64,000 bases of DNA. It comes from a virus. Its lineage: Duplodnaviria > Caudoviricetes. The stretch lies in IMG/VR virus record IMGVR_UViG_3300015375_000872, positions 481 to 64,480 of that record. One strand, 5' to 3'. Below the pieces are notes generated by a model. The model saw nothing but the letters and a program-made list of their open reading frames with translations, searched no databases and had not been told where the DNA came from. Below are positions 1-64,000 of this stretch, piece after piece; within the stretch, counting starts at the first letter, position 1; the number at the start of each line of letters is the position of its first letter. The translations under genes were made by a program, and so were the position numbers.

Positions 1-585
1 GAATTACTTGATTTAAAAGAATTAAGTCAAAAAGTTGAAATATCTGATGATATTCTGAACGCAATTGTTGATGTTACTTACTATTTACGGAATGAGTACA
101 ATATAATCATCTCTGACCGTCGCCATGAACAGATAATTGATATCCTCAAAGCTTACACTGTGGTGCTAGGAAAGACAGAATGTGATGATGAATGTTTAGA
201 TATTCTCAAGCATATTTGTTGGGATGAACCATCTCAAATTGAAAAAATTATTCAAGCTTTAGTTAAGTTTGGAAACCCTTTGACAGTCAAAGCAAAACAA
301 GCTTATGAACTTTGTCTAAAGCTTTACGAAAAAGCTGAAAACGCCAACAAAAACAATGTTGATTTTTATCGGTCTAATGCTTTGGAAATTAAGAAAAAAA
401 TCAATGAAAAAATTGATATTCTTGAAGATGAAATCAATAAATGTAAACCAAAATCCAAAGCTAGAATCGCAAAAGAAAATTTATCGAAAATGAAAGGGTT
501 GACCGTTTCAATCGATGAATTGATGTACAACTCTTATCAAGTTCATAATACTGTAAATGTTGATTTTTCAGTGATGCCTTACTAA
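1..585 (+). CDS. C-terminal part of a MoxR/RavA-like AAA+ ATPase (5'-truncated by the window edge)
   Basis: Frame +1 is open from base 1 (ELLDLKEL...IISDRRHEQIIDILKA). The SDRR lid motif and the position directly upstream of a VWA protein match RavA-ViaA pairs. Confidence 0.7.
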   Translation, partial: ELLDLKELSQKVEISDDILNAIVDVTYYLRNEYNIIISDRRHEQIIDILKAYTVVLGKTECDDECLDILKHICWDEPSQIEKIIQALVKFGNPLTVKAKQAYELCLKLYEKAENANKNNVDFYRSNALEIKKKINEKIDILEDEINKCKPKSKARIAKENLSKMKGLTVSIDELMYNSYQVHNTVNVDFSVMPY

Positions 586-592
586 AATAAAT

Positions 593-620
593 AAACCCTT
601 GTAAATGTTTACAAGGGTTT
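593..620. repeat. Perfect 13-bp inverted repeat (AAACCCTTGTAAA-tg-TTTACAAGGGTTT); hairpin, terminator or operator
   Basis: Seen directly between the AAA and VWA genes. Confidence 0.6.
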
Positions 621-659
621 GACTGTTAACAACAACAATTTAACAAAGGAAACAAAACC

Positions 660-2309
660 ATGAATTACTTTAATTATAACACCAATCAAGATATTGAAAA
701 GCTATGTTATAAAATACCATATTGGGACTATCAACAATGGTTAGACTATACAGAACAATGTTCCGAGTATTGGAAAATTGAGCTTCATGGAAGTGAAAGA
801 ACAGAATTGTTTCCAATATTTATGGCTGAAATATTTGAAAGACTTTTAAGGTCAGATCAGGTTAAAAAAACTTTTGACACCAAAGAAATATATTCAGAAA
901 GGTTAGAAAAATACAACCAAGCATTAGAGACTTGGGAAACCGATAAAAATAATTCAGGTATTAGTGAAGATGAATATATTAGAATCTTTGGTGATAAACC
1001 AATTAAACCTGAATTTAAAAAACCAAAAAATGAGATTGGTTGGGCAGTCAAGTTGCATAATGAAATTGACTCATCCGAAGAATGGAATGGATTGATGTCT
1101 ATGATTTCAGGTGAACAATATCACCTCAAAAAATGGATTCTAGCAGGTGTTGGTGCAATGAAGTTCTCAGAAGTCTGTGCTAACAAATTACCTAAATCAG
1201 AACGTAAATTAACCGACCCTGAGAAACTTCGAGAGATAGTCAGAGAGTTGAAAAAAGAGTTAGAAGAAGCTAAAGATAATGGTGATGAAATAGCATCTGA
1301 TAGAATTAAAGATAAGATTGATAATTTTGTCAGCCAAGGAAAGAATGAAATTTTAGAGTATGAAAAATATTCTGAAAAAATGACTTCTAAAAATTTAGAA
1401 GAAACTGTTAAGATTGCGTCAACTTTGGCACAAGAGGAAGTTGAGGCAATGAAACAGGTTTTAGACTTACAGGAAGGTGGTGGATGGGGTTCAGGTGATG
1501 GTAATAATTCTGAATCAGGTGGTATCAATGAAAAAATTAAATCAGCTAAAAAACTTTTGAATTCTAAGAATTTCAAGAAAATCATTGAACAAGCGGGTAG
1601 GTTGAAACTTCTGGCTGAAGCTAAACGGAAATCAAAAACACCCAATCAAGCAATGATTACGGGTGTTAAAACTGGCAATGATTTGTTTAACCTTCTACCA
1701 GTCGAGTATGGTAAATTTGCTCATCACCAAACCCGGAGATTGTTTATTAAAGACTACTCAGAAAAAGCGTTGTTGGAGTTCCATAAAGAAGCTAATGAGA
1801 AGTCTAAGAAGGGCCCAGTGGTGATGTTGATTGACAATTCTGGGAGTATGGGAGGGAACAAGGAATCATGGTCTAAGGCGGTTTCTATTGCCTATCTGAT
1901 GCTTTGTTCTAAGGATAAGCGTGATTTCTACGCGATTCATTTTGATGAAAGGTCAAGAGCAAGATATGAGTTCCCTAAAGGAAAATTCAGTAGCCAGAGC
2001 TTAGAGAATTTTATAAACTTTTTTAGTGGTGGTGGTACGAATTGGGAATATCCTCTCAATGATGCTGTTAGTATTATCGAAAATTCAAAACAATATAAAA
2101 ACGCTGATATTGTTTTGATTACTGATGATTTGTGCGGAGTTTCTGATAAATGGTTAAATGATTTTAATCAGAAAAAATCAGATTTAAAATTTACAGCTTA
2201 TGCTGTTTTGATTGGGTCAAGTAATAAGGGGGTGTTGGACAAATTTATGGATAAGGTTGTGGCTATTCCCAACTTATCCGATGATAGTGAAGTTGTAGGA
2301 GTATTTTAG
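660..2309 (+). CDS. ViaA-like von Willebrand factor A domain protein
   Basis: MIDAS motif DNSGSM, FFSGGGT and VLITD; long coiled-coil N-terminal half. Confidence 0.85.
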   Translation: MNYFNYNTNQDIEKLCYKIPYWDYQQWLDYTEQCSEYWKIELHGSERTELFPIFMAEIFERLLRSDQVKKTFDTKEIYSERLEKYNQALETWETDKNNSGISEDEYIRIFGDKPIKPEFKKPKNEIGWAVKLHNEIDSSEEWNGLMSMISGEQYHLKKWILAGVGAMKFSEVCANKLPKSERKLTDPEKLREIVRELKKELEEAKDNGDEIASDRIKDKIDNFVSQGKNEILEYEKYSEKMTSKNLEETVKIASTLAQEEVEAMKQVLDLQEGGGWGSGDGNNSESGGINEKIKSAKKLLNSKNFKKIIEQAGRLKLLAEAKRKSKTPNQAMITGVKTGNDLFNLLPVEYGKFAHHQTRRLFIKDYSEKALLEFHKEANEKSKKGPVVMLIDNSGSMGGNKESWSKAVSIAYLMLCSKDKRDFYAIHFDERSRARYEFPKGKFSSQSLENFINFFSGGGTNWEYPLNDAVSIIENSKQYKNADIVLITDDLCGVSDKWLNDFNQKKSDLKFTAYAVLIGSSNKGVLDKFMDKVVAIPNLSDDSEVVGVF

Positions 2310-2372
2310 AGAATCCCTAGAACCCTCTCACTGTATATGTTTGAGGGTTTGAAAAAATCTTTTCAAAATAGC

Positions 2373-2401
2373 TTGACAATATTGTACTGTTAAGCTATAG
2401 T
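2373..2401 (+). promoter_or_regulatory. sigma70 early promoter
   Basis: TTGACA-17 bp-TATAGT with an A/T-rich UP element; near-identical to the copy at 5253. Confidence 0.8.
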
Positions 2402-2429
2402 AAAAATGTAATCAGTTGAGGAACATATT

Positions 2430-2732
2430 ATGGATAGTTACACTGCAATCGATTTGATGAGAGCAAAATATCGTCAATATTGGCATACACCAGTTTTTAG
2501 TGTTTCAGGTGAAGCCATCACATTGATGGCAACAGCCTATCAATATAATCCTGAACACAACCCCGAAGGGTTTCCTGTTACGGCATTCGGTGATGGTTGT
2601 TTTCCTAATAACCTAATTTCATTGATTCAGTCGGAGCATGACTACTTTCGAGCCAAGTATGGTCAAATTTATGACTGGGAAAAGTGGGTGTCTGATTTAT
2701 CGACAAGAATTTGTGAATTAGGATTAGTTTAG
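2430..2732 (+). CDS. Hypothetical early protein
   Basis: ORF with GAGG RBS directly behind a strong promoter. Confidence 0.7.
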   Translation: MDSYTAIDLMRAKYRQYWHTPVFSVSGEAITLMATAYQYNPEHNPEGFPVTAFGDGCFPNNLISLIQSEHDYFRAKYGQIYDWEKWVSDLSTRICELGLV

Positions 2733-2740
2733 GAGAAAAA

Positions 2741-3262
2741 ATGAAACTTTTAATTTTAGACCTTGACGGTACGGTTCGGATTAAGAAAGGTGGTGTGATT
2801 GGTGAATTTGAATCAGGGTTCATTGATTCACCTGAAGACCAGGAAATTATACCTGGTGCTATGTCGGCCATCAAAAAGTATCATTCAGAAGGGTGGATGA
2901 TTGTAGGTTGTAGTAATCAAGGGGGAGTTGCTGCGGGTCATAAAACTCTTGATTCATGTTTTGAAGAGCATAAGTATACAATCAAGTTAGTTCCAATGAT
3001 TGATAAGATTTACTTTTGTCCTGATTATGAAGGCAATAAATTAGGAGTTGTCAATCAAGTAAAACAGCGTATATACACCCCTAAAATTAACGAGGGTTCA
3101 TATCGTAAACCTAACCCTGGAATGATATGGTTTGCAATGGACTATTACTCGATTATACCGTCAATAAATGAAGTTTTAATGATTGGTGACAGAGACACTG
3201 ATGAGCAGTGTGCTATCGCTGCGGGTGTACCCTTTCAATGGGCTAAAGATTGGTGGTGTTAG
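2741..3262 (+). CDS. HAD-superfamily IIIA phosphatase (GmhB/HisB-like)
   Basis: DLDGT motif I, SNQGG, YFCP, RKPNPGM, MIGDRDTD. Confidence 0.85.
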   Translation: MKLLILDLDGTVRIKKGGVIGEFESGFIDSPEDQEIIPGAMSAIKKYHSEGWMIVGCSNQGGVAAGHKTLDSCFEEHKYTIKLVPMIDKIYFCPDYEGNKLGVVNQVKQRIYTPKINEGSYRKPNPGMIWFAMDYYSIIPSINEVLMIGDRDTDEQCAIAAGVPFQWAKDWWC

Positions 3263-3289
3263 ATTCTGAAAAGAATTTTGGTAAAAGGG

Positions 3290-3318
3290 TTGACAATCTC
3301 AAAAAAATCTGATTTAAT
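3290..3318 (+). promoter_or_regulatory. sigma70 early promoter
   Basis: TTGACA-17 bp-TTTAAT. Confidence 0.7.
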
Positions 3319-3329
3319 TAAATTATAGA

Positions 3330-3422
3330 GACAAGGAAATGCCTGCAAGGTTGCCCAGTCGAGGCTGAGAGTATCGATTCCTCTCTATATTTAATCCCTA
3401 TCAGGGATTGGGAGTAATCCCA
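3330..3422 (+). ncRNA. Candidate structured leader or small RNA containing a solitary CRISPR-repeat-like hairpin
   Basis: GC-richer non-coding tract with stacked hairpins (GAGAG/CTCTC, AATCCC/GGGATT, GGGA/TCCC) right after the promoter. Confidence 0.35.
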
Positions 3423-3448
3423 AATCAAACATAATCACCTTTTGGAGA

Positions 3449-3910
3449 TTGAAAGAAATGTCTAATATTGAATTTGTGCAAGGTCAAGAATCCCACTCTT
3501 CTAGTTGGGGAAAATACTACGTTAAAGGTTTGGAAGAGTGGATGGTAAAAGAAGATTTTGAAGAAAATTGTAGCGATAAACATAGTTCGTATCAAGGATA
3601 TGTTTGTCTTGATATTCCAGAAGGTACTGTATTTACAATATTTGAACAATCAGGCGACAAACACGGTACTGATACTTTTAATTTCACTATTTGTCAAGCA
3701 ATAGATGAAATTGTGGGCGAAGACAAAGCCCAATATGGAAGCGGTTTTGTTACTGGTAATTATAAAATCATCGCTCAAGGTTTGGGGAAAACAAAAGCAC
3801 CTCGATTGATGGGATGGTGGACAGAATCAAATGATAAATCTTTAGCGTTCGCTTTACATTGCGCTAAATTTATTGATAAAAGGGGATTAAAAGTTTTACC
3901 TCAGATGTAA
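3449..3910 (+). CDS. Hypothetical early protein
   Basis: 153-aa ORF in the early operon; probable start at ATG 3458. Confidence 0.75.
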   Translation: MKEMSNIEFVQGQESHSSSWGKYYVKGLEEWMVKEDFEENCSDKHSSYQGYVCLDIPEGTVFTIFEQSGDKHGTDTFNFTICQAIDEIVGEDKAQYGSGFVTGNYKIIAQGLGKTKAPRLMGWWTESNDKSLAFALHCAKFIDKRGLKVLPQM

Positions 3911-3979
3911 TTTTTAATTCTACCCTTTGGTGATAGGAGGTTAAATCACCGGTAAACAATCAACGAAGGAATTAAAACA

Positions 3980-4267
3980 ATGGAACGCAAAACAATTTGG
4001 GATGACTTAGCTGTAATCATGCCCGGAAAAACATTGGTTTTGGAAATAGATGAAACTGAAATTTTTCATCAACAAGAAATCTTTACGACTATTAAATCTG
4101 TCAATAGTTTAGGTGAAGATAAATCTCATGTTTTTGTAAGTGTTGAACCTTGTAGTATTTATGCAAAATTTAAAGAAAACGATGTTTTTTGTGTTTTGCA
4201 TTTTGATTGTTCTGTCCGTAAAGTTAAATTCGGTTCTTTTGAATTTGATAATATTATAGTTTTTTGA
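3980..4267 (+). CDS. Hypothetical protein
   Basis: ORF with AAGGA RBS. Confidence 0.7.
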   Translation: MERKTIWDDLAVIMPGKTLVLEIDETEIFHQQEIFTTIKSVNSLGEDKSHVFVSVEPCSIYAKFKENDVFCVLHFDCSVRKVKFGSFEFDNIIVF

Positions 4268-4270
4268 TTT

Positions 4271-4528
4271 ATGAACTACTGGGTTGCTACTACTTACAGC
4301 AAGGGTCATAAATACTCTTGCTGTTTCTCTGAATTTGGTGACGCTGAGAAATGGCTGGACTCTGTTGCGTCAACTGAAAATTATCATAGACCAAGAGGTT
4401 TTTTATCAGACTTCCATGATGAATTGAGAGAAAATTTTCAATTAAAATGTTTCAATTCCATAAATGAAGCTGAAGCGTTTAGAGATGAATTTTTGAGATT
4501 AAAAAAAAATGAAAATTACGCAATGTAA
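4271..4528 (+). CDS. Hypothetical protein
   Basis: Tightly packed in operon. Confidence 0.65.
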   Translation: MNYWVATTYSKGHKYSCCFSEFGDAEKWLDSVASTENYHRPRGFLSDFHDELRENFQLKCFNSINEAEAFRDEFLRLKKNENYAM

Positions 4529-4835
4529 AACTTGTCCCTGGAGGAAAGATTCAAGATGTTCAGATATTCCAAGCTATGATATCGAACTTCATAAATCATT
4601 GAGAGAAACAATTGCAGTGAACGATGGTAATTTATCCAAAATTAATCAGCAAATGAAAATTATGGCTTGTCATTATTCTGATGATAAAAATATTCATTGT
4701 GCTGGATGGCTTCATAATCAGTTAGGTGTTGGCAACAATATCCAATTAAGGGTATCAATGATGAGAAATAAAAACATCTCTGAAATTGTTATTGATGGTG
4801 AACAGGTTGATAATTTTGAGGACACATTCAAATGA
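4509..4835 (+). CDS. Cys-rich hypothetical protein (DUF6283-like)
   Basis: QCKTCPWRKD, MACH and HCAGWL metal-binding pattern. Confidence 0.55.
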   Translation: MKITQCKTCPWRKDSRCSDIPSYDIELHKSLRETIAVNDGNLSKINQQMKIMACHYSDDKNIHCAGWLHNQLGVGNNIQLRVSMMRNKNISEIVIDGEQVDNFEDTFK

Positions 4836-5251
4836 ATTTTCTGATTGAAAAATTACCAGGTAGAGAATATTTTAAACCGATTGAAAACAAGTCAGCATCC
4901 AAGTGGTACAAGTTTGAAGACGTTGAGTGTGACAGGGTTAGAATTTTTTCTCATGTTCCTGACCCTTGGGTGCAGAACAAAAGATTGTTGCTTATGCCCG
5001 AAATAGCTAAGGGTAAATCGGATAATACTACTTATCCTTTGCGTTTGAACCTTAAGCTTTTCTACTGTCAGAATGATGATGGAATGACTCGGTTAAACCT
5101 TTATAGGGAGTATTACAAGGGTTATTTTCCTCACATGGCTGAACCATCGGTTATGTTTGATGCTTTCCCTCTTAAGTTGGGTGCTGGAGAGTTACCTTTG
5201 TGGCTAATTTACAGTATTCCACTAGGTGAGAAAACTTTTTTTGTAAAATAG
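4832..5251 (+). CDS. Hypothetical protein
   Basis: ATGA overlap with the upstream gene. Confidence 0.7.
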   Translation: MNFLIEKLPGREYFKPIENKSASKWYKFEDVECDRVRIFSHVPDPWVQNKRLLLMPEIAKGKSDNTTYPLRLNLKLFYCQNDDGMTRLNLYREYYKGYFPHMAEPSVMFDAFPLKLGAGELPLWLIYSIPLGEKTFFVK

Positions 5252-5252
5252 C

Positions 5253-5282
5253 TTGACATAGTGTGTACTGTTAAGCTATAGT
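5253..5282 (+). promoter_or_regulatory. sigma70 early promoter
   Basis: TTGACA-18 bp-TATAGT; shares GTACTGTTAAGCTATAG with the promoter at 2373. Confidence 0.8.
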
Positions 5283-5310
5283 AAAATAAGAGTTAAGGAA
5301 AAGTAATAAA

Positions 5311-5571
5311 ATGATATTTCAAGCCATTGACAATAACAATTGTGTAATTGAAATTATTCAAGAAGGTCAAAAACCTTGTACTTTAGAAGGCGCTGCACAA
5401 GCATGGGTCAATAAATTTCCAGCAGATTATTCTAGTTATTCCTATGAGGAAATGTATTCAGAATTTATCAGACAAGAAACTGAAAAAATTGTTTCTCAGT
5501 ATGAAGTGGATTGGGAAACGGCTAAATCAGAAGCTATTGCAAGATTTGACTTATCTTTAATAGAAAGTTAG
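5311..5571 (+). CDS. Hypothetical early protein
   Basis: ORF behind promoter, AAGGA RBS. Confidence 0.7.
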   Translation: MIFQAIDNNNCVIEIIQEGQKPCTLEGAAQAWVNKFPADYSSYSYEEMYSEFIRQETEKIVSQYEVDWETAKSEAIARFDLSLIES

Positions 5572-5591
5572 TTCAAATTTGGTTCGATGTC

Positions 5592-5626
5592 AATAAAAAA
5601 CCCTCTGTTTCAGAGGGTTTTTTATT
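5592..5626. terminator. Bidirectional intrinsic terminator
   Basis: AATAAAAAACCCTCTG-ttt-CAGAGGGTTTTTTATT. Confidence 0.8.
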
Positions 5627-5715
5627 ACTTAATTATATTTTGATAAGATTTATGCTATTCTACTAGGAGAGGTGGTCAAGACCTCTCCTATGTTAACCCC
5701 CATTCACTTAGACTC

Positions 5716-5922
5716 ATGGAGGCTATAGCAATGATACAGGCTTTACAGACCGAAACAACATATATTCACCCTAGAGATTTAATCAAGAGTAAGCTCTGGA
5801 CGTATGAAGAAGCTGCAACCGCTTTTAATGTTGAACTCTCAACTATATGGCGTTGGATGTCGGGAAGAGTGACACCCAGTAAGAAATATTTTAGACGTGC
5901 TATGGAATTAAAAATTTCATAA
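5716..5922 (+). CDS. Small Cro/XRE-type helix-turn-helix regulator
   Basis: TYEEAATAFNVELSTIWRWMSGRVTP. Confidence 0.75.
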   Translation: MEAIAMIQALQTETTYIHPRDLIKSKLWTYEEAATAFNVELSTIWRWMSGRVTPSKKYFRRAMELKIS

Positions 5923-5941
5923 AAATCAAATTAAATTTTTT

Positions 5942-5970
5942 AAACCCTCTATCTTAGAGGGTTTTTTATT
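5942..5970 (+). terminator. Intrinsic terminator
   Basis: AAACCCTCTA-tct-TAGAGGGTTT followed by a T-run. Confidence 0.75.
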
Positions 5971-6092
5971 GTCTAAAAGATGACTGCAAATGCAGTTAAA
6001 ATGCAGTTTTCAATACTATAAATAAAGCTTAAATTAAGAACAAGTTGAAAACAACTTAAGCACAAATTATTAATCGCTGGTAAAAAGATGAA

Positions 6093-6347
6093 ATGCAACA
6101 ATGTTTTGAAAACCACTCAGAGAGTTTTCAAATTCCTACAAAAAGAATGGCTGTTTATGAAAGATTTAATCTGTCAAGAAATGAAGGAAGGATACTCTGT
6201 GGTTTGCTTGGTTTCGGGACTACAACCCCTCTAACTCAACCACAAATTGAAAGTTTAAGCCGATTAACTAACCTTTACAGAAAATACCAAAGTAAAGGAA
6301 TAGGTTTAGGAACTTTCATCAAAAACTACACCAACAACAGCAATTAA
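6093..6347 (+). CDS. Hypothetical protein, possible HTH
   Basis: 84-aa ORF; YERFNLSRNEGRILCGLLG is helix-rich. Confidence 0.6.
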   Translation: MQQCFENHSESFQIPTKRMAVYERFNLSRNEGRILCGLLGFGTTTPLTQPQIESLSRLTNLYRKYQSKGIGLGTFIKNYTNNSN

Positions 6348-6361
6348 CAACGGTAAAAATC

Positions 6362-6601
6362 ATGAACAACAATTTTGATTCTAAACAAATTTCTGAACAG
6401 TTACGGTCAAAAGGATTTGATATCACTAAAGCCAATATTGATGATGCTCAAATGCTTCTAGTTCAGTTTGAATGTCCGACTGAAGCTGAAAACCCGATGA
6501 CCGTTGTACGTGCTGCTATCCTACGCAATCAGAATCCATCTTGGAGTGACGCTCAGGTAGTTGAGCGTGTTTTGACCTTACAGAACGAGATGAATCCTTG
6601 A
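6362..6601 (+). CDS. Hypothetical protein
   Basis: 79-aa ORF in operon. Confidence 0.65.
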   Translation: MNNNFDSKQISEQLRSKGFDITKANIDDAQMLLVQFECPTEAENPMTVVRAAILRNQNPSWSDAQVVERVLTLQNEMNP

Positions 6602-6630
6602 TGAACCCTTAGAACGGTCTAGCACCTACT

Positions 6631-6678
6631 GAGAGGCTTTACCGCTTCTCCCCCAAACCGTACCTCGACAACTGAATA
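6631..6678 (+). promoter_or_regulatory. Candidate boxB-boxA antitermination signal
   Basis: 7-bp hairpin GAGAGGC/GCTTCTC (6631-6650), then GTACCTCGACAACTGAATA (6660-6678), which resembles cyanobacterial rrn spacer boxA (GAACCTTGAAAACTG) as I recall it. Confidence 0.35.
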
Positions 6679-6750
6679 GCCTAGCCACAGACTCAAAATA
6701 AGAGGCGCACCTGTGGGAAGCAAAACAACCAATTATTAACAGGAATTCCA

Positions 6751-7155
6751 ATGATTATCGAACCTGAAGTTATCCCAGAAGGGAGGCGGGTTAAGTTGTT
6801 TAAGCTGGATGAGAAGAAGGCAACCTATACACCCGTTGGGGAACTCGCAAAACAGCTTAAACGTAAGCCGCAGACTCTAAGAGAATGGATTAAATTGTTG
6901 TTAATCCATTCTCCAGATATCTATCAGCATTATAAGCCTAAGAAAGCTTACAACCCCTACATAGTGGAATGGCTGACCAGAATCAATAACTATGATTTAT
7001 CCGAGCCGTCAAGCGCACCTAGACCGGAAATCATAGAGGAATATATCAGCTTAAACGCTCCGATTTTTACCTTTGAAAATTACCTACAGGAATTAACCAA
7101 TGAGTACCAGACAGAATCAAAAATCGACTCTGCAAAACTTGTCAAAGTCGCTTAA
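6751..7155 (+). CDS. HTH-containing DNA-binding protein
   Basis: TPVGELAKQLKRKPQTLREW. Confidence 0.65.
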   Translation: MIIEPEVIPEGRRVKLFKLDEKKATYTPVGELAKQLKRKPQTLREWIKLLLIHSPDIYQHYKPKKAYNPYIVEWLTRINNYDLSEPSSAPRPEIIEEYISLNAPIFTFENYLQELTNEYQTESKIDSAKLVKVA

Positions 7156-7855
7156 TGTTTCCGAGACTGAACTGATTATCGTTATTAAACAACTTGGTTT
7201 AAACCCGACTGAAATTGATGAAAGTTGGGAACCTGCTATCAAAGCTCATCTAAGCGGAACCAAGCCCCAAGCCCTAAAGGGAACACCCAAGGGGAATGAT
7301 GAACCGGAATCCTTCAGTATTAACGATTCCGATGATTTTATTGATTGGGAAGAAGTCGAGGGGGAACTGGGTGAGGGAGCGTTGGCACTGGTGAACGAAC
7401 TTGGTTTAAATCAAGATTGCATCACCCAAAGTGACTTGGCCGCCCTCCGAGAGTTGGCACTCAGTAACCCAGTTCACCAAAACCTCGCTGATCATATTGG
7501 GGCTGTGGGTTCAGTTCAAGAAGGGTTAACCAATGAACACATCCGAGTCCAGTTTGAAACAGGAACGGCTATTGGTGAAGCTGGCAACACCGCTTTAATA
7601 ATGGGAATGTTGCAATCACAACTCAATGGATTACAACAAGCTTACAGCCTACAAACTGCCATTAATTCGGACTTTCAAAAAATCCTTAATTCCCAGTTGG
7701 AACAATTAGGAAAACTTAACCAAGGCACACCCGATAAAACCGTTCAGGACTTGGGGAAGAAAGTAACACAATCCCAAAAAAACAGCCAACGGTCATCAAC
7801 AGTAAGAACTCAGAAAGTCGATGTGATGGCTATCAAGAAATCATTGCAGAAATAA
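7100..7855 (+). CDS. Hypothetical protein with N-terminal HTH-like segment and C-terminal coiled coil
   Basis: LQNLSKSLNVSETELIIVIKQLG; Q/L-rich heptads. Confidence 0.65.
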   Translation: MSTRQNQKSTLQNLSKSLNVSETELIIVIKQLGLNPTEIDESWEPAIKAHLSGTKPQALKGTPKGNDEPESFSINDSDDFIDWEEVEGELGEGALALVNELGLNQDCITQSDLAALRELALSNPVHQNLADHIGAVGSVQEGLTNEHIRVQFETGTAIGEAGNTALIMGMLQSQLNGLQQAYSLQTAINSDFQKILNSQLEQLGKLNQGTPDKTVQDLGKKVTQSQKNSQRSSTVRTQKVDVMAIKKSLQK

Positions 7856-7920
7856 AAGAGACGGTATCCCAAATTGAGAGCCGTCTCTCGACTTGCAAAA
7901 ATACATCTGAGAAATGCAAC

Positions 7921-8028
7921 ATGAGCAAGATTTTAACACGAATTAAGCGGTTAATTAAACACTTTGAAAGTATTGCACCTAATCAATACGATATTTACAG
8001 TATGGAGTGCCTGGGATTGTGTATTTAA
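7921..8028 (+). CDS. Possible 35-aa small protein (not in ORF track)
   Basis: My translation: MSKILTRIKRLIKHFESIAPNQYDIYSMECLGLCI*. It fills the gap before the next ATG at 8057. Confidence 0.3.
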   Translation: MSKILTRIKRLIKHFESIAPNQYDIYSMECLGLCI

Positions 8029-8056
8029 GGGGAGTTTAAACGGAAAACACCAAATC

Positions 8057-8461
8057 ATGAAATTAAATCTACCTCAAACCCTTAACGCAATTCTAACGGG
8101 TACTACCTTGGGTGCTATCGGTTCAGTGATGTTAAGTCTGACATTAGAACCGGAAATATCAGAGATGAGAATGGGTCAATATGGGGCGTTTATCGGGTTA
8201 ATAGCGAGTGCATCATCAGTGGCAATAGTTCAGGGTAGCAACGCTATTAATAATCGACAAAATGCCAATTTACACCCCAATAAACTGCCATCAGAAACCG
8301 ACTTTAACCCCATATTGGCTGATATCGTCAAAAAGTCGGCCGAAAACCATCTCAATGCCCTACAGCCAGGGAGTGATGAGTATTTTCAAGCCCTGGAATT
8401 GTACGGGAACCTACTTTCAGGGGAAAATAGCCCACCGCCCACCAATCTAAAAAAACAGTAA
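8057..8461 (+). CDS. Two-TM membrane protein (track start 7964 is TTG; ATG 8057 more likely)
   Basis: Hydrophobic glycine-rich helices AILTGTTLGAIGSVMLSL and YGAFIGLIASASSVAIV. Confidence 0.7.
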   Translation: MKLNLPQTLNAILTGTTLGAIGSVMLSLTLEPEISEMRMGQYGAFIGLIASASSVAIVQGSNAINNRQNANLHPNKLPSETDFNPILADIVKKSAENHLNALQPGSDEYFQALELYGNLLSGENSPPPTNLKKQ

Positions 8462-8493
8462 ACCTTACACCATATACAGAGAGGTAGTTACAG

Positions 8494-9318
8494 ATGATGG
8501 ATGCTTTGCAACCTGGTGACGACTCACCCGCCTTTAGTGGGAATCCAGACCCTACACAGAGGGAACCCAGAAAGCCTAATAAAACACAGAAACGGGTAGT
8601 TATTTTATTAATAACAATTGCAGTCTGTGGCTTCATTAGCTGGGTAGGTAATCAATCGGGGATAATTAAAAAATTTGCTCCTAATGTTCCTGTTGCTGAA
8701 TCCGTGAATAATACACAGCCAATGGCAGTAGAAGCGACTGGACAAAACCCAACTGAAACTAACAGTGATTCTGGAGAATTTCAACCCTCTCCTGATTTGG
8801 AAGTCCAACGTAATGAGCAACTAGAGAAGGCACTCAATGAGGTTGGATTTCAGATTAACAACCTCAGTGAAGCTGTTGCTGAGGATTTCCTTTTACAAGC
8901 CAGAACAGCTATTGCCAAAGAGCCAATTTCTATCGAGTTGTTTCTAGTCAAGAAGATTAACTATTTGGCCAATAAATTAGACAAGGCAACACTAGAAGGT
9001 GAATTCACGGGGAGTGCAAAAGAACGAGAGAAAGCAGCCAACTTACTGTTTGAGGTTTGGGGGAACCTCTTAGCTCTTAAAAAGCATTGGTCAACAACCG
9101 CAGGGAATCAGATTCAATTAAATTTTACCTCTGTTAATGTTTCGGTTTTAGCGAGTGACGTTCGACAATTTAGTGAAACAGCAATGACCTTGAGAGCGTT
9201 GACTTATGAACAACAAAAACGCACTGAGGCACTACAAAAACAACTTGAATTAGAAGCCAAAAAACAAGCTGAGTTAGAAGCTAAAAAGGAGGTGAAAAAA
9301 GATGGTAAAACCAAGTAG
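8494..9318 (+). CDS. Single-pass membrane protein with helical/coiled-coil C-terminal domain
   Basis: KRVVILLITIAVCGFISWVG TM segment; heptad C-terminus. Confidence 0.75.
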   Translation: MMDALQPGDDSPAFSGNPDPTQREPRKPNKTQKRVVILLITIAVCGFISWVGNQSGIIKKFAPNVPVAESVNNTQPMAVEATGQNPTETNSDSGEFQPSPDLEVQRNEQLEKALNEVGFQINNLSEAVAEDFLLQARTAIAKEPISIELFLVKKINYLANKLDKATLEGEFTGSAKEREKAANLLFEVWGNLLALKKHWSTTAGNQIQLNFTSVNVSVLASDVRQFSETAMTLRALTYEQQKRTEALQKQLELEAKKQAELEAKKEVKKDGKTK

Positions 9319-10729
9319 TTTCACAAAGGATAATTGGGGAGTTGCCATCGCTACAACATTAGGATTATCAGCTATTGGATTGTTTACCGCATCTTCAACC
9401 CAAGTGGAGGATATAAAAGGAATTTCACCTTATCAAAACCAAAAGGGTGAATGGGGTCATACATTAGTTATCGAACGTAAGCCTATGGAGAATTCCCCTT
9501 TATTGTTCCTCTTGGGTTTGGGATGTCTCGGAGGACTAGCAGGGACTCTTTTAGGGGATGATTCTATGGTCAAGATTGAATCCCTGCCAAACACAGTGCC
9601 GGACACAGTAAATAAAAGTCTGGCCTGGACAGTTTGGGGTATTGGTCAAGCTTTGGACAGCTTAGGAGAATGGGGCGAGAAGGGTTACTCTAAATCTTCT
9701 CAATTGGTTATTCGAGCTATCCCGCCGGAAATCAAAAGCAAATTTCAATCAATCAAGAATGACCATGCTTGGGTGTCAGATTTCCTTGCCTTACCTCACC
9801 AGAGAATCACAGGGGGGACTGGTTCAGGTAAATCAAAATTATTGGGCTTGGTCATCTCCCAGTGGCTCGAAAACAATCCCAATGGACAACTTTTTGTTGC
9901 AGACCCAAACTACGGAAAACCTGATGACGATGGCTATCTTAATGATTGGTTTGGGCTTGACTCGAAGTGGATTAAACAACCCGATGATGAAATTGATTGT
10001 TTGATTGATTATGTTCACGGTGAACTTGATAAACGGATTAAAACTTGTGTGGATGGGGTCAAGAATGGGGCTAAAAAGCTTTCTGACCTTCAAATTGACC
10101 TAACACCAATTTGCTTAATTTGTGAAGAGTTCGATTCGATTGTTGAACGTTACAAGAGCGACAAAACATCATCTCGCTTTGAAAAATTAATCGAAATCAT
10201 TAAGCAGGGAAGGGGTTACAAAATCAAACTAATCCCAGTTGGACAAAGTGCTTCAGTTGGCGAAGGTGGTTTTTCACTTGCAACCCTTGAGAATATCGCT
10301 CAATTAATCATCTGTTACCCATCTATTCCTGAAAGTCAATTAAGGTACTTAGGAGGTGCAAAAGATGAACTAATCGAAATAGTAGAACGGTTAATCAAAG
10401 AGGGTAAACGTCCTGCTATTTGTACAATCAAAGGTCAATCAAGAGTTGTTACAATTCCTGACCTATCAGGATTTAACGTCACTTTTACCAACAGTAACCC
10501 AGTTGACCCCGATGATATTTGGTGGCAGGAAATCAACACGGAAACCTTTAAATTATCTCTTGAACTCCGAGCCGTTAAATATTCTCAAGGATTGATTCAA
10601 TCACCACTTAAACAAATTTGTTCTGAGATTGGGATTGAGCCACGCTCAACAAATAAACGGTATACCCAATACCTTAAACCCGTGTGGGAATCTGCACTAT
10701 CTGAAGCCAAAACACTCGCTAAAAACTAG
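9302..10729 (+). CDS. Membrane-anchored FtsK/HerA-superfamily P-loop ATPase
   Basis: Two N-terminal TM segments, Walker A GGTGSGKS, LFVADP strand, Walker B ICEEFD, arginine-finger KQGRG, basic C-terminal helical tail. Confidence 0.8.
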   Translation: MVKPSSFTKDNWGVAIATTLGLSAIGLFTASSTQVEDIKGISPYQNQKGEWGHTLVIERKPMENSPLLFLLGLGCLGGLAGTLLGDDSMVKIESLPNTVPDTVNKSLAWTVWGIGQALDSLGEWGEKGYSKSSQLVIRAIPPEIKSKFQSIKNDHAWVSDFLALPHQRITGGTGSGKSKLLGLVISQWLENNPNGQLFVADPNYGKPDDDGYLNDWFGLDSKWIKQPDDEIDCLIDYVHGELDKRIKTCVDGVKNGAKKLSDLQIDLTPICLICEEFDSIVERYKSDKTSSRFEKLIEIIKQGRGYKIKLIPVGQSASVGEGGFSLATLENIAQLIICYPSIPESQLRYLGGAKDELIEIVERLIKEGKRPAICTIKGQSRVVTIPDLSGFNVTFTNSNPVDPDDIWWQEINTETFKLSLELRAVKYSQGLIQSPLKQICSEIGIEPRSTNKRYTQYLKPVWESALSEAKTLAKN

Positions 10730-10740
10730 GAGAATCTACC

Positions 10741-10977
10741 ATGAAAATCTTTAAATATACATTAATCACATTAGTCGCTTTAACTGTTTATTTTGGAGTT
10801 AAAGACCTAACTGTAGATGGTGTCTTAAAAGCTGGCGTTGAGAAAGGATGGGGTGTAGTTAATTTATTGTTCGGAGGCAACATTAACGCATCTAACAGCC
10901 GTCCGTTACCTCCCAATCAAGGTGATGATTCAGAGGCACAATTAACACCCATTGAAGAATTAAAGGATGTTGAATAA
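10741..10977 (+). CDS. Small membrane protein
   Basis: N-terminal TM YTLITLVALTVYFGV; AGGAG RBS. Confidence 0.7.
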   Translation: MKIFKYTLITLVALTVYFGVKDLTVDGVLKAGVEKGWGVVNLLFGGNINASNSRPLPPNQGDDSEAQLTPIEELKDVE

Positions 10978-11330
10978 TGCGATTCATCTACTATTCTGGC
11001 TCACTCCTTGGGTGGGCTTTTCTAATCTATTTTTGCTGGAATCAGTCTATCCCTTGGTGGTTTAAAAAGGGTGTATCCGAGTCGGTTAAAGCTGTTCCTG
11101 AAATTGCCAAAACAATTCCTAAAGATGATTGGGGGAAACCCAAGGAAGAACCTAAAAAAGATGGTGATAAACCATCGGAATCGGAATCAAAAACCGAACA
11201 ATCAGAACAGTCCAAAAAATTGTTTTCAGGTGAGATTCAAGTCGGAAAATTGCGTTCACGGTATAACCTTGATATCCCACAGGATAAGCAGTCAGAGTCA
11301 GTCGGTAAGCAAGATATGGGAGCTAAGTAG
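10977..11330 (+). CDS. Small membrane protein
   Basis: N-terminal TM SLLGWAFLIYFCW; TAATG coupling to the previous gene. Confidence 0.7.
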   Translation: MRFIYYSGSLLGWAFLIYFCWNQSIPWWFKKGVSESVKAVPEIAKTIPKDDWGKPKEEPKKDGDKPSESESKTEQSEQSKKLFSGEIQVGKLRSRYNLDIPQDKQSESVGKQDMGAK

Positions 11331-11332
11331 AT

Positions 11333-11914
11333 ATGAACAATAGGAAGATTGAGGAGAGGTTGAGCGAGTTAGAATCAAACCTTGATGATGTTTGGTTTTG
11401 GGTTTTTATTGTTGCAATTTTGTTAGGGTTCAGTGTTGTTAAATTCGGGTCAATCTCTCCTCAGACTTCCACACAACAAAACACCCAGTCCTCAACATTC
11501 CAACCATCAAAAGATGCTCCTAAATTTATTTATCCACTGCCATCGAAAGTAACAATTGGGTCGGGTTTTGGGATGCGTACACACCCAGTCACCGGGAAAC
11601 AACAAATGCACTCCGGTGTTGATATGGGAGCAGCAACGGGTACACCTATTTATGCTGTTGCTGATGGTCAAGTAGAGAGTGCTAGAGAGTTGGGTAACTG
11701 TGGTAACGGGGTTAGGATTAATCACAGTGGCGGTTATATGAGCGTTTACTGCCACGCTTCAAAATTGTTAGTAAAGGTTGGTCAATCGGTCAAGAGCGGC
11801 GACACTATCGCGCTAGTTGGTTCAACCGGAATGAGTACAGGCCCTCACTTGCATTTAGGGATGAAATTAAATGGCGAGTGGATTGACCCTAAAAAAGTTG
11901 TGCCTTTGGAGTAG
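11333..11914 (+). CDS. Membrane-anchored M23 metallo-endopeptidase
   Basis: HSGVD, YCH and HLH zinc motifs; TM VWFWVFIVAILLGFSVV. Confidence 0.92.
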   Translation: MNNRKIEERLSELESNLDDVWFWVFIVAILLGFSVVKFGSISPQTSTQQNTQSSTFQPSKDAPKFIYPLPSKVTIGSGFGMRTHPVTGKQQMHSGVDMGAATGTPIYAVADGQVESARELGNCGNGVRINHSGGYMSVYCHASKLLVKVGQSVKSGDTIALVGSTGMSTGPHLHLGMKLNGEWIDPKKVVPLE

Positions 11915-11920
11915 AAATCA

Positions 11921-12532
11921 ATGGAAATATTCAACAATTTAATGATGTGTGGAGTAGTCGGATTCACAGCTTTAAATCTTCTGCAATCTCCAGCAATTCA
12001 GCAAGTAGTTACTAATACAAATTCTGGAAATGTAGCCACTGCAAGCGCACCGGAAGACATCAAAAAAGCCGTTAGTGAAGCAGGGATAAATGATGAACAG
12101 TTCACATGGGCTATAGCTCATATTTTAAAAGTTGAAGGAGGTTGGTCTAACCATCCATCTGATAGAGGTGGAGCGACTAAGTATGGAATCATTGAATCAG
12201 TCGCAAAACGTCACGGTTTTAGCGTTTCATCTATCACTCTACCGCAAGCTATCAAGATTTATCATACTGATTATTGGATAGCTTCAGGAGCGAATAAAGC
12301 CCCTAACCCACTGAATTTAGCTATCATGAATTCATACGTCAATAGTGGTAAGAAGTGGTCAATTAGTGGTTCAAACCCACAAGAACAAGCGTTGAACTAT
12401 ATCAAGCAACAGGATGATTATTATATAAGGATTTATACTTCTAACCCATCACAAACAGTTTTTAAAAATGGGTGGCATCGTAGAACAAAATATATGGAGG
12501 ATGCGGTCAAGGGAGGTAATCCAAAATGGTAA
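11921..12532 (+). CDS. Glycoside hydrolase family 108 lysozyme with N-terminal hydrophobic anchor
   Basis: EGGWSNHPSDRGGATKYGI signature; C-terminal FKNGWHRR. Confidence 0.9.
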   Translation: MEIFNNLMMCGVVGFTALNLLQSPAIQQVVTNTNSGNVATASAPEDIKKAVSEAGINDEQFTWAIAHILKVEGGWSNHPSDRGGATKYGIIESVAKRHGFSVSSITLPQAIKIYHTDYWIASGANKAPNPLNLAIMNSYVNSGKKWSISGSNPQEQALNYIKQQDDYYIRIYTSNPSQTVFKNGWHRRTKYMEDAVKGGNPKW

Positions 12533-12537
12533 AAATA

Positions 12538-12568
12538 AAACCCTACTAAAAATCACATAGTAGGGTTT
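12538..12568 (+). terminator. Probable terminator closing the membrane operon
   Basis: AAACCCTACTA...TAGTAGGGTTT inverted repeat. Confidence 0.65.
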
Positions 12569-12696
12569 GTCTGGAGCAATTAAAAGGAGTTTTCTTAATA
12601 AAATTATATCACAATAAAATATTGATTATTAAAAAATATTGATTATTAAATAATAGATGTTATAATAATAATTATCAAAAGATTGGAGTTATTTTA

Positions 12697-13101
12697 ATGG
12701 CAATAAAAGGATTTTATGGTAGTTTCAGGAAAATATCAAAATCAGAGCTTGAGTCTAAAAAACAAATGTTTAACAAGGAATTTAAAAGGGTTCCAACCTG
12801 TGATGAAGCATTTGTTAATAATCAATATTGTGTAATGGTTTTTAATCGGTTTGTGGAGATGTTTGACTGGGGTGGTGAGATAAAACATCTTGTTATCAAA
12901 CCTGCTGATAATAAACCAATTAGAAACCATTGGAAGACTTTACAAGCAATCAAAAACGAGATATGTGGCACTGAACAGAATGCCATTGAAATATACCCCA
13001 AAGAGTCAACATTGATAGATGAAGCCAATGTTTACCACCTTTGGGTGTTCCCTGAAAGTTTCGAGTTGACTTTTGGAATACATTTACCAGGATGGTTCTA
13101 G
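12697..13101 (+). CDS. Conserved phage hypothetical protein
   Basis: W..LQ.IKNEI.G...A.EIYP....L.D.AN.YHLW pattern typical of a widespread phage family. Confidence 0.7.
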   Translation: MAIKGFYGSFRKISKSELESKKQMFNKEFKRVPTCDEAFVNNQYCVMVFNRFVEMFDWGGEIKHLVIKPADNKPIRNHWKTLQAIKNEICGTEQNAIEIYPKESTLIDEANVYHLWVFPESFELTFGIHLPGWF

Positions 13102-13553
13102 TTGTGTTACCAGAGGAAGCTGCAATAATCATTAAATCAATCCCTAAAGGTGTCGAACGTTTCAGGTTTGATATTTGTCCTGAGATGACATTAAACAGGG
13201 TTGTAAGGATGCACCATCAGGTCATAGCTAAACATAAAAAGGACTGTACGTTATTGGCACAGCTTGACTGTAAAAACCATAAAAGGTTTGAGGATAAGGT
13301 ATGGATTGAAATATTTTACTTTCTGAAGAAAAATATTGACCCGGTTGATAACCTACCCGCAGCATTAAAACCTATTCTTGATGGCATGGTATCAGCCGGA
13401 ATAATCAAAAATGATAATATAAATGTGATTCAAAGTCCCCTGGTTTCATGGCACATAAAATTTACACCTAAACCAAACCAGAAAACTTGTGATTTTGTAT
13501 TTCTGTTGGTGTCAGAAAAACCGATTTTCAAAGGTAAATTTATTGAGGTTTAA
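13092..13553 (+). CDS. RusA-like Holliday junction resolvase
   Basis: DPVDNLPAALKPILDGMVSAGIIKND catalytic motif. Confidence 0.75.
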   Translation: MVLVVLPEEAAIIIKSIPKGVERFRFDICPEMTLNRVVRMHHQVIAKHKKDCTLLAQLDCKNHKRFEDKVWIEIFYFLKKNIDPVDNLPAALKPILDGMVSAGIIKNDNINVIQSPLVSWHIKFTPKPNQKTCDFVFLLVSEKPIFKGKFIEV

Positions 13554-13556
13554 TAG

Positions 13557-13616
13557 TTTAATAATGGATAAGAATACTTTGATTGGTTTAATAATGGATA
13601 AGAATATTTTGATTGA
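13557..13616 (+). repeat. 30-bp tandem duplication at a gene start
   Basis: TTTAATAATGGATAAGAATACTTTGATTGG / TTTAATAATGGATAAGAATATTTTGATTGA; creates two in-frame ATGs (13565, 13595). Confidence 0.85.
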
Positions 13617-13821
13617 TGAAATAATGATATCTTTAAAAGAAATTGATAAAAAGATATCAGCTATTGAGAATTCACTGATATCTTGTATTATAAAATATGA
13701 CGTTGAACGAGTTAGCTTTATTGAGAATCAATTGCTGCTTGAAAACCTGAACGGTCAAAAAGCAGCATATATCGAATGTCTAAAACATATTAAAGAATTG
13801 AATCACTTACCGGATAAATAA
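13565..13821 (+). CDS. Hypothetical coiled-coil protein (track start 13489)
   Basis: ORF continues from the duplicated ATG; coordinates approximate at the 5' end. Confidence 0.55.
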
Positions 13822-14237
13822 ACATATTCAACTCTTTTTAAGACATCATCTAAAAATTCTTTGATATTATCTAAGTCTGAAACATTGATAATATCTGATG
13901 CTGAGAATTTTAACATCAAGTTATAATGGTCTGAATCACATCTCTGTCTGAAATCGGTTCTTAGTAACACTGTAGGGATATCTTTGGCAAAAGCATAACC
14001 TAACTCCCAAGCCGTACCATCGTCAGTTTGAGTGCCATCACATACAGCCAATACGATATCTGATTCATTGATTTTGTTGACTAATTCACTAAACAAAATA
14101 GCATCATCATCGGTATTTGAAGAGTTTTGTGGTAGGAAAACTTCATATCCCAACTCCTCAAGAATTGCTGAAATCTTTTCGTTATATTCACGTTCAGCAA
14201 CAGAGAATAAAGCACCCGCTAAATATATTTTTAACAT
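13803..14237 (-). CDS. Nucleoside 2-deoxyribosyltransferase-family protein (NDT/DNPH1-like)
   Basis: IYLAGALFS, YEVFLPQ, SDIVLAVCDG, DDGTAWELGYA. Confidence 0.85.
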   Translation of the reverse strand: MLKIYLAGALFSVAEREYNEKISAILEELGYEVFLPQNSSNTDDDAILFSELVNKINESDIVLAVCDGTQTDDGTAWELGYAFAKDIPTVLLRTDFRQRCDSDHYNLMLKFSASDIINVSDLDNIKEFLDDVLKRVEYVYLSGK

Positions 14238-14286
14238 GATTATTTGTCGGTTAATTGTGTTAATATTATAGCAGAAATCTTATATT

Positions 14287-14622
14287 TTAGCTATCATGAT
14301 TAATCTCTGAATCAGGTTTAATTAATAAATATTTACTTAATTTTATATCATTAAAATCAAAATTTCCTGTTAGAATATCAAGGTCAATTTTGTTACAAAT
14401 TTCCTCAAGTTTTTTTCTGGTAGCAGCATCATCAAATTTACTGCCAGGTAAAGGGTTGAAACTATAGTTAACACCATTTAACCTAAAACGAATACGGCAT
14501 CCTGACCCGTGTTTGGAGATTTTCGCCCATTTCCTTAGCACGGGTTCTTTATTTTTTTTGACCATTATTTGACCAGAATATTTTTTATAGTGCTTGGAAT
14601 CGTTTGTTGATAGTCGTTCCAA
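14287..14622 (-). pseudogene. Stand-alone integrase arm-type DNA-binding domain; no catalytic tyrosine-recombinase domain
   Basis: CRIRFRLNGVNYSFNPLPG...KLEEICNKIDLDILTGNFD resembles the N-terminus of cyanobacterial phage integrases; a stop follows after about 110 aa. Confidence 0.55.
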
Positions 14623-14637
14623 ACTATAAGAATTGAC

Positions 14638-14670
14638 GGCTCATAACCCGAAGGTCAGTGGTTCAAATCC
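14638..14670 (+). other. 33-bp fragment of initiator tRNA-Met (anticodon loop to T-loop); att-like core
   Basis: GGCTCATAACCCGAAGGTCAGTGGTTCAAATCC matches the bacterial tRNA-fMet sequence as I recall it; no D-arm or acceptor stem. Confidence 0.75.
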
Positions 14671-15071
14671 TTGTCCATTGGCATTAAATTAATAACCGAA
14701 ATTATACGGTTAAAATCGTTTTCGAGGTCAGTTTGGACATTTTTAAGGTTTTTGCCATTAAAAATAATCTCCAATAGCTCATCGGCGGTGATACCGGAAT
14801 ACTTAACCACAGCATAAAAGGTGTCTAAAGACGGTAATGCTTTAGCATTCTCATACGAGGCAATAGAAGTCTGTTTGATACTGTTTCCGGCGGGCGTGTA
14901 GTCGCTGAGGTTGTCTGCCAATTCTCGTTGCGTAAGATTTCCCCTTAAATTTTTTATCAGATTACCAAAGCGACCCTGACATTGCGCCAAGGTATCGGTT
15001 TTGGATTCAAAATCATCATTATTGATTTTAACAATTGATAATTTTCGTTTCATACAAACCCTTAAAAACAA
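14655..15071 (-). CDS. XRE-family HTH repressor
   Basis: FGNLIKNLRGNLTQRELAD...IKQTSIASYENAKALPSLD. Confidence 0.85.
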   Translation of the reverse strand: MFLRVCMKRKLSIVKINNDDFESKTDTLAQCQGRFGNLIKNLRGNLTQRELADNLSDYTPAGNSIKQTSIASYENAKALPSLDTFYAVVKYSGITADELLEIIFNGKNLKNVQTDLENDFNRIISVINLMPMDKDLNH

Positions 15072-15181
15072 CTATTTTCATACTTACACATTGTTAATCG
15101 ATTTTCAAGAGCTTCTATAACAATATGTAAAATATTACTTATCAAAACAGTATTATAACCATAAAATAGAAGTATAAATGG

Positions 15182-15706
15182 TTGGTAATTAACGGAATGA
15201 TAGCTTTAAAGTCAAATACAGCTTTAGATTTCAAAGAACAGTCAAAACTAGGAAAACGTGGTGAAGAAACGATGGATAGGTTTTTTAGTAGATGGTTTGA
15301 TATTCATGAAATTAATGGTTATGAGCAATTGATTATTAAATATGACCGTGTATTTCAAGTTAAAGGTAATTCAGATGAAAAATATGAGGTTGAATATAAG
15401 ACTGATTTACAGGCAGTCAGAACCGGAAACTTTTATGTAGAAATCGATATGACCGATTCAAGGAAGGCAAGGAAGGGTTGGTTATATGAAACTCGTGCTG
15501 ATTGGATTGCTGTTTTAGTGGGCAATAAAATATATTTAACCGATACAGAAGTTTTAAGAAATCATATTTTTCGTTATAAAAATATTTACAAACAACGTAA
15601 ATCAAGACCAACATTTAATGGTCAATATTACTATCAAGCAATAGGATATTTAATGCCTTTAAAACATCTTGAAATGATAAGTAATATATATTCTATTGTT
15701 AGCTGA
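15182..15706 (+). CDS. Putative PD-(D/E)XK nuclease-fold protein
   Basis: YDRVF...EVEYKTD...TGNFYVEI pattern. Confidence 0.55.
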   Translation: MVINGMIALKSNTALDFKEQSKLGKRGEETMDRFFSRWFDIHEINGYEQLIIKYDRVFQVKGNSDEKYEVEYKTDLQAVRTGNFYVEIDMTDSRKARKGWLYETRADWIAVLVGNKIYLTDTEVLRNHIFRYKNIYKQRKSRPTFNGQYYYQAIGYLMPLKHLEMISNIYSIVS

Positions 15707-15736
15707 TAAGAATTATGCTATAATAATTTTACTGAG

Positions 15737-16096
15737 TTGGAAAGAGTTATGTTAATAAAAAATGATTGTGAAAAAATGAGTTTAAAAATATTTAACTTGA
15801 TTTTATCGGGTGAAGCGTTTAGATTATTTTTCTATATTTTTCCAGAGAAAGAAATCAAAGAAGAAGATTTTGGAGATATTGCAGATTTATGTTTTGGTGC
15901 ATCATTCCCTGATGCAACACAGGAACATCTAATAAAAAAATTAGAGGCTTCATTAGGTGAAATGGAGAAGGTGAGACTAATAAATGTGAAGAGAAACAGT
16001 CAAGGTGAAAGAGAGGAAATTATTATAAACCCTGAATCGGAGTGGATTAGAAAAAATGAGATTGACCCAATAAATCTTAATTTTGATGTTTTTTGA
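15737..16096 (+). CDS. Hypothetical protein
   Basis: ORF behind extended -10 TGCTATAAT (15716-15724). Confidence 0.65.
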   Translation: MERVMLIKNDCEKMSLKIFNLILSGEAFRLFFYIFPEKEIKEEDFGDIADLCFGASFPDATQEHLIKKLEASLGEMEKVRLINVKRNSQGEREEIIINPESEWIRKNEIDPINLNFDVF

Positions 16097-16133
16097 TTGT
16101 TAAATTTAAGTTCACAAAAACAGGAGTTAAACA

Positions 16134-18452
16134 ATGCTTTCAATCTTAAAAGATATAGAAAACTACACTATTTTTTCTGATATTGATTATATAAAAAGAG
16201 ATGGAAAAAATGTTTATTTAGGTATAAGAATAGGTGAAGATGTCAAGTCAATCAAGTTAAGTTTAGAATCTTTCAAGGTGTATGGATTTATATGTTTTAG
16301 TGTAGCTTTTGACTTTGAAACTCTTGATTCAGGTGAACCCTCTTGTCAGATTTCGAACAAGCGGGTTGTAGAAACCTGTTTAAGACACTCTTATCCTTGC
16401 GCTAGTGATTCAGGTCTAAAGAGTGCTGTTGTAGCTGCAATCAACGAATTAACGAGATTACGCTTAATTGAAAAGATTACCAATCGAGTCAATGGACATT
16501 ATCAAGCCAGCGTCTACCGTTTATGTCCTAAGTCTGAATGGTTTAAAAATCAGAATACCCCTAAAACCTATTCAAAACCATACGGTGAAGGTATTACAGC
16601 CAATAAAAGGGTAGTTGAAAATAACTACTATCAAATCCAGACTACCCTTTTAGAGCCTGAAAACCTTTCAGAGTATGGGATTGAACTCGATTTAGGGGTG
16701 GTTGAAAAATTAACTAATATTAACTCCGGTGATTTATTTGAACTTTCAACTAATAATAAAAATTTAACCACCCCTAAAATACACTCAAACCAATACAATG
16801 AAAGCGTTTCGAGCGATAAAAGGGTGGTTGAGAATAATTACTACGAAATAATAACCACCCCTATAAAACCTGAACCAATTACTGTATATGGTTTTGAGGG
16901 TGATTTAGGGGTGGTTGGAATTGATAACAATAAAACTTGGACTACCCTTTCAGACGCTGTAGAGCATACTGTGTATACATTTGATACTGTTATAGAGGTG
17001 GTTGAAAATTCAATTAATAATAAAAACGATGATTTTTTAGAGGTTTCAACTGTTAATAAAAGTTTGACCACCGTTTCAGACACTGAAACGTATACTCCAT
17101 ACATCTTTGATGGTGATTTAGGGGTAGTCCAAGAAAATGAAATAATTGAAAATGAATCAGGAAACAGTCAAGACGTAGATGATGTAAGCGCTGTGACTGT
17201 TATTGAGTCTGTAGAACTTAAGGAAGGTGAATGTTTAGTAAAATGCCTTGCAACACAAGAGCAGTGGGTTACACAGCTTAAGAACACGCGCAAATTAGCT
17301 GTTCCTAACAAGAATGAAATCACGGTCAAGGTGATTGATTGTCATGATACAGAATTGGTTGGAACTATACTTTTGGGGTTCAAAAAAGGCTGCGAACCCG
17401 TCGAGCTAACGACTTCAGAGAAAATGGGGACTTTGTTACAAATATTTACAAATCGAGTAAAAATACCTGAAATCGATTACGCAGAGGGAGATACAGCCAA
17501 CGAAAATGAAAAATTTGAAAATTCGAGTGTGTATAATAATAATATTAATATTATTAATTATAATAATACAAGTAATATTGATATTAGCATTGATACTAAG
17601 AAACAAGATTTAGAATTACAAGATAATAATATTTTCATAGATATTAATCCTAAAAATATAAAAAAAAATAATAATAAAATCTTACGCGCACATACGCACA
17701 CGCGCGAAGACGAAAATCAAGCGCAGCCAGAAAAAACAGAAGAGGACGGTCAGGGCGAAATTGAAACTGAGATTATCACCGAGCCACCTGAACCTGAGAA
17801 GCCAAAAATCCGAAAATGTTACTTAGACGCTTCTGACCAATCACGCTTGGCTGTCATCTTCAATGAACACAAACCGAAACACTGGAACCCTTTAAAGCTT
17901 GCCAGACATGAACGGAGACAGCTTGAGAGTTACCTTTACGATGAATACCGAGACGGTGGTATTGATGAGCTTTTCAAGGATATTGAAGACGCTCTGGAAT
18001 GGTGCAAACTTCAATCCTATTGGGAAGCAAACAAAGGTGGACTTCATAGCTTGCTTTATAGGGATAATTTTGTGAAATGGAGTCAGAACTATCAAGAGCA
18101 TAAGAAACCCGTCTTAAACGCGACGCTAGACACCGCTAATCAAATGAATGGATGCGACCATCAAACTACTCAAACTGATAACAATACTGCCTTGATTGTC
18201 CCTCCTCCTGTAGTTATCCCTGAACAACAGATTGAGGAACGGACACCAGAACAAGTCAAATGGGCAGAACAGATGATTTTAGCTGCCAAAAAACGCAAGC
18301 TTGAAATATGGCGTGAAGCTGAACAGAAAAAACGCGCAAAACGTGAATATCAATGGTATTTGGAACGACAAAAGGAAAAGGAATATCGAGAAAAACAAAA
18401 CCAACCTAAGCCTGATGAATCTCAATCTCAAGACGATAAAAAGTCGGCTTAA
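16134..18452 (+). CDS. Putative replication initiator with internal repeats
   Basis: wHTH-like N-terminus (VVAAINELTRLRLIEK), repeated KRVVENNYY/DLGVV blocks, Asn-rich linker, C-terminal helical domain; immediately upstream of DnaB. Confidence 0.6.
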   Translation: MLSILKDIENYTIFSDIDYIKRDGKNVYLGIRIGEDVKSIKLSLESFKVYGFICFSVAFDFETLDSGEPSCQISNKRVVETCLRHSYPCASDSGLKSAVVAAINELTRLRLIEKITNRVNGHYQASVYRLCPKSEWFKNQNTPKTYSKPYGEGITANKRVVENNYYQIQTTLLEPENLSEYGIELDLGVVEKLTNINSGDLFELSTNNKNLTTPKIHSNQYNESVSSDKRVVENNYYEIITTPIKPEPITVYGFEGDLGVVGIDNNKTWTTLSDAVEHTVYTFDTVIEVVENSINNKNDDFLEVSTVNKSLTTVSDTETYTPYIFDGDLGVVQENEIIENESGNSQDVDDVSAVTVIESVELKEGECLVKCLATQEQWVTQLKNTRKLAVPNKNEITVKVIDCHDTELVGTILLGFKKGCEPVELTTSEKMGTLLQIFTNRVKIPEIDYAEGDTANENEKFENSSVYNNNINIINYNNTSNIDISIDTKKQDLELQDNNIFIDINPKNIKKNNNKILRAHTHTREDENQAQPEKTEEDGQGEIETEIITEPPEPEKPKIRKCYLDASDQSRLAVIFNEHKPKHWNPLKLARHERRQLESYLYDEYRDGGIDELFKDIEDALEWCKLQSYWEANKGGLHSLLYRDNFVKWSQNYQEHKKPVLNATLDTANQMNGCDHQTTQTDNNTALIVPPPVVIPEQQIEERTPEQVKWAEQMILAAKKRKLEIWREAEQKKRAKREYQWYLERQKEKEYREKQNQPKPDESQSQDDKKSA
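16602..17680. repeat. Candidate replication origin: iteron-like repeats in both orientations plus an AT-rich tract
   Basis: AGGGGTGGTT-type motifs at 16689, 16815, 16902, 16995 and 17115; inverted AACCACCCCT at 16766 and 16853; very AT-rich tract at about 17530-17680. Confidence 0.55.
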
Positions 18453-18503
18453 TTCATCCTTGACCGTCTCTCTTGTAATTTATTTTTCGATTAATTTAAA
18501 ACC

Positions 18504-19973
18504 ATGACCAACCGCAAATTCTCCGTTGTACCTAATCCTGATTTCTCTTCAAATCAACAAAAATATTACTTAGGTTCAAAGTCTCAACATGACATGATTG
18601 TTAACGATGAAGAGATTCTGATTTGTGCTGCTATTATATCACCTGAGAAAATTCCTGTTATTGAGAGTATCGTTAAGCCTGAGCATTTTTTCACACCATC
18701 AAATAAAGAACTATATGCTTCATGTCTTGAACTTTACAAAATAGATAACGGTAAAGTCGAATACCAAACTTTAATAATTTATTTAACTAATCACAATTTG
18801 CTTGATTTTGTTGGTGGATGTGATAAGATAGAAGAAATCTTATCTAAAGTGACTCAGACCTTGAATATTGAGGTCAATGCCAAGAATCTTTTAGATAAGG
18901 CTATCAGGTCTAATTTACAAAAGGAGGGAATTGATATTAACAAAAAAGCACAGGAAAACTTTGGATATTCAACCAAGGAATTGATTCAGGAGGTTGAGGC
19001 AAAAATTCAAAAGCTTAAAGATGAACTTAAATCAATAGATGGTCAAGAGGAAAAATCAAGCTCTTGGTCGTATCTGTCAATGGACTTCGCCATTCAGTTA
19101 TTGGATGATTGGGGTAGTGGAAAGTCATTGGGTTATAGCACCGGAATTAATGACCTTGATGATGCTGTAGGCGGGTTTACTCCTGGTGACTTTATTATGT
19201 TTGCGGGGCCATCGGGAATCGGTAAAACAGCACTTGGCTGTAGTCTTATGCACAAATTCGTGCTTCAAGACATCCCGTGTTTGTTTCTGTCAGGGGAGAT
19301 GCCAGCCAAACAGATAGCTGGAAGGATTTTAAGTTGTCACACTGGTATAAATTCGAGATTACTTGCAAGGGACTATAAAAAGTTAACCGAGCAACAAGTC
19401 TCTGGTTTATTAACTCTGGCTGAACAAACCCAACATTTTCCGATGGCAATCAAGTCAGTTGGTACTGGAATTCGTGAGATTGAAAATGCAATTCAATCAG
19501 CCAAACTGGATGCAATTGAATCTCAGATGAAGCATTTTGATGGCGGATTTAAAGTTGTATTTTTGGATTATTTACAATTGTTGGCAGGAGGTGAAGATAA
19601 ATCTGATAATCGTTCACTTGAGATTGACAGACTTGCTCAATGGTGTAAGCGGTACGCAATTGAAAACGATTGTGTGATTATAGCCTTTGCTCAAATCAAT
19701 GATGATGTTTTAAACCGCAGTGGCAACCGTGTTCCCAATATGAATGATATTGGTTGGTGTCGCACAGCCAAAAATCACGTTGATTATCTAGCATTCCTTT
19801 GGACGGATTATTACAATTCAATGGGAACACAAAACCAAGTTAATGTTATGCCTGATAAGGAAATATTAGAAATTTGGTTCAGGAAAAGTCGCCATACTGG
19901 ATTTTTAGGAAAAGTTGAAACCCTTGTAACCCGGTCAATTTGTCGAGTTGACCCCATAGTCAGACAACCTTAA
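18504..19973 (+). CDS. dnaB: Replicative DNA helicase
   Basis: DnaB N-terminal domain, Walker A AGPSGIGKT, LSGEM, VFLDYLQL, AQIN. Confidence 0.9.
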   Translation: MTNRKFSVVPNPDFSSNQQKYYLGSKSQHDMIVNDEEILICAAIISPEKIPVIESIVKPEHFFTPSNKELYASCLELYKIDNGKVEYQTLIIYLTNHNLLDFVGGCDKIEEILSKVTQTLNIEVNAKNLLDKAIRSNLQKEGIDINKKAQENFGYSTKELIQEVEAKIQKLKDELKSIDGQEEKSSSWSYLSMDFAIQLLDDWGSGKSLGYSTGINDLDDAVGGFTPGDFIMFAGPSGIGKTALGCSLMHKFVLQDIPCLFLSGEMPAKQIAGRILSCHTGINSRLLARDYKKLTEQQVSGLLTLAEQTQHFPMAIKSVGTGIREIENAIQSAKLDAIESQMKHFDGGFKVVFLDYLQLLAGGEDKSDNRSLEIDRLAQWCKRYAIENDCVIIAFAQINDDVLNRSGNRVPNMNDIGWCRTAKNHVDYLAFLWTDYYNSMGTQNQVNVMPDKEILEIWFRKSRHTGFLGKVETLVTRSICRVDPIVRQP

Positions 19974-19988
19974 AAAACTTTAAATATA

Positions 19989-20267
19989 ATGAATAACAAA
20001 ACACGTTTTGAACTAGATGTATGCTTGACCGATTTAAGAAAAAGCCATGAATTGTTATCAGGGTTTAGTCATCATATAAATAAGTCAATAGAGTCATTGG
20101 AAGAGGCAGTTTTCTCTTCTTCTAATGACCCTAATTATGATTTTAGTAAAGCTTTGAACGAATACGAAACCGTTATTCGTTCCTATCGAATTTTAAAAAA
20201 TCAATTGGTGTCACTATCCAAAACTCTTTTAGAATTGAATGGTTATGATTGCAACGTGATGAAATAA
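19989..20267 (+). CDS. Hypothetical protein
   Basis: 92-aa helical ORF. Confidence 0.65.
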   Translation: MNNKTRFELDVCLTDLRKSHELLSGFSHHINKSIESLEEAVFSSSNDPNYDFSKALNEYETVIRSYRILKNQLVSLSKTLLELNGYDCNVMK

Positions 20268-20288
20268 TTTTTGTTAATTAAATATAAA

Positions 20289-20328
20289 AGAATAACCCGG
20301 TAGGAAATAAATCTTGCCGGGTTATTCT
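20289..20328 (+). terminator. Probable terminator
   Basis: AGAATAACCCGG...CCGGGTTATTCT inverted repeat. Confidence 0.65.
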
Positions 20329-20573
20329 AATCAATGCCTTACTTCACTTTGTATTGTCCAAAATTCGTTTCAATTCAATTGGAAAGTTGCCAAGCGTGTT
20401 TTAATTCAATTTACGTTACATTTTAAAACCCTCAATTAGAACATTTTAAAACTTCAATAATTTATAAATTAAATAACTCCAAAAGAAATTAATTTATAAA
20501 TTATTGTTAAACTTTTTTTTATTTCGATAACTTATATTATCATTATATAATAAGAGTTTTCAAGAGAGTTATC

Positions 20574-22652
20574 ATGATTGGAAAAACTGTTAAGTTTAGA
20601 GTAAGTGATAAAAATATAATTCAAAATTTTTTAGTTGTAGAGGAATTTGACAATCAGGTCAAAATTGTTCATGAAGACTTGATAGGGGTTGAGAGTTGTG
20701 AACAATGGGTAGATAAGTCAAAAATTATAATTCAGCCTATTGACGGCCAAGTGTGTGCTGATAGTAATAGAGAAGCGGTCAAGGTTATTGATAATAAAGT
20801 AATAGTTAACGAGAAAGATTTAAAAATATTTGATAGAACTTCTAAACTTATTCCTGATTGGAAACCGAAACGAGATTTAAAACCTTTTAATCAGGTTAAA
20901 ACAATTTATATTGACATTGAAACTTTAGGACTAGACCCTGAGAAAGATAGGATTATTTATATCGGTTTAAAATATTCATCAGGTTACGGTTTTGAAGATA
21001 ATAAAGACCGATTTGAATTAATAACTCATTCTGATGAAAAAATATTATTAGAAAAGTTTGTTAAAATTTTAAAACAATATAAACCTGAGATTTTATCAGG
21101 TTATAACTCGCTACAATTTGATATTCCATTCATAATCAAAAGATGTGAAATATTAGGAGTTAAGCACCCATTTAAAACATCTGATTACAGGGTTACAGTC
21201 AAGACAGCGCAGGTATTTGGTGAAGCAATAAGTTTTCAATCATGCTATCTCTGGGATACTTCATTGATTGACATTTATCATCAAGTGTTAATTCTTGATA
21301 ATGTTAAGCGGGTGCTGACATCTCACACGCTCAAGCAAGCCACAATTCAGATGGGATTGCGTAAAGAACAACGGCTTGAGTTAAGCTATCAAGAGATTCA
21401 AGAATGTTGGCATAAAGGTGATTTAGAAACAATTGAAACATACCTTAAATATGACTTAGATGATACTGAGTTGTTGACTGATTTTTTACTACCATCCGTT
21501 TACTATCAACAGATATTTGTTCCTGGTATGAATGTTCAACGGTTAGCGACAACCGGGAATGGTACAAAATGGCAAGCTGTACTAGAGGAACAATATCATG
21601 AGATAGGTAAAGGAGTATTAGAACCCGATAACCCTTGTGATTATATTGGAGGTTACACAACGGGTTATGCAGGGTTACATCGGAATGTATCAAAGGTTGA
21701 CGTTAGCTCCCTCTACCCATCAATCATGTTAACCTATGGCATCACATCAAGTAAGGATAAAGATAATAAATTTTTAGGTGTTTTAAAATATTTATTGACT
21801 GAAAGATTGCGTTTAAAATATTTAGCTAAAACTGACCCTGAAGCAAATTTAATGCAGGGAGCGTTAAAAGTTCTCATCAATAGCGGGTATGGGGCGTTAA
21901 GCACTAATGGTATACCTTTTAATGATTATGTAGCTGCTGCACTGGTGACAGCTTATGGTCGAAGAATTGCTAATTTAATGGTTGAAATTATTGAGCGTGA
22001 AGGTGGGAAAATCGTAGAAGTTGACACTGATGGTGTAATGTTTAGTTGTTTACCAGGAGACAATCAAAGGATATTTGAAATAGTTCGTGATAACCTTCCT
22101 GATGGTATTGGTTTAGAACATGAATGGCAGGCAAAAGCCGTTTTCATTCCGCCTGTTGACCGTGATTCTAGTGATGGTCTTAGAAAAAATTATTTAGTAT
22201 TTATGCCTAATGGAAAGGTGAAGGCAACCGGAAAGTTTAGAAAGCGTGATGTTTCTGAGCTTGAGAAAAACTTTGTAATTGAATACCTTAAAAATTATCT
22301 TGATAGTCCAGAAAATGCTGAAAAATATTTTAAAGAGAATTTGGATAATATTTTATCTGGTAATTATGAAGTTGATAAATTAAAAATTACCCGTAAGATA
22401 CGAAGGCGAGAAATTGAACTTTTAAAACTTGGTAATCAAGGTGATGTTATCAGTTTTTATGAGACCGATAAAGGTAAGGGTGTCACTGGCGATTATTCAG
22501 TCTCATACTATCAGAATAAAATCAAAAGTATGAGAGAAGAATTATTAACCATTGTTGACCCTGATTTGTTATCAAGGAATCAGAATATTGTTGATGATTC
22601 TTTTGTTGACAATAATACCGTTCAGTTATCTTTATTTTCACAATTAGCTTAG
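20574..22652 (+). CDS. polB: Family B DNA polymerase with 3'-5' exonuclease
   Basis: ExoI DIET, ExoII YNSLQFD, motif A DVSSLYPSIM, motif B KVLINSGYG, motif C VDTDG; C-terminal QLSLF. Confidence 0.93.
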   Translation: MIGKTVKFRVSDKNIIQNFLVVEEFDNQVKIVHEDLIGVESCEQWVDKSKIIIQPIDGQVCADSNREAVKVIDNKVIVNEKDLKIFDRTSKLIPDWKPKRDLKPFNQVKTIYIDIETLGLDPEKDRIIYIGLKYSSGYGFEDNKDRFELITHSDEKILLEKFVKILKQYKPEILSGYNSLQFDIPFIIKRCEILGVKHPFKTSDYRVTVKTAQVFGEAISFQSCYLWDTSLIDIYHQVLILDNVKRVLTSHTLKQATIQMGLRKEQRLELSYQEIQECWHKGDLETIETYLKYDLDDTELLTDFLLPSVYYQQIFVPGMNVQRLATTGNGTKWQAVLEEQYHEIGKGVLEPDNPCDYIGGYTTGYAGLHRNVSKVDVSSLYPSIMLTYGITSSKDKDNKFLGVLKYLLTERLRLKYLAKTDPEANLMQGALKVLINSGYGALSTNGIPFNDYVAAALVTAYGRRIANLMVEIIEREGGKIVEVDTDGVMFSCLPGDNQRIFEIVRDNLPDGIGLEHEWQAKAVFIPPVDRDSSDGLRKNYLVFMPNGKVKATGKFRKRDVSELEKNFVIEYLKNYLDSPENAEKYFKENLDNILSGNYEVDKLKITRKIRRREIELLKLGNQGDVISFYETDKGKGVTGDYSVSYYQNKIKSMREELLTIVDPDLLSRNQNIVDDSFVDNNTVQLSLFSQLA

Positions 22653-22665
22653 GAGTATTTAAACC

Positions 22666-23787
22666 ATGAAATTCATCATCAATCAAGACAAGCTGAATAA
22701 ATATTTAGCCTTTGTTTCTAAAGCTGTTCCTTCACGCCCTAATCATCCAATATTAGCCAATATCCTATTGGATGCTACCAGTGAAAAACAAAAAGTGAAT
22801 CTATCCGGTTTCGATTTAAGTATGGCAATAAAAGCCGAAATTGATGCGGAAGTTAATGAAGGCGGTCAAATGTTACTCCCATCTAAACTATTAACAGATA
22901 TCATATCTAAGCTTGTTGGCGACATTCTTTTTGAATCTAAGGGCGATATCATAAAAATTAAATCGGGCGGTTCTAAGTACCAAATTCAAGGGATGACAGC
23001 AATAGAAGAATATCCTGAATTGGAAACAATTAATGATAACTCTACTGAAATTGAAATTAGTGGTGATACCTTTCTCAAAGGTTTAAAAGGTACATTATTT
23101 GCGTCAAGTCAAGATGAAACAAAGCAAATATTAACCGGAATAAATCTTATTGTTGACCGTGTAGGTTTACACTTTGCTGCAACTGATGGGCATCGGTTAA
23201 GTTATGTTTTAATTGAAAATTTTGATGATGAAAAAGATGAACCATCATCGTTAACTATTCCTTCAAAAGCGTTGAGAGAGGTTAAGCAAATGATAGTAAC
23301 TGATGATAATTTAAAACTTGAATTTGATGATTGTAAGATTTTATTCGATATGGGTGATATTAAACTGCACTGCTTAAAAATGGAGGGGGTATTCCCATCT
23401 TATCAACAGTTAATACCTAAAAGTTTTAACATTTTAATCAACGTTGATAGACGTAATTTCATAGGGTCTTTAGAGCGTGTATCAATTGTTTCTAATTGTA
23501 ATAATGGCATTGCTACCTGTACTGTTGATACTGAAAATCAAATGGTTGGTATATCAGCGATTGCTTCTGATGTTGGAAATGCTAATGAATCTTTACCAGC
23601 ACAAATTACAGGTGATTCATTAGCATTTGCTTTTAATGTTAAGTATTTATTGGAGGGATTAAAAACCATAAATTCAACTGAAATTCAGTTTTCATTGATA
23701 TCAAATACTTCACCATTCACTGTTTCACCTCTTGGTGGTGATGTTAAATCAACTTACTTGGTTATGCCAGTACAATTAAGAAATTAG
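22666..23787 (+). CDS. dnaN: DNA polymerase III beta sliding clamp
   Basis: HPILANILL, AATDGHRL, FNVKYL and C-terminal YLVMPVQLRN, a cyanobacterial-type ending. Confidence 0.95.
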   Translation: MKFIINQDKLNKYLAFVSKAVPSRPNHPILANILLDATSEKQKVNLSGFDLSMAIKAEIDAEVNEGGQMLLPSKLLTDIISKLVGDILFESKGDIIKIKSGGSKYQIQGMTAIEEYPELETINDNSTEIEISGDTFLKGLKGTLFASSQDETKQILTGINLIVDRVGLHFAATDGHRLSYVLIENFDDEKDEPSSLTIPSKALREVKQMIVTDDNLKLEFDDCKILFDMGDIKLHCLKMEGVFPSYQQLIPKSFNILINVDRRNFIGSLERVSIVSNCNNGIATCTVDTENQMVGISAIASDVGNANESLPAQITGDSLAFAFNVKYLLEGLKTINSTEIQFSLISNTSPFTVSPLGGDVKSTYLVMPVQLRN

Positions 23788-23823
23788 ATTTTTTTTAAAA
23801 CACTTAAAAAGGAGATTAAAACC

Positions 23824-24021
23824 ATGTTGATTGAACCTTACACCGGATTACGATTGATTGATTTAGCAACACTAAAAGATGATGAACCGTTCATTATTCC
23901 TAATTTAAACGGTTTAAAAATTGTAGCAACATCTCAACCTGAAAACTATAAAGGCACTGGGATTGAATTGCCTCAAATACCAGGTAAAACCTTTATTATT
24001 TTTAAAGATTCTAATATTTGA
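23824..24021 (+). CDS. Hypothetical protein
   Basis: AAGGAG RBS, 65 aa. Confidence 0.65.
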   Translation: MLIEPYTGLRLIDLATLKDDEPFIIPNLNGLKIVATSQPENYKGTGIELPQIPGKTFIIFKDSNI

Positions 24022-24036
24022 TAATTATAATAATAA

Positions 24037-24045
24037 TGTTATAAT
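24037..24045 (+). promoter_or_regulatory. Extended -10 promoter upstream of the omega-RNA and original nblA leader
   Basis: TGTTATAAT; the same class appears at 12658 and 15716 and on the minus strand at 14265-14273. Confidence 0.55.
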
Positions 24046-24070
24046 TACATCAATTATTGAGGGATGGAAT

Positions 24071-24310
24071 GTCAACAACCCACCACTAATCGGAGTACCG
24101 ATATAGTGGGGGCTTGAAATATAGCCCAAGTTGACCAGACTGAGTACCTTTGCGGTACTACGTTGGCGGTAAGTGTTAAAGTTCTTACCTACAAATGCGA
24201 AGCTAGTTTGTAGCTCTAAAACTTAAAAGTTAAACAGGTTTAAAGGGTTAAGCCAGTGCTTTTAAGAAAGTACCGACCGCTAACATTGTCGAAGCTAACT
24301 TTACCCTAGA
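24071..24310 (+). ncRNA. omega-RNA (HEARO-type) scaffold
   Basis: GTTGACCAGACT, CTACGTT, CTAGTTTGTAGCTCT and AACATTGTCGAAG elements characteristic of IscB-associated RNAs. Confidence 0.85.
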
Positions 24311-24325
24311 AATAGGAGTTATTTC

Positions 24326-25603
24326 ATGTCTAATTACGTTTTCGTAATTGATACAAATAAACAGCCTCAAACCCCAATACATCCTGCTCAAGCTCGATTG
24401 TTATTAAATCAAGGTCAAGCTGCTGTTTATCGTCGTTATCCGTTCACTCTTATTCTGAAGGAGTCAAAACCCAAGCCCAAAATAGAACCAATTACTCTCA
24501 AAATTGACCCCGGTTCAAAAACAACCGGGATTGCATTAGTTCAGGGAAACAAAGTAATTTGGGGAGCCGAATTGACTCATCGAGGTCAAGTCATTAAAAT
24601 GTCTTTGGAATCCCGACGTTCATTACGCCGTTCCCGAAGAAATCGTCATACTCGATATCGTCAAGCACGGTTTTTAAACCGAAAAAGACGTGAAGGTTGG
24701 TTGGCTCCCAGTCTTCAACATCGAGTCGAAACAACTTTAACTTGGGTGAATAAATTAATTAAGTTTGCACCCATTAGTTCAATTGTTCAAGAGTTAGTTA
24801 GATTTGACTTGCAGCAACTTGAAAATCCTGAAATCTCTGGAATTGAATATCAACAAGGAGAGTTACAAGGATACGAAGTTCGACAATACTTACTGGAGAA
24901 ATGGAGTAGAAAATGTGCTTACTGTGGGATAGAAAACGTACCCCTAGAAGTAGAACATATTCATCCTAAATCTAAAGGCGGAACTGACCGGATTTCTAAT
25001 CTTTGTTTAGCTTGTCATGACTGTAACCAAAAGAAAGGGAGTCAAGATATTCAAGATTTTATGTCGGGTAAACCTGACTTACTGCAACGGATTTTAAGGC
25101 AGGCTAAACAACCGTTAAAAGATGCTACTGCGGTTAATTCAACTCGATGGTCACTGTTTAATCGGTTAAAAGAAACGGGTTTATCTGTTTCTACGGGTAG
25201 TGGGGGTTTAACTAAATTCAATCGAACTCGATTAAACTTACCTAAAACCCATTGGTTAGATGCAGCTTGTGTTGGGAAAGTTGAAGCTTTAAAGGTTTTA
25301 ACTAATAAACCTTTGTTGATTAAGGCAACAGGTCATGGTTCAAGACAAATGTGTCGAACAGACAAATTTGGTTTTCCCTCTCGTTATGTTCCCCGCTTTA
25401 AATTTGTCAAAGGCTTTCAGACTGGAGATATTGTTAAAGCTGTTGTTACCAAAGGCAAGAAAATAGGAACCTATTTTGGACGAATTGCTGTTCGTTCTAG
25501 TGGGAGTTTTAATATCACCCTAAAAGCAGCAATTGTTCAAGGCATCAGCTACAAATATTGCACAACAATTCACAAAAAGGATGGTTATTTGTATGCAACA
25601 TAG
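24326..25603 (+). CDS. iscB: RNA-guided endonuclease IscB
   Basis: PLMP-like N-terminus, RuvC-I IDPGSK, arginine-rich bridge helix RRSLRRSRRNR, RuvC-II QEL, HNH CAYC...EHIHP...NLCLACHDCN, RuvC-III HWLDA. Confidence 0.93.
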   Translation: MSNYVFVIDTNKQPQTPIHPAQARLLLNQGQAAVYRRYPFTLILKESKPKPKIEPITLKIDPGSKTTGIALVQGNKVIWGAELTHRGQVIKMSLESRRSLRRSRRNRHTRYRQARFLNRKRREGWLAPSLQHRVETTLTWVNKLIKFAPISSIVQELVRFDLQQLENPEISGIEYQQGELQGYEVRQYLLEKWSRKCAYCGIENVPLEVEHIHPKSKGGTDRISNLCLACHDCNQKKGSQDIQDFMSGKPDLLQRILRQAKQPLKDATAVNSTRWSLFNRLKETGLSVSTGSGGLTKFNRTRLNLPKTHWLDAACVGKVEALKVLTNKPLLIKATGHGSRQMCRTDKFGFPSRYVPRFKFVKGFQTGDIVKAVVTKGKKIGTYFGRIAVRSSGSFNITLKAAIVQGISYKYCTTIHKKDGYLYAT

Positions 25604-25675
25604 ACCCCGACCCCTTTTTCCTCTCACCGCTAATCGGAGTACCGATTTAGCGGGAGTCTCCAAAGGGGAAGACAG

Positions 25676-25846
25676 ATGAATGAAACCAGTCAATCAAATT
25701 TGACACTAGAGCAACAATTCAAGTTAAAAGCATTGAGTGATGATGTTATGAAATTAACGCTACCAGAAGCTCAAGCTTATCTGATAGAGATGTTTAAAAA
25801 GGATATGGTCAAGGATAATTTGATTAAAGAATGGATGAAACGATAA
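25676..25846 (+). CDS. nblA: Phycobilisome degradation adaptor NblA (missed by ORF track)
   Basis: My translation: MNETSQSNLTLEQQFKLKALSDDVMKLTLPEAQAYLIEMFKKDMVKDNLIKEWMKR*. The LTLEQQF...EAQ..L...M.K.N pattern is the NblA signature. Confidence 0.85.
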   Translation: MNETSQSNLTLEQQFKLKALSDDVMKLTLPEAQAYLIEMFKKDMVKDNLIKEWMKR

Positions 25847-26067
25847 TGGATGAAACAACAAGTTTTCAAGACTTTATAGACATTAATGAAAGTTTGACCT
25901 TGACAGTTGAGCAAGAATTTAGATTAGCTTTAGCTAGAGAGGAAATAAAGGGTTATCCCATGGAAGATTTACAAGACCAATACTTAACCATTTATAGACT
26001 TTTTTTGATGAAGTCTAACCTACTCGAAAAGATGTTAAAAGATAAGGTTTCAGAAATCAATGGATAG
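25846..26067 (+). CDS. nblA: Second, divergent NblA-like protein (track start 25831; ATG 25846 overlaps the nblA stop)
   Basis: LTVEQEFRLALAREEI...DLQDQYLTIYRLFLMKSNLLEKML fits the NblA two-helix pattern; TAATG coupling. Confidence 0.7.
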   Translation: MDETTSFQDFIDINESLTLTVEQEFRLALAREEIKGYPMEDLQDQYLTIYRLFLMKSNLLEKMLKDKVSEING

Positions 26068-26374
26068 TTTTATTGATATCAAGAGAAGCTTTCTGATAGC
26101 TCATCTTGAGTGTACTGTTCCATTCTGGCTAGTAAACCTTAAAGAACGTGGTTTAGTACCAGGTACACCTAGATTCCAAAAAGAGTTAGATAAATGTAAA
26201 CAAGCTGTTTCTTGTGAAGGTGACACTATACTTTACAGGACAAAAGAGACAGCCAAGAATGCAAGTTTATTATCAAAAGGTATAGCTATGATGATAATCG
26301 CTTGTGGTGAAGTTGAGGTGTTTGGAATAGTTTTTAAAGACGTTGATTTTGGAGTTAATAAAAATAATGGATGA
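26060..26374 (+). CDS. Hypothetical protein
   Basis: Overlapping operon gene. Confidence 0.7.
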   Translation: MDSFIDIKRSFLIAHLECTVPFWLVNLKERGLVPGTPRFQKELDKCKQAVSCEGDTILYRTKETAKNASLLSKGIAMMIIACGEVEVFGIVFKDVDFGVNKNNG

Positions 26375-26609
26375 ATTGAAAATTAAACCTAATTACTATC
26401 AACTAGAAAGATGTAAAGAGGTTTGGGATGTTGAGCGAAAAATCTTAGATGATTGTGATATTTTTAAACATAATCCTATGGTTTTTAAGCTTTGGTGTTC
26501 AGCATTTGAATATATTTTCAGATGTGGAATGAAAGATGATATTATTAAAGATATCCGAAAAGCTATCACGAACTTAGAGAAAATTATTGAATTATTGGAG
26601 GAAAAATAA
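26367..26609 (+). CDS. DUF3310-like protein, possible nucleotide kinase (track start 26343)
   Basis: PNYY...E...D....F....AFEYIFRCGMKDD..KDIRKA..NL; adjacent to thyX. Confidence 0.55.
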   Translation: MDELKIKPNYYQLERCKEVWDVERKILDDCDIFKHNPMVFKLWCSAFEYIFRCGMKDDIIKDIRKAITNLEKIIELLEEK

Positions 26610-27328
26610 TGGATAAATTTAGAGTTGATGTTATTAGAAAGACTGAGAATCCTCAACAAATAATATATTTAGCGTTACATCAATGTTACAGCGAAAACTA
26701 CGTCTTTGAAAACATTGATAGAATACCATCTGAAAAAGAATGTGGGGAGATAGCTGTTAAAAGATTGTTGGCGGGTGATAGAGGGCATTGGAGTTGTGTC
26801 GAAACTTGTTACATCGTGTTTAACGTTGGTTATTTTCCTCATAGTGTTATGCAACAAGCAACACGCCATAGAATCATGAGTTTTAGTGTTGAATCAATGC
26901 GTTATTCAGGACAACGGATTATAGACGTTGTTGATGGTAAACGTGATATTGAAGATGTGTTTTACCTGCGTCCCATTGGGGAATATTCAGACCGTCAAGG
27001 AAAAAAATATGAATATACAGAAAAACAACGACGATTACACTTTGATTATTGCTTAGAAGCTTGTGAATTTTACAAATATAATATTGAGTCAGGAATGTCT
27101 GAGGAACACGCACGGGGTCTTATACCATTCGATTTTAGACAACATTTTGTAATGAGTTGTAACCTGCGTTCACTCTTACACTTCCTCGATTTACGCTTTA
27201 AAAAAGATGCTCAAATTGAAATACAAAAACTCTCTGAATTGATGTGGGGACATACTCAAGAATGGGTTCCTGAAATTGCTAGTTGGTATGAGAAAAACCG
27301 ATTAGGAAAAGCTAGACTTGCGCCTTAA
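26609..27328 (+). CDS. thyX: Flavin-dependent thymidylate synthase
   Basis: GHWSCVE, QATRHRIMSFSVESMRY (RHRxxSxxxxSxRY), EHARG, NLRSLLHFLDLR. Confidence 0.95.
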   Translation: MDKFRVDVIRKTENPQQIIYLALHQCYSENYVFENIDRIPSEKECGEIAVKRLLAGDRGHWSCVETCYIVFNVGYFPHSVMQQATRHRIMSFSVESMRYSGQRIIDVVDGKRDIEDVFYLRPIGEYSDRQGKKYEYTEKQRRLHFDYCLEACEFYKYNIESGMSEEHARGLIPFDFRQHFVMSCNLRSLLHFLDLRFKKDAQIEIQKLSELMWGHTQEWVPEIASWYEKNRLGKARLAP

Positions 27329-27357
27329 TAATACTAATGTTATTATTGAATAATAAT

Positions 27358-27430
27358 GCACTCTTGGCTGATTGGGGAAGCAGCAAACTCATAATTTGCT
27401 TTCAGGTTGGTTCGATTCCAACAGGGTGCA
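27358..27430 (+). tRNA. tRNA with CAT anticodon, most likely tRNA-Ile2 (lysidine, reads AUA); elongator Met not excluded
   Basis: Acceptor GCACTCT/AGGGTGC, D-arm GCT/AGC, anticodon arm GCAAA-CTCATAA-TTTGC, T-arm GTTGG-TTCGATT-CCAAC, discriminator A, no encoded CCA. Confidence 0.88.
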
Positions 27431-27460
27431 TTTGTTAACTTTAAAAACAAATCATTTAAA

Positions 27461-27925
27461 ATGTTTTTAGAACTTCCAACTCAATTAAAATTACAACGGT
27501 TACATCCTGACGCAATCATCCCTGAATATGCCAATCATGGTGATGTAGGGTTAGATTTGTCAACAATTGATAGTGGAGTCTTGAAACCTGGTGAACGGGG
27601 TTTATTTAAGTCGGGATGGGCTATGGAATTAACCAACCCAGACTACTGCTTACAGGTATTCCCACGCTCAGGGTTGGCTCTTAAACATGGGGTTACTGTA
27701 TTGAATGCACCAGGATTAATTGATTTTAATTATCGTGGTGATGTTGGTGTGATTTTGATTAATCACGGTCAAGAGGATTTTATAGTTTTTAAAGGCATGA
27801 GAGTCGCACAATTGGTGGTATCAAGAGTTCTAAAATTGAACGGTCAAGGTGATATTATGGTAGTTGAAAGTTTATCATCTCCTAACAGTAGAGGTGAATT
27901 AGGTTTTGGTTCAACAGGAGTTTAG
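27461..27925 (+). CDS. dut: Trimeric dUTPase (ATG 27461; track start 27407 overlaps the tRNA)
   Basis: GLDL, PRSGLA, GLIDFNYRG, RVAQLV, RGELGFGSTG. Confidence 0.95.
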   Translation: MFLELPTQLKLQRLHPDAIIPEYANHGDVGLDLSTIDSGVLKPGERGLFKSGWAMELTNPDYCLQVFPRSGLALKHGVTVLNAPGLIDFNYRGDVGVILINHGQEDFIVFKGMRVAQLVVSRVLKLNGQGDIMVVESLSSPNSRGELGFGSTGV

Positions 27926-27927
27926 TT

Positions 27928-28590
27928 ATGAAATTCAAAGAAATTCAAGTAGTATCAATTGACAAGATTAAACCTTATCCAAAGAACACTAAGAAACATC
28001 CACAAACCCAGATTGATAAATTAGTCAAGCAACTAGCTCAGGGTTTTGACCAGCCTATAGTTGTTGATAAAAATTTTGTAATTATAAAAGGTCATGCTCG
28101 ATATTTAGCTGCACAACAAATGGAGCTTGAAGAGGTTCCTATTATCATGCGTGATGATTTAACCGATAAACAGGTTAAAGCTATCAGAATAGCTGATAAC
28201 AAGATAGCTGAGAGTGAATGGGAAATCGATATTTTAACTGAAGAGTTAAACGACTTAATTGACGATTTTAACTTAGTTGATTTAGGATTCAGTCAAACTG
28301 AACTTGATGATTTATTAGGTGAAATGTCCGGTGATGAATTTGACTATGAATATGGTGAAGATATCGGTGATGATGAAGAGTCTGATGATTCTAATGTTTC
28401 TGGTGATAATATACCAGAATCTTCTGTTAGGATGGCACAGTTATTTTTAGATACTAAAACCCATCCATTATTCATTGAAATGACTGATAAACTTAACGAA
28501 CTCTATGGAACAGACAACCCAACAGATTGTGTCATGGCAGGACTCAGAGAACTCTGTCAAAACCATAAAATTAAGCTGGAAAATGCCTGA
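27928..28590 (+). CDS. ParB/Srx N-terminal domain protein
   Basis: IKPYPKNTKKHP, GFDQPIVVD, IIKGHARYLAA, IRIADNKIAE; acidic linker. Confidence 0.85.
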   Translation: MKFKEIQVVSIDKIKPYPKNTKKHPQTQIDKLVKQLAQGFDQPIVVDKNFVIIKGHARYLAAQQMELEEVPIIMRDDLTDKQVKAIRIADNKIAESEWEIDILTEELNDLIDDFNLVDLGFSQTELDDLLGEMSGDEFDYEYGEDIGDDEESDDSNVSGDNIPESSVRMAQLFLDTKTHPLFIEMTDKLNELYGTDNPTDCVMAGLRELCQNHKIKLENA

Positions 28591-29695
28591 TGAGCAAGCT
28601 GATAAATTTAAAGGTGAATATCTTGATGAATCAAATTATGATTATTTGATAACAGAACCTTGTTTAATATTAAAACCTGATGGTTCACCTTTGGTTAGGG
28701 TTGTTAGAGGTGAACTCAAGGATGATTCCTACTCTAAAATGTTATCTGATAAAATAAAAGGCTTGCCTGATAACAGGGGAACATCAACAGGAAAAGATTT
28801 GTTAACGGATCAAGGTAGCAATAGGAAACGTCCTGTTAAATCAGGATACAATTCTAATACCACAAGGGTTGATAAATCAGCTTTTTCTGTTTTAGTTGAA
28901 ACACCTATTCAGACATCTAAAAATAGGGGTAATTCAACAGGTAACGGGTTTAAAGCTAAAAAGATATTAACCGATGGAACATTTTCAAAAACAACTAATA
29001 CAATTGACCCTTTAACCGGAAAATATTTAGAAGTTAATAGTGGTATTATCGGTTATTTTGACAGATACCCTAGATTCCCTTACGCTAGAGAGACATCGTT
29101 TTTAATAAATCACAGGAAGCAGTGGGAGTTATTACAACCGTTTATTAATAGAGTTAATAGCATCTTTAAGAAATACCTTCCTGAGCGTTATAACATTCAA
29201 AAAGAAATGGTTAGTCATGTTTCACCTGATTGGATAATTGGTGATACAGCTTTTTCTACCATCACAGTAAACAAGAGTTATAGAACCGCTTGCCACAAAG
29301 ATGCGGGGGATTTAAAAGAAGGTTTTGGGGTGATGGCTTATTTCCAAAAAGGAACGCTTGATGGTGGTTATTTGGTTTTACCTGCTTATCGTGTTGCTGT
29401 CAAGTTTCAGCATTGCGATGTTGCTCTTTTTGATGTTCATGAATGGCACGGTAACACACCTATAAAAGCCAAGTCTGAAGACTCAATGCGTGTTACTTGT
29501 GTATTCTATTTGAGAGAAAGTTTGTTAAGGTGTGGTAATGCTGCTTATGAATTAAATCGAGCCAAGAAAGTTAGGCAGATTGGCAAACTTTACGATAAAG
29601 AAGAAATTGAAAAAGCTGAAAATATTAAGAAAGAGGTTTTAAAAAATCATGGTATTTCCTATCCTTATCCCAAGCAAAAAAAGACCAAAAAGTAA
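28505..29695 (+). CDS. TET/JBP-family 2-oxoglutarate Fe(II) dioxygenase (start uncertain; alternative ATG 28583)
   Basis: FSTITVNKSYRTACHKDAGD (HxD), DVHEWHGNT (distal His), RVTCVFYLRE (2OG-binding Arg). Confidence 0.85.
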   Translation: MEQTTQQIVSWQDSENSVKTIKLSWKMPDEQADKFKGEYLDESNYDYLITEPCLILKPDGSPLVRVVRGELKDDSYSKMLSDKIKGLPDNRGTSTGKDLLTDQGSNRKRPVKSGYNSNTTRVDKSAFSVLVETPIQTSKNRGNSTGNGFKAKKILTDGTFSKTTNTIDPLTGKYLEVNSGIIGYFDRYPRFPYARETSFLINHRKQWELLQPFINRVNSIFKKYLPERYNIQKEMVSHVSPDWIIGDTAFSTITVNKSYRTACHKDAGDLKEGFGVMAYFQKGTLDGGYLVLPAYRVAVKFQHCDVALFDVHEWHGNTPIKAKSEDSMRVTCVFYLRESLLRCGNAAYELNRAKKVRQIGKLYDKEEIEKAENIKKEVLKNHGISYPYPKQKKTKK

Positions 29696-30383
29696 ATTAT
29701 TTCAATTATTGAAAGATGACGGTTTAGATTTTTTTATTTTTGTTGAACCTCAAGATTATGATAATTATAGTTACTTAAAAAATATAATAATACTACCCGA
29801 AAATAATAAAGGATTGGTTTTTTCTAGGAATTATATACTAAAAAAATCTATTGAGTTAGGTTCAAATTGGTTTTGGATGTTGGATGATGATGTTAATAAA
29901 TTCTACAAAACTGTTAATAAAAGGAATATTACAATAACGCCGAGAGAAGCTTTTGAATTATCCGAGAATATTATTTTAAAATCAGATAATGTTGCTCAAG
30001 CTGCAATGGAGTATCAACAGTTTTCATGGAGTCAAGCAAAATCGTTAAATTATAATTCATATTGCGATGTTGTTGTTTGTATAAATGTCAATAAAACAAA
30101 AAATATTAAATATAGAGAAAATGTAACACTTAAGGAAGATAGAGATTTTACTTTACAATGTCTATCTAGGGGATATAACACTCTGAGGACTACTCATGTC
30201 GCTTTTTCTTGTCCTAAAAACGGAAGCAATGAAGGCGGATTATATGATGTTTATAAATCAGGTCTTGAGCGTAATTCAGTGGATATGATGTGTAAGATTT
30301 GGGGTAAAGATATATGCCAACCTGTTTTAAAGAAAGGTGGTAGATATGATGTAAAAATTAATTGGAAATATTTTAAACATTAA
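29649..30383 (+). CDS. TET-associated glycosyltransferase (GT-A fold, TAGT-like)
   Basis: IPSKKRP, RNYIL, FWMLDDD, KEDRDFTLQ, NGSNEGGL. Confidence 0.8.
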   Translation: MVFPILIPSKKRPKSKLFQLLKDDGLDFFIFVEPQDYDNYSYLKNIIILPENNKGLVFSRNYILKKSIELGSNWFWMLDDDVNKFYKTVNKRNITITPREAFELSENIILKSDNVAQAAMEYQQFSWSQAKSLNYNSYCDVVVCINVNKTKNIKYRENVTLKEDRDFTLQCLSRGYNTLRTTHVAFSCPKNGSNEGGLYDVYKSGLERNSVDMMCKIWGKDICQPVLKKGGRYDVKINWKYFKH

Positions 30384-30384
30384 A

Positions 30385-30409
30385 AAAGCTAACCATAATG
30401 GTTAGCTTT
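30385..30409. terminator. Bidirectional terminator between convergent genes
   Basis: AAAGCTAACCA-taa-TGGTTAGCTTT. Confidence 0.75.
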
Positions 30410-30432
30410 AAAATTTTAAACTGATTTAATTT

Positions 30433-31341
30433 TTATTCCTTGCCTCTCATTTGAAGAGATGTTTTATGCGCTTGAATTTCATGGTAAGGACTTCTCCACT
30501 CTCCGCCTTCATAGAACCATGAATGAGTAACTGTTTTTTTATTAACTCGAATCACTTTATACCATATACCGCCAACCTTGACATAATCACCTTTCTTAAT
30601 ATTATTAGCATCAATTCTCAGCCCTCCAGCTTCATCAAACTGTTGTTGCCAATACGCTAATTTTTCTTCTTCCTCTTTCTTCTGTTGAGCGAAATATGGC
30701 GAGTCTTCATACTTTACATAAGCTCGAATCTTAGCTTCACAGTCTTTGATTCGGTTGCCTATGAACTCGATGCTATGACCCTCTGCGTTTGATGCTGCTA
30801 CGGCTGCTTTATATTCGTAGTGTTCAGCTTTTTTCTGATGTTCAACACTCTTACCCATAGCGTTATGAGAACGGTCTAAATCACGTCTGTGGCGTTTTTC
30901 TGAGTGATGACCTATAAGGATAGGTTGACCTAACGGGATGCCTGCTACAGCGTCTTTAGAAGCCTGATAATAAGCGTTAGACTTCTGAGCGTTCTTTTGT
31001 GCCAACTCTTCATATCGTTCAGCCCTTGATAACGCTCTTTCTGCCTTTGTTTCCTGTTGCTCTGCAAAACTTGTCTTGTCTTCTTCACCAAGCTTTTCAA
31101 CATCCTCTGATGGGTCATCCCAGAAGTTGAAGTTATTCTTTGAGCTTCGAGGGTAAGGACGACCACCAAGGTCATACAAGGCATCACGATATTCGTTGAG
31201 TGTTAATCCTGTCACTGTCCAAACTTCACGAGGTTTCTTACCCGGTTTAGTTGGTTCGGTCATCTTTTTAGTTACTACTAACCCATTGGGATATTTAACA
31301 GTGATGGGTTGAAATTCTGTTTCAATATGTTGAGAAGTCAT
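30433..31341 (-). CDS. DUF3560-domain early protein
   Basis: AERYEELA...IPLGQPILIGHHSEKRHRRDLDR motif. Confidence 0.75.
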   Translation of the reverse strand: MTSQHIETEFQPITVKYPNGLVVTKKMTEPTKPGKKPREVWTVTGLTLNEYRDALYDLGGRPYPRSSKNNFNFWDDPSEDVEKLGEEDKTSFAEQQETKAERALSRAERYEELAQKNAQKSNAYYQASKDAVAGIPLGQPILIGHHSEKRHRRDLDRSHNAMGKSVEHQKKAEHYEYKAAVAASNAEGHSIEFIGNRIKDCEAKIRAYVKYEDSPYFAQQKKEEEEKLAYWQQQFDEAGGLRIDANNIKKGDYVKVGGIWYKVIRVNKKTVTHSWFYEGGEWRSPYHEIQAHKTSLQMRGKE

Positions 31342-31432
31342 AATCTTCCTTTGATAGTGTTAGTTTTTAGGGTTTCCCCTATCCCTGAAAGGGATTGTTT
31401 ATAGGGGAATTACACCCCTATATTTATATTTT

Positions 31433-31708
31433 TTAAGCGATTAAATCTTTTATCATCTTTTCAGCTTCTTTTTTGTCTTCTATAACAAGCTCGGTGTACA
31501 TTTCGTATTCAATCATGAATTGTCTTACATTTTTATTTCCAGATGTCATATAGTAAGCATCTGAATTCATGTTTTTAATGATTTCTAACAATTCTTCCTT
31601 GCTCATATCTTTGAGTATGTTATGGGTTAATGATTGTACTCTCAACTGTGCATCTACTAAACCTGCACCGCCTTTATGAATTAAATCATCTTGTTCTGTG
31701 AAGTTCAT
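31433..31708 (-). CDS. Hypothetical early protein
   Basis: AAGGG RBS, 91 aa. Confidence 0.65.
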   Translation of the reverse strand: MNFTEQDDLIHKGGAGLVDAQLRVQSLTHNILKDMSKEELLEIIKNMNSDAYYMTSGNKNVRQFMIEYEMYTELVIEDKKEAEKMIKDLIA

Positions 31709-31777
31709 ATTATCCCTTGATTGTTGTTGGTTTACTTTGATTTGAGTAGTTTAAAGACTTGCTCAGGTCATTAGTGT

Positions 31778-32023
31778 TTAGTATTGATAGCCAACAGTGT
31801 TGGCTAATTTGGTTGCGAATTTTCCTGTGGTTAATCCTTCAGTATGGATTTTCACTTCTGATTGTTTGGCTTTGATTGCAGATTTAATAGGATAGATGAT
31901 ATTGCTATATTCCCAGGAACCCTTTGTAACCTTTAAAGCTTTAACCAATTTTTTAGCCGTTTCAATATCTAATGTCCAAATGTTTGTTTTTTCGGTGTCA
32001 TTTAATGCTTGGCGAGTAATCAT
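31778..32023 (-). CDS. Hypothetical early protein
   Basis: Behind a strong promoter, AGGAG RBS. Confidence 0.7.
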   Translation of the reverse strand: MITRQALNDTEKTNIWTLDIETAKKLVKALKVTKGSWEYSNIIYPIKSAIKAKQSEVKIHTEGLTTGKFATKLANTVGYQY

Positions 32024-32057
32024 TTTTTGCTCCTGTTTTTTATCTCTCTATATTTAT

Positions 32058-32086
32058 AATGTACCGCAAACCTATATTAATGTCAA
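32058..32086 (-). promoter_or_regulatory. sigma70 early promoter
   Basis: TTGACA-17 bp-TACATT; near-duplicate of 32775-32803. Confidence 0.8.
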
Positions 32087-32156
32087 GGGTTTTTGAAAAG
32101 AATTTTTTTAAATCTTTCAAACCCTTACGGATAGGGGGAATTGCACCCCCAAGGAT

Positions 32157-32690
32157 TTAAGCGAACAACGCTTGTTTTGCTTCTTTAGCTTTAGCTTGAA
32201 AGCAGTCTTCCAGGTATGTTTCGAGGTTGTTAATCTTGTTGGTGCGATAACCATGCTTGTCAGACCATGTAACCCAACCTTCAGAGGTGTATTGGATGAA
32301 TGTTAAGTAAACATTGAAACCGCTATAAACTTTTAATGTCTTGCGGAAACTGTCAGCGACGGTGACAGTGAATCCCAAGTTAGATGCGGTTTTTGTTGCT
32401 TCCCAGTACCAATTATTACAGTTTTGTGCTTTGATGTAAACGTAGATTGCGTTGAAATATTTATTGGTTGTAGTGGTTCCCCAACTGGATGAGATGATTG
32501 TGCCTTCCTTGCTGCACATCTCGAAACTATCACCACTTGACCATACGGTACGGGTTTCGTTATTGATTGTGACACAGTAGAATTTTTGATTATCAATGCT
32601 TTCAGGTTGTCCTGGCCATTCTAAGTGTTCACTGATTGTTGCGGTTCCGAAAGATGGGTCTTTAATCGTGACTTGGTTTTGTGCTACCAT
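32157..32690 (-). CDS. Hypothetical early protein
   Basis: GAGG RBS, own promoter. Confidence 0.7.
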   Translation of the reverse strand: MVAQNQVTIKDPSFGTATISEHLEWPGQPESIDNQKFYCVTINNETRTVWSSGDSFEMCSKEGTIISSSWGTTTTNKYFNAIYVYIKAQNCNNWYWEATKTASNLGFTVTVADSFRKTLKVYSGFNVYLTFIQYTSEGWVTWSDKHGYRTNKINNLETYLEDCFQAKAKEAKQALFA

Positions 32691-32774
32691 GATTTGATAC
32701 CTCTTAACTAGGGGTTAGTAGAAGCAAGTAGCGAACTTTGGTCGGTGAACTGCTTGCTTCTCTTGTATATTTAT

Positions 32775-32803
32775 AATGTACCGCAAAACTACATTAATGT
32801 CAA
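32775..32803 (-). promoter_or_regulatory. sigma70 early promoter
   Basis: TTGACA-17 bp-TACATT. Confidence 0.8.
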
Positions 32804-32838
32804 GGGTTTTTGAAAAGATTTTTTATCGGTTTAAAAGT

Positions 32839-33075
32839 TTACTGTAGAGGGATGAGGAATTTTACCTCTACCAAGGAGTTAACAAATGTCTCAAAGCTTG
32901 TGATATCGAGGGTTTTACCGCTCCAGTTCATCTCTGTTTCCCTCTGGAATACCATATAATCTCTGACGGTCAACAATGGTCGATGGGTTTTGCAGGTACG
33001 CCATAGAGCGTTTGTTATTTCTTCTGGTGTTCCGGTAACGGTCATAGTACCGTCAAAGAGTAGATAAGTTTTCAT
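32839..33075 (-). CDS. Hypothetical early protein
   Basis: AAGGA RBS. Confidence 0.65.
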   Translation of the reverse strand: MKTYLLFDGTMTVTGTPEEITNALWRTCKTHRPLLTVRDYMVFQRETEMNWSGKTLDITSFETFVNSLVEVKFLIPLQ

Positions 33076-33100
33076 GATAGTTTTATCCTTTTTTGATTAG

Positions 33101-33994
33101 TTAAGCTGTTGCTAATTGTCTCTCGAATTTGGCTTTACGGCTGTTATAAAACCGTTTGATTTCATTGCTAGTGAAGAGTGCGTCAAAACCGTTATCTTCG
33201 GTGTTATTGACTGAAGTGGTGCAGAAGTCTAAGAGGAACTTAATCCAGTTTGTGATTTTTGTAGCGTCTGTGGTTCCGCTATGATGGCGGAATTCAATTG
33301 TCTGGTGGCGACGGTATGATTGAAGATTGAGCTTGCTGTAGCGTGTACATTGGAGCTGTGAAAGGGCGTTAATGGTTCGGCAGTGGTCTAAAGCACTAGC
33401 ATCAAATGTGTTGGCTAGAGATGCACAAAAATGATTGTTATTACCCCGTCTTGATTGTGGTTGAATTGCATCTAAATGGTGTTCATTGTTTAACCAGCGT
33501 CGGACAATTGACTTAACTTTTTTAACACCCAAGACATCAGCCCCGATGTGGACGTGTAGTCCACATTTTTTGTCAACTTTACAACCAATTCGATTGAGTG
33601 TTTCTGCAACTTTTTTAACTTGATTTAAACCCTCTTGACCTGACAGGATAGGACTTACAATTTCTAACCCGCATGATCTATCAGTGATAATTTTCCATTG
33701 ACTGCAAGTATTGTGATTATAGTTCTGGTATTCCGCATCAATACCAGCATCTTGTAAAGCCTCCTCGATATCTCTAATGTACACGTTCATATCTAGGATT
33801 TCAATTTCAACACCGAAAGTTAATTCATTATTTGTTCCGTTTTCTTCAATCAATTCAATCCGTTCATCTTCTAACCGATTCATAATTCTTCTATATTCGT
33901 TTTGTAAGATGTAACGCTTCTGATTTAACTTTATTGTGGTGTAACCTTGGGCGCGATATCCTTTTAATACTTGTTGGAGTTGACGGTAGTTCAT
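33101..33994 (-). CDS. Putative amidoligase (COOH-NH2 ligase type 2, glutamate-cysteine ligase fold)
   Basis: TFGVEIE, WKIITDRSCGLEIVSPIL, CGLHVHIG, RYSKLNL, TIEFRHHSGT. Confidence 0.85.
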   Translation of the reverse strand: MNYRQLQQVLKGYRAQGYTTIKLNQKRYILQNEYRRIMNRLEDERIELIEENGTNNELTFGVEIEILDMNVYIRDIEEALQDAGIDAEYQNYNHNTCSQWKIITDRSCGLEIVSPILSGQEGLNQVKKVAETLNRIGCKVDKKCGLHVHIGADVLGVKKVKSIVRRWLNNEHHLDAIQPQSRRGNNNHFCASLANTFDASALDHCRTINALSQLQCTRYSKLNLQSYRRHQTIEFRHHSGTTDATKITNWIKFLLDFCTTSVNNTEDNGFDALFTSNEIKRFYNSRKAKFERQLATA

Positions 33995-34029
33995 GGTGTT
34001 TTCCTTTTGCTTATCTCTTAACTATCTTT

Positions 34030-34058
34030 AGTATAGGATAACGGTACAATATTGTCAA
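34030..34058 (-). promoter_or_regulatory. sigma70 early promoter
   Basis: TTGACA-17 bp-TATACT. Confidence 0.8.
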
Positions 34059-34082
34059 GCGGTTTTAGGAAATATTTTTTCT

Positions 34083-34123
34083 AAAACCTTATAACCCATA
34101 CAGAGAGGGGGTTATAAGGTTTT
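34083..34123. terminator. Inverted-repeat terminator
   Basis: AAAACCTTATAACCC...GGGTTATAAGGTTTT. Confidence 0.7.
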
Positions 34124-34136
34124 ATAGTTTGATTCT

Positions 34137-35318
34137 CTATATCACGTCTTTGGTGATAGAGTACCAATCATCAAAGCTTTTAATTTTGGTGTACTCACCC
34201 TTAGTTATGAGCTTGTCAACCCAATTCTTGTATGCTTGGGTGTAAAAATCGTCTTGTACAGTCAACACTTGTTCTTGTAGCTGTTCTTGTGGTTCAGGTG
34301 TTGCTATTGGGAACTGAATCAAGTTTGATGTTTCTGTTTCGGGTTTAATTGTATTTAGGATATCGTCAAGGGTTGTATTGACTCCAAACCCTACATATCG
34401 AGCATAACTATAACCTTGGGGGTCAACCAAGACGTAATCACTACCATTAGTTACCACAACCGCAATTTTATAAATCTCATTCAACCATTTTTTATATTCT
34501 TCCTCATCATTCCGAAGTGAAATCATGTCATCATATTTAGTTTCGTATGTGCTATTATTTCCACCTTTATCATCTAACCATTCCCGATGTTCTAGTAACG
34601 AATGTGTGAAAGTTTCGTAGTCCACTGGTGTTAGTTCAATAATTTCAGAAATTTGAACCCTGACGATATTTGATTCTGTTTGGTTTAAATATTCTTCTAA
34701 CCAGTCTTGTTTATTCAAAGTCGGAAATTTACCTTTGATATAAATCGGTTCAGCCAATGAATAAATATTAGATGGTGTGATAATTTCTTCAGTATCTAAA
34801 ACTTTTTCTTGTTCAGGTTTAAATGTTTCTGTTTCTGTTTCTGTCTGTTTTTTCAAATCTTCATAGTATCTGGTTTTTTCGTAGGGTTCACTACCATACT
34901 CATCTATGAAAGCTGTTGCTACGCCGTTTTGAAGATATTTGTGATATTGTTTTGTTGCCCAATAATCCTCTTTACCAGTTTCGGTATTATCAAAGCGTTT
35001 CCATGTATCATTCCATTTGGCATCTGAATATTTTTTGGCTTCAGTAGCTTCTTTAGCCCAATCTTTTCGCTCTTGTGTATATGTAGGACTAAGTTCAACG
35101 CTGTAACCTGTTGACCATGCTGTGTCGTACATACTGTCACCGTAATGCTCTACGGTTTCATGTTTTTTAGCAATGTCTTTAACATTAGCTAGTGTTGCGT
35201 TAGTTCCGATTTCCATTACCCAAGAAACACTGACATAACGGCGGTGAGTTGTGACTGAAAACTTGATTCCTGGGAAGGTTTGAGTCAATTCTTTTTTAAG
35301 GTTGCGTGAAATAGTCAT
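34137..35318 (-). CDS. Multidomain early protein with LPD29-like N-terminus
   Basis: LKKELTQTFPGIKFSV N-terminus; DPQGYSYARYVG motif. Confidence 0.55.
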   Translation of the reverse strand: MTISRNLKKELTQTFPGIKFSVTTHRRYVSVSWVMEIGTNATLANVKDIAKKHETVEHYGDSMYDTAWSTGYSVELSPTYTQERKDWAKEATEAKKYSDAKWNDTWKRFDNTETGKEDYWATKQYHKYLQNGVATAFIDEYGSEPYEKTRYYEDLKKQTETETETFKPEQEKVLDTEEIITPSNIYSLAEPIYIKGKFPTLNKQDWLEEYLNQTESNIVRVQISEIIELTPVDYETFTHSLLEHREWLDDKGGNNSTYETKYDDMISLRNDEEEYKKWLNEIYKIAVVVTNGSDYVLVDPQGYSYARYVGFGVNTTLDDILNTIKPETETSNLIQFPIATPEPQEQLQEQVLTVQDDFYTQAYKNWVDKLITKGEYTKIKSFDDWYSITKDVI

Positions 35319-35357
35319 CTGTCTTGCCCCTTTGCTTTATTTCTCTCTACATTTATA

Positions 35358-35500
35358 AATGTACCATTATCATATATGTATGTCAAGCTATTTCAGAAAA
35401 TATTTTTAAATATCCCATAACCCTTATATATCAACGGTTTCAGGAATTTTGAAAATATTTCAGTAAATAGCTTGACATTGCTATAGGATAACGGTACTAT
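35358..35500. promoter_or_regulatory. Back-to-back divergent sigma70 promoters
   Basis: Minus strand TTGACA(35381-35386)-17-TACATT; plus strand TTGACA(35472-35477)-17-TACTAT; both preceded by AAATAGC. Confidence 0.8.
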
Positions 35501-35538
35501 ATAAATATAGACAAAGATACAGCCAAAGGAGAAAACAA

Positions 35539-35976
35539 ATGAAAGTTGCAGCAATCAAAATTAACGGTGTTATAAAATTAAGTTATACCGACGTTGAACA
35601 AGCAAAACTTCAAGCTAATAAAATTAAACAGTCAATAGAGAGAATAAAAGGCGATGAATCGATTGAGTTAGGTTGGATTGAATTATCTGAGACTGAATAT
35701 CAAAAAACAAGAGCAAGCATTGAAGTTGGTGACACTGTTTCACTCTTCACCCCAAGAAACTATTATGATTGTCATCATGTCGAGGTGAGAATTGAACGAG
35801 AAACCGAGAAAGCTATAATGGTTAAAAATCTGAAAACGAAAAGAACTTGTTGGTTTCCAAAAAGTGTATTAGAAACAGATATATCAATATGTATAGAAGG
35901 TGTCTATCGTCAACTCACCCCTATAAAAAGAATGTCAGATGAACAATGGAAAGTTTTGCAAGAACGGGTGAATTGA
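35539..35976 (+). CDS. Hypothetical early protein
   Basis: AAGGAG RBS; RETEKAIMV...WFPKS SH3-like segment. Confidence 0.75.
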   Translation: MKVAAIKINGVIKLSYTDVEQAKLQANKIKQSIERIKGDESIELGWIELSETEYQKTRASIEVGDTVSLFTPRNYYDCHHVEVRIERETEKAIMVKNLKTKRTCWFPKSVLETDISICIEGVYRQLTPIKRMSDEQWKVLQERVN

Positions 35977-35997
35977 AAAAATATATAACCATGTTAA

Positions 35998-36023
35998 AAC
36001 CCTAACTTTTGATAGTTAGGGTT
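35998..36023. terminator. Terminator between convergent genes
   Basis: AACCCTAACT...AGTTAGGGTT. Confidence 0.7.
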
Positions 36024-36028
36024 ATTTT

Positions 36029-37972
36029 TTACGCTTTATAATTTCCCTGCTTGAACGATAGGGAACCATTCTCAACCAAGTTAATATAGAACGCTACCTC
36101 ACAAAACAGAAAAGCATAGTAAAGGTCATCAACGTTATCCTTACCTCTATGCCACTTGTTCTCAGTATCTCTCCAAGGTGCTGATAAATGAACCAGTGGC
36201 GAGCGCTCATCCTTATCCCTTCCTTTCCATTGTTCCCACTCTATAGGTAGCCTGTACAGTGAGTGACCATCATCTGCTTTTAACAGAAACCCTTCTAAAA
36301 CTGTCTGTAAGAATTTCTCATTTCTAATGTTCCAGCACGGGTATTGAATACCACCATCACTGACAATTGTTTCCTTGACCGTTTGCCTTTGTCCACCAAT
36401 TTGATTAGCTAATTCTAAAATATTTGATTCTCTACATAAATTAATTGATGATTCCATTGATGGTTCATTATCAATTATTCCTAATTCAACATTATAATAA
36501 TTAAGTTTATCGATAATTTCACTCCTGTTAATACCGCCACCAAACTTAACAACCCTAACGGTTTTTTCAATGATTTCAGCTAATGTTAATTTATGGTGAT
36601 TCTCAGGGAAATAAAACTCAGTAATAACTAACCAATCTTCTGAACGTCCAACGTCAATTCCAGCTAGAATCATGTTAGCTTTACCTTTAGGTTTAGGTGC
36701 TAACATTGCTTGATTAAGCATCTCTAAAGTGACATGGCAAGCAGTGGTTTGTGATGCCCAACCTAACATCTGTTGTTGCCAATCATCAGTTCTTATAACT
36801 TTTAAACCTTCTGAAATAATCTCTGAAGCTATGGCATTATTAGGCTTCTGTCTAACTAATGGTGACAAATGAATACTTGATTTATAGTTAGTTTGAGGAA
36901 TACCCTTTGGTAAATTATCTAAAAAATCTCTTAAGAATTCTCCGGTTTTTATACATTTATATTTTGCTTTATATCTTTGTTCATCGGTTAATTTTTTACC
37001 GCAACATGAACAGCCAATATAAGCAGTATCAACGGGTCTTAATTCATCATCTGAATACCATTTTAACGGTCTTCCTGATTCATTAAAATACGTTTCAATC
37101 GGTTTATTTGTTACTGCGTCAATCCGTTCAACTTTTCTTAATAAACAACCCAACGGGTCAAGTGAGAACCAATCATTACAGTCAGGACAAAAATAATGTG
37201 GATAAAAATATTTATCAGCTTGTTTCATCTCCAATTCAATACCTTGACCGCCTCCTGGTGTTCCTAATTCTCTAATCGGTTTTGTAGGAATTGAACTTGC
37301 ATCTAAACGTCTTTTAACCGGGTCAGCAGCACCGGGGTCATACTGTGAACGTTCCTCTAAAAATGCCACGTCAATCTGAAAACCGACGGTTGCAGAACCC
37401 GCAGCAGCTTGTCCGTGACCCATCTTTCTACCAGTGGAAACATAACCGAAAATACCTGTTACTTGTTCCAATTGATAACAAGCATTGGTGGTTTTATCAT
37501 CTTTTCTATTGAATTTTTTATTATTAATTTGTTCAACGGCGGTTATCCAATATTTGCTAATCGGTCGCCACATAATCGGTACGTTTTGCTCAAGGGTGGT
37601 TTCACGGTCATAAAACCACCCCGTGTTAGTCCTACCAAAACTTAAGCAATAAATTTTTAATAGGAAATGAGCTAAAGTTTTACCGACTTGAGCGCATCCA
37701 GTGGTGTAGACCTGATTCAATCTAAAATCACCAATCAACTCTAAAAACTCAAGATATGACTCAACAACTGTATCAATAGGTAAACCTTTTTCAGTTCTGC
37801 CATATTGCTTGACCGCTTCAACAAATGCCTTGCCACCATTATTAAAACATTCATTGATAAAGCGTTCCCTTTCCTCTTTATAAAGGTCAGCATTCATCAA
37901 TGAATAATCTGTTTTGTCAAGGTTGGCTAGTTGTTGCTTAACCCTGACAAGTTTAGTTTTAAGGTTGAGCAT
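36029..37972 (-). CDS. Terminase large subunit (lambda GpA-like)
   Basis: Walker A CAQVGKT, Walker B VAFLEE, GTP coupling motif, CPDC/CSCC zinc finger, RNase H-like AGIDVG and DDLYYA. Confidence 0.8.
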   Translation of the reverse strand: MLNLKTKLVRVKQQLANLDKTDYSLMNADLYKEERERFINECFNNGGKAFVEAVKQYGRTEKGLPIDTVVESYLEFLELIGDFRLNQVYTTGCAQVGKTLAHFLLKIYCLSFGRTNTGWFYDRETTLEQNVPIMWRPISKYWITAVEQINNKKFNRKDDKTTNACYQLEQVTGIFGYVSTGRKMGHGQAAAGSATVGFQIDVAFLEERSQYDPGAADPVKRRLDASSIPTKPIRELGTPGGGQGIELEMKQADKYFYPHYFCPDCNDWFSLDPLGCLLRKVERIDAVTNKPIETYFNESGRPLKWYSDDELRPVDTAYIGCSCCGKKLTDEQRYKAKYKCIKTGEFLRDFLDNLPKGIPQTNYKSSIHLSPLVRQKPNNAIASEIISEGLKVIRTDDWQQQMLGWASQTTACHVTLEMLNQAMLAPKPKGKANMILAGIDVGRSEDWLVITEFYFPENHHKLTLAEIIEKTVRVVKFGGGINRSEIIDKLNYYNVELGIIDNEPSMESSINLCRESNILELANQIGGQRQTVKETIVSDGGIQYPCWNIRNEKFLQTVLEGFLLKADDGHSLYRLPIEWEQWKGRDKDERSPLVHLSAPWRDTENKWHRGKDNVDDLYYAFLFCEVAFYINLVENGSLSFKQGNYKA

Positions 37973-38465
37973 TTTGGGTTTGTTTTAATAAAATTGCTAA
38001 CGCATCCTTCTTGGTTTTCTCTGACAAATCGCTTAACGCTTCAATTTGTTCAGCATTAATCAACCCATTAGTTGCCATTGAAACTATCATTTCTTCTAGC
38101 GATGTTTGCTTAGGTTGGTCATTCCAATCTTTAGGATTTCTGCATCTCAACATGAATGCAGCAGCCCTCCAATCTTTCTGAGATGCTGTACTAATTCTTC
38201 CTACTAATATCGCTTCACATTCCCCTACAGCTTTATCGTAAGCCTCAACAAAATCAACATACTCAGGGTTAGAAGGTCTTGTAGGATGCTCATTTCTACC
38301 TCGCTGTATCCATCCTCTAACTGTTGCATATTCAAGGTTGCAACATTTACAAGCTGCCTCTATTGGTGTTCCAATTTTAATTAATGATAATAACTTTTCT
38401 TTAATCTTAGGAGTTAACTTAGATGGTCTACCTATCCTATTACCATTAGATGATTTCCTTACCAT
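37959..38465 (-). CDS. Terminase small subunit-like HTH protein
   Basis: GRPSKLTP...GTPIEAACKCCNLEYATVRGW...DWRAAAFML; overlaps terL. Confidence 0.75.
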   Translation of the reverse strand: MVRKSSNGNRIGRPSKLTPKIKEKLLSLIKIGTPIEAACKCCNLEYATVRGWIQRGRNEHPTRPSNPEYVDFVEAYDKAVGECEAILVGRISTASQKDWRAAAFMLRCRNPKDWNDQPKQTSLEEMIVSMATNGLINAEQIEALSDLSEKTKKDALAILLKQTQNAQP

Positions 38466-38522
38466 ATCATAAATATTTTATCTATTATTAATTATTGTAA
38501 ACATTGTTATTATAATTAAAAT

Positions 38523-38765
38523 TCAATTATTAAAATCATTAATATCAACAATATCAAAAGTACCAACTTTATATTTTACTCCTGACTGTTCCTTGCTTCC
38601 AACCCAATTATCCAAGCATAAATTTATAAAAGCGGGAAAATCATTTTCAAATCGTTTCCAGAAAACAGGGTATTCATTGATTAAATCTTTGATTATAAAT
38701 TCCTCTTCAACAGTCAACCGCCAACCATCAAATAATTTAAACGAAATTTTAGTATTAGGATTCAT
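38523..38765 (-). CDS. Hypothetical protein
   Basis: 80-aa ORF. Confidence 0.55.
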   Translation of the reverse strand: MNPNTKISFKLFDGWRLTVEEEFIIKDLINEYPVFWKRFENDFPAFINLCLDNWVGSKEQSGVKYKVGTFDIVDINDFNN

Positions 38766-38809
38766 AAAAATATAGAGAGTTTAGCACCCTCTAATTTGCT
38801 ATTTAACCG

Positions 38810-38896
38810 TTACCATTCATCAGGGGGTGGTTCCGGTGTATGCGTAGGTGTCGGTATTGGTTCCGGTGTAGGCGTTTCTAAGGGTTCATCACTCAT
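38810..38896 (-). CDS. Possible 28-aa Pro/Thr/Glu-rich micropeptide (not in ORF track)
   Basis: My translation: MSDEPLETPTPEPIPTPTHTPEPPPDEW*. The start overlaps the 3' end of the upstream gene; AAGGA upstream. Confidence 0.5.
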   Translation of the reverse strand: MSDEPLETPTPEPIPTPTHTPEPPPDEW

Positions 38897-39314
38897 TTCT
38901 TTTATTATCCTTGCTATTTTTTATGACGTTAACAGCTTGTGTCAATTTTTTAGATAATTCGACATTTCGCTTTTCAGCAGCTATTAACCTGTTTTCTAGT
39001 ATAAGCAGTTGTGATGTGAACCCATAAGATTTTAATTGATTATTTTCTTCTGATAGTTCTAAATTTTTATTCTTCTCTTCCTGAACGTCGCCAATTAGGT
39101 GTTTATTCTCAGATTCTAATCGCTTAATCTCACCCTCAAGTTCGGCAATGACTCTGGCATTATGAACATCAAAAAAACCTTTGATTGCTATACCTACAGC
39201 ACCACCAGCACCACCTAAAGTAATTACTACCCATGCGATAGCTTGACCTGTATTCTGAATACAGGTTATCTGACTTTCAGGTGTAATTTGAGAGATTTGG
39301 GATAATAGATTCAT
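38889..39314 (-). CDS. Membrane-anchored coiled-coil protein (holin- or spanin-like)
   Basis: TM AIAWVVITLGGAGGAVGIAI followed by heptad repeats. Confidence 0.6.
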   Translation of the reverse strand: MNLLSQISQITPESQITCIQNTGQAIAWVVITLGGAGGAVGIAIKGFFDVHNARVIAELEGEIKRLESENKHLIGDVQEEKNKNLELSEENNQLKSYGFTSQLLILENRLIAAEKRNVELSKKLTQAVNVIKNSKDNKRNE

Positions 39315-39796
39315 TTTAATCGACTGTACAGGAGACTATACAGAATTGAGAAAGGAGAATATATAATCAGTCCAAAGAAAACCCCTAATGCTAAACCTGA
39401 GAACGTACCATCACTCCTAATACCTAAAATTATTAAGAAATACAAAAAAGTTGCAATTGCAATTAAATGACATAACAACCAAAGGAAATATAATAAATTG
39501 AAATTAAGTCTTGAGACATAATTTAATTTGAAGCAAAAAAACCAACAAATAATACCCGATACACTAACACCAGTAACCAGGCTATAAATCAATTCTTGAT
39601 TCTCTTTACGACAATCTAAAATAGTTCTAGGTGGTTCAAATATTAATGAAAAAACACCTAAAAAAAACATTATAACAAAATTAAAATTTAAGCTAATAAT
39701 TGATAATATGTATTGTAATAAATTGTTTTTTCTATTATTTATTAATCTTGCCATCTTTTTTCCTATTGTTTTTTGATAAAGCAATTCGTCTAGCAT
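39311..39796 (-). CDS. Multi-pass membrane protein
   Basis: About four hydrophobic helices. Confidence 0.65.
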   Translation of the reverse strand: MLDELLYQKTIGKKMARLINNRKNNLLQYILSIISLNFNFVIMFFLGVFSLIFEPPRTILDCRKENQELIYSLVTGVSVSGIICWFFCFKLNYVSRLNFNLLYFLWLLCHLIAIATFLYFLIILGIRSDGTFSGLALGVFFGLIIYSPFSILYSLLYSRLK

Positions 39797-40073
39797 TTTT
39801 ATAATCCCAAATAACTACACTTGAAAGGATACCGACAAAAAACAGAATAACTAATACAGATGACCTTATATTTTCAGCTTGATTGACATTAACTTTAATC
39901 ATTATAAACCCATCACATAAGAGTATAATGCCAACAATCAGCAGTAATGATGACAACAATAATCGATTCAATCTACTGTCATCAAATAACATCATGGTTA
40001 TGCTGTTCCATATACAACTTAACCCTGTTGAGAACAAAAAGAATGAAATTATCCATTGTTTAAAAGTGTACAT
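39735..40073 (-). CDS. Three-TM membrane protein
   Basis: Hydrophobic helices, basic C-terminal tail; paralogous to the N-terminus of 40083-40442. Confidence 0.65.
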   Translation of the reverse strand: MYTFKQWIISFFLFSTGLSCIWNSITMMLFDDSRLNRLLLSSLLLIVGIILLCDGFIMIKVNVNQAENIRSSVLVILFFVGILSSVVIWDYKNARRIALSKNNRKKDGKINK

Positions 40074-40082
40074 TTTAATCGA

Positions 40083-40442
40083 TTAAGCCCATATTCGTGA
40101 AGGTGTTGACGGTTCTATTCTATAGGGCACTAACACGCTTACATCCTCTTCTGGCGTTACCCTGACGTTGACGTGCCATCCTTCCAAATGAAGTGAGTTC
40201 TTATAAATGATTCCAATAATATCAATGTCTGAATATTTTGGAATCTTTACAGGTTGACCGTCAACAGATTTATTTAAACTATCAAATATCAGCATTACGC
40301 CACTGTTAATCAATAGCGTTGAACTCAAGTATTTATTTAATTTTCTGTCATCAAAAAATAAGAAAATGCCATTAACAATAGAAATTAGTCCGGCAAAAAA
40401 TAGCAAGAGAATATAACCAGAATTGTCGATTGTTAATGGCAT
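40083..40442 (-). CDS. Chimeric protein: two-TM N-terminus plus tail-fibre-associated C-terminal domain
   Basis: FFDDRKLNKYL paralog segment, then IDIIGII...EGWHVNVR...PY.IEPSTPSRIWA. Confidence 0.6.
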   Translation of the reverse strand: MPLTIDNSGYILLLFFAGLISIVNGIFLFFDDRKLNKYLSSTLLINSGVMLIFDSLNKSVDGQPVKIPKYSDIDIIGIIYKNSLHLEGWHVNVRVTPEEDVSVLVPYRIEPSTPSRIWA

Positions 40443-40450
40443 ATTGTTAA

Positions 40451-40774
40451 TTATTGTACTAACGGGTTGTTATCTATAGATTCAAGTGCGACTAATTCCG
40501 CGTCTAATTTTTCTTGATATTCCTTATATTCCTTCTCAAAGGCATCAATAAAAATAGGGACAAATGCCTCGATAGCATCATGTAGCTCTGGATATTTAGC
40601 CAGTGGAATGCGAATAATTCCGCTTTTATTTGTTGGGATTATGTGACTCGTTTCGTGGTCAATCATCACAATCACGTAACACGCTTCAATAAACTCTCGA
40701 TTGACAATTCCAGTTTGAGGATTTGCAGTTTCAAACTGTTGTCTGTAAACGATTCGATGTTCTTGGTAACTCAT
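40451..40774 (-). CDS. Hypothetical protein, possible tail-fibre chaperone (ATG 40774; track start 40798)
   Basis: Directly downstream of the tail fibre gene. Confidence 0.6.
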   Translation of the reverse strand: MSYQEHRIVYRQQFETANPQTGIVNREFIEACYVIVMIDHETSHIIPTNKSGIIRIPLAKYPELHDAIEAFVPIFIDAFEKEYKEYQEKLDAELVALESIDNNPLVQ

Positions 40775-40776
40775 TT

Positions 40777-42432
40777 TTACTCCATGTAAGTAATACAAAC
40801 TTCAAATTCTTTTGAAAGAATAGAGGCACTACTGCTTCCACTCAACCTTAAATTGAAGTTCGATAAATAGATTGACCATGAATACAAGTAGCCAGCAACC
40901 TCGGTAAACCCAGGAGGAATAAAGTAGCCGGAATCAATCTTCAAAAATGCCACAACTCCTATAATCTTTGAAAGGGTTAAGTTGTGTGCAATATTTGTTA
41001 CAGAGCCTTGAGATGCACCTGTAGTTCCTGAAAATCGAATCAACTTAATAGCGGGATGTCCACCAGCAGTCCCGCCTAAAGATGTGAATCCCCCAATGTG
41101 CTGGTTTCCCCCAACACCAACACCCCCCGAAACCACCACCGCCCCGGTAGTAGTAGAAGTTGATGGAGTTGTCCTATCGGTTGACACTACGCCTCTAAGG
41201 TAAGTGTTGGTAATATTGTTGTCACCAATCGTAACCGTATTTGAGCCATTCCCTGTGGCGTTATAACCGAAAACATTTTCATTGGTTGCGTTTTGTGTTC
41301 CTTTGGTATTCATGCCAAAATAACAGGAATTGTTAATAACAGTAAGTTCCGTAACACCGTCAGCAATAAAGCGACCAGCATTCCTTCCTCCGAATAAGTT
41401 GTTGTCTCCTGTTGTATTGAACTGTCCTGCGCTTGTCCCCAAATATGTATTGTTACTTCCTGTTGTATTGAACTGTCCTGCTGATATCCCCAAAAATATG
41501 TTGGCAACCCCTGTTGTATTCGCCTGTCCTGCTGATACCCCCACTGCGGTATTTGTGCTAGCATTTCCACCCCCTCTCCCAATAGGAATTAGATTATAAG
41601 AACCAGCAAAAATAGCACCACCAACACCAACACCCCCCGAAACCACCACCGCCCCAGTAGTAGTAGAAGTTGATAGTGTCGCGTTGGAAAAAGTTGTTAC
41701 ACCCGTTACTGTACCACCGGACAAGGGCAAGGCGTTCGTAATTCCATAGCCTGATAACGTTGTGGGCGTTCCGGTGATTGCACTCCAAGGAGGGGTAATA
41801 TCAACAGGTGTACCAATTCCGGTAATTCTTCCTTTTGCGTCAACAGTAAATGGTCTGACTTGTGTTGCTAAAGCGTTGTAAGTTCCTGCCGTTACACCGC
41901 TATTTGCTAAAGTTATTGCGCTCGAAACATTAGCAGAACCATCAAAACTAACAGAATAAGTTGCGTCTCCAGTCGTTGAAATGGTTCGTGGTGTTGATAA
42001 TTTTAACGCCGTATCTGCCGTTGCTGCGGACGATATTTCAACATAGGAACTACCAGACCAACGATAGATTTTATTGGTATCTTCCGCAACGTAAATCTTT
42101 GAAGTTTCTCCCGTCACCGGAAAATTAACTATCGCAGCATAACTCAAAATATCATCAACATAGGATGGTAATCTATCTGATGAAATCAACCCCGATGATG
42201 CGTTTAATGCTGTTAAAATCGAATCATTTGTTGTTAATCCTTTAGTGAAGCTTGAAACAGTTGGATCTGCTTCAATTAAGTTTTCAGTAACAATTTGGCT
42301 CGGTGTCTTACCTCTTAAAAAATCAGAATCTAATCCACTATCAACACCATCAACAGTTTTAATTAGTGTTAATATTTGTGATGCTGTTAAAGTTTCACCT
42401 GAACCGCTTGACTGTTTTACTTTAAACCCCAT
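40777..42432 (-). CDS. Tail fibre protein
   Basis: DSDFLRG knob motif, LPSYVDDI..Y...FPVTGETSKIYVA, LSTPRTI, W..ITGTPTTLSGYGIT, 14-aa NTTG.NN..G..AG repeats. Confidence 0.85.
   Translation of the reverse strand: MGFKVKQSSGSGETLTASQILTLIKTVDGVDSGLDSDFLRGKTPSQIVTENLIEADPTVSSFTKGLTTNDSILTALNASSGLISSDRLPSYVDDILSYAAIVNFPVTGETSKIYVAEDTNKIYRWSGSSYVEISSAATADTALKLSTPRTISTTGDATYSVSFDGSANVSSAITLANSGVTAGTYNALATQVRPFTVDAKGRITGIGTPVDITPPWSAITGTPTTLSGYGITNALPLSGGTVTGVTTFSNATLSTSTTTGAVVVSGGVGVGGAIFAGSYNLIPIGRGGGNASTNTAVGVSAGQANTTGVANIFLGISAGQFNTTGSNNTYLGTSAGQFNTTGDNNLFGGRNAGRFIADGVTELTVINNSCYFGMNTKGTQNATNENVFGYNATGNGSNTVTIGDNNITNTYLRGVVSTDRTTPSTSTTTGAVVVSGGVGVGGNQHIGGFTSLGGTAGGHPAIKLIRFSGTTGASQGSVTNIAHNLTLSKIIGVVAFLKIDSGYFIPPGFTEVAGYLYSWSIYLSNFNLRLSGSSSASILSKEFEVCITYME
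41111..41674. repeat. 54-bp direct repeat (one mismatch) flanking a 510-bp-period cassette in the tail fibre
   Basis: CCAACACCAACACCCCCCGAAACCACCACCGCCCCRGTAGTAGTAGAAGTTGAT at 41111-41164 and 41621-41674. Confidence 0.9.
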
Positions 42433-42436
42433 AATA

Positions 42437-42793
42437 TCACCGTCCTATCATTATTAAAAAATTACCATTATAGGTGATATCCCCCCAAGGAACACCAATA
42501 TAAGGAAATTCAACTACTTCCAAATTAGCGTCCAAAACTATTCCTAAAATGGTTCCTCCTGTTGCTAAAATTTGAAAACTAACATGATAAGCACCCGCAG
42601 GGATAACACCTTCAGGTTCACTTGTCGTGTATTTTATAATTGGAACCAAAGGTGTAAACCTTTGTATACTCGAAAGGTGCTTTGTTGCAACATCAACGGG
42701 TAATTTACTATTGATGATTTGTAATGCCAAAATATCCCTTTCTGTTGATATCTTCTGATAAAAAGTTTCTTCCTGTTCGGGTGTTAATGTCAT
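42437..42793 (-). CDS. Hypothetical structural-region protein
   Basis: Operon context. Confidence 0.7.
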   Translation of the reverse strand: MTLTPEQEETFYQKISTERDILALQIINSKLPVDVATKHLSSIQRFTPLVPIIKYTTSEPEGVIPAGAYHVSFQILATGGTILGIVLDANLEVVEFPYIGVPWGDITYNGNFLIMIGR

Positions 42794-42837
42794 ATATTAT
42801 TTATAATAAAACTATTAATAGTATAAACATAAAAATA

Positions 42838-43077
42838 ATGGCAAATAAAAAATATGGATATCACCCATTTCTAAGTTCTAATTTTTTAAAGAGAAACCCT
42901 GAAAATCATTGTATGAAATGTGGCGGGAAAATCGGTAATATTAGACCCGACTTGAATAATGTTATTCAGGCTTGGGTGTATGATTCAATTATGGATAGAG
43001 CGATATTTATTGGATATTGTCATCCGATATACCCAGACAATAAACCCAAAGATGGTGATTATTCGATGGTTCATTAA
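42838..43077 (+). CDS. Small putative Zn-binding protein, opposite to the structural operon (track start 42724)
   Basis: HCMKCGG...YCH; ATG 42838 avoids overlap with the neighbouring gene. Confidence 0.55.
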   Translation: MANKKYGYHPFLSSNFLKRNPENHCMKCGGKIGNIRPDLNNVIQAWVYDSIMDRAIFIGYCHPIYPDNKPKDGDYSMVH

Positions 43078-43550
43078 ACCTGTATTGCAGTCAATTCTAC
43101 ACTGTAACCAGTACCATTAGGAACTGACGTAAAGTTAGTGAAAATGCTTTTAAATTGTGCAAAGTATTTCTTACTTCCCCCAACTGTTTCAGTCCAATCA
43201 CCAATCTGAGTTAATGATGGTGAATACTCAATCATTGGTTTACAAATATCATCAATTGTTATTTCAAAACCTGTTCTTGGTGGCGTATTTGATTTGTGGG
43301 TTGAGATTGAAAATATTGATGATAATAAATCGAATAAATCATCGTTCATTGACAAAGTTAAATTCCATTCTTCAGGTGGCGTATAGTTATTACCAGCAAC
43401 AATAATACTCCCATTATGAGAACGGGAAACCTCTAAAAATGTTTGACGGTTTCTGTTGTATGTTATGATTTCATTATTGGTTAAAATAACACTAACACCG
43501 TCAATACTAAATGTTAATTGTGGGTATTCATTAGGATAAGGTATAGCCAT
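43074..43550 (-). CDS. Putative distal tail (Dit-like) protein (ATG 43550; track start 43676)
   Basis: MAIPYP...WNLTL beta-rich profile in the tail region. Confidence 0.5.
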   Translation of the reverse strand: MAIPYPNEYPQLTFSIDGVSVILTNNEIITYNRNRQTFLEVSRSHNGSIIVAGNNYTPPEEWNLTLSMNDDLFDLLSSIFSISTHKSNTPPRTGFEITIDDICKPMIEYSPSLTQIGDWTETVGGSKKYFAQFKSIFTNFTSVPNGTGYSVELTAIQV

Positions 43551-43563
43551 ATTTAAAAAATAA

Positions 43564-44034
43564 ATGATTGATAATGCGACTATTGAAAAATTGATTGAAA
43601 GAGCGCAGGAAGAGAAAGCCAAAAGAAAACCTGATGCTCTATATTCAATTCTAAACAGTTCTAAGCTTAATCGCATGAAAACCCCTAGATTATCAAGTTC
43701 AGGGTTGTCTGGGATGAATTGTTGTGATAGCTGTAATCAATCATCACTTGACGGTCAAGGGCCGTATCTAGTCTTGAGCTATAAACCCGATAGCGATAAA
43801 TGGGAGGCACAATCAACGAAAAATAATAATGAAATATTTTTAGCAGATTTAACTTTTCCTGGCTTGATAGCACCTGGTTTCATTCTTCCCGGCTGGCATA
43901 TTTTAGGTGAACCTTTTGGATTATTACAGCCAAGGCGGGCTGGTAATCCCTTCAATCCCAAGAAATATCCTGAGAAAGATAAATACATCACCGTTAAAAT
44001 TAACCTCACTAATGGCTTCACTGGTCGAGGCTAA
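43564..44034 (+). CDS. Hypothetical protein opposite to the structural operon
   Basis: Fills the gap between minus-strand genes almost without overlap. Confidence 0.55.
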   Translation: MIDNATIEKLIERAQEEKAKRKPDALYSILNSSKLNRMKTPRLSSSGLSGMNCCDSCNQSSLDGQGPYLVLSYKPDSDKWEAQSTKNNNEIFLADLTFPGLIAPGFILPGWHILGEPFGLLQPRRAGNPFNPKKYPEKDKYITVKINLTNGFTGRG

Positions 44035-45053
44035 TTGCGATTATAAAATGGGGATAGATAAACTGATGAGTGGAATGGGATTAAATCTATCCCTGGTTTA
44101 AAAATATAAGGGATGTTCCCAACTGCTGCACCTTCAGGAACGATTAAGGTGTTTCCATTTAAGAGTCCAATAACTTTAGAATTAATATCTAATTCAGCAT
44201 TAGTATGGAGTTTAGTTTTTTCAATTAAACTACCATTATTTTTAATTTTAATACTCCATAAACCTGTGGGGTATAGTGCAAGTATTGAACCGTTTCCTAA
44301 TAATGAAACACCCTTACAAGTAGCATCATAAGGATCAATACTGTTACTCGAAATCAAACTATTCGACGCATAATCATAAACCAAGCATTTGTTATTATAT
44401 CCCGGTTCAGGGAACAAAACCAAATACTCATCAACGGTCATAATTGCATGGGAATATCTTCTATAAGTTACCAACTCGGTAATTTCAGTTAAAACTAAAT
44501 TACCTAAATCCAATATTGCAAACGCTTTAGTTCCTGCTATTAGAAATATTTTACCATTAGGCAATAAATAAGCACCGTTATAAGCAGGTGTAGAACCCCC
44601 TGAAAACACTGTTGTTATTTTTTGAACTGTATCATCCAATGGATTATAAATCGCTGCATACAGCGCATGATAAGGCGGAAAAAATACTCGACCATCAGGT
44701 AATAAAGTGCCACCTAAATATCTATTGGTTGTCACTGTGACTATTTCTTCTTCCCAACTAGAGGTTGTGTTAAAAGTGTTGGCTTGACTGTCATATATTA
44801 AAGGTTGTTTCCAGTTACTAGGCGGGAACACCACTGTTTTTTTATCTGCACATAAAACTCCCTTTCCATAGCTAGGAGAGCTAGTCGCATATTCAAAGTT
44901 TGCAAAGTCTAACCCTCTTGAATTAGTCAAAGGATTATAAATTGCATAACCCCATGTTTTACTTAAAAATTTACAAAAAACGTTACCATCTGGTAACAAA
45001 ACCATATTATCAATATTTTTTAAAAAGGAACCAGAATCAGCAACATATAACAT
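44031..45053 (-). CDS. Beta-propeller (kelch/galactose-oxidase-like repeat) protein, candidate receptor-binding protein
   Basis: Repeats LLPDGNVF, LLPDGRVF, LLPNGKIF, LLGNGSI with IYNP. Confidence 0.7.
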   Translation of the reverse strand: MLYVADSGSFLKNIDNMVLLPDGNVFCKFLSKTWGYAIYNPLTNSRGLDFANFEYATSSPSYGKGVLCADKKTVVFPPSNWKQPLIYDSQANTFNTTSSWEEEIVTVTTNRYLGGTLLPDGRVFFPPYHALYAAIYNPLDDTVQKITTVFSGGSTPAYNGAYLLPNGKIFLIAGTKAFAILDLGNLVLTEITELVTYRRYSHAIMTVDEYLVLFPEPGYNNKCLVYDYASNSLISSNSIDPYDATCKGVSLLGNGSILALYPTGLWSIKIKNNGSLIEKTKLHTNAELDINSKVIGLLNGNTLIVPEGAAVGNIPYIFKPGIDLIPFHSSVYLSPFYNRN

Positions 45054-45059
45054 AAAAAA

Positions 45060-46049
45060 TTAACCTCTATTATAAAAAGCACTCAAACAGACTTCATCGG
45101 GTAAAGTCCCCAATGAACTATCCCAAATAACAAAACCATTATTGTCTACACTGTCTCCATAGCAACAATAAAATAGTTTTCCTGATGGGAGCATAACGCA
45201 TCCAGATGGTGAGATTTGTGATGATGGTAAATTTGTGTATCCAACATTTGTTATTATATTATTTTCTATATGAAATTTATTTATAGTGTTATTATTTACA
45301 AGAAACACATCACCATCTGGACAAATTCTTATAAATAAAACATTTGAACCTACCATAGATTCAACATCAATAATTTTTTTACTATAAATATTTATTAGGG
45401 ATAATCCATAATAACTACCAAATACAGCAAGCCCGCCATCATAAAGTAATGCACCCTTATTATTGTTATCACTAGCTGTTAAACCATTTAGTGAAATTTG
45501 TTCCCATAAACTATTAAATGGGTTATAAATCCATGCTGGATAAGTTGCATTATTAGTGATTAATAATAGCTTTCCATCAGGTAATAATGTTACTGAATTA
45601 GGTATAACACCTGAAGTTATAACTGATGGGACATTAGGAAAATTTTCTAAAAATGTTGTTTTGGGATTAAATACCCCAAATTTATTAGTTGTAGTGTTAC
45701 AAATAGCAACCTTTCCGTCACGCATTAATGATGCACCATTAACAGAAAAATCCCAATCATTTAAAGCTGTATAAGTCCCATCTTCATTTACTAACAACCA
45801 ACTTTTAGAAGTATTATTTAATGGTGCAAATAAAATTTTTCCATCTAATAATAAAACTCTAGGATAATAATCTGTGTTTGGTAAGGTAAATGTAGTAAAA
45901 GTATTATCAGCAGGATTAAAAATAAATCCTTTTGCATTTCCACTAGAACACCCACAATAAACCTTACCGTTAAAATGCAAAACAGCACCTAACGGCTTGT
46001 CTGAAGCAGAACCAGTTCCTACAAACGTAAAAGGCATATATACCCCCAA
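45060..46049 (-). CDS. Beta-propeller protein, paralog of 44031-45053
   Basis: LLLDGKILF, LLPDGKLL, LPSGKLF; shared C-terminus LSAFYNRG / LSPFYNRN. Confidence 0.7.
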   Translation of the reverse strand: MGVYMPFTFVGTGSASDKPLGAVLHFNGKVYCGCSSGNAKGFIFNPADNTFTTFTLPNTDYYPRVLLLDGKILFAPLNNTSKSWLLVNEDGTYTALNDWDFSVNGASLMRDGKVAICNTTTNKFGVFNPKTTFLENFPNVPSVITSGVIPNSVTLLPDGKLLLITNNATYPAWIYNPFNSLWEQISLNGLTASDNNNKGALLYDGGLAVFGSYYGLSLINIYSKKIIDVESMVGSNVLFIRICPDGDVFLVNNNTINKFHIENNIITNVGYTNLPSSQISPSGCVMLPSGKLFYCCYGDSVDNNGFVIWDSSLGTLPDEVCLSAFYNRG

Positions 46050-46825
46050 TCAGTTAACAATGAACTACTATTAATATAATCATTTTTAATATTGTTATTT
46101 TTAGCATTATTGTAACTTTCCCTAATGACACCATAATCGCATAGCCCGTTGGGTGTATATTTTTCAATAAAATTTTTAAGCTCTGCTAATTTTATTTTTT
46201 GAATCTGTAAAGCTAAAAAAGTTGAATCAAGAGAACTGTAGTTGTTATCATCTTTTACTATATACTCATTTTTGTTTGCTAAGGTTTGGAAGTAAAACCT
46301 TTTATTTATAAAATTAAAATCAGTGAGTGTTTTTTCTTCATCGGGTGCTAACTTTTGATTCTCAATGTAAGATTTAAAATATAGGTTATTGATGTAGACA
46401 AAGTTAGTCAAATCTTCTCTATTACCAACTTGAAAATTATAGTTTTCTTCAGTGATTTCATTGGCGTTTATTACTGGGATTAATTTTATTAAAATATCAT
46501 TCCAATCTACTAAAACATAAGCTTTTAATTCAACTCTATTTTGTGATATACCGTTAGTGATTAACGCTTTTGTTAGTGTCCAACTTGCTAAATCATAGCT
46601 TTCACTTTTTTGAGTTGAACTAAAAAATTTCCAACACCCAAAATTAGCCTGAATATCTTGCGGGTGTTCAGGTGTACCTTCTTTTCTCCAAACATAAATA
46701 GCTTGGTCAGCACCCATCCCGGCAAACATAAACAACCCATCTTCGTCAGTGTTGTCAAAGGTAAAGTTATCTGTTAATTCTTGTGTGTTTGACACCCAGA
46801 AGGCACTAGATTTGTAATTAGGCAT
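46019..46825 (-). CDS. Putative tail protein with the shared MPNY-type N-terminal domain
   Basis: N-terminus similar to the 51.9-54.3 kb paralogs. Confidence 0.6.
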   Translation of the reverse strand: MPNYKSSAFWVSNTQELTDNFTFDNTDEDGLFMFAGMGADQAIYVWRKEGTPEHPQDIQANFGCWKFFSSTQKSESYDLASWTLTKALITNGISQNRVELKAYVLVDWNDILIKLIPVINANEITEENYNFQVGNREDLTNFVYINNLYFKSYIENQKLAPDEEKTLTDFNFINKRFYFQTLANKNEYIVKDDNNYSSLDSTFLALQIQKIKLAELKNFIEKYTPNGLCDYGVIRESYNNAKNNNIKNDYINSSSLLTDWGYICLLRL

Positions 46826-46844
46826 TTTATTTAACCCCTTTTAT

Positions 46845-49625
46845 TTAATCCCTTAATGCTAAACGTTGTTCTAAAGTCATACTAAAAGGATCAACATAGT
46901 CATTTCTTTCCTTCTCGTCTTCAGTGTCAGTCCTAATAGCGGTTATAAAATAAATTATGCTTTTATCAGTAATATTTTCTATTTTAGGAAGCTTATATAT
47001 CGTTGATAACTGAAATTTTGTATCTGTTGTAAATTTAAAAATTTTTTCATCATCATTAATATATGGAAATTTTTGTCTTTTAACATAATTTGATGATATA
47101 GCATCTTCAGTTAAATAATAAACATTATTCCAACCGTAATATTTATAATGAGGATAATCAAAATCTCTTTCATAATTATCATCAATCCCTTTTATTAAAG
47201 GTAGAATCCAAGCTGGTGTATTTATTATTCCTGTGTAATTTGGATAATACCCTTTAACAGTACCCAAATTAATATAATTTCTTAATATAGGTACTGCATC
47301 AGGGTTAACTGTTTCAGTTTTAGCAATTTTATATTGAATAAAAGCATTTCCAGATTTTAAAGCATCTCTGAATAATTTTGTTCCAATCATTGAACCAACT
47401 CTAAGAGTATCCTGAATAGGAAAAGATAGGCTAAAATCAAAATTATCAATGCTAACATTTTCTTTAGAAACTCCTATTTTTGCTGCTATATATAAATTAT
47501 CTTTTGAATAATTTATATTATTATAATATCTAAAAACATCATCAGTTACTATTCCCGTTCCTAATCCATAATCTTCATAATAATAAAAATCTGAATATTT
47601 AAACCAAACACCAAAAGGGAAACCATAAACAAATTTAACATCAGGCTTAAATGAATTCGCTCCTACATAAAATTTACCAAATCTTTGTGCTGATTGTGGA
47701 GAATTAAAATCATTATTTTTGTTTGGTATAGGCAGTTCACGGCTTATAAAATAGGGGGAAACTCCAACCGTTGATAATTGATGAATCCCTTGGGTGTTTA
47801 ATCCGTAAGCCCCGCTATTAGAACCTGAACCAATTCTACATAAATTATTAGAAGTTGGGAAAAAGAAATAAGGATTTAAAAATCCATCATAGTCTAACTC
47901 TTTAATCCACTCAGGCAACCCCGTTATTTTTCCGTCTCTAATCGGATAATATCTTACACTAGGGCTACCACTTTTAACTTCAATAACCGTTAATCTTTTA
48001 AATTGAAAACAGCAATAGTTATTTTCACAATTTCTTCTAATGTAAAAATTTGAGCCAACAGTTTCTAACTTAGTTTGTTGTTCAGCACCTTCGAGTAATA
48101 AAAATATGTGATGTTCTCTAGCAATTGAATATGCTTTAGTGTTTGCATAAAGATTTAAAGAATTTGGTAACAATTCTTCTAACATATCATTACCATCTTT
48201 AGTCTTATCAAAATCATATTTCTCTCTATTCTTAACAAGAATATCAGCTAATTTTCCAGGGAATAAGCCCCAATTATTACCAATTTCATCAGCCCAACCA
48301 AAATTATCTAATATTTTATCTAAAGGGTGAACCCAGTCAGGTGATGTTTCATCATCATCAGTTGTTTCAGTGTCATTATCTGGTAAACTCCCAATTAAAT
48401 TGATTGGGAAAGTACATAGTAATTCACTAGCTGAAGTTTCATATATTTTAGTATTATTAAAATATATTTCAGCCATGTATTTTGAATTAGGAGAATCAAC
48501 AATATCTGATTTTTTCGGGGGTAATTTTTCCCCCGCTTGACTACTTCCAGGTTGATTACTTCCAGGTTGATTACCACCACCAGGATTAGTGTTACCCGTT
48601 CCGTTTGGGTCACTTAAATAATAAATATCAAATGGTAAAAATCCAGGGTCGGGTGAAACTGAAATAGTATTTATAACAGCACTAATACTTCCTTGCCCAA
48701 CCGGAGGGTCATCGGGAAAAACCGTCCATTTCCCACTATCATCATATTGGTGATGTCCTGTTTTTCGCCCTTTTCCTATCCAAATCCCACCTGCATCAGG
48801 TGAGCCATGAATAGCATTTAATGTAATATAACCCCCTGCTGGATAGACTGGTGTGTAAGGTGTATCAACCCCAAAAAAACGTACACCTCCCCATATTTCA
48901 GGTTTATATCTTATTTTATAAGCTGCACGTTCTGTTTCCTTAAACATTTCAATGCCTGTTCCCATTTGTGAATATAACAGTTTACTAAATATGCAAGTCG
49001 TCCCATCAGGTTGCACTGTTGGAGGGCCTGATGTAATATATACATTTTGATGAGCGTTAAATGGTGCATATTGTGAATCAAATATTGTGGTAATAATAAC
49101 ATCAACAGTAACAGTCCAGTCGCCAATATAAGTAGGTATTAAAATAATATCCTCAGTGCTTACAGGTTCTCCATTTGAACCCGTAATACTATATTTTCCC
49201 CCTGGCTGTCTAGGTGAAACAGTTGCAGGGCTATAACCACTTCCTGAACCGGGAGGGCTAGAATCAGGTCTTTTTAAAATTAATCTTATATCCGCATCTG
49301 TAGGATTATGTAAAATTATTCTATCCTTGTTAATTTTTTCAACAGATTTTATTGTTGTTGAATAGTATCCGTTAGGAACTTTTTTATAATCTTCAAATTG
49401 CCATGCACTAGCACATGGATATCGACGCATAGCAGCAAAATCATAAAGCCATGATTCTCCTGTATTAAAAGTTACGGGTGAAGATTTTTTAACAAATTTA
49501 ACCCAAAAAACATTACCTTCAATGGGTATTGTTATGCTGGAGTCTGCCAAGGTGCGATGAATATAATCCCCTTGATTTTTTATTTCAACTTTATCTCTAC
49601 CACTCATATAATAATTACCTCCCAA
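46845..49625 (-). CDS. Large putative tail/baseplate protein
   Basis: 926 aa, beta-rich, G/N/P linker (NPGGGNQPGSNQPGS). Confidence 0.7.
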   Translation of the reverse strand: MGGNYYMSGRDKVEIKNQGDYIHRTLADSSITIPIEGNVFWVKFVKKSSPVTFNTGESWLYDFAAMRRYPCASAWQFEDYKKVPNGYYSTTIKSVEKINKDRIILHNPTDADIRLILKRPDSSPPGSGSGYSPATVSPRQPGGKYSITGSNGEPVSTEDIILIPTYIGDWTVTVDVIITTIFDSQYAPFNAHQNVYITSGPPTVQPDGTTCIFSKLLYSQMGTGIEMFKETERAAYKIRYKPEIWGGVRFFGVDTPYTPVYPAGGYITLNAIHGSPDAGGIWIGKGRKTGHHQYDDSGKWTVFPDDPPVGQGSISAVINTISVSPDPGFLPFDIYYLSDPNGTGNTNPGGGNQPGSNQPGSSQAGEKLPPKKSDIVDSPNSKYMAEIYFNNTKIYETSASELLCTFPINLIGSLPDNDTETTDDDETSPDWVHPLDKILDNFGWADEIGNNWGLFPGKLADILVKNREKYDFDKTKDGNDMLEELLPNSLNLYANTKAYSIAREHHIFLLLEGAEQQTKLETVGSNFYIRRNCENNYCCFQFKRLTVIEVKSGSPSVRYYPIRDGKITGLPEWIKELDYDGFLNPYFFFPTSNNLCRIGSGSNSGAYGLNTQGIHQLSTVGVSPYFISRELPIPNKNNDFNSPQSAQRFGKFYVGANSFKPDVKFVYGFPFGVWFKYSDFYYYEDYGLGTGIVTDDVFRYYNNINYSKDNLYIAAKIGVSKENVSIDNFDFSLSFPIQDTLRVGSMIGTKLFRDALKSGNAFIQYKIAKTETVNPDAVPILRNYINLGTVKGYYPNYTGIINTPAWILPLIKGIDDNYERDFDYPHYKYYGWNNVYYLTEDAISSNYVKRQKFPYINDDEKIFKFTTDTKFQLSTIYKLPKIENITDKSIIYFITAIRTDTEDEKERNDYVDPFSMTLEQRLALRD

Positions 49626-50533
49626 CTCAATTCTGTTTTAACTTTAATATCTCTAATCTCTAACGGGCTTTCTTCATCTTCATTAAACATAGCTTTAGAT
49701 TCTGAAATCCCAAATATATAGTAATCATTTTCAAACGGTGCAGCATAGCAAACAAAAGCGTCGCTGTAATCTGTTGTTGATGACTTAAATAAAAATAAAC
49801 AGTCATAGGCTAAATCTGTTTCACTGCCTGAAAAAGTTACAGGTGTTGTACCGTAATCGATGGCTACACAAGGGCGATTAACAACTGTTCCTAAACTAAA
49901 GCTTGGTGACAGTTCACAAAATGTCGTTGATGAACTATTATCATCAAAGCTATTTAAACATTTAGATATAAAATCATTTGAAGAATTAAATAACACCACA
50001 TTGCTACCCGCTTCATGCTTAATTATTTCAACACCTTTAGCTATTCCTAAATAGTAATTATTGACTGTGGTGTTAAAGAAATCACTTGTTATCGTGGTAA
50101 AATTCTCTTTAAATGGAGATAATAATAAACTGTTACCAGTTGTATAACTTATTCTCCCTCCCAATACAGGAACAGTCCCTATTGCAATATAGGCTGAATC
50201 TATAGTTGCAGGTTTTTTGATTTTAATTTCTGTTTTATCAGGTAATTCAACGTTTAGTTTAGCCGTTGATTCATTGTATGTAAAAGTTATATCATCGGAT
50301 GAAAATTTATAATATTTTGAAAAGCTTTTACTGGTTATTTCACTAATTGACCCTGTGTAAATAAATGGGTTAGTTCCTATCATTAATCCGTTTTGGTAGG
50401 AACTAACTTTAATAAAATAATCATCGTTTTTATTCCAAAGATATTTTGCTTGAGCTTCTAATAGCTCAACAGTTGGGAAAAATGTGATGATTTCACCTTC
50501 ACCGAAAATATCAGGCGGGTTAGTTTCTGACAT
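49604..50533 (-). CDS. Putative structural protein
   Basis: Coupled within the tail operon. Confidence 0.65.
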   Translation of the reverse strand: MSETNPPDIFGEGEIITFFPTVELLEAQAKYLWNKNDDYFIKVSSYQNGLMIGTNPFIYTGSISEITSKSFSKYYKFSSDDITFTYNESTAKLNVELPDKTEIKIKKPATIDSAYIAIGTVPVLGGRISYTTGNSLLLSPFKENFTTITSDFFNTTVNNYYLGIAKGVEIIKHEAGSNVVLFNSSNDFISKCLNSFDDNSSSTTFCELSPSFSLGTVVNRPCVAIDYGTTPVTFSGSETDLAYDCLFLFKSSTTDYSDAFVCYAAPFENDYYIFGISESKAMFNEDEESPLEIRDIKVKTELSWEVIII

Positions 50534-50538
50534 ATTAA

Positions 50539-51912
50539 TTAATTTATATTCATTCTTTTATTATAATTTCTAATTATTGCTTTCTCTCTATCTTTAATAC
50601 GACTGATTTCTTCATTTATGCTATTCTTAAATGGCATATTGTTTTGTGGTGCTGAGGAATTCATAAAGTCAGCCAGCTTAATAAACGAGTTTTCCTCACT
50701 CACATCTAATATTAAAAGTTGATCTTTTTTATCTTTAAAATAATTAACAACATCCAAATAGTGATTTGAGTATGCTGATGATAAAATATAATCAATTTTT
50801 TCATCATCTATACATTTTGCTAAATTATAACCGTAAAACTTTTCATAATTTTCTGCTAAAAATCCTCTTATCATTTTTCTTTCCTCTGCTTGTTCTGGTG
50901 ATAAAATTGGTTCAGTTTTTTCCATCATATCATTCCATAATTTAATATAATGCTTAACGCTATCCATCCATTTTTTCATATCTCTAATTGTTAATATAAA
51001 CTTAGAGTTTTGGTAAATAGAATCTAACTCTTTATACATAGAAGGGATTGGAACATCGGTAAAACCCTCGTACATATCTAAACATAGTTGAACATCATCA
51101 AAACTTTTAATATTATTACTATAATGAACACTATCAACTCCTAACATATTTAACGCTTGATTAAGTGATGAAGTTCCGGTTCTTGATAATCCAATCCCAA
51201 AAACTCTATTTTTTATATTATCTATTTTTAGGTATGGATGTTCTGCAACAGGATTAGCCAACAGCGAGTCATTAGGTTTCTTCCTCCACCAACAATTCAT
51301 AAATATCGAAGCGTTATAAGTTTTAAATTTTAATTTATGACAAACCTCGCTAAATATTAAATCCTCATTTATACCAACACTCCTATCTTTATTATCTTTA
51401 TATTTCAATCTAATTGAATCGCTTAAATTATACCCATAAGTGTATTCAGACATTTTATATTTATCACTATCAAGAATTCCGCTTTCTAAAATTTTTATTG
51501 CAGCATCTCTTCTAATTAATTGAAAACTTCCATGAAGTCTATTAGGATTACAATCTTTTGGAAAATATGGCGATACCACATCTATATCTTCATCATATTC
51601 TAAGCTTATTGATTTGAATATCCGGGTATCGGGGTCAATCCTTAAAACCCATTGAGAATCACCAATCACCCCTTGATCTAACCAACGTTTAACCCATGCT
51701 CCCCCTTGGCTGCTCAAATATAATCTTTCACCTTTAAGATATCTAACATTATTAAACTCGCAAAAATCTTTAAGTGTTGGGATGTTGACCCCATCACTTA
51801 TTAAAACAATTTCAGGTTTATATTCTTCCGTTTTATAAAGATTAATAATTGAAAGAATATTATCCTTAGCTAAGAAATAATCGCTTCTCGTATTCATCAC
51901 AATCGTTAGCAT
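50539..51912 (-). CDS. Glycosyltransferase (GT-A) fused to a sulfotransferase-family P-loop domain
   Basis: N-terminal WVLRIDPD (DxD) and INED; C-terminal VFGIGLSRTGTSSL...FTDVP...KFILTIRD. Confidence 0.75.
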   Translation of the reverse strand: MLTIVMNTRSDYFLAKDNILSIINLYKTEEYKPEIVLISDGVNIPTLKDFCEFNNVRYLKGERLYLSSQGGAWVKRWLDQGVIGDSQWVLRIDPDTRIFKSISLEYDEDIDVVSPYFPKDCNPNRLHGSFQLIRRDAAIKILESGILDSDKYKMSEYTYGYNLSDSIRLKYKDNKDRSVGINEDLIFSEVCHKLKFKTYNASIFMNCWWRKKPNDSLLANPVAEHPYLKIDNIKNRVFGIGLSRTGTSSLNQALNMLGVDSVHYSNNIKSFDDVQLCLDMYEGFTDVPIPSMYKELDSIYQNSKFILTIRDMKKWMDSVKHYIKLWNDMMEKTEPILSPEQAEERKMIRGFLAENYEKFYGYNLAKCIDDEKIDYILSSAYSNHYLDVVNYFKDKKDQLLILDVSEENSFIKLADFMNSSAPQNNMPFKNSINEEISRIKDREKAIIRNYNKRMNIN

Positions 51913-51915
51913 AAT

Positions 51916-52632
51916 TTAAACTGCTCCTGTGTCTAAGGTTATTTCACTCCAGCGTTCGTATGAATTCAGTGAATTAGTGCTATTAATAAACAGCCTATTT
52001 TCATCTATTTTATACCATAACAATCCTCCAACTTCTAAATAATTGAACATACCTTTAGGATTATTGAAAGAGATGATTGGTTTTTTATGTGTAAGCCACC
52101 AAGTTAATGAATAAACTTGTTGCGGATTATTTGGGTTAATTGTATTTACAATTTCTTGGGCGGGAACTTTTATTGTTTCCCAAGAAAGTAATAAATCTAA
52201 TGGATATCCTTGATAATCAGGGTTCGGAACTTCAGCCCATTCAGGAAAATATTCTCTAATAATTACGTTACACCGTTGCCCTAACTTATAAGGAATAATA
52301 TTAGGCATTTTCGCCATATATTCAACACCATGACCGCTTACTATTCCTTGAGGTGATATAGAATTCAAGCTGATGTCTCCAACCTTTAACCATCTCCCAG
52401 GGTCATCAAAAATTTTATCTGGTGGTCTTATACAAAAACTTTCTCGAAGGTTGTTATAGTTTACACCGTCAACAGTAATATAATCATAGTCGCTGTAAAT
52501 TTCTTTATAAGTAGGGTGATAGAACGCAAAATCACCCCATTCCTGAACATAAATAAGTTGGTAATTTATTGCTTCAGTTGAGGGTTTTATTTTTAAATCT
52601 TGAACAGTTGTTGTTATCCAGTTATTAGGCAT
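51916..52632 (-). CDS. Tail adaptor-like paralog
   Basis: MPNNW N-terminus, DDPGRWL, GLLWY...ENRLFIN...RWSEI. Confidence 0.65.
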   Translation of the reverse strand: MPNNWITTTVQDLKIKPSTEAINYQLIYVQEWGDFAFYHPTYKEIYSDYDYITVDGVNYNNLRESFCIRPPDKIFDDPGRWLKVGDISLNSISPQGIVSGHGVEYMAKMPNIIPYKLGQRCNVIIREYFPEWAEVPNPDYQGYPLDLLLSWETIKVPAQEIVNTINPNNPQQVYSLTWWLTHKKPIISFNNPKGMFNYLEVGGLLWYKIDENRLFINSTNSLNSYERWSEITLDTGAV

Positions 52633-52634
52633 CT

Positions 52635-53294
52635 TTAATAAATACTTGCGTAATTGAATGTAATTTCATTCCAAATCATACCATTTGTTTCAGTTTCGGA
52701 AACTGTAGATTCGTTTATGTATAGTTTCCTTGTTGATTTATCGAACCATAAAACGCCTCCACCTCCCCATGCGTTTATTGTCATCGGGTTATCTTCACTA
52801 ATTACAGTTGTTGCGTTAATGAACATCCATACTTTATCAACATCATAAACATTTGTTGATGGTATTTCAGTAGAAATCCATGATGTTATACAAGGGTTCG
52901 ATAAATTAAAATAGTCACCGACTGAACCAGAGTTTTCTACTACCTCTTGGTAGTTAATTAGTGTCACACTTTGACCGTATAAAAACGGTCTAAAATTGGG
53001 TGGTTTGTAGACCCATTCGGTTGAAGTTGTTTTAATTAAAAGATTGTCAGTATCTCTTAACCATGCTCCTGTTGCTCCAGGCGTGGCAGCGATATCATTT
53101 GGTATCAGCATAAAATCATCATAGCCATTCACATATCTTGTAGAAGAACTGCCAACGGAATCTACAGAATATGTTGGATGGAAAAACACCCATTCTAACC
53201 AGTCAATGCAAAATAATCGACAGTAATCAGTCCTGCCTGTCGCCCCGATAGCTTCAATTTCTGCGATTGTTTTTGATATCCAAAAATTAGCCAT
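52635..53294 (-). CDS. Tail adaptor-like paralog
   Basis: MANFW N-terminus, GAWLRD, GVLWF...RKLYIN...IWNEI. Confidence 0.65.
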   Translation of the reverse strand: MANFWISKTIAEIEAIGATGRTDYCRLFCIDWLEWVFFHPTYSVDSVGSSSTRYVNGYDDFMLIPNDIAATPGATGAWLRDTDNLLIKTTSTEWVYKPPNFRPFLYGQSVTLINYQEVVENSGSVGDYFNLSNPCITSWISTEIPSTNVYDVDKVWMFINATTVISEDNPMTINAWGGGGVLWFDKSTRKLYINESTVSETETNGMIWNEITFNYASIY

Positions 53295-53305
53295 AACTTT
53301 AATTT

Positions 53306-53947
53306 TTATACCGACTCTGTAAATTGTAACTCATCCCAACTATCGCTACGCGAACCAATATAAAAATTACCTTTAGGGTCATCATGAACTAAATTATTAT
53401 AGTTAATGAAAAGCCTATTCTCATCAGACTTGTACCAGATTTGCCCATCGCTACTATTGATTAAATTTACAGGGTTTCTCTCTGACACCATTGTCTTTAT
53501 TCTAAAAATCTTCCAACAATTATTTATACTATATTGATTTAAAACAAAATCAGGGAATTGAGGTGCAACATTTGGGTTATACGCAATCCACTCTACTAAA
53601 AAATGTTCATTCACATTATTTATATAAGTGACAACAACCCTTTGACAAGGTTTTGCTGGCGGAAAAGGTGGACAAGCAAATAATGAGTATTCATTGGAAG
53701 CATAATCACCAGTTAGGTTCTCATAAATATTTCCCTCATTTTGCCAAACCCCAGGAACACCAGTAATCGCGCTATTAGGTCTAAGGAAAACATTAGGGAA
53801 ATATGAAATCTCCACAAAATTTCTATATTGAAAATACCTAAAGGATGACTGGGTATCAATACACCATATCTTTGCGCCATCGGTGCAATCAGCTACAGGT
53901 ATCGCCTTTATCTCAGCTTTACTCTTTGCTAACCAAAAATTAGGCAT
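53306..53947 (-). CDS. Tail adaptor-like paralog
   Basis: MPNFW N-terminus, GVWQNE, GQIWY...ENRLFIN...SWDEL. Confidence 0.65.
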   Translation of the reverse strand: MPNFWLAKSKAEIKAIPVADCTDGAKIWCIDTQSSFRYFQYRNFVEISYFPNVFLRPNSAITGVPGVWQNEGNIYENLTGDYASNEYSLFACPPFPPAKPCQRVVVTYINNVNEHFLVEWIAYNPNVAPQFPDFVLNQYSINNCWKIFRIKTMVSERNPVNLINSSDGQIWYKSDENRLFINYNNLVHDDPKGNFYIGSRSDSWDELQFTESV

Positions 53948-54326
53948 TGCTATTCTCCAAAAAACTACCAGGTGTCGGGCTTAACCAATTTTTCAAACTA
54001 TAATTTTTAGAGTTTGTTGTAAATTCTTCAATGCTTGCAAACGTCCCCAATCTATTCCAATAGGTTGAGCCGTCGATTGCATCAGGGGTATTACCACCAC
54101 CGCCACCAGACTGTAAAACAATCCACCTTCCTGGCCCGTTGGCTGTGAACGTGCTTACATCATCAGCCGTCCTGGTGCTATACCTTCTCCATACCACCAA
54201 TTTAAAATCATTGGTATCGACTGGGATAATAAATGGCCCTAGTAAATCTTCATCGGTGTCGTCTAGCAAAAACGCTTTCATTTCTGCAACATTAGCGAAC
54301 GCACGATTAGCTAGATAATTTGGCAT
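53940..54326 (-). CDS. Short tail adaptor-like paralog
   Basis: MPNYL N-terminus, ADDVSTF...GPGRWI, Gly linker. Confidence 0.65.
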   Translation of the reverse strand: MPNYLANRAFANVAEMKAFLLDDTDEDLLGPFIIPVDTNDFKLVVWRRYSTRTADDVSTFTANGPGRWIVLQSGGGGGNTPDAIDGSTYWNRLGTFASIEEFTTNSKNYSLKNWLSPTPGSFLENSNA

Positions 54327-54330
54327 TTAA

Positions 54331-54447
54331 TTATTTCCTCAAATATAAAACTTCAAGTTTTTCTAAAGCCAAAAGTTCATATTTTATTTTTTTCAACAAC
54401 CTATTAGATTCTTTTTTTGGTCTGAAAGCATATTTAATAGTTGCCAT
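54331..54447 (-). CDS. Possible 38-aa basic protein (not in ORF track)
   Basis: My translation: MATIKYAFRPKKESNRLLKKIKYELLALEKLEVLYLRK*. It exactly fills the gap between neighbours. Confidence 0.5.
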   Translation of the reverse strand: MATIKYAFRPKKESNRLLKKIKYELLALEKLEVLYLRK

Positions 54448-54451
54448 AAAT

Positions 54452-54715
54452 TTAACCCACTACATGACCTTGAGAAACAACAACTTCTTTAGCGTAACCA
54501 TAGGCTGAATGCTGATTATTATTTTGAGCTTCTATAATATCCCCGGAACTATTTTTAAATTTTTGAAAACCCGTGTCCGGGTTAAAGCCTTCAAAATTAA
54601 CAGACATTGAACCCGTGCCAGAACCCGACATAGAAGGCTTTGCAATGCTACTAGACAATGGTTTATTTTTATATCTGTTTAATGCTGCTTTATATCTAAT
54701 AGATGATACGCTCAT
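54452..54715 (-). CDS. Hypothetical structural-region protein
   Basis: TAATG coupling. Confidence 0.65.
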   Translation of the reverse strand: MSVSSIRYKAALNRYKNKPLSSSIAKPSMSGSGTGSMSVNFEGFNPDTGFQKFKNSSGDIIEAQNNNQHSAYGYAKEVVVSQGHVVG

Positions 54716-56898
54716 TATTTAAACCCTAACCAGTACAACTGTGATAATATTAAACTTTTAGTTTCTCGTAATTCTATGGTAAACCCTGAAGCCAGATAGA
54801 TTAATCTGTTATCTGGTTCATCAACGTCAATTCGTCTTAATGGTTTGAAGTCATTTTCAATCCAGTATTGATTTAATGGCATAACTACTTCATAGGAAAA
54901 ACTTTTTCCTTGTCGCATGAAATACAATATTTCACTAATTTTTTTAAGAATCCCCATATTATCCAGTACGCCCATTGATACAAATTCTCTCGGTGGCTTG
55001 TAAATATTTGGATAGGGAAATTCCCAGGTTCGACGGTCAACAAATATTTTATTTTTATATTCAGGTTCAATTTCATTAGAGTCTTTCGCTTCATTGTTAG
55101 GCATATTCTCAGTGGGCGGTGATGCTGCCTCTCCCGTTCTGCTCAAAACTTGGGGGTTGTTGTCATTATCGCTAATTAATGCCAACCGTTGTCTTCTCAA
55201 AAAGAAATTTTTATCAACCCAATCCTCTCCAATATTAGGGGGCTGGTTATCAGGTCTTTCAAACTTTTTAACCTTAATCATATAAGCTTCTAAATTAGGA
55301 TGCCAAACAATTACACCCGGACTACTTTCAACTGGAATATAAGGATTTTCAGAACTTTTCTTTTCTCTTAAATAAGTGTCAGATGATTCAACAATAGAAC
55401 TATATTTAGATTCCATTGTCATCCTATCAGACTTACTGTGACGCTCGTTTTTACGATACTTAACCCAATCTTCCGTATGCTTTTCAGTTATTGTTTCTTG
55501 ATGATCAAAACCTGGAAATGAACCATCACCGTTGAATGTTGTTAAAACTTTTGAAATCGGTTCCCATACAGTTTGCTCTGTTCTTCTAAGAGTTTTATCT
55601 TGATTATAAAAATAGTTTTTCTGTTCTTTCCTTGATTGATAAATAGCTGTTGAATATCGCGCCTCATCAGCAAAGGGGGATATTGAACCACCTTCACTCG
55701 TTGACGATAAAGTGTAATCAATATACCAATCTAAATGATTGTTATACCATGCACCGAAGATTTTCCCCCAAGGTTCTTTTATGATTGTTTCCTCGAAAAC
55801 TAGCCTATTTTCTTCTGAGGTATCAAACTCTTGTCGATGAGTTTTTTGTAATACCTTAACCATTTGTTTTTTATCGTAATTCTCATCATTTATAATGTCG
55901 GGATATAGTAATCCCAATCTCTCATATCTTATTGTTGTGACCATTTTGATTAAAGATTCTGCACCCCCGATTATTTTTTCACAAACGCTTTCCGTTGATA
56001 AAACAAGAGAGTTCCCACTATTGTCTCCTAGCGCATAGTCATAGCCTTCTTCCTCTCGATAGGAACAAAAGCCATCATCGCCTTCAGTCAACTCATCAGA
56101 GTTCTCTAAAATTTCAGGTATTTCCCCTACAACAATTAATTCAGAAAGAGGTGAGTCTGTTCCATTGGGTTCATAGTATTCTTCATCTCTACCAATTTTT
56201 AAATACAAATCCATACTAGGACTTGAAACATTTATTTGATTAATGTTTATTTTTCCATTTTCATCTGAGTACAATTGGGACGGAATTGTAGATTTAAAAC
56301 ATAAATCACCGCAAGCTGAAATCAGACTGCCAGAGGGAGTCCAGGGTAATAAAACTCTTGTACTAGGTAATGTTTGACCCGCATTCATTTCTATTGATAA
56401 TTTTTGAAAGATTTTACTTATTATTGCGGAAACAGTGGTGTTACCCTTTTTTTTCCAATCACTCCACCAATCGTCAATGGTTGGTTGCTCAGTATCATTA
56501 GGATCTTTTTCAGGGTTTTTCCAATGGTCTAGGCTGTACTCTGAAAGCAACCCTAAAATACATGAGACATCTAAGGTTAAAATTTTAGTTTTAGGATTAT
56601 AGGGACGTGAATTTTTAATATAAAGTTTGGGTAATATTTTCGGACTAACAAAATTCCCATTATCATCTTCTACTAATATTTCAACAGGATTGCCAAACAT
56701 CCATCCTGTACGATTTTTTCTATTATCCACGTTGGAGGGATTACCGGGAACATTTATGATATCTATAGTTCCGCTAAAAGTACATAGCCCGTTGGTTGAA
56801 AACTCATCCCACGAACCTGACAATGAGTTAAACCCAGGATACGCCACGTTATTTTTTTTAAAGAGCGTTTTTCGGGACTTGGTTAATACAATCGCCAT
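54715..56898 (-). CDS. Putative tail hub/baseplate (Tal-like) protein
   Basis: 727 aa, first gene after the TMP/nrdB insertion; I..I..KL...M segment typical of hub proteins. Confidence 0.6.
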   Translation of the reverse strand: MAIVLTKSRKTLFKKNNVAYPGFNSLSGSWDEFSTNGLCTFSGTIDIINVPGNPSNVDNRKNRTGWMFGNPVEILVEDDNGNFVSPKILPKLYIKNSRPYNPKTKILTLDVSCILGLLSEYSLDHWKNPEKDPNDTEQPTIDDWWSDWKKKGNTTVSAIISKIFQKLSIEMNAGQTLPSTRVLLPWTPSGSLISACGDLCFKSTIPSQLYSDENGKININQINVSSPSMDLYLKIGRDEEYYEPNGTDSPLSELIVVGEIPEILENSDELTEGDDGFCSYREEEGYDYALGDNSGNSLVLSTESVCEKIIGGAESLIKMVTTIRYERLGLLYPDIINDENYDKKQMVKVLQKTHRQEFDTSEENRLVFEETIIKEPWGKIFGAWYNNHLDWYIDYTLSSTSEGGSISPFADEARYSTAIYQSRKEQKNYFYNQDKTLRRTEQTVWEPISKVLTTFNGDGSFPGFDHQETITEKHTEDWVKYRKNERHSKSDRMTMESKYSSIVESSDTYLREKKSSENPYIPVESSPGVIVWHPNLEAYMIKVKKFERPDNQPPNIGEDWVDKNFFLRRQRLALISDNDNNPQVLSRTGEAASPPTENMPNNEAKDSNEIEPEYKNKIFVDRRTWEFPYPNIYKPPREFVSMGVLDNMGILKKISEILYFMRQGKSFSYEVVMPLNQYWIENDFKPLRRIDVDEPDNRLIYLASGFTIELRETKSLILSQLYWLGFK

Positions 56899-56980
56899 AG
56901 AAAAAAATATAGTTTATAACAAATATATTTAAAACATATTTACATTATAATAAAAAAGTAATTTTAAAGTTGAGGATTTT

Positions 56981-58024
56981 ATGGCAATTATTCAAACCAA
57001 TAAAATTTTTAACCCCCAAGGAAATGATGATGTTAACCATCGTAAAATCTGGAAGGGTGAAACAACCAATTTAATGCAATTGAATGATGTGCGTTATTCT
57101 TGGGCTGTTGGCTTGTATAAACAACTACGTGAGCAATTCTGGATTCCAGAAAAAATAGACATTACCCAAGACGTTAACGACTACCGAAATTTAACACCCG
57201 ACGAGGAAAGAGCTTATGATGGAATTCTTTCTTATTTAACGTTTTTAGATAGTATACAGACTTGTAATATACCACACCTAAAAAGCGTTGTAACGGCTCC
57301 TGAGATAGCATTGTGCATGGCTGAACAAACCTCTCAGGAAGCCATGCACAATCATTCCTACCAACTTATGATAGAAACTATTATTCCAACAGAAAAAAGG
57401 AATGTTATATATGATTTCTGGAGAACCGATACACTCCTTTTTAAACGCTGTGAATTCATTGCAAGTATGTACCAAAAATATATTGATACACTATCAGAAG
57501 AAAGTTATTTTGAAGCTTTAATGGCTAATTTTATCCTTGAAGGTATATATTTCTACTCAGGCTTCTGCTTCTTCTACAACCTATCTTCAAGAATGTTAAT
57601 GTCGGGTTCTGCTGATATATTTAAGCTCATCAATCGGGACGAATTGAGTCATGTTCGGTTATACCAAAAAATCATCCCAGAAGCCATGCAAACGTTCCCA
57701 CATTCAATAGAAAGAATTTATGAAATGTTTGACAAAGCGGTCAAGTATGAGATACTTTGGGTTAACCATATTGTAGGTAATGAAATATTAGGGATTACTG
57801 AACAAAGCACTGAACAATACATCAAATATCTAGCCAATATTCGATTACGGGCTATTGGTCTGGAAAACCTTTACACTGAACCAATCTACTCTAAAAACTG
57901 CTACGCTCATCTCGAAAAAATAGCTGATACATCTAAAGATGCAAACGTAAAAGCTAACTTCTTTGATAGTGGTGTTACCAGTTATGTGATGTCATCTGGT
58001 GTCAGTGGTTGGGATGACATTTAA
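56981..58024 (+). CDS. nrdB: Ribonucleotide reductase class Ia beta subunit
   Basis: FWIPEKI, FLDSIQ, EAMHNHSY (radical Tyr), NFILEGIYFYSGF, RDELSH. Confidence 0.95.
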   Translation: MAIIQTNKIFNPQGNDDVNHRKIWKGETTNLMQLNDVRYSWAVGLYKQLREQFWIPEKIDITQDVNDYRNLTPDEERAYDGILSYLTFLDSIQTCNIPHLKSVVTAPEIALCMAEQTSQEAMHNHSYQLMIETIIPTEKRNVIYDFWRTDTLLFKRCEFIASMYQKYIDTLSEESYFEALMANFILEGIYFYSGFCFFYNLSSRMLMSGSADIFKLINRDELSHVRLYQKIIPEAMQTFPHSIERIYEMFDKAVKYEILWVNHIVGNEILGITEQSTEQYIKYLANIRLRAIGLENLYTEPIYSKNCYAHLEKIADTSKDANVKANFFDSGVTSYVMSSGVSGWDDI

Positions 58025-58091
58025 AAATATTTGTGTTATGATGATTTTATAGTTTTAAAAATAAAGCTATCGAATTGAAACAAAATATCAT

Positions 58092-61000
58092 TTAACACTT
58101 GCCTTTATTTGCAGCTAAGTCATTTAAAACTTGTCGTGCGTCACCAGTTGGGTCGGAGCTAACAATCACGAGATTCTCAACATTTACATTAGTACCACCT
58201 TCAGTTTCTTGAGAATTGGAGGTGTTTTTATTGGGTTTATTTTTAGAGTTATCAACAGCTTTCTGTGCCGCGTCTAATTCAGCTTGTAAGCGTTGCAATG
58301 GTGTCATAATAGCTTGAGGCTTAAAACCTTCAGCACCCGTTGTTTTAAGTTTACCAGAAGCCAAATCAGCCTTAATTCTTTCAGCTTCCTCACGGGCTAA
58401 TCTGGCTTGCTCATATCCTCCAGCCGTTGCTTGTTCAGCACTCAGACCACTTGCAATTCGTTCTTTTTCAGCATCACTATTCCATTTATTAATATAATCA
58501 TCCATCGCAGCGTTAGCAGCCTTTAATCGTGACTCTTTTGCTAATTTATTTATTTCATTCTCGATTTTTTTAACTTTTTCTAAATCGGAATTTTGAGTTT
58601 CAATGTTTACATTTTGACCACTACTTGCTGAAACCGTTCCATTGATGTAAACATTGGTAGCAGTAACTTTCATTGATTCAATTATTTCATTTTTTTTATC
58701 TGAATCAGTTTTGGAAATTTTAACTTCTTCAATTGGTAATGGTTTTAGTGGTGGGATATTAATATTTAATGGTACATTTACACCAGTATCAACAATATTA
58801 CCACCTTTACTATTTTTCTGTTGTTGTTCTTTAGCTGTTCGAGCTTGGTCTAATATTCTTTGTTGTTGCAGATTTTCGTTTGCTGCGGTTTGGTCAACAT
58901 TTAATTTTTGACGTTCTAATTCTTGAATTTGAGCAAGGTTGACTTTATCAGCTTGTACCGATTTTTCTTGCTGCATTCTTAGTGCTAAAACTTTATATAA
59001 TGCAGCTAATTCACTTTCACCAGCACCTCTAGCTTTAGCTTGCTCTATATTAGCTTGTGCTTCTAATGTGGCAATTTCAGCTTGAATTTCTTGACGTTTA
59101 ATATCAATATTTTGTTTTAATTGTGCAATTTTTAAAGTCTCACGTTCAATAGCTTGACGCTGTGCTAATGACTTTAATTCTTGCTCATATAATTGTTGTT
59201 TAATTTGTTGCTTCTGTACTTCATTTTCAGCAAGTTCAGCCAACTGCATTCTGAAATCTAACCGTTGTTTTTCAAGGTTTGAAACCGAATCATTTAATCC
59301 TGATTTAGCATTGACCAACGCTGATTGACGTTCAAGCTCAGAATTATTCAAGTCTAATTGTTGTTGTTGTAACTCATAACTCTTAGTAATTTTTTGAGCT
59401 TGTAAATCGATTAATTCAAGCTGACGTTGTTGGTCAATTTGTTCTAATTTAGTTTGTTGTTGAATTTCTAACTGTTGCTTTTCAAGTGATTGCACCTCTT
59501 GATTAGCACTCACTAACTGTTGAATACCCGATAATTGTTGCTCTTGAATCGTTACATATTGTTGTAAATCATTTAGCTCTTGAGCCGAAGCACCTTTAAG
59601 CTTACCTTTTTCAAGGTTAGCTTTAGCTTCTAGTAATAAAGATTGAGCCATTAATTTCTGACGTTCTAGCTCAATATTATTCTGTTTTTGTGTTATATCT
59701 AAAGATTTTAATTGAGCATCACCCTGTCTTAAAATCTCCTCACGTTGCTGTAAATATATTTCAGCTTTTAATTGTTCAACTCTATTTATATCACCACTTC
59801 TATTAGCTAATTCTAACTGATAATCTAATCGTTGTTTATCAAGTTCATTTACTGATTGTAAAACATTTTGTTGAGCATTGAATAATTTACTTTGTTGCTC
59901 TAATGATGCTGTTATTTTCTTAACAGCTAAATCTTGCATCTCTAAATATTGTTGACGCTCAAGATTTTTCAGTGCTGATTGTTGCTCAATACCAACTCTT
60001 TCACGTTCATTACTTTGGATTGCTTCTAAATTACCTAATTGTTGTTGTGCAGCGTCTAACTGTTGTTTTGCTAATTCAATATCCTGTGCTGAACCTTTAT
60101 TTAACTCAAGTTTACGGAGTGTTGCTTGTGCATCTAATACATCTATTTCAGCTTGAATACGTTGCTGTTCTTGAGTCAGTTTTAATGATTCAGTTTGAGC
60201 TAAATTCTGAACTTTTAGACTCGCAACTTGGTCAGCATAAGATATCGCTTTTATTGTTTCTAGTGCTGAAACGTTATTAACTTTATTTGCAAGTTCAGTT
60301 TGAAAATCTAATTCAGATTTTTTATAGTCTGATTGGACTTTATATAATTCGAGTTGAGAATTCAATAATTGAGAGCTTCTTTCAATTTCTTTGTTTCTCA
60401 GTTCATTGTTAGATTTTGCTATTTCAATTTCTTTGCTAATACGTTTTTCATCTTCTTCAATAACCTGTAAATTTCTTGAACGCTCTAAATCTTTCTTTTG
60501 AGTTTCATTTTGAACACTTAGATTTTGCTTTTCTAATTTTTGAACTTCTGATAAATTGGCTTTCTGTTCACTAATAAAATTAACTTGTTTCTGACGGATA
60601 TCAACGGTTTGCTGTGCAATAGCAATTTCCTCGGCTGTTGCCTTATTAGCTTGCAATTGATTTACCTGACTTTCAGCCTCAAGTAATGCAACCTGAGCCT
60701 GCATCTCTGACCGTTGCATCTCCAGACGTTGTTGTGCTTGAGTCAACTCTAAAGATTTAGTTTGTAAATCCTGTTTGACAGCTAAAGACGCTAATTGATT
60801 TTTATAAATTTCAGCACTGATTTTTTCTTGTTTAGAAATATCACCGGATTTTTCAGCTAATTGTTTTTGATATTCTAACTGTTTATTAAGTTCATCAGAT
60901 TTACCTGTTGAGATTTGTTCTTTAAGGTTATTCTGTTGAATATCAAAACCTTTACGTTCAACGTTAAATCCTATATCAGTCTGTTTAGCTTCAGAATCAG

Positions 61001-63998
61001 CTTTAGCTTGCTCTAATTGACGTTGAATATTTTCAACTTCTTTAGCTCTTAAAGCTTGTTCTTGCTGTAAAGATGCCTGTAATATCGCTAGACTATTTTG
61101 TGCGCCTTGTATGGTCAATTCACGCACTTTGTTTTCGTAATCTTTAGCACTGATTAATTTATCAGCTTGGAGTTTTTTGATTCCAGCTAATTCCTGTTCT
61201 CTGAGTGCTTCCCTTTGTTTAGCAATATTAACTTGATTTTCAGCATCAATCAAACCAATATCAGCTTGGCTAGACCCTCCCATTATTTGCCGTCTAACCG
61301 ATACTGATTGATTTCTAGCATCGTTAATATCAACGGTTGCTCGACTAATTGCTAATTGTCTATCAAGGTTTTCTTGTGCAATTCTAAAACGTTCACGTTC
61401 TTGTTGTAACAGTTGCTCTTGTAATGTCGATTGTAACTCTAATGTAGCACCTTCACCTTCTCTGAGTTTGATTAATGCTTCTAGTGTTGACTTTCTAGCA
61501 GTATCTTTATCGTCAGTTTTTTGTAATTCAGATTGAAGTTTTAAAAGCGAAAAATCTTTAAACTGATTAAAATACTCACCAACTTGACCTGATGAACCTT
61601 TGAGTGTTCCGGTCAATTCATCAACTAAGTCTTTTGAAGCTTTTAATTTTGCTTGGGTTGCAAATATTTCACTTCTAGCTTGCTCAAGTGATGCGTTATT
61701 TTCAGCACCTACATTTTTTGTTAAATTATCTTTTAAATTTTTATTTATTGACGTTTTTATTTTAATTAATGCTTTATCGGTATCAAAAGATGCTTGTTCA
61801 AATTTTAAACCAATTTTACCAATAGTTATTAAAAATTGGGTTATTGAATCACTACTTCCTATTATTTCTGTTATATATTCTAATCTCTCTTTATATTCTT
61901 CTAACCTTTTAATCTGGTCAATAATAGCTTGTTTGGGTTCAGATGAACCAGTATCTTCTAGTTGTGTTTTGAGTTTTTCTATTGTTGCTGCAACATTTTT
62001 AGTGGTACTTTCAATATTGCTTAAACCTAATGTTTTACCACCATTTTTAAATAATTCAACCTGCGCCTCTGTCTGTAATATTTCAATTTGTTTTTTGATA
62101 TTTTCAAGATTTTTACCCTCAGCGTTTTTAGCTTGAACAGTCAAACGTCCAATAGCATCTGTTTTTTCAATGGCTTTAGATATTATTAAATCTGACGATG
62201 ATAGTATATTATTAACATCATTTGTTAAAGTTTTTATCTCACCTTTACTGGTAGACTCTTTTAATGCTTTAGCTTCTCTTTTTTCTTTAACATCATCAAA
62301 ATATGCTGCTATTAATTCATTTTGTCTGATAGCATCCTTCATGGCACTACCACCAAAAATTCCCTCTTTTCTTATTTCAGCCTCTTGTTTTTCAACAACT
62401 CCAGAGACATTCGTTTCAGCCTTAACTACAGGTTTACCATTCTTATCAATTTCACCTCGTAACTTTCCTAATTTCTCTCTTAATTCATCTGTTTTTTTAC
62501 CAGCTTCAATAAAACTTTTTGATAAATATTTATTAATGTCGTCAGTTTTAAGCTTTCCTACAAAGGTACTCCAAAGGAAAATTATACCTTCAAGGGCTTT
62601 CATATATAGAAAACTACCAACAATAGACCTCCCTAACTCTGATATAACAGGCATTAAAACAGTCATTATTATTTGTTTTAAAGTGACAAAAGCAACGCCT
62701 ATCGTTTTTATAATATTTGGTGTTGTCACCATTATTTTTAACATTATGACAAAGTTATCAAGAAACCCAAAAAAAGCGTTATCTATCATTTTTATAAAAA
62801 CTAAACCCATTAACGCTGCGTGTTTAGATACGTTTTCAATTGCACTAGCTAAAGTGTTGTAATACCAAGTAACTGTTTTTATTAGTCCACTACCAAACTT
62901 TTCTTGAAAAACAGTAATTGCGTTTTTATATCTCGTAGTAGCAGCAGCTATTGTTTTAGAAGCTTTTTCAATACCACCAGCAGTTTCCATTGATAATTGT
63001 TTAGCGAATTTGGGTAAAAAATCGGTCGCAGCTATTTTACCTGTTGAAATTAAACCTGTTAATTCTTGTTCGGTTACACCCATAGCTCTAGCAGCCATTT
63101 GGAATGCACCAGGGATTCTCTCAGCTAATTGACCCCTTAATTCTTCCATACTAACAACACCTTTCCCTGCTATCTGGGAAAGTGCTAAAATTGAACCTTC
63201 CATCTCTTCTGTTGTAAGACCAAATGACGTTCCAGCTTGTGCAATAGCTGAAAATATCTCTTTAGTTGTATCCCCTTCTAAAACTGTTCCTCTCGTTGTT
63301 GCTGCGAGTTTATTCCAGCTTTTGATTGCCATTTCGGTATATAAACCTAATCTAACAACCTCACTACTTAAGAACGAAAATATTTCTTTAGCTTTTTTAC
63401 TGCTACCTGCTAAAAATTCAGTTGTATTTATTAATACCTGAAATCTGCCAGCAGTTTCAATAGACGCTTTCGCTAAATCCCCTAGATATTTACCCAATAT
63501 TTGTACAACAGTAACTCGCCTGAACATATCAAATGCTTGCTCAAACAAACCAATAAAAGGTGCTAACCCAGGTTTTGCTTTTTTAACATCTTCTATAAAT
63601 CCAAAAAACTTAGATTTAACTTCATCAACTCTATCGGTAACTTCTGCTTCGATTAAGAAAATATTTTTAATTAAACCGCTTTTCCCGATGTTTTTCATTT
63701 TATTAAAAAAATCTTCAAAACTATCAAAAAGACCAACAAAATCCATAAGGTCATTAACTAAACCCATTTGGTCTTTTATAGCTCTACCAACCCATTTAGC
63801 TGCTTTACCATCTTCGCCTATATATTTATTTTTAGGATTAGCAGCACCAGGTTGTTCTCTTATGGCTCTATAACCCTCTTGACCTGGTAATGGTGCTGTT
63901 ATATTTGATATTAATTCTGGCATTCTTATATTAGCAATTTCTCCTGAAAATGTTTCTTGAAAGTTTTCAGCCAATGAATTTACACGACTTGTGACGGC
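58092..63998 (-). CDS. Tape measure protein (frame stays open to the window edge; 5'-truncated)
   Basis: Tape-measure domain ALSQIAGKGVVSMEELRGQLAERIPGAFQMAARAMG, hydrophobic segment, long Q/E/K coiled coil with about four long repeats. Confidence 0.9.
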   Translation of the reverse strand, partial: AVTSRVNSLAENFQETFSGEIANIRMPELISNITAPLPGQEGYRAIREQPGAANPKNKYIGEDGKAAKWVGRAIKDQMGLVNDLMDFVGLFDSFEDFFNKMKNIGKSGLIKNIFLIEAEVTDRVDEVKSKFFGFIEDVKKAKPGLAPFIGLFEQAFDMFRRVTVVQILGKYLGDLAKASIETAGRFQVLINTTEFLAGSSKKAKEIFSFLSSEVVRLGLYTEMAIKSWNKLAATTRGTVLEGDTTKEIFSAIAQAGTSFGLTTEEMEGSILALSQIAGKGVVSMEELRGQLAERIPGAFQMAARAMGVTEQELTGLISTGKIAATDFLPKFAKQLSMETAGGIEKASKTIAAATTRYKNAITVFQEKFGSGLIKTVTWYYNTLASAIENVSKHAALMGLVFIKMIDNAFFGFLDNFVIMLKIMVTTPNIIKTIGVAFVTLKQIIMTVLMPVISELGRSIVGSFLYMKALEGIIFLWSTFVGKLKTDDINKYLSKSFIEAGKKTDELREKLGKLRGEIDKNGKPVVKAETNVSGVVEKQEAEIRKEGIFGGSAMKDAIRQNELIAAYFDDVKEKREAKALKESTSKGEIKTLTNDVNNILSSSDLIISKAIEKTDAIGRLTVQAKNAEGKNLENIKKQIEILQTEAQVELFKNGGKTLGLSNIESTTKNVAATIEKLKTQLEDTGSSEPKQAIIDQIKRLEEYKERLEYITEIIGSSDSITQFLITIGKIGLKFEQASFDTDKALIKIKTSINKNLKDNLTKNVGAENNASLEQARSEIFATQAKLKASKDLVDELTGTLKGSSGQVGEYFNQFKDFSLLKLQSELQKTDDKDTARKSTLEALIKLREGEGATLELQSTLQEQLLQQERERFRIAQENLDRQLAISRATVDINDARNQSVSVRRQIMGGSSQADIGLIDAENQVNIAKQREALREQELAGIKKLQADKLISAKDYENKVRELTIQGAQNSLAILQASLQQEQALRAKEVENIQRQLEQAKADSEAKQTDIGFNVERKGFDIQQNNLKEQISTGKSDELNKQLEYQKQLAEKSGDISKQEKISAEIYKNQLASLAVKQDLQTKSLELTQAQQRLEMQRSEMQAQVALLEAESQVNQLQANKATAEEIAIAQQTVDIRQKQVNFISEQKANLSEVQKLEKQNLSVQNETQKKDLERSRNLQVIEEDEKRISKEIEIAKSNNELRNKEIERSSQLLNSQLELYKVQSDYKKSELDFQTELANKVNNVSALETIKAISYADQVASLKVQNLAQTESLKLTQEQQRIQAEIDVLDAQATLRKLELNKGSAQDIELAKQQLDAAQQQLGNLEAIQSNERERVGIEQQSALKNLERQQYLEMQDLAVKKITASLEQQSKLFNAQQNVLQSVNELDKQRLDYQLELANRSGDINRVEQLKAEIYLQQREEILRQGDAQLKSLDITQKQNNIELERQKLMAQSLLLEAKANLEKGKLKGASAQELNDLQQYVTIQEQQLSGIQQLVSANQEVQSLEKQQLEIQQQTKLEQIDQQRQLELIDLQAQKITKSYELQQQQLDLNNSELERQSALVNAKSGLNDSVSNLEKQRLDFRMQLAELAENEVQKQQIKQQLYEQELKSLAQRQAIERETLKIAQLKQNIDIKRQEIQAEIATLEAQANIEQAKARGAGESELAALYKVLALRMQQEKSVQADKVNLAQIQELERQKLNVDQTAANENLQQQRILDQARTAKEQQQKNSKGGNIVDTGVNVPLNINIPPLKPLPIEEVKISKTDSDKKNEIIESMKVTATNVYINGTVSASSGQNVNIETQNSDLEKVKKIENEINKLAKESRLKAANAAMDDYINKWNSDAEKERIASGLSAEQATAGGYEQARLAREEAERIKADLASGKLKTTGAEGFKPQAIMTPLQRLQAELDAAQKAVDNSKNKPNKNTSNSQETEGGTNVNVENLVIVSSDPTGDARQVLNDLAANKGKC

Positions 63999-64000
63999 AT

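Follow-up and report, generated by a model that had tools for sequence, protein, structure and literature searches.

A membrane-embedded module with an FtsK/HerA-type ATPase and wall hydrolases in phages, plasmids and integrated elements of filamentous cyanobacteria

Positions 5716-12568 of the window, a stretch of 64,000 nucleotides from virus record IMGVR_UViG_3300015375_000872, raise the question why a phage should carry a membrane-anchored motor ATPase together with small membrane proteins and two wall hydrolases in one run of genes. The initial annotation had described the region as a single same-strand, terminator-bounded block, less AT-rich than its flanks. The ORF check confirmed the coordinates of the genes, which lie densely packed on the plus strand. 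The windowed GC was also as described, with 0.38-0.42 over 6-12 kb versus 0.32-0.36 in the flanks, and the conserved part of the block had a GC of 0.42, higher than the phage background of about 0.34. The terminators were recovered in part. Upstream of the block lies a strong terminator-like hairpin on the plus strand, with a 16-bp stem and then a T run (5592-5626). Directly 3' of the last gene, past the stop at 12532, a plus-strand hairpin with a 9-bp stem (12540-12570) is a possible terminator, but its T tract is weak and the terminator scan did not call it. The description as a single unit had to be given up, as the block is interrupted by an internal hairpin (5942-5964) and, immediately 5' of 8057, by a gap of 200 nt that holds another hairpin, and the genes at 6093-7855 are without counterpart in relatives. 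The conserved unit comprises the seven genes at 8057-12532, and the block as a whole is composite. This module lies in the early/replication arm, on the strand shared with DnaB, PolB and DnaN and distant from the virion genes.

Orthologues of the seven genes were present in the Planktothrix phage PaV-LD (NC_016564) as ORF129L to ORF122L, in the same order except for ORF126L. The nucleotide identity was about 70% across 8.1-12.5 kb, and the proteins were identical to 82% (ATPase), 69% (8494 product), 69% (holin-like 10977 product), 59% (M23) and 75% (GH108). The window lacks ORF126L, and it also lacks the perfect tandem repeat of 23 bp that PaV-LD has at the 3' end of its ATPase gene. The genes upstream of the module in PaV-LD are unlike those of the window. 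Only the 68-aa product of 5716-5922 (plus strand), outside the conserved module, showed about 29% identity at the ORF131L position, and the terminator-like plus-strand hairpin at 5942-5964, 3' of this gene, belongs to it. The following plus-strand genes (6093-6347, 6362-6601, 6751-7155 and 7100-7855) could not be assigned to a family, and neither PaV-LD nor any of 15 related viral contigs has homologues of them. Contigs from two studies part from the window sequence at 6571. Four of the upstream genes had been regarded as HTH regulators, which was not borne out by the domain profiles: the signal of the 5716 product was weak and below threshold (HTH_31, E 2.5e-4), that of the 6751 product was marginal (E 0.03-0.07), and the 6093 and 7100 products gave no HTH match. 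The stretch 5716-7855 holds early genes that are variable and unrelated to the conserved module, and the upstream 'regulators' were rejected as part of it.

Four small or single-pass membrane proteins had been counted in the block. Hydropathy analysis found one TM segment each in the 8057, 8494 and 10741 products, while the 10977 product stayed under the threshold, although it is 69% identical to the membrane-localised ORF124 of PaV-LD. The first gene (8057-8461, plus strand) encodes a 134-aa membrane protein with a TM segment at residues 12-30, equivalent to ORF129L. Its direct match to L018_8934, a protein that itself matches the plasmid and Kastovskya copies of the module, was marginal (E 0.01), so by sequence it may be the counterpart of the membrane protein of about 100 aa found upstream in distant modules. 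The second (8494-9318, plus strand), equivalent to ORF128L, overlaps the start of the ATPase gene by 17 nt and encodes a 274-aa protein with a short cytoplasmic N-terminus, a TM segment at 35-53, a disordered linker and a predicted four-helix bundle at 100-271. The search with its predicted structure returned no informative fold match. This family was present in eight distant modules, in five of the eight by direct BLAST or through one intermediate. The two small genes 3' of the ATPase gene, both on the plus strand, encode a 78-aa single-pass membrane protein (10741-10977; equivalent to ORF125L, 41-51% identity) and the 117-aa equivalent of the ORF124 membrane 'holin' (10977-11330), the start of which shares 1 nt with the stop of 10741.

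The 475-aa ATPase (9302-10729, plus strand; equivalent to ORF127L) was assigned to the FtsK/HerA superfamily by motifs, profile search and predicted structure, as the initial annotation had proposed. It has a Walker A motif GGTGSGKS, a Walker B motif ICLICEEFD and two N-terminal hydrophobic TM helices (9-31 and 65-83). These are separated by a beta-hairpin at 34-61, presumably periplasmic, and are followed by a RecA-like motor at 142-384 and a conserved helical C-terminal domain at 403-474. Type IV coupling proteins have this layout, with two N-terminal TM helices and a short loop before the motor. Both Walker motifs were kept in all of 47 sequences, among which G176, K177 and E276 were invariant, and among phages the ATPase was the best-conserved protein of the module, with 79-93% identity. 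The scores with FtsK_SpoIIIE (PF01580, 14.0 bits) and DUF87/HerA (PF01935, 16.9 bits) were below the gathering cut-offs of 24 and 23.2, respectively, and no NCBIfam matched; the protein is a divergent lineage of its own within the superfamily. Comparison of its C-terminal domain with FtsK-gamma, TraB and the HTH families revealed no similarity. One partial homologue carries the NCBI name 'type IV secretory system conjugative DNA transfer family protein'.

The family profile matched EccC best among solved structures (6e-12), followed by FtsK (1e-8), HerA and TcpA. On these profiles the motor is no farther from the protein-secreting EccC/EssC than from FtsK. The predicted model (pLDDT 86.6) had TcpA of the Clostridium perfringens plasmid pCW3 as its best fold match (PDB 6o1w; E 1.3e-6, rmsd 4.6 Å over 252 columns), followed by the FtsK motor and EccC; Foldseek gave TcpA, FtsK, EccC and HerA, all with a probability of 1.00, and also EssC. 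TcpA is 17% identical to the window ATPase, and both have two N-terminal TM helices. TcpA is an FtsK-like type IV coupling protein partnered with the hydrolases TcpG and TcpI, and the Tcp system requires TcpF, a VirB4, TcpH, a VirB6, and the relaxase TcpM. No counterpart of these three was found here. Taken together, profiles and model identify the ATPase as a true FtsK/HerA-superfamily motor, apparently of the hexamer type and FtsK/TcpA-like.

The matches to EccC and EssC raise the possibility that the substrate or target of the motor is a protein and not DNA. Acting like EssC/EccC or, by analogy only, like FtsEX-EnvC, the motor would serve to export or to activate a protein, be it the wall hydrolases or some other. 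The top profile match and the presence of EccC and EssC among the fold matches are consistent with this. EccC and EssC are likewise anchored in the membrane by two helices. Coiled-coil adaptors couple membrane ATPases to hydrolases, and the periplasmic helical bundle of the 8494 product has a similar outline. However, EccC and EssC, which export proteins in type VII secretion, have three tandem ATPase domains and extra N-terminal domains, whereas the model of the window ATPase has a single motor domain (142-384) with a 70-aa helical tail, and an FHA domain is lacking. The top fold match is a DNA coupling protein. Both hydrolases bear an N-terminal membrane segment of their own, so that a dedicated exporter would be unneeded, and the module is carried by replicons and not by chromosomal housekeeping loci. 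Protein export or hydrolase control is thus an improbable function of the module.

The two wall hydrolases are encoded at the 3' end of the module on the plus strand. The 193-aa product of 11333-11914 is 59% identical to ORF123 and is an M23 metallopeptidase anchored in the membrane, in which the HxxxD and HxH motifs are present; the M23 domain (E 1.9e-33) behind a strong N-terminal TM helix agrees with the initial annotation. The 203-aa product of 11921-12532 is 75% identical to ORF122L and has a GH108 muramidase domain (E 3.7e-19) with the motif EGG...D.GG.T..GI. Here the assignment as a muramidase was upheld, while the N-terminal segment proposed as its anchor is weakly hydrophobic and resembles a signal-anchor-release (SAR) segment. 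In PaV-LD, the ORF124 'holin' and the ORF123 endopeptidase damage membranes and act synergistically in lysing E. coli and Synechocystis, and the lysis literature on this phage covers these two proteins alone (PMC9096620). ORF122 is annotated as an endolysin by RefSeq and ORF127 as 'FtsK/SpoIIIE protein'. By homology to ORF124, ORF123 and ORF122, the genes at 10977, 11333 and 11921 can be taken as a holin-endolysin cassette. The complete PaV-LD genome contained no match to Amidase_2, Amidase_3 or Phage_lysozyme, no second M23 and no further annotated endolysin. As PaV-LD is without another hydrolase of these four families, the phage very probably needs the enzymes of this cassette for lysis.

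The survey of gene neighbourhoods proposed in the initial annotation placed the module on true plasmids as well as on phages. In 14 out of 14 distinct contexts examined the order was the same, with a small TM protein, the TM helical protein, the ATPase, small TM proteins, the M23 peptidase and, where there is one, a glycosidase, and the M23 gene always lay 1-6 genes 3' of the ATPase gene. The number of small TM proteins varied from one to three per copy. The glycosidase slot after M23 was filled in most copies, by either GH108 or SLT, and in some copies M23 and glycosidase were fused into one protein of 363-385 aa. This exchange of GH108 for SLT, or fusion of the glycosidase to M23, argues that the wall enzymes act jointly with the motor. 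Two of these contexts are the Oscillatoria acuminata plasmids pOSCIL6304.01 (NC_019700, of which part was read) and pOSCIL6304.02 (NC_019694, read at full length), on which the module lies 3' of ParM. Both have the order of the window, with TM proteins of about 90 and about 360 aa, an ATPase of about 480 aa that is 26-28% identical to that of the window, two small TM proteins, and M23 and GH108, here fused (375-379 aa). All of these proteins are membrane-anchored, and their genes are annotated as hypothetical except for the GH108 protein. Over its whole length pOSCIL6304.02 has no annotated phage structural gene; it encodes a primase-type replicase, ParA and ParM. Further copies of the module adjoin primase-type replicases of the DUF3854/DUF5906 kind. 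The genes at 8057-12532 are a membrane-embedded module common to phages, plasmids and integrated elements of filamentous cyanobacteria.

One explanation of its function would be an ordinary lysis cassette, in which 10741-12532 encode a holin or pinholin and two signal-anchored endolysins. The ATPase and the TM proteins would be accessory and would time or regulate lysis, or have an unrelated role in the phage, and the plasmid copies would be prophage remnants. The lytic activity of ORF124 and ORF123, the RefSeq annotation of ORF122, the lack of another hydrolase of the searched families in PaV-LD and the SAR-like N-terminus of the GH108 protein all fit this explanation. On the other hand, the entire module including the ATPase occurs on plasmids, where it is not obvious what a lysis cassette would be used for, one of them is without an annotated virion gene, and module copies adjoin plasmid-type replicases. 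The linkage of ATPase and M23 is complete, the ATPase is the best-conserved gene, and we know of no lysis system with an FtsK-type motor. We consider it unlikely that the module is a lysis cassette only.

The explanation that we favour, tentatively and short of calling it probable, is a plasmid-type module for DNA translocation through the envelope that was captured by phages, with the hydrolases doubling as lysis enzymes. The M23 peptidase and the glycosidase would cut the peptidoglycan locally, and the ATPase would pump the DNA of the element through the cytoplasmic membrane and the wall into the adjoining cell, in a transfer akin to that by the VirB4-free TraB/Spd of Streptomyces or by coupling proteins of the TcpA type. 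In the phage, the holin-like 10977, the M23 11333 and the GH108 11921 products would also work as a lysis cassette. That DNA is the substrate of the ATPase, that it moves from cell to cell and that the module has a role in the phage beyond lysis, we infer. The published 'lysis system' of PaV-LD would then be reread, with holin and endopeptidase as the distal part of a larger machine that stems from plasmids.

A membrane-anchored motor of the DNA type in the early/replication arm, off the virion genes and on the strand of the replication genes, could also act as a gatekeeper that aids entry of the genome, or expels or excludes incoming DNA (superinfection exclusion). This would leave unexplained the obligatory M23 and glycosidase partners, the plasmid copies beside partition genes and the restriction to filamentous hosts, and we regard it as very unlikely.

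VirB4-family ATPases are the one ubiquitous protein of type IV secretion systems (PMC4027160). The initial annotation had stated that the region lacks a relaxase and VirB4, and indeed neither PF12846 (AAA_10/VirB4-type) nor the relaxase profile PF03432 matched in the 64.5-kb record of the window. An obligate co-occurrence of the module with relaxase and VirB4 was also looked for in five carriers, of which three are genomes and two are complete plasmids. VirB4 (PF12846, PF03135) gave no match in any of the five, and the only match to PF03432 was a MOBP relaxase on pOSCIL6304.02; there was none on pOSCIL6304.01 or on the module contigs of the carrier genomes G001, G084 and G211. No relaxase is annotated in PaV-LD. 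A fragment of a classical conjugation system that kept the coupling protein and a VirB1-like hydrolase would account for TcpA as the top fold match, for the NCBI name of the partial homologue and for the MOBP relaxase. Because VirB4 was found in no searched carrier and the relaxase was inconsistent among them, this origin was rejected; it is extremely improbable also in view of the conserved gene order of a self-contained unit.

The TraB/Spd system of Streptomyces transfers dsDNA and supports intramycelial spreading, as for pSVH1 (PMC4447253). The module resembles it in having a single FtsK-like membrane motor with small membrane and wall-interacting proteins, in multicellular filamentous hosts, and in the lack of VirB4 and of a requirement for a relaxase. 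The C-terminal winged-helix domain of Streptomyces TraB recognises clt, a series of 8-bp repeats carried by the element. No clt-like array of short repeats was found within or next to the module of the window, the conserved helical C-terminal domain of the window ATPase is not recognisably a winged helix, and beyond the FtsK superfamily no sequence relationship to TraB was detectable. The host of the window phage is diderm, and M23 and muramidase take the place of the peptidoglycan-binding Spd proteins. Should the module indeed move DNA, no FtsK-driven transfer system independent of VirB4 would have been known before it outside Actinomycetes and Firmicutes. It would then also account for the movement of plasmids, and perhaps of phage genomes, through filaments, including those of bloom-forming Planktothrix.

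In such filaments, septal peptidoglycan and two cytoplasmic membranes are all that lies between neighbouring cells, which share the outer membrane. A more specific version of the favoured translocation module is a trans-septal conduit, in which M23 and GH108 would bore through the septal wall, and the motor would send the phage genome or plasmid to the next cell, so that a phage of the PaV-LD type could spread along a filament without virions. We consider this speculative and improbable; if true, it would be a DNA-transfer route new for cyanobacteria and, for phages, a way of spreading described nowhere. The bias towards filamentous hosts was checked with HetR, used purely as a proxy marker for filamentous growth, in counts uncorrected for phylogeny or genome size. 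The named hosts (Planktothrix, Oscillatoria, Kastovskya and Elainellaceae) are all filamentous. Within one cyanobacterial order, HetR was present in 16 of 17 carrier genomes versus 227 of 401 overall, an enrichment with a hypergeometric p of 7e-4. In a phylum-wide sample all four carriers had HetR (4/4), versus 101/401 overall.

The 64,480-base viral contig, of which the window covers 64,000 bases, has an estimated completeness of 68%. The window is related to the Planktothrix phage PaV-LD, and positions 8120-12530 aligned with PaV-LD ORF129L to ORF122L at about 70% nucleotide identity. Genes for DnaB, a family-B polymerase and the DnaN clamp are on the plus strand in the first 30 kb, and the terminase and virion genes are on the minus strand past 30 kb, which places the block in the early/replication arm and away from the morphogenesis arm, as the initial annotation had it. 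Windowed GC was 0.38-0.42 over 6-12 kb versus 0.32-0.36 around it, so that the block is indeed less AT-rich than its flanks. The seven genes from 8057 to 12532, referred to here as the module, are real and closely spaced open reading frames; 8494 overlaps the start of the ATPase gene (9302-10729) by 17 nt, 10741 and the holin-like 10977 overlap by 1 nt, and the genes after these are 2-11 nt apart. Hydropathy analysis placed N-terminal transmembrane (TM) segments in the products of 8057, 8494, 10741, 11333 and 11921, and two in the ATPase. The M23 domain (11333; E 1.9e-33) and the GH108 domain (11921; E 3.7e-19) were unambiguous, with the catalytic motifs in place.

While these open reading frames, TM segments, hydrolases and base composition were confirmed, the regulators of the initial annotation and its description of 5716-12568 as a single terminator-bounded unit were not. 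HTH regulators had been assigned at 5716, 6093, 6751 and 7100. The HTH signal was below threshold in 5716 and marginal in 6751, and 6093 and 7100 had no HTH match in Pfam, PHROGs or NCBIfam. Terminator-like hairpins were present at 5592-5626 and, inside the proposed unit, at 5942-5964. A further hairpin lies in the 200-nt gap directly 5' of 8057. On comparison with PaV-LD, 15 related viral contigs and distant modules, a counterpart existed for every gene from 8057 to 12532, and none was found in any of these for genes 6093-7855. Contigs from two independent studies, a freshwater metatranscriptome and a wastewater library, ceased to match the window at exactly 6571. This agrees with a mosaic boundary, and 6571 is likely a breakpoint among related phages at which the GC-richer stretch begins. 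The contigs of the freshwater metatranscriptome overlapped the module and its neighbours alike; being assembled contigs only, they are silent on timing or level. One contig in one run joined 6571 to 12799, but with just 30 letters on one side this junction is too weak to establish a cassette deletion. The possibility that the 7100 protein is related, as an IF2_N type, to a gene 5' of a different module was also considered and rejected on a BLAST E value of 12.

Pfam gave only matches below threshold for the ATPase (DUF87, 16.9 bits; FtsK_SpoIIIE, 14 bits). An exhaustive profile search of its family returned 315 cluster representatives at E <= 1e-3, of which 88 reached E <= 1e-10, and most of the 150 matches listed were 440-500 aa long. 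The GK of Walker A, D201 and the Walker B residue E276 were invariant across 47 aligned relatives. Compared with solved structures, the family profile matched EccC (6e-12), FtsK (1e-8), HerA and TcpA. The AlphaFold model (pLDDT 86.6) consisted of TM1, a beta-hairpin, TM2, a long helix, a RecA-like motor and a C-terminal four-helix domain; as the predicted hairpin sits between both TM helices, it is probably periplasmic. In the Foldseek ranking TcpA, the coupling protein of pCW3, came out on top (E 1.3e-6), followed by the FtsK motor on DNA, EccC and HerA, and together with the profile matches this upheld the initial assignment to the FtsK/HerA type. The C-terminal domain is conserved (WW...SPLK...RY..F/YLKP.WE) and had no sequence match in Pfam or the PDB, so that a role as DNA reader is a guess. 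A packaging ATPase of tailless phages, of the PRD1 P9 type, was dropped, since the phage encodes a large terminase subunit and plasmids carry the motor too; the portal and tape-measure genes of PaV-LD contradict it as well. The 8494 protein was modelled as a helical bundle (pLDDT 66.6), for which there was no PDB fold match at E <= 0.001 and no usable match in the protein atlas. Complex prediction with ATPase residues 1-130 and the 8494 protein gave a score of 0.01, which is no argument either way on binding.

Distant family members (21-34% identity) were read in 13 further distinct contexts: the metagenomic contigs L017, L021, L034, L035, L038, L039 and L040 and one JGI contig, an Elainellaceae MAG (L018), Kastovskya adunca (L019, genome G084), genome G211 (L037), and the Oscillatoria acuminata PCC 6304 plasmids L024 and L025. 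The order was the same in all 13: a TM protein of about 100 aa, a TM protein of 220-390 aa that is a homologue of 8494 or equivalent to it in position, the ATPase, at least one small TM protein, and an M23 peptidase. The glycan-cutting partner varied. The PaV-LD clade has GH108 as a gene of its own; in L024, L025, L040 and the JGI contig, GH108 and M23 form one fused protein; L017, L019 and L037 have SLT instead; in the remaining contexts the partner was absent or unrecognised. That a hydrolase is fused or non-orthologously swapped while the frame around it stays fixed marks the set as a functional unit and not as a chance neighbourhood.

The fully read plasmid pOSCIL6304.02 has ParA and ParM alongside a primase-type replicase (DUF5906), as well as recombinases and a MOBP relaxase; virion genes are not annotated anywhere on it. 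The part of pOSCIL6304.01 that was read has a similar backbone. Further module copies adjoin DUF3854 replicase-type genes. A Mu-like element borders the Kastovskya copy, which lies to the left of that element's repressor/transposase end. Directly upstream of the module, L018 (7208-8520), L024 (8921-10146) and L025 (8940-10165) each have an actin-like partition gene, ParM/StbA, followed by a small gene. Baseplate and tail-fibre genes accompany ParM and the module in L018, which is therefore probably a phage-plasmid. The module was not always accompanied by a relaxase and VirB4: no relaxase was found on pOSCIL6304.01, neither of the VirB4-type families PF12846 and PF03135 was matched in three carrier genomes or on either plasmid, and the window's own record likewise had no PF12846 match, which agrees with the initial annotation. 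In a complete cyanobacterial chromosome (L051, genome G557; 5,597,100-5,600,650) the first four module genes of the Oscillatoria plasmids were present at 92-96% protein identity, with no M23-GH108 gene after them; this looks like an integrated, truncated plasmid copy.

The genes are in GenBank, and three are already public as a lysis system, ORF122 by annotation. PaV-LD ORF124 was characterised as a membrane-localised holin with one TMD and ORF123 as a TMD-bearing M23 endopeptidase; each damaged E. coli and Synechocystis, the combination was synergistic, and the TMDs were needed (PMC9096620). The products of 10977 and 11333 are 69% and 59% identical to ORF124 and ORF123, respectively, and that of 11921 is 75% identical to ORF122, an annotated endolysin. 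The phage very probably lyses its host with the module enzymes. That they serve lysis and nothing more would account for these assays and for the finding that PaV-LD has no Amidase_2, Amidase_3, Phage_lysozyme, second M23 or other annotated endolysin. It is nevertheless unlikely, as it leaves unexplained why an FtsK-type motor is the best-conserved module gene (79-93% among phages) and why the whole set is found beside partition genes on plasmids. Protein export by an EccC-like motor, which the sequence profile keeps alive, is less probable still, given that the ATPase has a single ATPase domain and that the hydrolases bring their own membrane segments.

We tentatively prefer a plasmid-type envelope DNA-translocation module, perhaps captured by phages of filamentous cyanobacteria, whose wall-cutting end doubles as a lysis cassette, because this fits most of the facts. 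Such a module may be likened to Streptomyces TraB/Spd or to a TcpA system without VirB4. The trans-septal spread system of the initial annotation was thereby supported in part: translocation is kept as the tentatively preferred reading, alongside the lysis role, and it is improbable that, going further, phage genomes pass from cell to cell through septa in the absence of virions. The FtsK-like gene of PaV-LD, ORF127, is annotated as 'FtsK/SpoIIIE protein', and no discussion of this ATPase or of FtsK-type transfer in cyanobacteria was found in the literature. If the proposed function holds, the module would be a new variant of FtsK-driven DNA transfer.

HetR is a marker of filamentous cyanobacteria. 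In a sample of 401 genomes across the phylum, 4 carried the ATPase, all with HetR (101 of 401 overall). Among 401 genomes sampled from the order containing Kastovskya there were 17 carriers, 12 of them at E < 1e-90; HetR was present in 16 of the 17 versus 227 of 401 overall, and the sole negative carrier was a very fragmented assembly. The hypergeometric p value for this enrichment, which ignores phylogeny, was 7e-4; leaving out the seed genome raised it to 1e-3. The named hosts are filamentous without exception, so among the genomes searched the module was not equally common in unicellular hosts. In Anabaena-type filaments the outer membrane and periplasm are continuous between neighbouring cells. 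Crossing from cell to cell would then involve only a cytoplasmic membrane, the septal peptidoglycan and a second cytoplasmic membrane, and the module would need no outer-membrane components, which would give a mechanistic reason for the host range.

Among clt/KOPS-like words, 7-9-mers were neither over-represented nor clustered anywhere in the window, and no repeat array lies beside the module. A perfect 17-bp tandem repeat, AAAATATTGATTATTAA, is present in two copies at 12616-12649, just 3' of the module in a promoter-like region, with an inverted copy 170 nt further on (12810-12829) inside a DUF7694 gene. In one run, a related contig had one copy less. The repeats may form a set of operators for the gene that follows (12697). 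In PaV-LD a perfect 23-bp tandem repeat (2.5 copies) spans the 3' end of the FtsK-like gene (PaV-LD 86960-87016; 8284-8340 in its locus L001) and is followed by an extra gene, ORF126L. Its position recalls Streptomyces clt at the end of traB, but the window has neither repeat nor extra gene.

The early arm encodes, at its left end, a 549-aa protein (660-2309; phrog_24053, function unknown) with a C-terminal VWA_2 domain. Both here (2741-3262) and in the unrelated contig L038 (14297-14806), a gene for a PNK3P/HAD-type polynucleotide phosphatase is located within a few kb of the module, which may be coincidence. On the minus strand, 13803-14237 encodes a nucleoside 2-deoxyribosyltransferase-like protein (E 4e-22; weak TIR_2 match) adjoining an XRE repressor (14655-15071); it could serve nucleotide salvage or defence/counter-defence.

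Follow-up and report, generated by a model that had tools for sequence, protein, structure and literature searches.

OgeuIscB and other IscB-omega RNA nucleases were reportedly characterised by Altae-Tran et al. in 2021. ISC transposons of cyanobacteria and proteobacteria have a 5'-GT(CA) terminus and insert between N and ATGA (N/ATGA), a target shown by Kapitonov, Makarova and Koonin in 2016 through empty-site comparison (PMC4810608). Meers et al. (bioRxiv 10.1101/2023.03.14.532601) described an IscB system of Geobacillus whose guide sequence flanks the omega-RNA end of the element on its outer side and therefore needs transcription from outside the element. TnpA and GstIscB both recognise TTCAT (ATGAA when read on the iscB strand). 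At the omega-RNA end, positions 3 and 5 of the corresponding motif deviate from this TAM, so that the occupied site is protected. IscB cuts the element-free joint, recombination then restores the element, and GstIscB/ISGst insertions are co-oriented with the upstream gene (bioRxiv 10.1101/2023.03.14.532601). Both the N/ATGA target and the homing logic of IscB are therefore already published. Free-standing and intron-borne homing endonucleases of phages, such as T4 SegF and the endonuclease directed at the psbA intron site of cyanophages (reviewed in PMC13565253), form another closely related group of systems.

The locus described here lies on an IMG/VR viral contig of 64.5 kb, the record of which is estimated to be 68% complete, and the window is the whole stretch of 64,000 nucleotides of this contig that was analysed. 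The family-B polymerase (PolB) of the contig shared 41 to 46% amino acid identity with its counterparts in similarly sized phages of Nostoc, Anabaena and Dolichospermum. Megablast and blastn comparisons of the region and of each flank with 50,697 phage records detected no match, these distant PolB relatives being the only ones to appear, and a search for related IMG/VR contigs via the clamp protein detected none. The gene order on the + strand around the element was a bacterial-type clamp gene, a 65-aa ORF without a Pfam family (23824 to 24021), an AT-rich spacer of 49 nt, a HEARO RNA, iscB and, after a non-coding stretch of 72 nt, two nblA genes. The first nblA (25676 to 25846, + strand) encodes 56 aa and matched Pfam NblA (PF04485) at 3e-15, with residues 8 to 56 aligned to profile positions 1 to 49 of 50 and no further in-frame ATG ahead of the NblA domain. 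This match from the N-terminus placed the product in the NblA family of phycobilisome degradation adaptors. The second nblA, a paralogue of 78 aa (25831 to 26067, + strand; Pfam NblA, 3.2e-6), overlaps the first.

A stretch of 1605 bp on the + strand, 24071 to 25675, has the termini 5'-GTCA...CAG-3' and is exactly the stretch skipped by metagenome contigs. Its left end is an omega RNA scaffold (HEARO, RF02033; 24071 to 24304, + strand) that matched Rfam model positions 1 to 211 with 147.6 bits, against a cut-off of 83 bits. As the match begins at model position 1, the scaffold starts at 24071, at the boundary of the element. An intact iscB of 425 aa follows (24326 to 25603, + strand), with Pfam matches to RRXRR (positions 1-174/174, 2e-75) and HNH (2e-12). 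The RuvC-I Asp, the RuvC-II Glu and the RuvC-III His/Asp are all present in the translation, as are the His/Asn of the HNH domain and both Cys pairs. The protein has the same domains as OgeuIscB-type nucleases (7xht, 7utn) and, like them, is immediately preceded by a HEARO-type omega RNA, but its matches to solved IscB structures (9k30, 9k2z, 7xht, 7utn) were distant, with E-values of 1e-46 to 1e-27, and the TAM here is one that we infer.

Both ends of the element carry hairpins on the + strand. The subterminal hairpin at the omega-RNA end (RE in the TnpA convention) occupies 24081 to 24108, 10 nt from the boundary. At the iscB-distal, nblA-side end (LE in the TnpA convention), an extended stem-loop was predicted from 25611 to 25668 (-33.5 kcal/mol, z = -3.75), and its inner hairpin, 25627 to 25653, is nearly identical to the first and lies 21 nt from the right end. 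The two hairpins, 27 to 28 nt long and set 10 nt inside one end and 21 nt inside the other, conform to IS200/IS605 geometry. No match to a Y1 transposase (PF01797) was detected in the phage record, which is ∼68% complete, and we therefore regard the element as non-autonomous. The IscB domains, the adjoining same-strand HEARO at the boundary, the imperfect subterminal hairpins without inverted terminal repeats and an insertion without target duplication are all features of an ISC/OMEGA element. These observations showed that 24071 to 25675 is a complete non-autonomous ISC element of the IS200/IS605 type. It resembles ISC1-1_MA of Microcystis aeruginosa and ISC2-1_MS, non-autonomous members of the IS200/IS605 superfamily that encode a Cas9-like protein, and shares with the ISC elements of Kapitonov et al. 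the 5'-GTCA terminus, the position just 5' of ATGA, the lack of a duplication, the definition of boundaries by empty-site comparison and a cyanobacterial lineage (PMC4810608). In contrast to those elements, it is carried by a cyanophage genome, where an auxiliary metabolic gene begins with the target ATGA.

The first-pass annotation of this DNA had placed the element exactly at the nblA start codon and had predicted an empty allele in which the leader is joined directly to the ATG of nblA. Most sequence words of the stretch occurred in 18 public metagenome runs, which belong to about a dozen studies, and four of these runs (X1, X17, X18 and X19), each from a separate study, were compared in detail. 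Contigs of 352, 3778 and 2965 nt from X1, X17 and X19, respectively, connected 24070 straight to 25676. The skipped stretch was 1605 bp with ends GT..AG and had no letters common to both sides. In X18, the same junction was present as loose ends, with the last 16 nt of the left flank leading into 25676 and ATGAATGAAACC directly after 24070. The empty allele reads ...GGAAT joined to ATGAAT..., and agreed to the base with the predicted one; compared with it, the insertion involved no target duplication and no base lost or gained. The element thus ends at 25675 and is followed by ATGA (25676 to 25679), the start of nblA, as the contig junctions confirmed. All coordinates of the first-pass annotation were found to be correct when the sequence was re-examined, and the three outcomes that it had listed as arguing against its reading (a different junction, a TAM unlike ATGA and an omega RNA starting inside the element) did not occur.

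The element was therefore present or absent at one precise site in otherwise matching phage genomes, as seen in three contigs and one pair of loose ends. The existence of element-free genomes of the same phage in several metagenomes indicated that the insertion is a derived and polymorphic allele. Moreover, the element-free allele was detected in four of the four runs compared, indicating that the element has not swept the phage population. A presence/absence polymorphism between otherwise near-identical phage genomes, in which the predicted target is the lacking allele, is also a property of phage homing endonucleases (PMC13565253). In those systems a protein recognises the target, whereas here recognition would depend on a guide RNA derived from the flanking sequence. 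The element also differs from them in its transposon ends and in its ability to move to ATGA sites that are otherwise unrelated.

Pieces with 0 to 1 differences from the element but with other left and right flanks were detected in X1, X17 and X18. The homology of these pieces begins at 24071 and stops at 25679 or 25680 and thus includes ATGA(A). The occurrence of near-identical copies on flanks sharing only ATGA(A) indicated that the element has moved recently between sites. The alternative flanks were absent from the rest of the window, and two loose-end right flanks, of 11 codons each without a stop, were too short to be scored as start codons. Exact-pattern scans of viral contigs for the predicted empty junction and for the terminus of this element, of metagenome contigs for the left flank, and for one alternative right flank all gave no hits, in collections from which near relatives may be missing.

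The segment just upstream of the scaffold was examined for a promoter and a guide. An extended -10 motif, TGTTATAAT, is present at 24037 to 24045, as had been annotated, and a start near 24052 would leave 19 nt before the scaffold at 24071. This motif forms part of a sigma-70-like promoter candidate on the + strand, TTGATA-16 nt-TG-n-TATAAT (24018 to 24045), which has 11/12 consensus positions plus the extended TG and lies in the sole spacer available. Its -35-like hexamer, TTGATA (24018 to 24023), overlaps the TGA stop of the 65-aa ORF. Extended -10 motifs were not above chance in this AT-rich window (8 found against 6.0 expected). The candidate is a good match to the consensus and would be the nblA promoter in the empty allele. 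A public run search detected no RNA runs containing the stretch.

By following published IscB architecture, we infer that the nblA leader (24052 to 24070, + strand) serves as the guide segment of the omega RNA and that the nblA start codon plus two bases, ATGA(A) at 25676 to 25680 on the + strand (TTCAT on the TnpA strand), serves as target and TAM. The last 16 nt of the leader are 24055 to 24070, and a GAGGGA lies 6 nt before the junction. This putative guide is a perfect match to the natural empty allele. The only near match to guide plus ATGA in the 64-kb window was the occupied site, in which GTCA replaces the TAM. The arrangement resembles that of GstIscB/ISGst of Geobacillus stearothermophilus (bioRxiv 10.1101/2023.03.14.532601), in which the guide is likewise outside the omega-RNA end and the target is ATGAA. 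The omega-RNA end motif on the TnpA strand is TTGAC. Compared with the TAM, TTCAT, it has substitutions at positions 3 and 5, the same two positions as in the Geobacillus elements. GstIscB was tested in a bacterial chromosome and on plasmids, whereas the element in the window is known from sequence, and its equivalent of the sister copy would be a co-infecting phage genome.

Insertion at the start codon separates nblA from its native leader, and the first-pass annotation had proposed that the right end of the element could supply a replacement ribosome-binding site. The SD-like AAAGGGGA is indeed present (25662 to 25669, + strand). Its G-run occupies -11 to -8 relative to the nblA ATG, and the AGGG in the native leader has an identical spacing. 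The proposed function was weakened by three observations. Firstly, AAAGGGGA is conserved within the transposon end in Microcoleus and Planktothrix copies. The terminus in the window is of this type, with two base changes, which indicated that the RBS-like run is inherited transposon sequence and not a phage adaptation. Secondly, in the predicted outer LE stem a C-run pairs with the G-run of the SD-like sequence, and translation of nblA could consequently be reduced rather than preserved. Thirdly, placement at start codons among relatives showed no association with SD-like termini (share of 0.57 to 0.68 in all four terminus classes), and sister families without any purine run occupied start codons equally often. 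An SD-like run in the native left flanks was near background, at 12/67 against 14% of random windows. The stop codon of iscB (25601 to 25603) lies 8 nt before the stem that would sequester the SD-like run, and one speculation is that a terminating iscB ribosome could open this stem and couple nblA to iscB translation. No intrinsic terminators were predicted on the + strand inside the element.

The closest IscB proteins were cyanobacterial, with identities of 82% for a Planktothrix MAG, 79% for Planktothrix PCC 11201 and 75 to 78% for many Microcoleus copies, and relatives were also detected at 34 IMG/VR loci. In nearly all relatives, the omega RNA begins with GTCA or GTAA, and the opposite end consists of a hairpin plus 21 to 25 nt, followed by ATGA. 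A conserved terminus followed by ATGA was observed in 76/76 unique relatives, and the fifth position was A in 47/76. From these 76 unique sites in cyanobacterial and phage relatives, 67 independent insertions with both flanks were retained, leaving out orthologous copies and loci with an unplaced end, and the empty sites were reconstructed. The ATGA sites in the same flanks (n = 1329) were utilised as controls.

The target ATG opened an ORF of at least 60 codons in 42 of the 67 insertions, against 222 of the 1329 controls. It was the first ATG of such an ORF in 33/67 insertions and 87/1329 controls (odds ratio 13.9, p = 1e-19). When ORFs of at least 100 codons were considered, start, intergenic and intragenic positions accounted for 29, 26 and 12 insertions, respectively, compared to 45, 326 and 824 control sites. 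A comparison restricted to start and intergenic positions (29:26 against 45:326) was also significant (p = 6e-11). The excess at start codons was thus 8-fold relative to intergenic sites and 8- to 14-fold over control ATGA sites. Comparison of 10 start-codon ORFs with Pfam identified 7 recognisable genes, with domains beginning from residue ∼1: a zinc alcohol dehydrogenase (ADH), SucD, FtsZ, an aminotransferase, an AI-2E transporter, an epimerase and an NDH/Mrp antiporter-type subunit. An element located before ftsZ must permit both read-through transcription and initiation.

Survivorship, in which disruption of genes is avoided, explains why intragenic copies are scarce, but it leaves the excess relative to intergenic sites unexplained. 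A second factor may be that, according to published work, the guide has to be transcribed in sense from outside the element, since a start position would leave the gene whole and would guarantee sense transcription across the guide. The phrase 'start codon' is absent from the full text of Kapitonov et al. 2016 (PMC4810608), and no statement that half of insertions lie on a first ATG was found in the ISC/IscB literature searched. The excess may be the reason for the bias in iscB orientation with respect to upstream genes that has been published.

Overall, the element is an ordinary, intact instance of a published transposon family and not a new system. It is new as an instance, in a cyanophage, at nblA and with both alleles observed in nature, and the counts add numerical support to the placement of this family at start codons. 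Natural IscB insertions for which both alleles are on record from the wild are few, and here an occupied contig and empty contigs from four independent studies together define the target of the native guide without reconstruction. The system is suited to asking whether OMEGA nucleases promote their own spread in phage populations. The locus also demonstrates that, even where phage genes are densely packed, an auxiliary gene and its leader can be separated by a mobile element.

The best explanation for these results, to which we assign a probability of about 80%, is that an ISC element entered the cyanophage by transposition at N/ATGA(A), here the nblA start, with predicted homing by IscB and read-through into nblA. 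Single-strand 'peel-and-paste' transposition would have placed the element at the start codon, with the transposase supplied in trans by the host or by another element. Transcription from outside the element, probably from the candidate promoter at 24018 to 24045, would produce an omega RNA whose 5' 16 to 19 nt are the nblA leader. IscB and this omega RNA would then cleave the element-free allele, meaning any genome with ATGA(A) directly after the leader, and would spare their own copy, in which GTCA takes that place. During co-infection, the element-bearing genome would serve as the repair template, and the element would be copied into the cut genome (homing), or else the rival genome would be lost. 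Co-infection and phage recombination would offer a favourable setting for such homing. Read-through from the candidate promoter probably keeps nblA expressed, with translation starting at the unchanged ATG behind the terminus of the element.

The strongest alternative is that the element is a dead-end passenger, which hopped into replicating phage DNA from a host or co-resident copy with transposase supplied in trans. On this account the insertion is neutral or mildly harmful, IscB is irrelevant to its persistence and the allele is transient. The near-identical pieces (0 to 1 differences) on other flanks in the same metagenomes, the detection of the element-free phage allele in 4/4 runs, the lack of a transposase in the phage record and the cyanobacterial affinity of the closest IscB proteins (82% for the Planktothrix MAG and 79% for PCC 11201) are all consistent with such an origin. 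The iscB gene, the omega RNA and both ends are nevertheless intact, the guide spells the empty allele perfectly, and co-infection is the setting in which a nuclease directed against that allele would pay. Arrival by transposition is itself compatible with later homing, and the two accounts differ only on whether IscB acts. We consider a purely passive element to be rather unlikely.

A recruited function is less probable still, and we regard it as doubtful. IscB would in this case destroy element-free competitors (interference competition), or the insertion would retune nblA, for example through coupling to iscB translation. The guide targets the common element-free allele, and nuclease-mediated competition between co-infecting phages has been documented for an intron endonuclease (cited in PMC13565253). 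The position of the iscB stop codon, from which a terminating ribosome could open the stem, would suit the retuning version. There was, however, no sign of fixation or of transposon-end loss, and with both hairpins intact the element looks mobile rather than domesticated. An assembly chimera, in which the phage contig was misjoined through a repeated insertion sequence located elsewhere, is very improbable: the listed element-end pieces from the four runs carried other flanks and none bridged a phage flank to the element, as the chimera would predict, although contigs drop rare variants and cannot show absence, but flank and element share no letters on the left and only ATGA(A) on the right, which is too little for a graph join, and the joint fits the N/ATGA rule to the base with nothing lost or added compared to the empty allele.

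A broader and tentative proposal, which we think possible, with the odds somewhat against it, is one of start-codon docking. ISC elements that target ATGA(A) may have evolved a TAM that is the start codon, such that the guide is the last 16 nt of a leader and is always sense transcribed, and the terminus of the element becomes a new leader that even the essential ftsZ tolerates. In phages, such docking would amount to an RNA-programmed gene drive across co-infecting genomes, here at an auxiliary gene related to photosynthesis.

Miniature derivatives were also detected. A scan of metagenome contigs for the exact terminus identified two copies of ∼60 nt, at 854 to 914 of L116 and 3468 to 3527 of L117, each consisting of fused ends and one hairpin; the L116 copy was 100% identical over 56 nt. 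In having only fused ends and one hairpin, these resemble PATEs, the miniature IS200/IS605 derivatives of Meers et al. 2023. Unlike PATEs, both miniatures immediately precede the ATGA with which an ORF starts. The TGA within this ATGA also terminates the upstream ORF in L116, which continues across the miniature.

A relative of the window IscB element was detected in L047 (2848-4125), a locus from an Oscillatoriales MAG. This element was located exactly at the start codon of an ORF that was identified as ftsZ by the presence of the Pfam Tubulin and FtsZ_C domains, and insertion of IscB is evidently tolerated by this essential gene. PATE-like miniatures of the window element, each of 60 to 61 nt and consisting of fused ends and one hairpin, were present in two metagenome contigs, L116 (854-914) and L117 (3468-3527). 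Each miniature lay between two closely packed ORFs, with an ATGA start codon immediately 3'.

In L002, a 4.1-kb viral contig, an IscB element was flanked by two perfect copies of a 40-nt direct repeat (628-667 and 2253-2292). The repeat had ATGA as its first bases and constituted the start of the ORF downstream of the IscB element. The omega RNA lacked the first ~34 model positions. As IS200/605 elements do not make duplications, this repeat-flanked arrangement looks like an aberrant product of repair or recombination.

Downstream of the element in the window, two overlapping NblA genes were found in tandem (25676-26067), with the start of the second, encoding 78 aa, falling within the 3' end of the first, encoding 56 aa. 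Both products passed the Pfam NblA cut-off. In the metagenome run X1, window positions 24010 to 26230 were split over several short contigs, and the neighbouring stretches on each side were present in longer single contigs. The X1 sample may thus have contained multiple strains that differ around nblA, but this fragmentation is only a hint, as contig depths could not be ranked.

Upstream of the element, a family-B DNA polymerase gene was directly followed by that of a bacterial-type beta clamp with all three Pfam DnaN domains (20574-23787), an unusual combination in a phage replisome.

Follow-up and report, generated by a model that had tools for sequence, protein, structure and literature searches.

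Glycosylated 5-hydroxymethyluracil (5hmU) is the base J of trypanosomes. Kinetoplastids make it in two successive reactions, in which a TET/JBP oxygenase (JBP1 or JBP2) converts T into 5hmU and a GT-A glycosyltransferase (JGT) O-glycosylates the product. Phages are also able to catalyse the first of these reactions, as demonstrated experimentally by O'Toole et al. for ParB-dependent thymine dioxygenases (PNAS 2026, PMC13229309; bioRxiv 10.1101/2025.08.14.668559). In that study, the 5-methylpyrimidine dioxygenases (5mYOX) 176, 185 and 177, which belong to a subclass named clade C1 ("clade E" in the preprint), convert T into 5hmU both in vitro and in E. coli cells, and on dsDNA they do so only with their own ParB. 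NTR and YTY sequence preferences have been published for 5mYOX176 and 5mYOX97. The study reports that the ParB-dependent enzymes oxidise 5mC in vitro as well, that many homologues yield less than 5% 5hmU even with ParB, and that the genes linked to this subclass are mostly those of kinases, GATases and amino-acid transferases rather than of glycosyltransferases; it finds a C5-methyltransferase in just 6% of the mined 5mYOX pathways, and the 5mC enzymes of clades A/B have one adjacent (PMC13229309). A second group of phage pathways, described by Burke et al. (2021, PMC8256090) and Pyle et al. (2024, 10.1101/2023.12.21.572611), leads to glycosyl-5hmC through a C5-methyltransferase, a TET enzyme and a glycosyltransferase, and the GT-A enzymes that glycosylate phage DNA have a JGT-like fold (10.1101/2023.12.21.572611). 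The literature that we searched holds no report of glycosyl-5hmU in a phage.

Here we describe a locus of a freshwater cyanophage that combines a ParB-like gene, a TET/JBP dioxygenase gene and a glycosyltransferase gene. The original prediction for this locus assumed that characterised phage TET enzymes oxidise 5mC, a view now outdated by the phage thymine dioxygenases cited above (PMC13229309, 10.1101/2025.08.14.668559). The predicted oxidising pair is of a kind described in 2025-26, and phage thymine oxidation with a ParB partner is an established idea, so the locus is a good further example of a known system and opens no new category.

The locus lies in a window of 64,000 nucleotides, which is the whole stretch of DNA analysed and comprises all but 480 bases of a 64.5-kb virus record with a CheckV completeness of about 68%. 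An exact-match scan with the last 42 bases of the window returned no match extending the genome. Two NblA genes show that the virus was correctly assigned as a cyanophage. As anticipated, the three genes are co-oriented and overlapping, and are preceded directly, on the same strand, by thyX, a tRNA-Met gene and dut; the open reading frames and the Pfam and PHROG domains bear out the trio, and the reading frames, Pfam and ARAGORN its position.

Table 1. Features of the ParB-dioxygenase-glycosyltransferase locus and of other parts of the window mentioned in the text.
Feature	Position (nt)	Strand	Details
NblA genes (two)	25676-26067
thyX	26609-27328	+	Pfam Thy1 1e-43
tRNA-Met (CAT)	27357-27431	+	ARAGORN
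dut	probably 27461-27925	+	Pfam dUTPase 1.2e-24
ParB-like activator gene (predicted)	27928-28590	+	220 aa; ParB_N PF02195 4.7e-9, phrog_620 2.7e-45
TET/JBP 5-methylpyrimidine dioxygenase (5mYOX) gene	28583-29695 (ORF form 28505-29695)	+	370 aa; Tet_JBP PF12851 1.7e-26, phrog_24024 5.8e-63
Dioxygenase catalytic motifs	29294-29302, 29438-29455, 29486-29509
TAGT-family GT-A glycosyltransferase gene	29649-30383	+	244 aa; PF20691 1.9e-24, phrog_842 1.2e-26
Hairpin (putative terminator)	30385-30409	no strand	perfect 11-bp stem; terminator scan, consensus match
DUF3560 gene	30433-31341	minus	convergent; stop faces TAGT stop across hairpin
Second GT-like region, fused to sulfotransferase	50539-51912

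The database gene model and the alignment of homologues both place the start of the dioxygenase at the ATG at 28583, and the longer reading frame, which begins at 28505, is unlikely to be the real form. With this start codon, the dioxygenase gene overlaps the end of the ParB gene by 8 nt and not by 86 nt; at its other end it shares 47 nt with the TAGT gene. For dut, the ATG at 27461 is the more likely start, because the alternative TTG at 27407 falls inside the tRNA-Met gene. The hairpin between the stops of the TAGT and DUF3560 genes probably acts as a two-way terminator, to judge from its position and its match to the consensus, and would close the plus-strand string of genes.

The dioxygenase retains a complete catalytic site. 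The HKD motif (H238-K-D240), the histidines H286 and H289 of the HEWHGN motif (residues 286-291) and the 2-oxoglutarate-binding R303 are invariant in 30 homologues, confirming the original claim of an intact HxD...H...R signature. Foldseek matches include CMD1, NgTET1, CcTet and human TET2; in a sequence search of the PDB, the TET2 matches are marginal (E = 0.005). The protein consists of the oxygenase domain alone, unlike JBP1 with its J-binding domain and JBP2 with its SNF2 ATPase domain, and we predict that it works like a JBP without being one. In the alignment, the last conserved cysteine (C317) is followed by a 53-residue C-terminal extension, in which the AlphaFold2 (AF2) model contains two predicted helices (residues 320-355). 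PMC13229309 reports an extension past this cysteine only for ParB-dependent enzymes, and the dioxygenase of the window thus shares this trait with them. It departs from the C1 subclass in its variable region, which spans about 93 residues (N64 to G157) as compared with the 26-52 residues of the insert given in that paper. The excess corresponds to an additional low-confidence insert of about 50 residues with a second NRG-x-STG motif, and the alignment and the AF2 model together delimit a clade-specific low-confidence insert at residues 62-122. A test for internal duplication gave a local score of 39, which was reached by 61 of 2000 shuffles; we describe the segment as an insert with a repeated motif, for which an origin by duplication is weakly supported. 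Two long relatives (P0005 and P0010, 629 and 661 aa) were considered as fusions to ParB or to a glycosyltransferase and rejected, as they are tandem double Tet_JBP proteins. By eye, no clamp-binding tail of the QL[SD]LF type is found at the C-terminus of the dioxygenase, the TAGT protein or the ParB-like protein.

[quoted passage not shown] In its AF2 model (pLDDT 82.7), the NBD (1-95) is followed by short helices (100-131) and, after a linker that is acidic and disordered (136-161), by a C-terminal domain of two helices (CTD, 178-212); neither this model nor Foldseek reveals an HTH DNA-binding domain between NBD and CTD. Both domains are conserved across 30 ParB-like partners of related dioxygenases, the CTD through the motif S-V-R/K-M-V-Q-L-F...D-N-x-T-D. 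The resemblance to ParB176, as described in PMC13229309, extends to the succession of NBD, short helical segment, disordered linker of about 50 residues and CTD, to the lack of a DNA-binding domain, and to the structural neighbours: the best Foldseek matches are Noc, M. xanthus ParB and C. crescentus ParB, with coverage of the NBD part only. The placement of a small ParB-like gene directly upstream of a TET/JBP dioxygenase of some 300-370 residues is also that of 5mYOX176/ParB176 in that paper, as is the source, a metavirome of the IMG/VR type. GHAR and a lysine in place of the usual arginine of the N-x-R motif set the protein apart from the published kind.

Many phages encode ParB_N proteins, and the PHROG label designates partition proteins, so the gene might be viewed as that of an ordinary ParB, of the partition or nuclease type, from a plasmid-like prophage and functionally unlinked to the dioxygenase. 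We consider this highly improbable. The ParB proteins of chromosome and plasmid partition (ParABS) have an HTH domain and a ParA ATPase, whereas the protein of the window has no HTH domain and searches with PF13614 and PF01656 detected no ParA in the record. Moreover, the stop and start of the two genes overlap, their adjacency is conserved among distant relatives (see below), and functional dependence has been published for such pairs (PMC13229309).

The relatives of the locus make this linkage clear. IMG/VR relatives were recovered with an alignment query, a single-protein scan having given none. A ParB-like gene is located directly upstream of the dioxygenase gene, in the same orientation, in 76 of 80 IMG/VR relatives and at 80 of 98 loci overall, and most loci without it are cut by a contig end. 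This adjacency spans relatives of 35-97% identity, and Pfam detects ParB_N in the records of 30 of 40 relatives. In the phylogenetic tree, all ParB-linked enzymes, that of the window among them, fall in one clade, which comprises 82 rows and has an SH-like support of 99. The ParB-less enzymes of Stenotrophomonas phage DLP6, Synechococcus phage S-CBWM1 and Melnitz lie outside it; the gene of Melnitz follows that of an HhaI-type C5-methyltransferase. We infer the clade C1/E label for the enzyme of the window from shared features and from the published description, and not from a joint tree. The pair also occurs in a cultured phage with a complete 32.5-kb genome, Pelagibacter phage HTVC112P of the marine SAR11 host, where gp17-gp19 begin with a ParB-like gene and a dioxygenase gene (36% identical to that of the window at the protein level) in the same order and orientation; the third gene encodes an FkbM methyltransferase and not a glycosyltransferase. 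No dioxygenase homologue was found in the complete cultured phage PaV-LD.

The thymidylate context is not conserved in the same way. Although a contig with 97% identity (L082) keeps the order thyX/tRNA/dut, thyX or dut is found near the dioxygenase at only 2 of 98 related loci, one of which belongs to the same phage. The conserved signal is the adjacency of ParB, not thyX and dut, and the use of this context in the original prediction as an argument for T modification deserves little weight.

The distribution of C5-cytosine methyltransferases bears on the nature of the substrate. A six-frame search with PF00145, which matched in 9 of 14 genomes used as a control, yielded no candidate in the 64.5-kb record. 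The statement that these 64 kb encode no such enzyme consequently stands; as a statement on the whole phage it does not, because the record is about 68% complete. N6/N4 methylases, D12 methylases and ThyA-type enzymes are likewise absent from the record. Among the relatives, PF00145 matches in 2 of 40 records, and the four records that are at least 99% complete contain one weak match of 25 bits.

These results have to be weighed against a scheme in which the dioxygenase acts on 5mC, supplied either by the C5-methyltransferases of the host or by a phage enzyme encoded in the unsequenced third, and in which TAGT produces glycosyl-5hmC as in Burke et al. (2021). The incompleteness of the record leaves room for such a partner. 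Filamentous cyanobacterial hosts have several C5-methyltransferases (4-5 in a Spirulina sp. MAG that carries the same trio), the published thymine dioxygenases also accept 5mC, as noted above, and 5hmC is the only base on which phage GT-A glycosyltransferases encoded beside 5mYOX genes have been shown experimentally to act. Nevertheless, we regard this scheme as unlikely. The sequenced part includes the replication and nucleotide-metabolism genes and no C5-methyltransferase, such enzymes are scarce among the relatives, and the tree places the dioxygenase within the ParB-linked clade and the Melnitz-type enzyme, whose gene follows that of a C5-methyltransferase, outside it. The locus shares with the Burke and Pyle pathways a post-replicative oxidation handle and a neighbouring GT-A glycosyltransferase; it differs in having no adjacent C5-methyltransferase, as is also the case for the ParB-dependent 5mYOX enzymes (PMC13229309), in the position of its enzyme outside clades A/B, and in the predicted substrate, T instead of Gp5mC.

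The third gene provides the candidate for the second step. Its product matches the TAGT profile PF20691 with 87.2 bits (cut-off 27.5) over profile positions 1-199 of 205 and contains a GT-A DxD motif (DDD, residues 79-81). All five relatives at 56-97% identity for which downstream DNA is available have TAGT directly downstream of the dioxygenase (L081, L083, L085, L086 and L088), and the same holds for L011, L019, L023 and L106; besides the nearest relatives, three IMG/VR loci that are more distant have the trio, as does a contig of the Spirulina sp. MAG. Across the dioxygenase tree this linkage is patchy, at least 6 changes being needed to explain it. TAGT is the downstream tailoring enzyme here, in contrast to the kinases, GATases and amino-acid:DNA transferases stressed for the C1 subclass in PMC13229309.

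We predict that the hydroxymethyl base of the DNA is the acceptor of TAGT, and argue for direct action on that base from the gene context. It may be asked whether the pair makes 5hmU while TAGT acts elsewhere, either adding a second sugar or glycosylating a target other than DNA. The only biochemically assigned phage TAGT, the beta-glucosyl-HMC-alpha-glucosyltransferase of T2/T6, which shares Pfam TAGT PF20691 and PHROG 842 with the third gene of the window, is indeed a sugar-on-sugar enzyme: it transfers a second glucose onto glucosyl-5hmC made pre-replicatively. In the cassette of the window, by comparison, the hydroxymethyl base would arise on the polymer. The patchy linkage and the second GT-like region of the window point the same way. 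We judge this division of labour quite improbable, since the cassette has no other glycosyltransferase that would attach the first sugar. In addition, the genes of the dioxygenase and of TAGT overlap, TAGT lies directly downstream in every near relative with downstream DNA and on the Spirulina contig, and the GT-A enzymes encoded beside 5mYOX genes put the first sugar directly on the hydroxymethyl base and have a fold like that of the base-J glucosyltransferase (10.1101/2023.12.21.572611).

Based on the above data, we propose that the cassette carries out post-replicative thymine hypermodification of the published ParB-dependent phage kind, with a probability of roughly 0.6. The proposal is built on the genes found, their domain architecture, the conserved adjacency of ParB and dioxygenase and the rarity of C5-methyltransferases within the clade. 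The phage DNA would be replicated with ordinary T, in keeping with the upstream thyX and dut genes and the absence of a ThyA-type hydroxymethylase: dTTP would be supplied and dUTP kept low, so that the DNA would carry T, the predicted substrate. The Fe(II)/2-oxoglutarate dioxygenase would then act on double-stranded phage DNA, where it would hydroxylate some of the thymines at their 5-methyl group and so generate 5hmU. Its activity on duplex DNA would require the small ParB-like protein encoded upstream, with its NBD and CTD and no HTH; for the pair of the window, both thymine oxidation and this dependence are taken by analogy from the literature on such pairs. Lastly, the TAGT GT-A transferase would transfer a sugar from a nucleotide-sugar donor to the new hydroxyl group, producing a base-J-like O-glycosyl-5hmU. 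T as the natural substrate, direct action of TAGT on 5hmU, the kind of sugar transferred and the biological role are what we infer from this architecture. The sequence T to 5hmU to glycosyl-5hmU, which the original prediction had placed first, is accordingly the best-supported reading in view of the ParB adjacency, the clade, the architecture and the few C5-methyltransferases, and its glycosylated end product is a prediction. The predicted chemistry is that of the kinetoplastid enzymes; the phage system differs from that of trypanosomes in having a ParB-like activator, in being viral and in the grouping of its genes in one operon.

The composition of the genome provides a clue to the function of such a modification. 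GATC occurs 11 times as against 224 expected, and of the 64 palindromes of six bases 32 do not occur, including many that contain T; the sites GAATTC, AAGCTT, GATATC and CAATTG are not avoided. Such extreme avoidance of palindromes argues against a blanket anti-restriction shield, as originally envisaged against the many restriction systems of cyanobacteria. A general protection against Type II restriction is probably not the role of the cassette. Site-selective marking, or protection against other classes of defence, is more likely. It is tempting to go further and imagine a true base-J-like O-glycosyl-5hmU at selected thymine contexts, serving as a site-selective, ParB-gated mark that would help in packaging, in the timing of replication or in escaping defences other than Type II, with the doubled variable insert setting the choice of site or the dependence on ParB; we offer this combination tentatively and do not think it likely. 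A DNA-modification cassette is here paired with one of the strongest patterns of restriction-site avoidance visible in a 64-kb genome, and the locus therefore lends itself to asking what purpose such modifications have.

For the ParB-dependent thymine dioxygenases of phages, formation of 5hmU has been demonstrated. The cassette is a convenient candidate for demonstrating the second, glycosylation step, because it is compact (three overlapping genes), recurs in near relatives and in the Spirulina bin, and is matched by near-identical sequence in runs from fresh water and other aquatic habitats, across 14 studies. Contigs from a metatranscriptome library cover the ParB and dioxygenase genes at 99% identity or more, which records presence in an RNA library, short of proof of transcription.

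From thyX to the glycosyltransferase gene, the plus strand (26609-30383) carries an unbroken string of genes that all run in the same direction. The predicted three-gene cluster with intact catalytic residues is confirmed by profile matches and invariant motifs, since the iron/2-oxoglutarate residues of the dioxygenase (HKD 238-240, HEWHGN 286-291 and R303) are intact and do not vary among 30 aligned homologues, and the TAGT protein carries a DDD motif. The ATG assigned as the dioxygenase start is supported by a 370-aa database gene model and by the 30-homologue alignment; from there, the dioxygenase gene shares 8 nt with the 3' end of the ParB gene. For dut, the ATG is probably the start rather than the TTG, because an ORF from the latter would run into tRNA-Met (25-nt overlap). 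A hairpin with an 11-bp stem separates the string from the convergent DUF3560 gene. The latter belongs to a minus-strand run (30433-35318) that is convergent with the cassette and includes several small ORFs without a Pfam match; genes of this sort typically encode the anti-defence proteins, injected or "polyvalent", of mobile elements.

Coordinates of the cassette and of other features of the window
Feature	Position	Strand	Remark
HAD / PNK3P-type phosphatase gene	2741-3262		25 kb from cassette
NblA genes (two)	25676-26067		just upstream of the gene string
thyX	26609-27328	+	Thy1, 1e-43
tRNA-Met(CAT)	27357-27431	+	between thyX and dut
dut	longest ORF from TTG 27407; probable start ATG 27461	+	dUTPase, 1.2e-24
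ParB_N protein gene	27928-28590	+	directly 5' of dioxygenase
Tet_JBP dioxygenase gene	ORF readable from 28505; start placed at ATG 28583	+	
Clade-specific dioxygenase insert	28742-28948		aa 62-122
TAGT glycosyltransferase gene	29649-30383	+	47-nt overlap with dioxygenase gene
Hairpin	30385-30409		
DUF3560 gene	30433-31341	-	
Amidoligase_2 gene	33101-33994	-	
LPD29-domain protein gene	34137-35318	-	

The originally predicted route from T to 5hmU and then to glycosyl-5hmU stands as the leading hypothesis; two of the arguments offered with it do not. Its premise that characterised phage TETs oxidise 5mC reflects the state of 2021 (Burke et al., PMC8256090) and is outdated, as two subclasses of phage thymine dioxygenases have since been described by O'Toole et al. 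(preprint August 2025; PNAS May 2026, PMC13229309). The thyX and dut context is compatible with T as the substrate and favours it only weakly, for this neighbourhood is not a conserved trait of the module among related loci.

According to the published description, one of the two subclasses has no activity on dsDNA unless a small ParB-like protein, encoded adjacently, is co-expressed (PMC13229309). This partner is described there as a nucleotide-binding domain (NBD) and a C-terminal dimerisation domain (CTD) without a DNA-binding domain, separated by a short ordered stretch and by a linker of ~50 aa that lacks structure, and the closest structural homologues named for it are the ParB proteins of M. 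xanthus and C. crescentus. Our locus shows every feature of the subclass that was tested, matched through that description. It likewise has a ParB-like gene upstream, and the AF2 model of the product (pLDDT 82.7) comprises an NBD (1-95), helices (100-131), a disordered acidic linker stretch (136-161) and a two-helix CTD (178-212), with Noc and the M. xanthus and C. crescentus ParB proteins as structural neighbours; no ParA was found encoded in the virus record by profile searches. The dioxygenase is modelled confidently as a jelly roll whose structural neighbours are CMD1, NgTET1, CcTet and TET2, and its last conserved Cys is followed by a 53-residue helical extension; a C-terminal extension is reported only for the ParB-dependent subclass (PMC13229309). 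There are differences from the subclass as published: its partners are mainly kinases, GATases and amino-acid:DNA transferases, whereas that of the window is a glycosyltransferase, and its variable insert spans 26-52 aa, versus about 93 aa here, roughly double. The locus is probably a cyanophage example of this published kind of dioxygenase, with a predicted TAGT tailoring step.

The ParB linkage extends to the relatives, which comprised 80 IMG/VR loci (35-46% identity), 18 metagenome loci (up to 97%), one genome locus and several cultured phages. In 76 of the 80 IMG/VR loci, and in 80 of 98 overall, the dioxygenase gene is immediately preceded by a ParB-like ORF, most of the remainder being cut by a contig end; by Pfam, ParB_N occurs in 30 of 40 relatives' records. 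In a FastTree phylogeny of 92 dioxygenases, the window enzyme falls within an 82-row clade (support 99) that includes every ParB-linked enzyme, and outside it lie ParB-less enzymes from DLP6, S-CBWM1 and Melnitz and from several metagenome contigs; the dioxygenase gene of Melnitz sits 3' of an HhaI-type C5-MTase. Genes 26-28 of the cultured flavobacterial Nonlabens phage P12024L (L100) encode a dioxygenase of this family, a TAGT-like protein and a DNA methyltransferase, without a ParB. This dioxygenase lies on a long branch inside the ParB-linked clade and may be a case in which the ParB partner was lost naturally.

The IMG/VR record (64,480 bases, classed as linear, CheckV completeness 68%) extends beyond the window only by its first 480 bases. 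A six-frame PF00145 search with matching controls found no C5-MTase in it, in keeping both with the subclass and with the original observation on these 64 kb; about a third of the genome lies outside the record. Equivalent searches, whose controls also matched, revealed no N6/N4 or D12 methylase and no ThyA-type hydroxymethylase. Among 40 relatives' records, two contain a C5-MTase, and the four with a completeness of 99% or more yield one weak match. In the mined pathways of 5-methylpyrimidine dioxygenases (5mYOX), C5-methyltransferases are reported in only 6%, the commonest neighbours being glycosyltransferases (31%) and ParBs (27%); HAD phosphatases, one of which the window encodes, are listed among co-occurring genes (PMC13229309; Fig. 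9 legend). The designation as a cyanophage is justified by the two NblA genes and by near-identical DNA in runs of 14 studies of freshwater, aquatic, aquaculture and wastewater environments.

TAGT lies directly 3' of the dioxygenase in all five relatives (56-97% identity) with downstream DNA (L081, L083, L085, L086 and L088), and also in L011, L019 and L023. The complete trio recurs at 9214-11664 of L106, on a 49-kb contig (JAAHHN010000022.1) binned with a filamentous cyanobacterium (Spirulina sp. SIO3F2 MAG), which may be a prophage or a co-binned phage; the bin carries 4-5 C5-methyltransferases on other contigs. TAGT behaves as an exchangeable tailoring module, because it is rare in the wider clade (5 of 40 records by Pfam) and scattered over the dioxygenase tree, where its linkage needs at least six changes. 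In Pelagibacter phage HTVC112P its place is taken by an FkbM methyltransferase. The TAGT family was reportedly named in 2013 by Iyer et al., with the base-J glucosyltransferase of trypanosomes as a predicted member. We infer that the window TAGT glycosylates 5hmU directly, whereas the T2/T6 enzyme, the only biochemically assigned phage member, adds glucose to glucosyl-5hmC. The GT-A enzymes encoded beside 5mYOX genes were tested on 5hmC.

Avoidance of palindromes and restriction sites is extreme and selective. GATC occurs 11 times in the whole window (1-64000) against about 224 expected, and GGCC 14 times against 44. Half of the six-base palindromes (32/64) are missing from the genome, including 19 of 24 with four G/C (vs 4.4% of non-palindromes matched for composition) and 8 of 24 with two G/C (ACTAGT, AGTACT, ATGCAT, CATATG, TCTAGA, AGATCT, ACATGT and TACGTA; vs 0.2% of comparable non-palindromes). 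Others are not avoided: AAGCTT (39), GATATC (34), CAATTG (34) and GAATTC (18). Were T modification a general Type II shield, such avoidance should be relaxed, and many avoided sites include T in contexts preferred by published enzymes. The anti-restriction role originally proposed is doubtful. The pattern would fit a partial, context-selective modification of T, published levels being 1-35% of T (PMC13229309), or a function in handling the DNA or in countering defences of other classes; site avoidance could also be older than the cassette. The cassette is an experimental candidate for phage glycosyl-5hmU, and a case for asking what the modification is for where site avoidance already evades restriction.

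One structural oddity worth testing is the dioxygenase insert, because the variable insert is reported to govern activity and ParB dependence in the published thymine dioxygenases (PMC13229309). In the ~93-aa region from the N-terminal sheet to the GYFDRY motif, the window enzyme and its nearest relatives in the 30-homologue alignment have ~50 additional residues that include a second NRG-x-STG motif; this segment may, though its sequence suggests so only weakly (p about 0.03), derive from a duplication. The clade-specific insert is modelled at pLDDT <50, and in one variant, from metagenome run X15, it is shortened in frame by 18 nt at 28794. In a metatranscriptome library (X16), one contig of depth about 25 has an 11-nt gap at 29452 that is not seen in DNA run X1; this gap would shift the frame just past the second iron-binding histidine, near H289, and may reflect either a broken variant or an error of assembly. 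Among 50%-cluster representatives, the two closest to the dioxygenase, P0005 (629 aa, 89-kb contig) and P0010 (661 aa, 14-kb contig), each consist of two Tet_JBP domains fused in tandem.
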